Positions 1 through 64,000 of a DNA stretch of 64,000 bases are shown one piece after another. How positions within the stretch are numbered: position 1 is the stretch's first letter; the number at the start of each line of letters is the position of its first letter. The notes below the pieces were generated by a model that saw nothing but the letters and a program-made list of their open reading frames with translations, had not been told where the DNA came from and ran no database searches. Source of the DNA: Escherichia coli (GTDB taxonomy: Bacteria > Pseudomonadota > Gammaproteobacteria > Enterobacterales > Enterobacteriaceae); the NCBI RefSeq assembly GCF_030013595.1, contig NZ_CP122768.1. One strand, 5' to 3'. Both the position numbers and the translations under genes were made by a program.

Positions 1-10307: not shown

Positions 10308-12677
10308 ATGAAAAAACGTATCCCCACTCTCCTGGCCACCATGATTGCCACCGCCCTTTATAGTCAACAGGGACTGGCAGCCGACCTCGCCTCACAGTGC
10401 ATGTTGGGCGTGCCAAGCTATGACCGTCCTCTGGTACAGGGCGATACCAATGACTTACCCGTGACTATCAATGCTGACCACGCGAAAGGGGACTACCCGG
10501 ATGACGCCGTGTTTACTGGCAGCGTGGATATCATGCAGGGTAACAGCCGTCTGCAGGCCGACGAAGTGCAGCTCCATCAAAAAGAGGCACCAGGACAACC
10601 GGAGCCGGTACGTACCGTTGATGCGCTCGGTAATGTCCATTACGACGATAACCAGGTGATCCTCAAAGGGCCGAAAGGCTGGGCGAATCTGAACACCAAA
10701 GATACCAATGTCTGGGAAGGTGATTACCAGATGGTGGGTCGTCAGGGCCGCGGTAAAGCGGACCTGATGAAACAACGTGGCGAAAACCGCTATACCATTC
10801 TGGATAACGGTAGCTTTACCTCCTGTCTGCCGGGTTCTGACACCTGGAGCGTGGTAGGTAGCGAAATTATTCATGACCGCGAAGAACAAGTTGCGGAGAT
10901 CTGGAACGCCCGCTTTAAGGTGGGTCCGGTACCGATCTTTTATAGCCCCTATTTGCAGTTGCCGGTGGGTGACAAACGTCGCTCTGGTTTCTTGATCCCG
11001 AACGCCAAGTACACCACCACCAACTACTTTGAGTTCTACCTGCCATATTACTGGAACATCGCGCCAAATATGGATGCCACCATCACGCCGCATTATATGC
11101 ATCGTCGTGGCAATATCATGTGGGAGAACGAATTCCGCTACCTCTCCCAGGCGGGCGCTGGCTTGATGGAACTGGACTATCTGCCTTCAGATAAAGTCTA
11201 TGAAGATGAACACCCGAACGATGACAGTTCACGTCGTTGGTTATTCTACTGGAACCACTCCGGGGTCATGGATCAGGTGTGGCGTTTCAACGTCGACTAC
11301 ACCAAGGTCAGCGATCCTAGCTACTTCAATGATTTCGATAACAAGTACGGTTCCAGTACTGACGGCTACGCAACGCAAAAATTCAGCGTTGGCTATGCGG
11401 TGCAAAACTTCAATGCCACCGTTTCAACCAAGCAGTTCCAGGTCTTCAGCGAGCAGAACACCAGTAGCTACTCGGCAGAGCCGCAGTTAGACGTTAACTA
11501 CTACCAGAATGATGTTGGTCCGTTTGATACGCGTATTTACGGCCAGGCAGTGCACTTTGTTAACACCAGAGACGACATGCCTGAAGCAACCCGTGTTCAC
11601 CTGGAACCGACCATCAATTTGCCGCTCTCTAATAACTGGGGCAGCATCAATACCGAAGCGAAGTTGCTGGCAACTCATTATCAGCAAACTAATCTTGACT
11701 GGTATAACAGCAATCCACAAAACAATAAGTTGGCAGATTCTGTTAACCGTGTAATGCCGCAATTTAAAGTTGACGGTAAAATGGTCTTCGAACGTGATAT
11801 GAATCTGCTGGCACCGGGCTTTACCCAAACGCTGGAACCGCGCGCGCAGTATTTGTACGTGCCGTATCGCGATCAGAGCGATATCTACAACTACGACTCT
11901 GCCTTATTGCAATCCGATTATTCGGGCTTGTTCCGGGACCGGACTTACGGCGGTCTTGACCGTATTGCCTCCGCTAACCAGGTGACGACCGGTGTCACAT
12001 CTCGCGTATATGATGATGCTGCCGTTGAACGTTTTAATATTTCCGTTGGTCAAATCGACTATTTCACGGAGTCTCGCACTGGCGATGACAACATAACATG
12101 GGAGAATGACGACAAAACGGGATCACTGGTGTGGGCAGGCGACACCTACTGGCGTATCTCCGAGCGTTGGGGATTGCGTGGCGGGATTCAGTACGACACT
12201 CGCCTGGATAACGTGGCGACCAGTAGTTCTAGTATTGAGTATCGCCGAGATGAAGACCGTCTGGTGCAGCTGAACTACCGTTACGCCAGCCCGGAATATA
12301 TTCAGGCTACACTGCCAAGAGACAGTAGAGATAAACGTTGGAATGCCCCTCAGTACAAAGATGGTATTTCGCAGGTAGGTGCCGTCGCCAGCTGGCCAAT
12401 TGCCGATCGTTGGTCAATTGTTGGGGCCTACTACTACGACACCAATGCGAACAAGCAAGCCGACTCTATGTTAGGTGTGCAATACAGCTCCTGCTGCTAT
12501 GCAATTCGCGTCGGTTACGAGCGGAAGCTGAACGGTTGGGATAACGATAAACAACATGCGGTATATGACAACGCAATCGGCTTTAACATCGAACTTCGCG
12601 GCCTGAGCTCCAACTATGGTCTGGGTACGCAAGAGATGCTGAGTTCGAACATTCTGCCGTATCAAAACACTTTGTGA
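10308..12677 (+). CDS. lptD: LPS assembly outer-membrane protein LptD (Imp/OstA), 789 aa
   Basis: [27 protein letters not shown]... upstream of surA. Confidence 0.95.
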
Positions 12678-12729
12678 TTTGTTGATTTACCACGTAATCC
12701 GCAGTGCGGTTAATTGAAATGGAAAAAGT

Positions 12730-15823
<3,094 letters not shown>

Positions 15824-15825
15824 CG

Positions 15826-16203
15826 ATGATCAATTCGCCCCGAGTGTGTATTCAGGTTCAAAGCGTCTACATTGAGGCACAATCTTCACCTGATAATGAA
15901 CGTTACGTTTTTGCTTATACCGTAACCATACGCAATCTGGGGCGAGCGCCAGTGCAGTTGTTGGGGCGTTACTGGCTGATCACCAATGGCAATGGCCGTG
16001 AAACCGAAGTCCAGGGCGAAGGAGTGGTTGGCGTCCAGCCACTTATCGCCCCTGGCGAAGAGTACCAGTACACCAGCGGTGCAATCATTGAAACCCCGCT
16101 GGGCACCATGCAGGGTCACTACGAAATGATCGATGAAAATGGCGTCCCTTTCAGCATCGACATTCCCGTATTCCGACTCGCCGTTCCCACACTCATTCAT
16201 TAA
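15826..16203 (+). CDS. apaG: ApaG (DUF525) protein, 125 aa
   Basis: ORF containing [19 protein letters not shown]...; start placed at the Met giving 125 aa. Confidence 0.9.
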
Positions 16204-16209
16204 AAGAAT

Positions 16210-17058
16210 ATGGCGACATACCTTATTGGCGACGTTCATGGTTGTTACGATGAACTGATCGCATTGCTGCATAAAGTAGAATTTACCCCTGGGATAGATA
16301 CCCTCTGGCTGACGGGCGATCTGGTCGCGCGCGGCCCCGGTTCGCTGGATGTTTTGCGCTATGTGAAATCCTTAGGCGACAGCGTACGTCTGGTGCTGGG
16401 CAATCACGATCTGCATCTGCTGGCGGTATTTGCCGGGATAAGCCGCAATAAACCGAAAGATCGCCTGACACCGCTGCTGGAAGCGCCGGATGCCGACGAG
16501 CTGCTTAACTGGCTGCGTCGCCAGCCTCTGCTGCAAATCGACGAAGAGAAAAAGCTGGTGATGGCCCACGCAGGGATCACGCCACAGTGGGATCTACAGA
16601 CCGCCAAAGAGTGCGCGCGCGATGTAGAAGCGGTGCTGTCGAGTGACTCCTATCCCTTCTTCCTTGATGCCATGTACGGCGATATGCCAAATAACTGGTC
16701 ACCGGAATTGCGGGGGCTGGGAAGACTGCGGTTTATCACCAACGCCTTTACCCGTATGCGTTTTTGCTTCCCGAACGGGCAACTGGATATGTACAGCAAA
16801 GAATCGCCGGAAGAAGCCCCTGCCCCACTGAAACCGTGGTTTGCGATTCCTGGCCCTGTCGCTGAAGAATACAGCATCGCCTTTGGTCACTGGGCATCGC
16901 TGGAAGGCAAAGGTACGCCGGAAGGTATTTACGCGCTGGATACTGGCTGCTGCTGGGGTGGTACATTAACCTGCCTGCGCTGGGAAGATAAACAGTATTT
17001 TGTCCAGCCGTCGAACCGGCATAAGGATATGGACGAAGGAGAGGCGGTCGCGTCTTAA
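16210..17058 (+). CDS. apaH: Bis(5'-nucleosyl)-tetraphosphatase (symmetrical) ApaH, 282 aa
   Basis: [23 protein letters not shown]... with metallophosphatase motifs. Confidence 0.93.
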
Positions 17059-17369
17059 ATCCCGTCGAGCATAAAATCTAATGCCCCTTTAATCAACGTT
17101 CGGTGCGCGCTGGCATCGCAAAATTTCGTTCCCAGCGCGTTAACTGGAACAGTTGCAGTCTCATGCGTCATGAGCACATATTCTTTGCCGTCTACCAGTA
17201 AAAGGATTGTGTTAAGCCGTTCTGGAGGGCGAATACGGATAAATCGTTCAATAGGTGTTAATGGAATAACAATACGGCGATTAATCTCACCAATAATGTC
17301 GCTGGTAACATCGATAACAAAGGGAAACGCGGCGTTCCTGCCGCGACTGCGGTATACCGTAAATTGCAT
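17055..17369 (-). CDS. ccdB: CcdB-family gyrase-poisoning toxin, chromosomal type, 104 aa, intact ORF
   Basis: [40 protein letters not shown]... aligns over its full length with F-plasmid CcdB (MQFKVY...VIPL...MFWGI); sits between apaH and folA. Confidence 0.85.
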
Positions 17370-17371
17370 CG

Positions 17372-17604
17372 CTAGAAGCTCCGGTACTCATCAGAGAAAC
17401 ATCCGGTTTCATCAGCCAATTGATTTAACGCAGCGATAGCTTCTGCGTTCTCTTCACGCCAACGTGTTGCTGCATGTTTTTTAAGTTCAGCATTGAGCGC
17501 AACCGTAAGGGTGCGCTCATATTTAAGCCTGCATCACGAGCGCGATTGACTAACTCACGGTCGACGGTGACGGTCACACTTTGTGTGGTACGTTTTGCAG
17601 TCAT
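17372..17604 (-). pseudogene. ccdA: CcdA-family antitoxin gene carrying an apparent 1-bp frameshift
   Basis: ATG at 17604: frame 1 gives MTAKRTTQSVTVTVDRELVNRARDAGLNMSA then out-of-frame residues and a stop after 56 codons; a second frame gives TLTVALNAELKKHAATRWREENAEAIAALNQLADETGCFSDEYRSF ending 2 nt before the ccdB ATG; both halves resemble CcdA; region is 233 bp, not a multiple of 3. Confidence 0.7.
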
Positions 17605-17689
17605 GATATCGTGCTCCTGTACAATTTATACGTCTAGTAAACACGGATATCTGCACGTATCAGTGATGCCGGAATTCTAATATACAAAC

Positions 17690-20215
<2,526 letters not shown>

Positions 20216-20223
<8 letters not shown>

Positions 20224-20746
20224 GATGTGCCTCCTGCCATTCCAGCAGACGTTGCTTATAGTGCCGCGCCTGCCCTTCGAGGGTTTCGTCGTCACAAATA
20301 AAGGTGCAGTGCATGGCAAACGGTGGCAGCCAGTTCAGCCCGCAGTAGATTGCCGTCGCCTGTAGCGGTTGTGACAGCACATCAAAGCCCGGATGCGCAC
20401 CAATCTCAAAATGGCTTTCTCCGCCGCCGGTCGTCACCGCCCACAGCAAATGTTTGCCATGCAGCGCCGTACCGCCGTGACCGTAAGCCCAGCCGTGCGA
20501 GAAAACTTTATCGATCCAAAGTTTGAGGAGCGGTGGAATGCTGTACCACTGCATCGGGTGCTGCCAGACGATCAGATCGGCGCGAGACAGCGCCTCCTGC
20601 TCGGCGGCAATATCGATATTGAAGTCAGGATAGAGTTGATAAAGAGAGCGAATTTCGACGCCTTCCAGCGTCCTTGCCTGTTCAAGCATCCGTTTATTCG
20701 CATGGGAATGATGCGGATACGGATGCGCATAAATTATAAGAATCAT
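20216..20746 (-). CDS. kefF: KefC regulator / quinone oxidoreductase KefF, 176 aa
   Basis: [26 protein letters not shown]...; 8-bp overlap with the kefC start. Confidence 0.93.
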
Positions 20747-20853
20747 AGGTAGCCCGCGTGATTACGCCTTTGTTTTCCCACAAAGTGTAGTCATATATTC
20801 ACGCGGCTTATAGTCAATAATATTGATTCAGAAAAGAGAGAAATCTGAACAAA

Positions 20854-22185
20854 TTATCCCATTCTCTGCCCGCGGATCGTCATATTGCTGGTCTGCGCCA
20901 GTGACATCCCTCGAGTCTCCGGGGCAAACGCTACGGAAATCAACAAGCCAAACAGCGAGATACCCGCCCCCATTAACATCGTGTTACTGATACCGTAATT
21001 ATTGATAAAGATCGGCAGTGCCCAGGTCGAAACAATAGTGCCAATACGGCTTAAGGACATAATCACGCCCACGGCAGAGGCGCGGATATCCGTCGGGAAG
21101 AGCTCATTAGGATAGAGCCACTGCAAATTACCCGGCCCGCCAGAGAAAAAGGCATACACCGCAAATGCCATCACTACCAGCCAGATCCCCATATCCGGGA
21201 TCAGCCCCAAAACCGCCAGCGCCAGCGTCATCATGGCAAAGCTGCCAATCAACAATGGACGCCGTCCGGCAGTGTTTAACCACAGCATCGGTGGAATACA
21301 GCCGAGCATAAAGAACAGGCTAATCACCACGTTCCCCAGTGCCGCGTTTTTGCCAACACCCAATCCCAACAAACCAACGATTTGCGGGCCAAAGGTGTAG
21401 ATGGCGAACATCGGGATCACCTGGCAGGTCCAGATGGCGGCAACAAACAGAACAAAAGGAAAATGGCGGCGATTAAACAGATCGCGAAAACGGGTTTGCT
21501 GCGGCTGCTCTTCATCGAAAGCCACCGGTTCGCCAAACAGTTTGATCATCATCTCTTCGCACTCTTTTACTCGCCCTTTGCGTAACAACCAGCGGGGAGA
21601 TTCAGGCAGTTCGAATCGACCAATCAAAATCAACAAACAGGGGAGCGCTGCGCTACCCAGCATCCAGCGCCAACCACCTTCCACATCATAAAGCCAGTAA
21701 CCGACCAAATCGGCGCAGGTCGCGCCGACATACCACATCGCGGCAATAAAGCTGATGGAAAACGCCCGCTGACGGGTACTGGAGAACTCAGTGATCATCG
21801 AAGTGGCGATGGGATAATCTGCACCGATGACAATGCCGATGAGTACCCGCATCACTAACAGTTCGACGGGGGATGAGACAAACATCGTCGCCACCGATAT
21901 CACGCCGATGGCGATGATATCGATGAGGAACATTTTGCGCCGTCCGACTTTATCGGAAATATAGCCAAACAGCGATGTGCCAACGAACAGCCCGGCGAGC
22001 GTTCCCGCGCCCAGCAAGCCAATCCAGTCAGCGTCCAGTTTCAGCGCCGGAGTCAGTTGCTCCAGCGCCACGCCAATCATTACCAGTACATAACCATCCA
22101 GAAACGGACCACCGCTTCCCCACAGCAAAATGCGGCGGTGAATAGAAGAGAATTTAAGATCGTCAAAGTTTCTGGACGGTTGCAT
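20854..22185 (-). CDS. yaaU: MFS transporter YaaU, 443 aa
   Basis: Multi-TM 443-aa ORF between kefF and fixX. Confidence 0.88.
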   Translation of the reverse strand: MQPSRNFDDLKFSSIHRRILLWGSGGPFLDGYVLVMIGVALEQLTPALKLDADWIGLLGAGTLAGLFVGTSLFGYISDKVGRRKMFLIDIIAIGVISVATMFVSSPVELLVMRVLIGIVIGADYPIATSMITEFSSTRQRAFSISFIAAMWYVGATCADLVGYWLYDVEGGWRWMLGSAALPCLLILIGRFELPESPRWLLRKGRVKECEEMMIKLFGEPVAFDEEQPQQTRFRDLFNRRHFPFVLFVAAIWTCQVIPMFAIYTFGPQIVGLLGLGVGKNAALGNVVISLFFMLGCIPPMLWLNTAGRRPLLIGSFAMMTLALAVLGLIPDMGIWLVVMAFAVYAFFSGGPGNLQWLYPNELFPTDIRASAVGVIMSLSRIGTIVSTWALPIFINNYGISNTMLMGAGISLFGLLISVAFAPETRGMSLAQTSNMTIRGQRMG

Positions 22186-22243
22186 GGGTTATTCCTGTTT
22201 TTTTGCAATGAGAGTCAGTACGGCGTTACGTATCAAACCAACA

Positions 22244-22531
22244 TCAGCCGTAACGGAACTCCACACCAAAGGTGCCGCGCGGGTATTCCCACTGTTCCAG
22301 CGCCGACCCCAGCCCCAGAATGCGACAGGTGCCGCACTCCAGACATCCGGCGTAATCGAAGCGCACACTGCCGTCATCCTGCTTCTTGTACAGACCTGCG
22401 GGGCACGCTTTCACCAGCAGCTCCAGCGCCTGTTTATCGGCATCGGCCTTCACAACAATGTGCGGATGCTCTTCATCGACATTGAATTTATTGACGCCCA
22501 GTTTGACGTCCACATTGACGGGAGAAGTCAT
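22244..22531 (-). CDS. fixX: Ferredoxin-like protein FixX, 95 aa
   Basis: ORF with a C-terminal Cys cluster (CPAGLY...CLECGTC); last gene of the fixABCX cluster. Confidence 0.92.
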   Translation of the reverse strand: MTSPVNVDVKLGVNKFNVDEEHPHIVVKADADKQALELLVKACPAGLYKKQDDGSVRFDYAGCLECGTCRILGLGSALEQWEYPRGTFGVEFRYG

Positions 22532-23814
22532 AAAACGGTCACTCCTTTCATGCCATCCTTGATCAGATTGATGAAGCCCACTTTCTTACCGTGGCGGAGG
22601 ATTTTCTTGCGCATCAGTTCCGGCACGCTGCCGTCAATGGTGAACAGGTCACGCGCCACGCCCACCGCCAGTTCCGGGTAGCCGCTAAACATGCGTGGGT
22701 TATCAAGGAACGCCGGTAGTTTCTGGTACATACGCATATCGCGCAGCGGGCCACTCTCAAGATGCTGACGATATTCCGCCAGTTTTTGCTTACTGAAATC
22801 GTCGCTTTTCATCGCTGAAAGCACGGTTTTTGCTGCGGCTTCCCCGGCGGCAATCGCCAGATCCATACCGCGAATGGTAAAACCGAGGTTCATACACATT
22901 CCGGCGGCATCACCGGCAATCAGTACGCCGTCACCGACCAGCTCCGGCAGCATGTTGATGCCTGCTTCCGGCACTACGTGAGCGGAATATTCCACCAGCT
23001 TGCCGCCCGCGATCAGCGGTGCAACGGCCGGATGTTGTTTGAAATCTTCCAGCATTTGCGGCACCGATTTTTTCGCGTCATGCAGATGATGCAAACCACA
23101 AACCAGCCCCAGCGACAGGGTATTTTCATTGGTATAAAGGAAGCCGCCGCCCATCAGGCCATCGGTGGGGGAACCCGCAAACAGGCAAGCCGCACCCTGA
23201 TTACCCTGCAACTGAAAACGGTCTTCGATAACCGACTTCGGTAACTCGATCAGTTCCTTCACGCCAACCGCCACATCCGTCGGTTTGACGCGTTTTGCCA
23301 TCCCCAACTTTTCGGCAAGGATGGAGTTCACTCCATCAGCAAGGATCACCGTTTTCGCTTCAATCACATCACCATCGGCTTCTACGCCGACAACTTTGCC
23401 ATCGCGCTGTACGAGGTTATCGACGCGGATCCCGGTAATTAACTGCGCGCCCGCTTCTTCGGCCTGCTCCATCAACCAGGCATCAAATTTACTGCGCAAA
23501 ACGGAGTAAGAACGCTGGGATGGCGAGGTTTCGTCACCGTTGCAGTAGTCCATAGTCATCGCTGACTTTTCCGTCATAAACGCGAGTTTTTCATGGGTGA
23601 TCAGGCGTTCTACGGGGGCGGATTCGGCGAAACCTGGAATAATGTGTTCCAGACTGTGGGCATAGAGACGCCCGCCAGTAACGTTCTTGGCACCTGCGGA
23701 ATTGCCACGCTCGATAACTAACACTTGCGCCCCTTCGCGGGCGAGCACCAGTGCGGCAACCGAACCGGCAAGCCCAGCACCGACGATGATGGCGTCAAAG
23801 ATATCTTCGGACAT
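22528..23814 (-). CDS. fixC: FAD-dependent oxidoreductase FixC, 428 aa
   Basis: ORF MSEDIFDAIIVGAGLAGSVAALVLA... with Rossmann GxGxxG. Confidence 0.93.
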   Translation of the reverse strand: MSEDIFDAIIVGAGLAGSVAALVLAREGAQVLVIERGNSAGAKNVTGGRLYAHSLEHIIPGFAESAPVERLITHEKLAFMTEKSAMTMDYCNGDETSPSQRSYSVLRSKFDAWLMEQAEEAGAQLITGIRVDNLVQRDGKVVGVEADGDVIEAKTVILADGVNSILAEKLGMAKRVKPTDVAVGVKELIELPKSVIEDRFQLQGNQGAACLFAGSPTDGLMGGGFLYTNENTLSLGLVCGLHHLHDAKKSVPQMLEDFKQHPAVAPLIAGGKLVEYSAHVVPEAGINMLPELVGDGVLIAGDAAGMCMNLGFTIRGMDLAIAAGEAAAKTVLSAMKSDDFSKQKLAEYRQHLESGPLRDMRMYQKLPAFLDNPRMFSGYPELAVGVARDLFTIDGSVPELMRKKILRHGKKVGFINLIKDGMKGVTVL

Positions 23815-23864
23815 AAGAGCTCCCTGTCAGCGGCAGGGCTGGAATGCAGCCCTGCCAGAGTGGA

Positions 23865-24806
23865 TCAACGTGCTAAAGCTGCGGTCAGTGCCGGAAGGAT
23901 CTTCACGGCGTCGCCAACAATGCCGTAATCCGCGTACTGGAAGATCGGCGCATTTTTATCTTTGTTGATGGCGAAAATGGTTTGCGACGCATTAGCGCCA
24001 ACCATGTGCTGGATCTGCCCGGAGATCCCCACCGCCAGGTACAGTTCAGGTTTCAGCATCAGGTTGGAGATACCGACATAGCGTTCGTGCTCCATCCATT
24101 TTTCGTTTTCCGCCACCGGACGAGAACAGGCCAACTCCGCACCTATCGCCTTACAAAGCTGTTCTGCCAGCGCAATGTTATCTTTGCTGCCAATGCCGCG
24201 ACCGACGCTGACCACCAGACGGGCTTTGTCGAGATCGACGCTGTTGCTCTGGCGCGCCTGGGTTGCCGTGCGGGTAATCGCCACAGCCGGAGCCTGCCAC
24301 TCCACGGTGTGCGTTTCGCCAGTGCGTGACGCGTCTGGCTGAGCCGCATCAAACGTGCCGCTGCTGATGGTCAGTACCGCATACGGCGTGGCAATGCGTT
24401 CTTCGCCAATCGCCAGACCGCCGTAAACCATGTGTTTCACTGTCGCTTTACCGTCCTGTACGCTGACGGTGCTGGCATCGTTAGACACCGCCGCTTTAAG
24501 GCGATAACCCAGTTTTGCCGCCAGTAATTTGCCGCGACGAGTATTCGGCAACAGCACCAGACCGTCTGCTCCGTGCTGGCGAATAGTGTCAGCCATGACA
24601 CCGGCGTAATCTTCGATCATCCGATCGTCCGGTTTGCCGTTTAATTTCCAGACATGATTAGCGCCTAGCTGGATTGCCTGTGCGCCGTCGGCATCATTGA
24701 GGACAAAGGCATTGATTTGATTAGCTAAAGCCTGCGCACCGTTCATCAGTTCCGGCAGACGAGAAGGGGTATCGCTGAATACCCAGACTTGAGAAAACGT
24801 GTTCAT
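23865..24806 (-). CDS. fixB: Electron-transfer flavoprotein alpha-subunit homolog FixB, 313 aa
   Basis: ETF-alpha-like 313-aa ORF. Confidence 0.93.
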
Positions 24807-24820
24807 AGCATCCCCTGTAA

Positions 24821-25591
24821 TTAAATGACTTTGCGAAGATTTTCAGCAAATGCGGCGATCTGTTCTTCGCCGTCGCCTTCAATCACGATGCGCTGACGCT
24901 CGCGCTGTTTCGGCGCGGCAACCTGTTGTTCTGACCAGGCTGCCTCTGCGTTAAAACCGATATCCGCCGCCGACCATACCTGGACTGGCTTTTTCGCCGC
25001 GCCGAGAATGGCTTTCATCGAAGGAATTTGTGGGGAGTTGATATCAGTGGAAACAGCAACAACCGCAGGCAGCGGAATGCTTAAGGTTTCTGTTTCATCT
25101 TCCAGTTCGCGCTCAACGGTGAGGGTATCTGCCGTCAGGGAGATAATTTTGCTGACGCCGTTAACTGCCGGAATATTGAGGATTTCGCCTACCAGCAAAC
25201 CAACCTGCTGGGCATAAAGGTCGGAAGAACCATCGCCACAGAGGATCAAATCAAAGCCTGCTTTCTGGGCGGCTGCAGCCAGTGCGCTCGCCGTTTGTTG
25301 CGGCAGTGCCTGCTCGAACTGGTCATCAATCACCACAATCAGTTCATCCGGACCGCGCGATAGCACATCTTTACGCCCTTTGGCGTTGGTCAGGGCTTTA
25401 CCGCCCACACTTAGGGCCGTCACCTGCGCCTCTGCTGCCTGTTGTTTTAGCTGGCAAGCCGCTTCAATAGCGTTGAGATCGTATTGGCTTATTTTGGCAT
25501 CGGCTTTACTGAAGTCTAACGAACCATCAGCATTATTGACCGCAATATCCTGTTCATCAGGCACGCACTTATAGCAAGTAATAATCTTCAT
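24821..25591 (-). CDS. fixA: Electron-transfer flavoprotein beta-subunit homolog FixA, 256 aa
   Basis: ORF contains [20 protein letters not shown]...; start at the Met giving 256 aa. Confidence 0.9.
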
Positions 25592-25686
25592 TGCATCTCC
25601 AGAAATCATGAAGGAAACGTCGTTCATATCGGTGGTGTTAATTACAGATATCACGCCCTTTAATTTGGAAATAAAACTTTAATCAC

Positions 25687-25813
25687 CAATATTGAAAATG
25701 TCACACGCAGATAAATCCAACTTTCAATATTGTTAAGTCCCTCACCAATATTGAAAACATGGCGTAGCAAAAAGAAATTTTCAATATTGCTTTATGGATC
25801 ACCAATATTGAAA
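25687..25813. promoter_or_regulatory. cai-fix divergent control region with five copies of CAATATTGAAA / TTTCAATATTG half-sites
   Basis: Half-sites at 25687, 25722, 25746, 25779 and 25803 in alternating orientation, giving two composite inverted repeats with 13-bp spacers (25722..25756 and 25779..25813); fits the known architecture of CaiF binding sites. Confidence 0.7.
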
Positions 25814-26060
25814 GTCAGATGCTATTTTTTTACTCACAATCAAACTCATCACATTGATAAACAATGAATATTTACACAAAGACGCCCTGTTTTTACCCGA
25901 TAAAAAACTGTGACTAACATCACAGAACGCAGCCAATTGAATACCCATTATGAGTTAGCCATTAACGCGTCCACGAGGTTAATAATAATTATATTAAATG
26001 TTAACAAAAATAAAACAAACGGGAACGCAAAATAAATATTCGTTTTCACAGTGGAATTAA

Positions 26061-27578
<1,518 letters not shown>

Positions 27579-27608
27579 TTAACCCCCAAAATATCAAGAG
27601 GTTGAAAG

Positions 27609-28751
27609 ATGGATTTTAATTTAAATGATGAGCAGGAACTGTTTGTCGCCGGTATCCGCGAACTGATGGCCAGCGAAAACTGGGAGGCCTATTTTGCCGA
27701 GTGCGACCGTGACAGCGTCTACCCGGAACGTTTTGTCAAAGCACTGGCGGATATGGGGATCGACAGTCTGCTGATCCCTGAAGAGCACGGTGGTCTGGAC
27801 GCGGGGTTTGTTACTCTCGCCGCCGTGTGGATGGAGCTGGGACGTCTGGGGGCACCAACCTATGTGCTGTACCAGTTGCCGGGCGGGTTCAATACCTTCC
27901 TGCGCGAAGGCACACAAGAGCAGATCGACAAGATTATGGCTTTCCGCGGCACCGGTAAGCAGATGTGGAACTCAGCGATTACCGAACCGGGCGCGGGCTC
28001 CGACGTGGGTAGCCTGAAAACGACTTATACCCGTAGAAATGGTAAGATTTATCTTAATGGTAGTAAGTGTTTTATTACCAGCAGCGCCTACACCCCGTAC
28101 ATCGTGGTGATGGCGCGCGACGGGGCTTCTCCGGACAAACCTGTCTACACCGAATGGTTTGTTGATATGAGCAAACCGGGCATCAAAGTGACCAAACTTG
28201 AAAAGCTCGGTCTGCGTATGGATAGCTGCTGTGAAATCACCTTTGACGATGTGGAACTGGACGAGAAAGACATGTTCGGTCGCGAAGGTAACGGCTTTAA
28301 CCGCGTCAAAGAAGAGTTCGACCATGAACGTTTCCTGGTAGCCCTGACCAACTACGGTACGGCGATGTGCGCCTTTGAAGATGCGGCGCGCTACGCCAAC
28401 CAGCGCGTGCAGTTTGGCGAGGCTATTGGTCGTTTCCAGTTGATTCAGGAAAAATTCGCCCACATGGCGATCAAATTAAACTCCATGAAAAACATGCTGT
28501 ATGAAGCAGCGTGGAAAGCAGACAACGGCACCATCACCTCTGGCGATGCAGCGATGTGCAAATACTTCTGCGCCAATGCGGCATTTGAAGTGGTGGATAG
28601 CGCAATGCAGGTGCTGGGCGGTGTCGGGATTGCGGGCAACCACCGCATCAGCCGCTTCTGGCGTGATCTGCGTGTAGACCGCGTCTCCGGGGGATCTGAC
28701 GAAATGCAGATCCTGACGCTGGGTCGCGCGGTGCTGAAGCAATACCGCTAA
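27609..28751 (+). CDS. caiA: Crotonobetainyl-CoA reductase CaiA, 380 aa
   Basis: Acyl-CoA dehydrogenase-like 380-aa ORF. Confidence 0.95.
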
Positions 28752-28755
28752 GTCC

Positions 28756-28850
28756 GTGCGCTGCCTGATGCGACGCTGACGCGTCTTATCAGACCTACGG
28801 GAGCACGAATGTAGGCCGGATAAAGCGTTTACGCCGCATCCGGCAGTCAT
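28756..28850. repeat. REP/BIME-type palindromic units between caiA and caiB
   Basis: GCCGGATGCGGCGTAAACGC...ATCCGGCCTAC-like motifs in both orientations. Confidence 0.7.
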
Positions 28851-28861
28851 GCGCTACATAA

Positions 28862-30097
<1,236 letters not shown>

Positions 30098-30170
30098 ACG
30101 CGTGGCGTCAGTCGGCTTGCCTGACTAGCGCCCGCCCAATAACAAACGAACAACAATGGATAGAGGTGCA

Positions 30171-31724
30171 ATGGATATCATTGGCGGACAACATCTACGT
30201 CAAATGTGGGACGATCTGGCGGACGTTTACGGTCATAAAACGGCGCTGATTTGTGAATCCAGCAGCGGAGTCGTTAACCGGTATAGTTATCTTGAGTTAA
30301 ATCAGGAGATTAACCGCACGGCAAACCTGTTTTATACGCTGGGGATTCGCAAAGGCGACAAGGTTGCTCTACATCTCGACAACTGCCCGGAATTTATCTT
30401 TTGCTGGTTCGGGCTGGCAAAAATTGGCGCGATTATGGTGCCGATTAACGCCCGCCTGTTACGCGAGGAAAGCGCGTGGATCCTGCAAAATAGCCAGGCG
30501 TGCCTGCTGGTGACCAGTGCGCAATTCTATCCTATGTATCAACAGATTCAGCAGGAAGATGCCTCGCAGTTGCGGCACATTTGCCTGACAGATGTGGCAC
30601 TTCCCGCTGATGATGGCGTGAGTTCGTTTACTCAACTGAAAAATCAACAACCTGCCACCTTGTGCTATGCACCGCCGCTATCGACTGACGATACGGCGGA
30701 AATTCTCTTCACCTCCGGCACTACCTCCCGACCGAAAGGTGTGGTGATTACCCATTACAACCTGCGCTTCGCTGGATATTACTCCGCCTGGCAGTGTGCA
30801 CTGCGTGACGATGACGTCTACCTGACGGTAATGCCTGCGTTTCATATTGACTGCCAGTGTACTGCGGCGATGGCGGCGTTTTCTGCCGGGGCCACCTTTG
30901 TGCTGGTCGAGAAATACAGCGCCCGCGCCTTCTGGGGACAGGTGCAGAAGTACCGCGCCACCATTACCGAATGTATTCCGATGATGATTCGTACGTTGAT
31001 GGTGCAGCCGCCTTCAGCGAACGATCGGCAACACTGCCTGCGGGAAGTGATGTTTTATCTCAACCTGTCGGAGCAGGAAAAAGACGCGTTTTGTGAACGC
31101 TTCAGCGTTCGCTTGCTGACGTCTTATGGGATGACGGAAACCATTGTGGGCATTATCGGCGATCGCCCTGGCGATAAACGACGCTGGCCGTCGATTGGTC
31201 GGGCGGGCTTTTGCTACGAAGCGGAGATCCGCGACGATCACAATCGTCCCCTCCCGGCTGGTGAGCTCGGTGAAATCTGTATTAAAGGCGTACCAGGGAA
31301 AACCATCTTCAAAGAGTATTTTCTCAACCCGAAAGCCACTGCGAAAGTACTGGAAGCCGATGGCTGGCTACATACCGGCGATACCGGATACCGCGACGAA
31401 GAGGGCTTTTTTTATTTCGTCGATCGCCGCTGCAATATGATCAAACGCGGTGGCGAGAATGTCTCCTGCGTGGAGCTGGAAAATATCATCGCCACCCATC
31501 CAAAAATTCAGGACATCGTGGTTGTGGGTATTAAAGATTCGATACGCGATGAAGCCATCAAAGCATTTGTGGTGCTGAATGAAGGTGAAACATTGAGCGA
31601 AGAGGAATTTTTCCGCTTCTGCGAACAAAATATGGCGAAATTTAAAGTGCCCTCTTATCTGGAGATCAGAAAAGATCTGCCACGTAATTGCTCGGGGAAA
31701 ATAATTAGAAAGAATCTGAAATAA
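30171..31724 (+). CDS. caiC: Carnitine/crotonobetaine-CoA ligase CaiC
   Basis: AMP-binding-type ORF ([10 protein letters not shown]); start set at MDIIGGQ (alternative ATG at 30156). Confidence 0.9.
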
Positions 31725-31832
31725 ATGAAACGGCAGGGAACTACCCTGCCAGCTAATAATCACGCTCTAAAACAATATGCATTTTTTGCAGGGATGTTGT
31801 CGTCCCTGAAAAAGCAAAAATGGAGAAAAGGA

Positions 31833-32618
31833 ATGAGTGAATCATTACATCTGACCCGCAATGGATCAATTCTGGAAATTACCCTTGATCGTCCAAAAGC
31901 GAATGCTATTGATGCAAAAACCAGCTTTGAAATGGGCGAAGTATTTCTAAATTTCCGTGACGATCCGCAATTACGTGTCGCCATTATTACCGGTGCCGGA
32001 GAGAAATTCTTTTCCGCGGGCTGGGATTTAAAAGCGGCAGCAGAAGGCGAAGCACCGGATGCTGACTTTGGCCCGGGAGGTTTTGCGGGATTAACCGAAA
32101 TTTTCAATCTCGACAAACCGGTTATCGCCGCTGTGAACGGCTATGCCTTTGGCGGCGGCTTTGAACTGGCGCTGGCGGCAGATTTTATTGTTTGTGCCGA
32201 TAACGCCAGCTTCGCCCTACCGGAAGCCAAACTGGGCATCGTTCCTGACAGCGGCGGCGTGCTGCGTCTGCCGAAGATCCTGCCGCCTGCCATCGTCAAT
32301 GAAATGGTGATGACCGGCAGACGAATGGGCGCAGAAGAGGCGCTGCGTTGGGGGGTAGTCAACCGCGTGGTTAGCCAGGCGGAACTGATGGATAACGCCC
32401 GCGAACTGGCGCAGCAGCTGGTTAACAGCGCTCCGCTGGCGATTGCGGCGCTGAAAGAGATCTACCGCACCACCAGCGAAATGCCGGTAGAAGAAGCGTA
32501 TCGCTATATTCGCAGCGGCGTGTTGAAACACTATCCGTCGGTTCTGCATTCGGAAGATGCCATTGAAGGGCCGCTGGCGTTTGCCGAGAAGCGCGATCCG
32601 GTGTGGAAAGGACGTTAA
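31833..32618 (+). CDS. caiD: Carnitinyl-CoA dehydratase CaiD, 261 aa
   Basis: Enoyl-CoA hydratase-fold ORF; start set at MSESLHL (longer ORF from 31725 is possible). Confidence 0.88.
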
Positions 32619-32623
32619 CAACC

Positions 32624-33214
32624 GTGAGCTATTACGCCTTTGAGGGGTTAATTCCGGTGGTTCACCCGACGGCGTTTGTCCATCCCAGTGCCGTCTTGAT
32701 TGGCGATGTGATTGTGGGAGCCGGTGTCTACATCGGCCCACTCGCCTCACTGCGTGGTGACTACGGGCGGTTGATCGTGCAAGCGGGAGCCAATATTCAG
32801 GATGGCTGCATTATGCATGGCTACTGCGACACTGACACCATCGTTGGGGAAAACGGCCATATCGGGCACGGAGCGATCCTGCATGGTTGTGTGATTGGTC
32901 GCGATGCACTGGTCGGGATGAACAGCGTGATTATGGATGGCGCGGTCATTGGCGAAGAGAGCATTGTTGCCGCTATGAGCTTTGTCAAAGCGGGCTTTCG
33001 CGGCGAGAAACGCCAGTTGTTGATGGGTACGCCAGCCCGCGCTGTACGCAGCGTGAGTGACGACGAGTTACACTGGAAACGGTTGAATACCAAAGAGTAT
33101 CAGGATCTTGTCGGGCGCTGTCATGCATCATTACATGAAACGCAGCCACTGAGGAAAATGGAGGAAAATCGCCCCCGTTTGCAGGGGACGACGGATGTGA
33201 CGCCGAAACGGTGA
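32624..33214 (+). CDS. caiE: CaiE (hexapeptide-repeat / gamma-carbonic-anhydrase-like), 196 aa
   Basis: ORF ...[20 protein letters not shown]...; probable GTG start at 32624. Confidence 0.85.
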
Positions 33215-33312
33215 TCTTTCCGGATGCGGCGTAAACGCCTTATCCGACCTGGCTGGAAAGGAACCGTAGGCCGTATAAGATGCGCCAGCATCGCATCCGG
33301 CGACCAGGTCGC
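33215..33312. repeat. REP/BIME-type palindromic units downstream of caiE
   Basis: CCGGATGCGGCGTAAACGCCTTATCCGACC... and inverted partner. Confidence 0.7.
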
Positions 33313-33332
33313 ACGGTATCAACGAAACGACA

Positions 33333-33728
33333 TTAACGACGCATACTCTTTGACAACATCATCTGCCACTTCTGCTCGCGGTTAAGTTCCGTGAGCGGAA
33401 CGGCAGGAATACGCGGCGTCTTTCTTACGCCGACTAATTTTTCCCGACTGTTATTGCGCAGGCGCGCGTAAATTTGCTCATCGATATCGACCACTTTACC
33501 CAGTCGCTGACACTGGCATCCCCGCCCTTCCAGCTTATTAGGGATCATCTTAACTTCGCAGCTTATTTCTGTGACTTCCGACAGAATATAAGTCAGGGTA
33601 TTAACCGCCTTGCTGTGTTCAATATCGAAATGAATAGAGATCTCTCTTGCTATCACCCACCGATTTTCAGCCATCATCCATTCGGCGATTAACAAGTAGA
33701 GTGGTTTTTCAACATATCCTTCACACAT
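33333..33728 (-). CDS. caiF: Transcriptional activator of the cai/fix operons CaiF, 131 aa
   Basis: ORF contains MCEGYVEKPLYLLIAEWMMAENRWVIAREISIHFDIEHSKAVNTL...; start at the Met giving 131 aa. Confidence 0.88.
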   Translation of the reverse strand: MCEGYVEKPLYLLIAEWMMAENRWVIAREISIHFDIEHSKAVNTLTYILSEVTEISCEVKMIPNKLEGRGCQCQRLGKVVDIDEQIYARLRNNSREKLVGVRKTPRIPAVPLTELNREQKWQMMLSKSMRR

Positions 33729-33988
33729 ACGAACTCCAGTTTCACAAATTAAAAGTCTGGCTATGACTCGTTTTGAAGCAATTAAACAAGGCCATATTAA
33801 AATTGTGGATATATCGATAGTATGCAACTTCACCGTCGATAAGTGTGAGCTAAATCCTGCTTATGTCATCAAAAATATCGATTCCCCAAAAGATTTACTT
33901 AATGGGCAAAAAAAACGGTCCTCATCAGAGAACCGTATTAGTTATTCGATCAAATTAGCGGATGAAAAATATCCGCCATGACACGCTA

Positions 33989-37207
<3,219 letters not shown>

Positions 37208-37224
37208 GGCTCTTTTACTCCTGA

Positions 37225-38373
37225 TTACTTAGCGGTTTTACGGTACTGCTCAATTAACTCGATAAAGTGGTCGAACAACGGCGCTGCGTCGTGTGGCCCA
37301 GGGCTGGCTTCCGGGTGACCCTGGAAGCTGAACGCCGGTTTATCGGTGCGATGAATGCCCTGTAACGTACCGTCGAACAGGGATTTATGCGTGACACGCA
37401 GGTTTGCAGGTAATGTTGCTTCATCCACCGCAAAACCGTGGTTCTGGGCGGTGATCATCACCACGTTTTTCTCCACATCTTTAACCGGATGGTTGCCGCC
37501 GTGGTGACCAAATTTCATTTTGACAGTCTTCGCACCGCTCGCCAGCGCCAGCAGCTGATGACCGAGACAGATGCCGAAGACCGGAATATCGGTTTCGAGG
37601 AATTTCTGGATGGCGGTAATGGCGTAATCGCACGGGGCCGGGTCGCCAGGACCGTTGGAGAGGAAGATGCCGTCTGGATTCATTTTCAACACATCTTCCG
37701 CAGAAGTTTGCGCCGGAACGATGGTCAGACGGCAGCCTCTATCCACCAACATGCGCAGGATGTTGCGCTTGGCACCAAAATCATAAGCCACAACATGGAA
37801 CGGCAGCTCGTCTTCTTTCTTCGCTTCTGGCAGGCCGCCGGTCAGCGTCCAGCTCCCTTGTGTCCAGCTATACGTTTCTGCGGTGGTCACTTCTTTTGCC
37901 AGATCCATGCCGTTCAGACCTGGGAACGCGCGGGCTTTTTCTAATGCCAGCGCCGCATCCGGGTTATCGCCTGCGATAATGCAGCCATTCTGTGCGCCTT
38001 TCTCGCGCAGTAAACGCGTCAGCTTACGGGTATCGATATCAGCAATCGCCACGATGTTATGGCGCTTCAGATAAGAAGAGAGGTCTTCGGTATTACGGAA
38101 GTTGCTGGCAATCAGCGGCAGGTCGCGAATCACCAGACCTTGTGCATGTACCTGAGAAGATTCTTCATCGGCGTCATTAGTGCCGACATTGCCAATATGG
38201 GGATAAGTAAGAGTAACGATTTGACGAGAATAGGAAGGATCAGTGAGGATTTCTTGATAACCGGTCATTGAAGTATTGAAAACGACTTCCCCAACCGCCG
38301 AACCTGTTGCCCCTATGGCCCGACCGTGAAACTGGGTTCCGTCTTCCAGAACCAATAGCGCTGACTTAATCAA
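37225..38373 (-). CDS. carA: Carbamoyl-phosphate synthase small subunit CarA, 382 aa
   Basis: ORF ...[24 protein letters not shown]... with glutamine amidotransferase domain; start placed at the in-frame TTG codon at 38371..38373 to give the 382-aa product. Confidence 0.88.
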
Positions 38374-38399
38374 AACACCCTCCAGAGAATATTCACTCA

Positions 38400-38740
38400 C
38401 TTTATTTGCATATTAATTCACAATGATGACGTAAATCAATGCAAATCTGCTTACCGACGAATTTCTGGCAAACGGCGGCATTCTGGAGATATGGGCGCTA
38501 AAAGTCAACTTAATGGCGGGATTTTTTATATTATTTTGTGGCTCATGCATGTTTTACAGGCATTAAGCGACAAAAAGATCATATAACATGTTCTGGAAAA
38601 CGCTTGCGCAGCAAGAAGATTGCATGAAATAAAAATGAGCAGAAAAAAGTGGACCAGATGGTCAAAATTTACATTAAAACAACAAAAACAGAAGACAAAA
38701 CATGTAATTTTCAGCACTTGCATTAAATTTAAAAGCATAA
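38400..38740 (-). promoter_or_regulatory. carAB upstream control region (AT-rich, tandem promoters expected)
   Basis: Long AT-rich leader upstream of carA; position-based inference only, no individual sites resolved. Confidence 0.4.
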
Positions 38741-38744
38741 CACC

Positions 38745-38776
38745 AAAAATAAAAGGGCCAAAAATTAAAGCCCTTT
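38745..38776 (-). terminator. Probable rho-independent terminator of dapB
   Basis: Minus-strand hairpin AAAGGGC-N11-GCCCTTT followed by TATTTTTGG, about 50 nt past the dapB stop. Confidence 0.5.
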
Positions 38777-38828
38777 ATATTCAATGCATTAAATGTGTTA
38801 TTTTTGCATCACTATAAATATTTTGTGG

Positions 38829-39665
<837 letters not shown>

Positions 39666-39816
39666 TTAATTTGCATAGACCGTTTTCAGAGTAACCAGCG
39701 CATCGCTACGCCGCCAGCCAAAAACGCTGATAATTAGAAATTAATGATAAACAGGGAGGGATATCAGTGAAAGGCATGAGTCGATGAATGACTGCATGCC
39801 GATAACATGTGACAGG

Positions 39817-40731
39817 TTACGGCACCAGAGCCAGCACCTCAGCTACCCACTGCTGGAAGCCTTTTACATTCAGATCCAATGCCACCTGTACATTGGCTGG
39901 TTTGCCCAGGCAACCGTCGATATCAACCACCGTCGTGCCTGAGGTAAATTCGCCTTGAGTTTCTACCGCGACAAAACACGGCTTGAGAGTGAACAGGTCC
40001 GGGCGCACCAGCCAGGCGATGGCGCAGAGATCGTGCATTCGCAGACCGCTTTGCATACTGCCGCTACGGTAGTGGCTAAACAGGGCGTGGAGCATTTTTC
40101 CGGTGCGATTCAACTCCGGCAAAGTAACGAGATAGTCAGGGGTTAATATTGCCTGATTGGTGACATCCAGACCGCACATGACAATTTCGATGCCGCTACG
40201 GAAGACACAGGCTGCCGCTTCTGGATCGGCAGCGATATTAAACTCGGCGTTTGGTGTGCAGTTGCCGCGACCAGCAGAACCGCCCATGATCACCAGACGG
40301 CGAATATACGGCTTACATTCCGGGCATTGTGAAAGTAACAGCGCAATATTGGTTAACGGGCCGATGGCCACCAGGGTAACGGGCTCTGGCGCACGCATCA
40401 GGGCATCACGAATTGCCAGAAACGCCGGTATACCCAGTGGCTTACGGTTGTGTTCAACAAAGTCATAGCCAGCCATTCCCGATTCACCGTGTACAGATGC
40501 CGCATCGCGCGGCGCACGAACCAGTGGTACGGCAGCGCCCTGGGCAAGCGGAATATCCACATTCCAGAAATGCAGCAGTTGCAGGGCGTTGCGGGTGGTT
40601 TTCTCAACCGAGACATTACCCGCGACGGTGGTCATCAGTTGCAGGTCGAGTTCGGGGGCAAAAATCGCGGCAGCAATGGCGACGGCATCGTCAATGCCGG
40701 GGTCTGTATCGAGGAAGATAGGTAAACGCAT
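39817..40731 (-). CDS. rihC: Ribonucleoside hydrolase RihC, 304 aa
   Basis: ORF with the N-terminal DTDPGIDD nucleoside hydrolase motif. Confidence 0.93.
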
Positions 40732-40796
40732 GTTTTCTCCATAAAAAATGCCGGTAACAAGACCGGCATTTTCGCATAACTTAGGCTGCTACTGAC

Positions 40797-41747
40797 TTAA
40801 TCGACTTCACGAATATCGACACGCAGCTCTTTCGGCACTTCGAAAACAATATTTTCTTCACGGCCTTCCAGCGGAATGGCTTCACCACCGCCCAGCTGTT
40901 GCAAACGTGCCACCACATTCTGCACCAGAATATCCGGAGCCGATGCGCCCGCAGTCACGCCGACGCATTTAACCTCTTTCACCCACTCTTCCTGGATATC
41001 TTTCGCATCGTCAATCAAAAACGCGCGTTTGCCCATACGCTGGGCCAGCTCAGCCAGACGGTTGGAGTTGGAGGAGTTTTTCGAACCGACCACCAGCACC
41101 ACTTCCGCCTGTTCTGCCAGGGCGCGTACTGCTTCCTGACGGTTAGTCGTGGCGTAGCAGATGTCATCTTTGCGCGGACCGACAATTTTCGGGAAGCGTT
41201 TACGCAGCGCGTCGATCACATCAGACGTGTCATCCACCGACAGCGTGGTTTGGGTCATAAAGGAGAGTTTCTCTTCGTTTTTAACCGTCAGTTTCCACAC
41301 ATCGTCTGGCGATTCGACCAGATACATTCCCCCTTCCGGGTTGCTGTACTGACCCATCGTCCCTTCCACTTCCGGGTGCCCGGCGTGACCGATGAGAATA
41401 GATTCTTCGCCACGGCGGCTGGCGCGGGCGACTTCCATATGCACTTTGGTCACCAGCGGACAGGTTGCATCAAACACCGTCAAATCGCGGCTTTTTGCTT
41501 CGTTACGTACCGCCTGAGAAACACCGTGTGCGGAGAAAATCAGGATCGCGCCGTCCGGTACTTCGCTAATCTGCTCAATAAAGATAGCCCCACGCTCGCG
41601 CAGGCTATCGACCACGTAGCGGTTATGCACCACTTCGTGACGGACATATATCGGTGCGCCGTAAATGGCCAGCGCGTTTTCAACAATGCTGATAGCGCGG
41701 TCTACCCCGGCACAAAAACCACGCGGGTTGGCCAACAGGATCTGCAT
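40797..41747 (-). CDS. ispH: 4-hydroxy-3-methylbut-2-enyl diphosphate reductase IspH (LytB), 316 aa
   Basis: ORF contains [23 protein letters not shown]...; start at the Met giving 316 aa. Confidence 0.93.
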
Positions 41748-41748
41748 G

Positions 41749-42198
41749 TTACGCCTCCAGTGCCGGATCGATTTCCAGCACTTCAATATCAAAATGAACG
41801 GTCTGCCCGGCCAGCGGATGGTTGAAATCAACGGTAATGGAGTCGCCGTTAATTTCGCGGATCACGCCAGGCATCTCACTGCCATCCATTGCGGTAAAAA
41901 GCATGATTGCGCCAATTTCTGGCTCGCCTGCATCCATAAATTCACGGCGGGAGAAGTACTGAATCAGGTCCGGTGACGGCACGCCAAACGCCGCATCGGG
42001 CTCCAGCGTGAAAGTGGTTTTATCGCCCACTTTCAGCCCCAGCAGGTGTTGCTCCAGCCCTTCAGAAAGAGAAGCATCGCCCAGGCGGAATAGCGCCGGT
42101 TTACCGTTGTTGCGGGTAGACTCGGCGGTGGTGCCATCGTCGAGTTTTAGCGTGAAATGCACCAGGACGGCGCTATTGCTCTGTACAGATTCAGACAT
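41749..42198 (-). CDS. fkpB: FKBP-type peptidyl-prolyl isomerase FkpB (SlpA), 149 aa
   Basis: 149-aa ORF immediately downstream of lspA. Confidence 0.93.
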
Positions 42199-42220
42199 GC
42201 AGGTTTGCTCTTATATTTTG

Positions 42221-42285
42221 AGGATTTTTGCCGGATGCGGTCTACGATTTCGCAGCAATCTGTAGGCCGCATCCGGCAGGGTTTA
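42221..42285. repeat. REP-type palindromic unit between lspA and fkpB
   Basis: GCCGGATGCGGTCTACG...GTAGGCCGCATCCGGCAGG inverted repeat. Confidence 0.65.
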
Positions 42286-42780
42286 TTATTGTTTTTTCGC
42301 TTTAGAAGGTAAAAAACCTTCCAGCACAATCAGTGCCGCACCGACACAGATGGCAGTATCGGCAAGGTTGAAGGTGGCGAAGTGCCAGTCGCCGACGTAG
42401 AAGTCGATCATATCGACAACGAAGCCGTGCCACAGGCGGTCGAACAGGTTGCCCAGTGCGCCGCCAATAATCAGCGCGTAAGCGATATTGTTTAGCTTCT
42501 GCGTGGCCTTCGAGCGATACATCATCACTGCCAGGATCACGCTAATACCAATCGCAATACCGGCAAAGAACCAACGCTGCCAGCCGCCGCTATCGGCAAG
42601 GAAACTAAACGCCGCGCCATAGTTACGCGCATAATGCAGATTAAGCGACGGGAACAGCGGGACCGTATCCCCCAGAGCAAAGTTCTGGAGGATCAGGTAT
42701 TTGCTGCCCAGATCGATAATCAGCACGACTACCACCAGCCACAGCCAGCGTAGCCCTGTTGAACAGATCGATTGACTCAT
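42286..42780 (-). CDS. lspA: Lipoprotein signal peptidase LspA, 164 aa
   Basis: Multi-TM 164-aa ORF; 1-nt overlap with the ileS stop. Confidence 0.95.
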
Positions 42781-45596
42781 CAGGCAAACTTACGTTTTTC
42801 ACCGTCACCGGCGACGTTGCTGACACAGCGGCCGCAGATTTCTGCGTGTTCCGCTACCTTGCCGACATCCTGGGTGTAGTGCCAGCAACGTGGGCACTTC
42901 TCACCTTCGGCTTTACTCAACGCGACTTTCAGCCCTTTGAGTACTTCGCTCTGCTGGGCATCAGCAGGTGCGTCGTTATAGTCTGCAACGGTAGCGCCGG
43001 AGGTCAACAGGACAAATCGTAATTCATCGCCCAGCGCGGTCAGTTTCGCCGCCAGTTCCGGTTCTGCATACAAGGTTACTGCCGCTTCCAGCGAGCCACC
43101 CACTTTCTTGTCGGCACGCGCTTGCTCAATAACTTTGTTCACTTCGCCACGCACTTTCAACAGCTCGTCCCAGAACGCATCGTTCATCGCTTCACTGTCT
43201 GCCAGACCAAACAGGCCTTCGTACCACTCACCGGTGAAGACGTATTTTTCACGTTCACCCGGCAGGTAGCCCCACACTTCATCAGCGGTGAAGGAGAGGA
43301 TTGGTGCCATCCAGCGCACCAGCGCTTCCGCGATGTGATACAGCGCTGTCTGGCAGCTACGACGCGCCACACTGTCCGCTTTGGCGGTGTACTGACGGTC
43401 TTTGATGATGTCGAGGTAGAAGGAACCCATCTCAACGGAGCAGAAGCGCATCAGACGCTGTACCACTTCGTGGAAATCGTATGCTTCGTACGCCTTGAGG
43501 ATGTCTTCCTGTGCCGCTTTCGCACAACCTACGGCCCAGCGATCCAGTACCACCATCTCTTCCGGTTTCACCATATCTTTTGCCGGATCAAAACCGTTCA
43601 GGTTTGCCAGCAGGAAGCGCGCGGTGTTACGGATACGACGATAGCTGTCGGCAGCACGTTTCAGGATCTCGTCAGAAACGGCCATTTCACCGGTGTAGTC
43701 AGTTGATGCCACCCACAGACGCAGAATATCCGCGCCCAGTTTGTTCATCACATCCTGCGGCGAAACGGTGTTGCCGATGGATTTAGACATCTTGCGGCCC
43801 TGACCATCCACGGTAAAGCCGTGGGTCAGTACCTGACGATACGGTGCTTTGCCCTTCATCGCGGTAGAGATCATCAGAGAGGACATGAACCAGCCACGGT
43901 GCTGGTCTGAACCTTCCAGATACATGTCCGCAGCGTGACCGGCAAATTCCGGACGCACGTCAACAACGGAAGAGTGGGTAGATCCGGAGTCAAACCATAC
44001 GTCGAGAGTATCCGGCACTTTCACGTACTGATCAGCTTCATCGCCGAGGATCTCTTTCGCATCGAGATCCCACCACGCCTGGATGCCGTCAACTTCAACG
44101 CGTTTAGCCACTTCTTCCATCAGTTCGAGGGTACGCGGATGCAGCTCTTCCGTGTCTTTATGCACGAACAGTGACATCGGTACGCCCCAGGTGCGCTGAC
44201 GGGAGATACACCAGTCAGGACGGTTAGCAACCATCGACTCGATACGCGCCTGGCCCCAGTCCGGGATCCACTGCACGCCTTTGATCTCTTTCAGTGACTG
44301 CGCACGCAGACCTTTCTGATCCATGCTGACGAACCACTGCGGCGTCGCGCGGAAGATGATCGGCGTTTTGTGACGCCAGCAGCACGGATAGCTGTGCTGC
44401 ATTTTCTCAACGTGCAACAGCGCGCCTTTTTCCTGCAGCAGCGCAACAACGATGTCGTTCGCTTTGAAAACGTTCACGCCATCCAGCGTCGGGTAAGTAC
44501 CCGGCAGATAAGTGCCGTCCGGGCCAACCGGGTTAGCGGTTTCCAGGCCGTATTTCTGACCGATCACATAGTCGTCCGGGCCGTGGCCAGGCGCGGTGTG
44601 AACGGCACCGGTACCGGCATCCAGGGTAACGTGATCGCCGAGGATTGCCGGAACGTCGAAGCCCATAAACGGATGGGTAAAGCGCAGCAGCTCAAGCTCC
44701 GCACCTTTTACCGTGCCGAGAATGGTGTAATCGGTCACGCCGATACGCTGCATTACGCTTTCAACCAGATCTTTCGCCAGAATCACGGCCTGACCGTCGA
44801 TCTGCACCAGCGCATAGTCGAAATCAGGTGCAATAGAGATTGCGCGGTTGGCAGGCAGAGTCCACGGCGTAGTGGTCCAGATCACCAGCGAGATTGGGCC
44901 GTTAACGTTGCTTACGGCAAATTTTGCTTTCAGTGCATCCTGATCGACCGCCTGGAAAGCAACGTCAATGGACGGAGAAGTTTTGTCGTAATACTCAACT
45001 TCCGCTTCCGCCAGCGCAGAACGGCAGTCAACGCACCAGTGTACCGGCTTCGCGCCTTTGTGCAGGTGACCGTTGCCGATGATTTTGCCCAGCGCGCGGA
45101 TGATATTAGCTTCAGTTTTGAAATCCATGGTCAGGTACGGGTGGGACCAGTCGCCCAGCACGCCCAGACGGATAAAGTCTTTGCGCTGACCGTCAACCTG
45201 GGTCGCCGCGTATTCGCGGCACTTGGCGCGGAACTCAGCGGCGGTGAATTTCTCACCCGGCTTACCGTATTCTTGTTCTACTTTCAGCTCGATCGGCAGA
45301 CCGTGGCAGTCCCAGCCAGGCACATACGGCGAGTCATAACCGGAAAGCCCTTTGGACTTCACGATAATGTCTTTCAGAATCTTGTTAACCGAGTGACCAA
45401 TATGAATGCTGCCATTCGCATAAGGAGGGCCATCATGCAGAATGAAGGTTTTTTTGCCTTTTTTAGCCGCACGGATGATGCCGTACAGATCATCATCAGT
45501 CCAACGCGCCAGCATTCCCGGTTCGCGCTTGGCGAGATCGCCACGCATCGGGAACCCTGTTTCCGGCAAATTCAGGGTTGATTTATAGTCACTCAT
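42780..45596 (-). CDS. ileS: Isoleucyl-tRNA synthetase IleS, 938 aa
   Basis: 938-aa class I aaRS ORF with HIGH-type motif ([11 protein letters not shown]) and KMSKS. Confidence 0.97.
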
Positions 45597-45638
45597 CAGA
45601 TTCTCGGTTCCGTATTTCGGTTTGATTACATAACAGGC

Positions 45639-46580
45639 TTAAGCCGGTTTTGTTAGCCCAAAAAATTCGCGGGCGGTTAATTCATCACGCGCAATCTGCG
45701 CTTTCAGTTCGTCCAGCGACGCAAATCGCTGCTCATTGCGTATTTTTTTACGCAGCACTACTTGTATATGGCGACCGTAAAGGTCCATTGCAACATCTAA
45801 CAAATGCACTTCCAGCTGCTGGCGAATACCGGCAACCGTTGGGCGTGTTCCGATGTTTGCCACGCCGGGTAACGGCTTTTCACCGAGGCCCAGCACTTCT
45901 ACCGCATAAACCCCTTTCACCGGGGAAACCTGACGGCGCAGCGGTACATTCGCCGTCGGGAAACCTATAGTGCGCCCTAATTCATCACCGTGGACTACAC
46001 GCCCGGAGATGGCAAACGGGTGCCCCAGTAAACTTTCTGCCAGAGCCAGATTGTCATCCGCAAGGGCCTGACGCACGGCGGTGCTGCTGATACGCACGCC
46101 ACCTTCGCAAAAAGTTTGCGTACTGGTGATATCGAAGCCGTATTCCATGCCAGCTTTCTGTAATAACAAGAAATCGCCTTCACGACCAGCGCCAAAGCGG
46201 AAATCATCCCCTACAGCAAGAAATTTTACGCGCAAATGCTTCACCAGAAGATCGCTGATGAAATTTTGCGCGGTTAACGCCGCGAAACGCCTGTCGAAAC
46301 GTACGCACAGCACGTAATCAACGCCACACTCTGCAAGGTAACGTAGTTTTTCCCGCAGCCGGGTCAGTCGTGCCGGGGCTTTATCGGTTGCAAACAGTTC
46401 CAGTGGTTGAGGTTCAAAAAGCATCACCATCACCGGTAAGTTGCGCTTGCGCCCTTCTTCCTGCAAGCCCTGTAACAGCGCGCGATGACCGCGATGCACG
46501 CCGTCGAAATTACCAATAGTCAGCACACACCCTTCTTGCGGGGCCTGGCTGAGATTATGTATGCCGCGTATCAGCTTCAT
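45639..46580 (-). CDS. ribF: Bifunctional riboflavin kinase / FAD synthetase RibF, 313 aa
   Basis: 313-aa ORF upstream of ileS. Confidence 0.95.
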   Translation of the reverse strand: MKLIRGIHNLSQAPQEGCVLTIGNFDGVHRGHRALLQGLQEEGRKRNLPVMVMLFEPQPLELFATDKAPARLTRLREKLRYLAECGVDYVLCVRFDRRFAALTAQNFISDLLVKHLRVKFLAVGDDFRFGAGREGDFLLLQKAGMEYGFDITSTQTFCEGGVRISSTAVRQALADDNLALAESLLGHPFAISGRVVHGDELGRTIGFPTANVPLRRQVSPVKGVYAVEVLGLGEKPLPGVANIGTRPTVAGIRQQLEVHLLDVAMDLYGRHIQVVLRKKIRNEQRFASLDELKAQIARDELTAREFFGLTKPA

Positions 46581-46587
46581 GTCTGGC

Positions 46588-46806
46588 TCAAAACAGTGAA
46601 AATCGTCCGAGTATACCTTGTACAGCGGTCAAGGTTAACCGGCGATTGAGTACCGAAATCAGAAAGAAGTGGCTTTTCATTGCCATGGCGCAAATCACGG
46701 GAAGAAACTGACCGCCTGCTGCAATTTTTATCGCGGAAAAGCTGTATTCACACCCCGCAAGCTGGTAGAATCCTGCGCCATCACTACGTAACGAGTGCCG
46801 GCACAT
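46588..46806 (-). CDS. yaaY: Small hypothetical protein (yaaY-type), 72 aa
   Basis: 72-aa ORF between rpsT and ribF at the position of K-12 yaaY; coding status uncertain. Confidence 0.4.
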   Translation of the reverse strand: MCRHSLRSDGAGFYQLAGCEYSFSAIKIAAGGQFLPVICAMAMKSHFFLISVLNRRLTLTAVQGILGRFSLF

Positions 46807-46887
46807 TAACGGCGCTTATTTGCACAAATCCATTGACAAAAGAAGGCTAAAAGGGCATATTCCTCGGCCTTTGAATTGTCCATATAG

Positions 46888-47172
<285 letters not shown>

Positions 47173-47197
47173 TCGCCAATTTGCTGAAGCTTTGTGA

Positions 47198-47224
47198 AAA
47201 AGCCCGCGCAAGCGGGTTTTTTTA
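47198..47224 (+). terminator. Rho-independent terminator of rpsT
   Basis: AAAAAGCCCGCGCAAGCGGG hairpin followed by a T7 run. Confidence 0.85.
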
Positions 47225-47655
47225 TGCCTGCTGCTTTGTGATGTGTGAGAAAACACACTGCCGGTTGCCAGATAGTCAAAAGATGCTGGTTCTTGCAGAT
47301 ATGCAGTTACACTCTCTGGACTCTTCGTGGCTTAAGAATCGTAGAATCATCGGTTGATACATTCTGAATAAGAATATCTACTCAATCTTCAGACTCCCCC
47401 TACACAGAATGTGGAGATTGTGATACACATTGAGGTATTAAACTTAAGACCACTCTATTTTTGAATTAAATTCCTATACACTTTAACGATTCATAAATAT
47501 CTCCTTATTAGACCTTGTAAATTATTAACAGCAATCAACACAGGTTAACTACCTATTTATATTGTACTTCTTAAAATTAATGAGCGATTTTTGATAGTCC
47601 TCACATTCACTCATAAATTAAATTAAAAAAAATTCATCAACTTCAAGGACTGATA

Positions 47656-64000: not shown

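Follow-up and report, generated by a model that had tools for sequence, protein, structure and literature searches.

The window analyzed here (the whole 64,000-nucleotide stretch of Escherichia coli DNA) carries a chromosomal ccdO157-type type II toxin-antitoxin islet in which the antitoxin gene ccdA is broken by a one-base deletion and the reading frame of the toxin gene ccdB is intact. The deletion is genuine and inherited, and it is lineage-wide. The ccd system, its location, its cross-talk with the F-plasmid ccd system, and its decay are already known from the literature, and the frameshifted protein has already been deposited; what is uncommon is solely the order in which the two genes have decayed, with a broken antitoxin beside an intact toxin frame. 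By the accepted view, the toxin must die first, antitoxin-first loss being lethal, and this lineage offers a ready-made test of that view. Judged from the sequence, the leading explanation, to which we assign a probability of roughly 55%, is that CcdB is inert, or too weak when expressed at native levels, leaving the cassette functionally dead on both sides. The state of the window most probably represents the last phase of neutral decay, and the locus is a textbook chromosomal toxin-antitoxin system drifting towards loss.

The islet between apaH and folA

Gene order in the window includes araD-polB-rapA and, further along, rsmA-apaG-apaH, minus-strand ccdB and ccdA, and then folA-kefC-kefF. 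The islet and its flanks consist of the following genes:

16210 to 17058, plus strand: apaH, the core gene on one flank of the islet
17055 to 17369, minus strand: ccdB, an intact 104-codon toxin gene from the ORF list, variant G10/E28/I44/T54, product ending in MLDGI
17372 to 17604, minus strand: ccdA pseudogene, 233 bp instead of the 234 bp of relatives (77 codons plus stop), from three-frame translation and alignment
17690 to 18169, minus strand: folA, the core gene on the other flank

This position, flanked by the core genes folA and apaH and with ccdA on the folA side, is that of the ccdO157 islet in the literature (PMC7232551, PMC3184786). E. coli K-12 is without the islet, and its folA-apaH spacer is 77 bp (PMC7232551). 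The ccdO157 system of O157:H7 (Wilbaux et al. 2007; Mine et al. 2009) has the same insertion site, gene order, and orientation as the window, and its CcdB has the same ...MLDGI C terminus. Its ccdA DNA is identical to that of the window except for the missing base and one synonymous change, but the O157:H7 gene is intact, whereas that of the window is frameshifted. When a 761-bp cassette query was compared with 5,426 complete E. coli genomes, full-length matches were present in 2,021, always between apaH and folA, and only the flanks were matched in the rest. The matching genes are annotated as “CcdB family protein” and “type II toxin-antitoxin system CcdA family antitoxin.” Synteny and family matches bore out the original prediction, made from the window alone, of a ccdAB-type cassette between apaH and folA.

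The apaH and ccdB genes are convergent, and both stop codons lie in the palindrome TTAA at 17055 to 17058, with the apaH TAA at 17056 to 17058 and the ccdB TAA on the minus strand at 17057 to 17055. The islet therefore abuts the core gene apaH with a 4-bp overlap.

The ccdB reading frame is uninterrupted from 17055 to 17369 on the minus strand, as had been expected of an intact 104-amino-acid CcdB homolog, and its product is identical to RefSeq WP_001160962.1, a “CcdB family protein.” Pfam family PF01845 (CcdB) is assigned to the identical 104-amino-acid product in contig L009, and the NCBIfam CcdB profile matched residues 1 to 104 of the window protein (E = 1.3e-15), a full-length match that places it in the family. 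The best PDB matches were V. fischeri CcdB (E = 3.5e-16) and plasmid F CcdB (E = 8e-10). The F-plasmid ccdAB operon belongs to the same Pfam families (PF01845 and PF07362) and has the same antitoxin-first, two-gene organization as the islet. However, the F operon is plasmid borne and the islet is chromosomal, F CcdB is only ~36% identical to the window CcdB, and an Asp in the window protein replaces Trp99 of F. Under the F-plasmid equivalog models (NCBIfam NF010262 and NF010264), the window CcdB scored 57.4 bits against a cutoff of 147, and the intact CcdA allele scored 38.6 bits against a cutoff of 100. Scores so far under these cutoffs place the system in the chromosomal clade, as a homolog rather than an ortholog of F. 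The toxin fold and gyrase target of the O157 homolog are established in the literature, and in comparison with F the chromosomal clade is described as having a weaker promoter and weaker toxicity, with no post-segregational killing (PMC2654758, PMC10886550).

The C terminus of the window CcdB reads ...MLDGI, as originally described, and the accompanying question of whether the Asp is normal for chromosomal variants can be answered in the affirmative. Eight chromosomal CcdB variants were sampled, the O157 type among them, and each has the LDGI ending, compared with FWGI in F CcdB; Asp also occupies the position of F Trp99 in CcdB of CFT073 and NRG857c (PMC7232551). The validated V. fischeri CcdB toxin has Thr at this position. 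Since Asp is usual in the clade and a proven toxin carries Thr, the residue is no sign of inactivation.

A one-base deletion in ccdA

The lesion divides ccdA into two pieces that lie in different frames:

17425 to 17604, minus strand: truncated 59-amino-acid ORF from the ORF list, CcdA residues 1 to 31 followed by 28 out-of-frame residues
17513: site of the 1-bp deletion in the alignment, a single G (plus strand) where all relatives have GG
17372 to 17512, minus strand: remnant in another frame, coding for the C-terminal domain with which CcdA binds CcdB (NCBIfam CcdA profile positions 31 to 71)

From the ATG at 17604 (minus strand), the frame reads MTAKRTTQSVTVTVDRELVNRARDAGLNMSA, departs from the CcdA sequence, and stops at 17425; the CcdA C terminus, ...HAATRWREENAEAIAALNQLADETGCFSDEYRSF followed by a stop codon, lies in another frame that ends at 17372. 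Three-frame translation agreed in this respect with the original prediction, which had described a CcdA-like N terminus, a shift of frame, and a CcdA-like C terminus in a different frame. Alignment with three intact cassettes showed a single gap in the whole of ccdA, where minus-strand GAGCGCCACCC has become GAGCG-CACCC; at 17513 the minus strand has changed from GCGCCACCC to GCGCACCC. The site is at the edge of an inverted repeat, GAGCGC-N-GCGCTC. A single missing base had been anticipated from the 233-bp interval, correctly in view of the 234 bp of relatives, but it had been placed at 17505 to 17512, one base off the true site.

Homology to CcdA is certain for both halves: apart from the gap and the one synonymous change noted for O157:H7, the DNA matches intact alleles base for base, and relatives are annotated with a 77-amino-acid CcdA protein. 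Pfam CcdA (PF07362) matched the intact ccdA allele with an E value of 1.5e-26, and the NCBIfam CcdA model matched the out-of-frame C-terminal half alone with an E value of 6e-5. The 59-amino-acid frameshift product matched no family. After the frameshift at codon 31, no single ORF spans both the DNA-binding domain (N-terminal) and the CcdB-binding domain (C-terminal), and the 59-amino-acid product lacks the latter, as had been proposed. A second, compensating indel in ccdA was ruled out by the alignment, which contains none. Internal restart of the C-terminal domain was also ruled out; its frame contains no ATG, GTG, or TTG until a late TTG, 15 codons from the end, which has no Shine-Dalgarno sequence. 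Loss of both CcdA activities, neutralization of the toxin and autoregulation of the operon, is predicted. The ccdA gene is best annotated as a pseudogene, and the strain should not be counted as a carrier of functional ccdAB.

The least probable of the alternatives considered, and a very improbable one, is that the base was lost through faulty sequencing or assembly and that ccdA is truly intact. In its favor, the deletion was absent from all 2,021 cassette-bearing complete E. coli genomes, every one of which matched a 60-base query centered on the site at 98.4% and none at 100%. The exact 59-amino-acid product is already recorded as STE03188.1 (UniRef A0A376H8S2), annotated as an antitoxin, under an accession style that we take to be associated with long-read-only NCTC assemblies, a point counted for an error, as is an error-type frameshift in the same gene in one other assembly. 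Against an error, 44 contigs and 73 index blocks (NCBI, ENA, and Logan) contained the identical product, and contig L009 of a separate assembly (GCA_002460785.1) matched the window with 100% identity across 6,180 bp. The deletion site is a two-base run, neither a long homopolymer nor a Dam or Dcm methylation motif. When the nearest complete genome, that of strain HCP5S3_I2 (99.9% identity), was compared across the 64-kb window, there were 34 substitutions, two IS insertions, indels of 15 bp and 6 bp, and two 1-bp indels. One of the two, in a fimbrial chaperone gene, is a difference of A7 versus A6 where the frameshift is that of the relative; the ccdA deletion is the only 1-bp indel derived in the window, which is otherwise free of such changes over 64 kb. 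The original prediction had allowed for an artifact, but the recurrence of the frameshift product on 44 contigs and the 6.2-kb identity of a separate assembly point the other way. Exact-pattern scans of JGI metagenomes returned no mutant and one wild-type match, too few for comparison.

The one assembly with an error-type frameshift (L019, GCA_949813125.1) also yields a 59-amino-acid ccdA product, which was rejected as support for the allele: it results from a different deletion (A6 to A5), and folA and apaH are broken as well. Single-base deletions at locus coordinates 680, 840, 1388, and 2563 of this assembly break folA, ccdA, and apaH. They lie in a T run, at two Dcm-type sites (CCTGG and CCAGG), and in the ccdA A6 run, homopolymer and Dcm-site changes that form a typical long-read error pattern mimicking toxin-antitoxin decay.

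The allele was found on two chromosomal backgrounds. Among 24 contigs that were read, 20 were of the window type with ccdB whole, and 4 were of a second type, represented by contig L010. Over 6.2 kb, 59 sites in the flanks distinguish L010 from the window. The L010 ccdB carries a 13-bp deletion in addition, making this minor sublineage one with both lesions. A further contig, L020, matches L010 throughout 3.2 kb, with the ccdA base as the single difference. The identical deletion on two backgrounds may have arisen twice or may have been moved by recombination; ccdA is invariant across the two backgrounds and fits either route equally. Since the site is beside the inverted repeat GAGCGC...GCGCTC, 17513 is possibly a deletion hotspot.

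Other alleles of the islet have decayed in the opposite order. The 13-bp ccdB deletion, found in the T54 variant at the equivalent of 17176 to 17188, is present in ~260 of the 2,021 complete genomes, and its 62-amino-acid product was found in 11,092 index blocks. Among the places listed, the deleted ccdB adjoins an intact 77-amino-acid ccdA in eight of nine, which makes a conserved orphan antitoxin the common state of the islet. Alleles of this type (e.g., those of strains 14EC020 and GMF054) share with the window the islet, the T54 CcdB background, and decay by small deletion, but they have a broken toxin and have kept the 77-amino-acid antitoxin, the reverse of the window. Three of the seven relatives inspected had a broken ccdB, and HCP5S3_I2 has the same ccdB allele and promoter region as the window with ccdA intact. 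In the window lineage, the antitoxin was lost and the toxin ORF is whole. The ccdO157 system has been described as degenerating, with ~20 to 30% of toxins defective (PMC2654758, PMC3879964, PMC7280312). The decay classes given where PMC3879964 summarizes a published survey are both genes active, toxin inactive, and both inactive. That summary, which calls toxin-first the “safer” order, contains no class in which the antitoxin is dead and the toxin alive, and the state of the window, antitoxin broken and toxin ORF intact, is thus missing from the classes summarized there.

Why an uncovered toxin frame is tolerated

If the variant is inert, the window would be an ordinary case in which missense inactivation precedes visible gene decay. 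If CcdB is active, a compensating mechanism would be required, for example dependence on a plasmid, a gyrase that resists the toxin, or recoding. The original proposal of a toxin that is tolerated or attenuated, or of a resistant gyrase, is reasonable; neutralization by CcdA of an F plasmid and rescue by a −1 frameshift are two further routes that it did not include. Expression signals around ccdB bear on this choice:

17379 to 17382, minus strand: GGAG Shine-Dalgarno sequence for ccdB, 9 nt before the ATG, read from the sequence
17605 to 17689, minus strand: folA-ccdA spacer of 85 bp, putative ccd promoter/operator region, identical to that of HCP5S3_I2

The premature ccdA stop is now 55 nt upstream of the ccdB ATG, and translational coupling between ccdA and ccdB is therefore lost. 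Occlusion of the ccdB ribosome-binding site after this loss of coupling was ruled out; the folded RNA of the ccdB start region was no more stable than shuffled sequences (z = 0.14). A consensus sigma-70 scan of the promoter region found no match, and a search for known RNA families on both strands returned only a chance match to a miRNA model, far below threshold. From 17033 to 18345, no second-site changes in the promoter, ribosome-binding site, or ccdB were present relative to HCP5S3_I2.

The toxin is 96% identical to O157 CcdB, from which it differs by four substitutions, S10G, V28E, S44I, and P54T. Gyrase (GyrA) poisoning by the O157 allele, with resistance conferred by GyrA R462C, is reported in the account that PMC10886550 gives of Wilbaux 2007. 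Of the four substituted residues, Thr54 is the sole one unique to the window variant among the eight chromosomal variants sampled; the position is Pro in F CcdB (Pro52), in V. fischeri CcdB, and in the other sampled chromosomal variants, and Pro54Thr is a candidate attenuating change. A literature search for mutational-scan data on F CcdB Pro52 found nothing relevant, and no published toxicity test of the G10/E28/I44/T54 variant was found.

The one-base deletion at 17513 shifts ccdA out of frame after codon 31, wrecking the second helix of the CcdA DNA-binding domain and removing the whole CcdB-binding domain; the promoter region, the ribosome-binding site of ccdB, and ccdB itself are unchanged. 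According to the leading explanation, the window CcdB, when expressed at native levels, would do too little damage to matter, and its frame would simply be yet to be disrupted in an islet at a late stage of decay. Because the lineage is viable and has been sampled repeatedly, we infer that uncovered CcdB is harmless in it. An inert toxin is the most likely reading in light of the attenuated clade (the O157 chromosomal CcdB has been called “somewhat attenuated” [PMC10886550]), the lack of a sigma-70-like promoter match, the known drift of the system, and Pro54Thr. Other observations weigh against it. Loss of DNA binding by CcdA should derepress the operon and raise CcdB, making tolerance harder, and the Shine-Dalgarno sequence of ccdB is still a good one and lies in unstructured RNA. 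The same CcdB variant is very common beside intact ccdA (>1,000 contigs), a distribution equally compatible with toxicity. The decay class missing from the survey as summarized in PMC3879964 also marks the window state as atypical, and it may need compensation from outside the window.

Such compensation could come from a plasmid, with an active toxin neutralized in trans by CcdA of an F-type plasmid that then becomes indispensable (“reverse addiction”), an explanation that we regard as unlikely. In its favor, E. coli commonly carries F-type plasmids with ccdAB. As PMC7354431 relates from Wilbaux 2007, F CcdA neutralizes the O157 chromosomal CcdB, and the chromosomal antitoxin does not neutralize F CcdB; reverse addiction is itself raised as a possibility in PMC7354431. 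Against rescue by a plasmid, dependence of a whole lineage on one would be fragile. Somewhat less probable than a plasmid is a toxin that is active but tolerated, either because it poisons gyrase weakly, with slow growth, SOS induction, or more persisters as the only outcome, or because the gyrase is CcdB resistant (e.g., GyrA R462C); that assessment applies to the two forms jointly. Work by Gupta from 2017 reportedly found that the chromosomal toxin inhibits growth, kills only at high expression, and promotes persistence, which counts for tolerance. The O157-type toxin is reported to be attenuated, and GyrA R462C to suffice for resistance to F CcdB (PMC10886550). A lasting cost should, however, bring a quick second mutation in ccdB, yet 20 of 24 contigs keep the gene whole; on this point, the lineage may simply be young.

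A further alternative, well below both of these in probability and close to the bottom of the range, is recoding within ccdA itself, at one site:

17476 to 17482, minus strand: A_AAA_AAC heptamer, putative −1 slip site, at offset 122 from the ATG (phase 2)

Antitoxin function would be partly kept by a −1 slip at this heptamer, with the CcdB-binding domain retained; CcdB would be an active gyrase poison and survival would depend on a hybrid CcdA that binds the toxin without repressing the operon, a proposal as improbable as the slip on which it is built. If true, the antitoxin frameshift mutation would be buffered by accidental recoding, and an autoregulated toxin-antitoxin pair would have been turned into a leaky, constitutively “primed” one. 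In support, the heptamer, a slippery sequence of the form used at programmed −1 frameshift sites, is in X_XXY_YYZ phase solely in the mutant frame, 30 nt after the deletion (the natural run reads TTA AAA AAC), and no stop codon lies between the deletion and the heptamer in that frame. A −1 slip is predicted to yield a 77-amino-acid CcdA that is wild type at residues 1 to 31 and 44 to 77 and regains the native C terminus. The presence of the identical deletion on two backgrounds also favors slippage.

IS1 uses the A6C motif as its natural −1 frameshift site, and the programmed site of IS1 insAB' has the same in-phase A_AAA_AAC heptamer as mutant ccdA. By comparison with insAB', however, the ccdA heptamer appears to be an accident of mutation, with neither a stimulator nor a sign of use. 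A stimulator was sought and ruled out by folding of 81 nt downstream, in which no hairpin or pseudoknot was found 5 to 9 nt from the heptamer (z = 0.19) and the nearest stable stem starts ~26 nt away; the sequence upstream contains no Shine-Dalgarno-like element. E. coli ribosomes slip on A_AAA_AAC at a basal rate of ~1% or less, which is probably too low for a labile antitoxin to match its toxin. In the second background, moreover, ccdB is already dead, and no selection for rescue is needed there.

Other differences in the window

Several further changes distinguish the window from HCP5S3_I2. A complete 1,329-bp IS10 at 1877 to 3205, with a 402-amino-acid transposase ORF at 1984 to 3192 (plus strand), is inserted in polB (DNA polymerase II) with a 9-bp target duplication, CGCCTGGCG. 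The insertion splits polB into ORFs of 531 and 283 amino acids; polB is intact in HCP5S3_I2. An IS186-type element at ~60944 to 62281, between mokC/hokC and dnaJ, has terminal repeats CATAAGCGCTAACTTAAGGGTT at both ends and is absent from HCP5S3_I2; K-12 has IS186A between the same genes.

An in-frame 15-bp tandem duplication at 8296 to 8310 (GGTAGCACCGTCCAC, present twice) lies in the type III secretion effector gene espY1, whose product is 258 amino acids in the window versus 253 in HCP5S3_I2. The fimbrial periplasmic chaperone ORF at 49962 to 50645 (plus strand) is intact in the window, with an A7 run at 50397 and a product of 227 amino acids; the HCP5S3_I2 gene has A6 and is annotated as frameshifted. 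Beside the chaperone, the usher ORF ends at an early stop in the window (603 amino acids), and that of HCP5S3_I2 is annotated with an internal stop.

Follow-up and report, generated by a model that had tools for sequence, protein, structure and literature searches.

Five exact copies of a short motif, CAATATTGAAA, lie in the intergenic region between the divergent genes fixA and caiT of Escherichia coli. Boxes 2+3 and 4+5 are already known sites of the activator CaiF, and this part is not new. The remaining copy, here called H1 or the lone box, stands unpaired within the predicted core promoter of fixA. Our reading, held with moderate confidence, is that all five motifs are CaiF boxes in a control region shared by fixABCX and caiTABCDE, and that the lone promoter-embedded box switches fixA on.

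This reading has two parts that deserve separate grades. The lone box probably binds CaiF. Whether that binding activates fixA from within the core promoter is finely balanced, and tilts slightly towards no.

The five boxes and their setting

The window is the whole stretch of DNA that was analysed, 64 kb in length. Within it, fixA and caiT are separated by 472 bp, and fixBCX and caiA follow on either side. The motif is found exactly at 25687-25697(+), 25722-25732(-), 25746-25756(+), 25779-25789(-) and 25803-25813(+), all between fixA and caiT, and nowhere else in the window. From base composition, 0.03 exact copies would be expected in 64 kb. If one mismatch is allowed, the observed count was reached in none of 100 shuffles.

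The first-pass annotation had described five half-sites in alternating orientation between 25687 and 25813, arranged as two inverted repeats of 11-bp half-sites 13 bp apart plus one extra half-site, in the cai-fix divergent region. This description is exact in every coordinate. Both inverted repeats (boxes 2/3 and 4/5) are perfect over 11 bp, with 13-nt gaps at 25733-25745 and 25790-25802. Box 1, the extra one, is 24 nt away from box 2. The coordinates of all features are collected in Table 1.

Table 1 Features of the cai-fix region and caiF in the window, with the basis for each.
Feature	Position	Strand	Basis and remarks
fixA (electron transfer flavoprotein FixA), first gene of fixABCX	24821..25591, ATG 25591	-	NCBIfam NF002888, 532 bits, 1-256/256
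Conserved block GG-T[TA]TTATTT adjoining H1, E. coli AGTTTTATTTC	25668..25678	-	Anchored 24-taxon alignment
Predicted fixA -10 hexamer TAAAGT	25676..25681	-	Promoter scan; 17-nt spacer; ends 7 nt before putative start 25669
Lone putative CaiF box H1, CAATATTGAAA	25687..25697	+	Exact match; 15-nt module TCACCAATATTGAAA with 5' TCAC is 25683-25697
Predicted fixA -35 hexamer GTGACA	25699..25704	-	Promoter scan; conserved as GTGAC[AT]
fixA-proximal composite TTTCAATATTG-N13-CAATATTGAAA, one of F1/F2	25722..25756		Exact match to published consensus; centre 25739, about -70 from putative fix start
CRP-like core TGTTA-N6-TCACC in 13-nt spacer of fixA-proximal composite	25731..25746		Centre 25738.5
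caiT-proximal composite TTTCAATATTG-N13-CAATATTGAAA, other of F1/F2	25779..25813		Centre 25796, about -127 from putative fix start, about -162 from putative cai start
Weak CRP-like core TGCTT-N6-TCACC in spacer of caiT-proximal composite	25788..25803		Read from sequence; 4 mismatches; centre 25795.5, -126.5 from putative start 25669
Perfect CRP core TGTGA-N6-TCACA	25909..25924		Centre 25916.5, -41.5 from putative cai start 25958
caiT (L-carnitine/gamma-butyrobetaine antiporter), first gene of caiTABCDE	26064..27578, ATG 26064	+	NCBIfam NF002887, 940 bits
caiF, activator recognising the boxes	33333..33728	-	ORF; Pfam PF07180 CaiF_GrlA, 28.3 bits against a cut-off of 25

In every box, the 8-bp core CAATATTG is a perfect palindrome. 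This means that the 'orientation' of a box is defined only by its AAA/TTT flank and by the TCAC that may precede it. This TCAC extension is found before the three '+' boxes only, which makes the two arms of each published composite non-equivalent. The sequence CAGCGTTG is an altered form of the core, drawn up as a mutant design for the lone box.

The region is 100% identical to that of one E. coli genome, and of 5426 complete E. coli genomes 5394 carry it. The published CaiF sites were defined in E. coli K-12 MG1655, and that strain, too, has exact copies of all five boxes.

The known CaiF operators

The published CaiF operator reads 5'-TTTCAATATTG-N13-CAATATTGAAA-3' and is present as sites F1 and F2 (Buchet et al. 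1999, as cited in PMC12083890 and PMC3680233). Boxes 2+3 and boxes 4+5 reproduce this operator letter for letter, and the K-12 half-sites are identical. Both pairs also share the 13-bp gap and the locus with F1 and F2; caiT and fixA are divergent here, and caiF is in the genome. Binding of CaiF to F1 and F2 comes from the literature, on the K-12 sequence (PMC12083890 and PMC3680233). The first-pass annotation had proposed CaiF activator sites and a comparison with published CaiF sequences; that comparison supports the proposal at both composites, and caiF itself lies in the window.

The lone box has the half-site and the TCAC extension in common with F1 and F2. It differs in that it has no inverted partner, and in that it sits in the predicted fixA core promoter and not upstream.

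The only relative of CaiF in the PDB is GrlA (4kt5_C, phmmer, E = 0.001). The accessible literature gives CaiF no role at cai and fix other than that of activator. One further near-match to the box in the window, CAATATCGAAA with one mismatch, is at 33620-33630 and is probably due to chance. An autoregulatory site was considered for it; the box sits within the caiF coding sequence.

Putative transcription start sites and CRP sites

The start of fix transcription can be placed through CRP. RegulonDB compares the CRP pair of fixAp with that of acsP2, and names -69.5 as the proximal activating position (PMC3531196). Across high-throughput data on CaiF (ChIP-exo, SELEX, DAP-seq) and entries for fixAp and caiTp, this remark was the one useful find. 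The core centred at 25738.5, which has two mismatches, is the only CRP core on the fix side with at most two. Taking -69.5 as applying to fixAp, this core puts the fix start at 25669. A start derived in this way, from a RegulonDB position and the sequence, would be at a T, an unusual base to start from.

On the other side, PMC3680233 names -41.5 as the position of a site at the cai promoter. In combination with the perfect CRP core, this position yields a cai start at 25958. Given that putative start, the core is centred as a CRP class II site would be. Its half-sites are kept across Escherichia species and the N6 between them varies. A terminator-like call at 25908-25925 (-) was discarded as an artefact of the consensus scan, produced by the palindromic CRP site and the T-run after it.

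The two derived starts are 289 bp apart, which is reportedly also the distance between the fix and cai starts. A second fix CRP site is said to be at -126.5. We take this site to be the weak core TGCTT-N6-TCACC centred at 25795.5, which with its 4 mismatches is below the cut-off of the CRP scan.

A scan with CRP and FNR patterns had been put forward in the first-pass annotation as a further check. The CRP half of it was productive, with the perfect core at 25909-25924 and the two-mismatch core at 25731-25746. The FNR half was not: the best matches to TTGAT-N4-ATCAA had 2-3 mismatches, and none of them was at the fix promoter.

Between the CaiF boxes and the cai core promoter there is a hypervariable patch of about 100 bp (25830-25935). 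Roughly one third of its bases differ from those of K-12 and of other Escherichia, among them E. albertii and E. whittamii. In the 240 bp and 140 bp that flank it, there are hardly any differences. Inside the patch, the CRP half-sites TGTGA and TCACA are kept and the 6 bases between them are changed. The allele of this window is at least 99% identical in only 586 of the 5394 E. coli genomes; most are at 90-95%. At the protein level, CaiT of the window has 100% identity to the Escherichia albertii representative NBRC 107761 and 98% to the species representative of E. coli; the intergenic DNA is 100% identical to that of an E. coli genome.

The lone box within the predicted fixA promoter

A promoter scan predicts -35 and -10 hexamers for fixA with a 17-nt spacer (25682-25698), and H1 is wholly inside this spacer. 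Counted from the putative start at 25669, H1 spans -28 to -18. The first-pass annotation had called the half-site at 25687 an extra, upstream one worth noting. It is real, noteworthy and conserved like the published half-sites. It is not upstream, being proximal to fixA and inside the predicted core promoter.

The likeness of H1 to the known sites extends beyond the box. A 16-nt module, ATCACCAATATTGAAA, is common to H1 and the right arm of the caiT-proximal composite (repeat family D2), and 15 of these 16 nt are also found in the right arm of the fixA-proximal composite. The accessible literature describes two CaiF sites only and makes no mention of a fifth box.

The exact placement of H1 relative to RNA polymerase is less firm. 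In an alignment of 24 taxa, the hexamers are conserved (as GTGAC[AT] and TAAnGT) only in the clade of Escherichia, Citrobacter, Salmonella and Phytobacter. Around the box in Edwardsiella, Pluralibacter and Proteus, scans for a pair of hexamers turned up no equivalent promoter; each gave an unrelated consensus match or none. Where H1 sits relative to the polymerase could therefore be off by about 5 nt or more.

The conserved block beside H1 offers another candidate. Within it, 10 nt past H1, the hexamer T[TA]TTAT (25671-25676) is kept in all taxa, as TTTTAT in E. coli and as TATTAT in the group of Hafnia, Edwardsiella, Budvicia and Leminorella. If this were the fixA -10 instead, H1 would span about -33 to -23 and overlap the -35 position.

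Further downstream of H1, in the fix leader, the 24 taxa have a semi-conserved block at about 25633-25657 (-) with the core [AG]TGnTA..T.TAT. It reads GCGTGATATCTGTAATTAAC in E. coli and ATCATGGTATTTCTATTG in Hafnia and Edwardsiella. This block could belong to a second, more distal promoter, serve another factor as its site, or be an element of the leader RNA. In Pluralibacter, the promoter scan calls a promoter-like pair at this block.

Conservation across species

The caiT loci of 80 species were compared. Measured from its start, H1 is 95-96 nt away from the fixA ATG in most loci of Escherichia, Citrobacter, Salmonella, Pseudocitrobacter, Intestinirhabdus, Phytobacter, Pluralibacter, Yokenella and Proteus, and 93-99 nt from it in Atlantibacter, Trabulsiella and most Providencia. 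Outliers are Citrobacter sedlakii (82) and Providencia heimbachae (129). The fixed distance to fixA thus holds in most sampled genera of the Enterobacteriaceae and Morganellaceae.

The number of composites is far less constant. The E. coli-like group has two, Pluralibacter, Yokenella, Trabulsiella and Atlantibacter have one, and Proteus has three. Six taxa (Hafnia, Edwardsiella, Budvicia, Leminorella, Limnobaculum and Serratia sp. H1w) have the lone box and its neighbours, but none of their N13 pairs rises above shuffle level. For Edwardsiella, caiF has been reported (PMC2764856).

In five of these taxa (Leminorella, Limnobaculum, Budvicia, Hafnia and Edwardsiella) the lone box is further out, at a distance of 254-339 nt to the fixA ATG instead of about 96. 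Budvicia has a directly oriented pair of boxes, with offsets of 302 and 329 to that ATG and a distance of 27 bp. Leminorella and Limnobaculum have, besides the distal lone box, another exact copy (TTTCAATATTG) close to the fixA start codon, about 25 nt upstream.

When 24 taxa of four families are aligned on the box, TTCAATATTGGTGA[TC]-N3-GG-T[TA]TTATTT is nearly invariant; the 40 nt on the opposite side of the box lack this constancy. Among 25 loci that have all five boxes, the mean identity of H1 to its consensus is 0.993. For the same loci, the published half-sites are at 0.956-0.993, the N13 spacers at 0.81-0.85 and the cai-side flank at 0.60. Within Escherichia, substitutions are confined to the spacers and linkers; the five boxes have none. 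On this comparative evidence, selection acts on the lone box at least as strongly as on the known sites, and more taxa have retained it than have retained the pairs.

One sampled genome goes the other way. In the fixA-proximal region of Entomohabitans teleogrylli, the AATAAAAAC-TCACC context is kept and the CAATATTGAAA that should follow it is replaced by unrelated sequence; one composite is kept further upstream. This is the only apparent loss of the lone box among the sampled Enterobacteriaceae, with the composite retained, and it counts against our reading.

Outside these groups, no boxes with at most one mismatch were found in the 900 nt upstream of caiT in Shewanella, Ferrimonas, Campylobacter, Malaciobacter and Desulfovibrio.

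A possible mechanism

CaiF and cAMP-CRP would be side by side at about -70 and -127 from the fix start, where CRP-like cores lie inside the composite spacers, and the separate perfect CRP site at -41.5 would serve the cai promoter. If the lone box does switch fixA on, one CaiF molecule would occupy it, loaded or stabilised there by the upstream CaiF/CRP complexes. It would then act directly on RNA polymerase or on the promoter DNA, and so turn fixA on. With the literature-derived start, the box would be between -35 and -10; it would overlap the -35 if T[TA]TTAT is the real -10.

Against this, the predicted 17-nt spacer requires no realignment of the MerR type, and a protein between -35 and -10 could equally hinder RNA polymerase.

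A wider version concerns the history of the region. The unpaired box may be the ancestral, essential CaiF target, where a single CaiF on the 14-nt asymmetric site TTCAATATTGGTGA activates the fixA core promoter. F1 and F2 with their nested CRP cores would then be later add-ons, present in 0 to 3 copies between genera, which boost loading and couple the distant cai promoter. We put this forward tentatively, with more doubt than belief.

Comparison with GrlA and other divergent regions

The nearest known parallel is GrlA, which belongs to the same protein family as CaiF (Pfam CaiF_GrlA) and is homologous to it. GrlA of EHEC and EPEC is described as acting, in a MerR-like way, through the 18-bp non-dyad spacer of LEE1 P1 (PMC4856446, PMC4730234 and PMC3130263, citing Islam et al. 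2011). Its target is in the -35/-10 spacer, where the lone box would also be in the predicted fixA promoter, and has no dyad symmetry.

There are also differences. The LEE1 spacer is sub-optimal at 18 bp and the predicted fixA spacer is 17 bp. PMC4730234 gives spacer lengths of 18 bp for LEE1 and 19 bp for MerR targets; a strict MerR-type mechanism on an over-long spacer (18-20 bp) was rejected for fixA, where the predicted spacer is 17 nt. The LEE1 P1 spacer TTTAATGATAATGTATTT (upstream of ler, O157:H7) contains no CaiF box and has no convincing similarity to it. CaiF works with upstream paired sites and CRP, and LEE1 P1 is not reported to have these. As an analogy, then, the parallel is one of mode and not of membership.

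Other divergent regions are known in which several CRP sites share an intergenic stretch and each of them serves a single promoter (PMC3105977), and those that combine CRP with a specific activator resemble cai-fix in this. What sets cai-fix apart is that its CRP-like cores are nested in the 13-bp repeat spacer of the activator, and that an extra candidate activator box is in the predicted core promoter.

Other explanations of the lone box

The lone box might be the specific half of a third full site, F3, over the fixA -10 and start, on which a CaiF dimer would make one contact with H1 and a degenerate contact with the conserved AATAA[AT]AC block. H1 would then have a partner after all, one whose sequence the promoter restricts. 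The spacing invites this idea: the '+' boxes are 59 and 57 bp apart, which places H1 in register with the array, and in Proteus the three composites follow a regular 59-bp period. It would also account for the conserved block beside H1, which so far has no other explanation. Of the inverted partners for H1 at gaps of N12 to N14, the best is at N12 (25664-25674), matching 6 of 11 positions in E. coli and 7 of 11 in Providencia. A partner with five or more mismatches is in the range of shuffles (mean 8, lowest 5), and the gap needed is N12 and not N13. H1 as a composite of the F type was rejected on these grounds, its best partner at N12-N14 having 5 of 11 mismatches and being no better than shuffles. 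The two direct-orientation boxes of Budvicia argue for a single box as a self-sufficient unit. We consider a third full site with a degenerate second contact unlikely, although it fares better than what follows.

The box could also work in the negative. CaiF, for example without a co-activator or in excess, would occlude RNA polymerase there and keep fixA off until the upstream CaiF/CRP complexes have formed. A position inside the core promoter, at -28 to -18 or -33 to -23, is where such an operator would be, and the homologue GrlA has been reported as a repressor at flhDC (PMC9979310). A limiting role is nevertheless quite unlikely, as CaiF is described only as an activator, and as the taxa without composites, where the lone box is the only CaiF motif, would be left with no activating site.

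That the box is a promoter element, read by RNA polymerase or by a factor other than CaiF, is improbable. Its identity to the half-sites would then have come from duplication of a 57-59-bp unit. Direct-repeat families D1 (51 nt, 73% identity) and D2, both present in the region, do show an origin by tandem duplication, and the box adjoins -10-like and -35-like hexamers. Spacers, however, are not normally constrained in sequence, which sits badly with an identity of 0.993 over 25 loci. The box is also kept in taxa whose flanks cannot be aligned, and a 15-nt identity with footprinted CaiF half-sites makes it unlikely that CaiF would fail to recognise it.

A functionless remnant of a duplicated composite would explain the missing partner and the two sites of the accessible literature, but is very improbable: the box is better conserved than the spacers, occurs in taxa that lack composites, and keeps a constant distance to fixA in most sampled genera of two families, with four families having it overall.

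Significance

Four of the five boxes are a textbook-level site that has been rediscovered. The new value is in the fifth, deeply conserved and embedded in a predicted promoter, and amounts to a modest refinement for a control region that is already well studied.

If CaiF does work inside the fixA core promoter, the current account of the CaiF regulon, with two sites that are both far upstream, would be incomplete. Carnitine biosensors built on CaiF and the fix promoter would, if this is true, gain a defined minimal operator to engineer.

It would also be the second instance of activation from within a promoter in the CaiF/GrlA family, and would thus bear on the virulence regulator GrlA. Should the lone box in addition be the ancestral CaiF target, it would make a second, independent case of the promoter-spacer mode that has been proposed for GrlA, which would then be a property of the CaiF/GrlA family.
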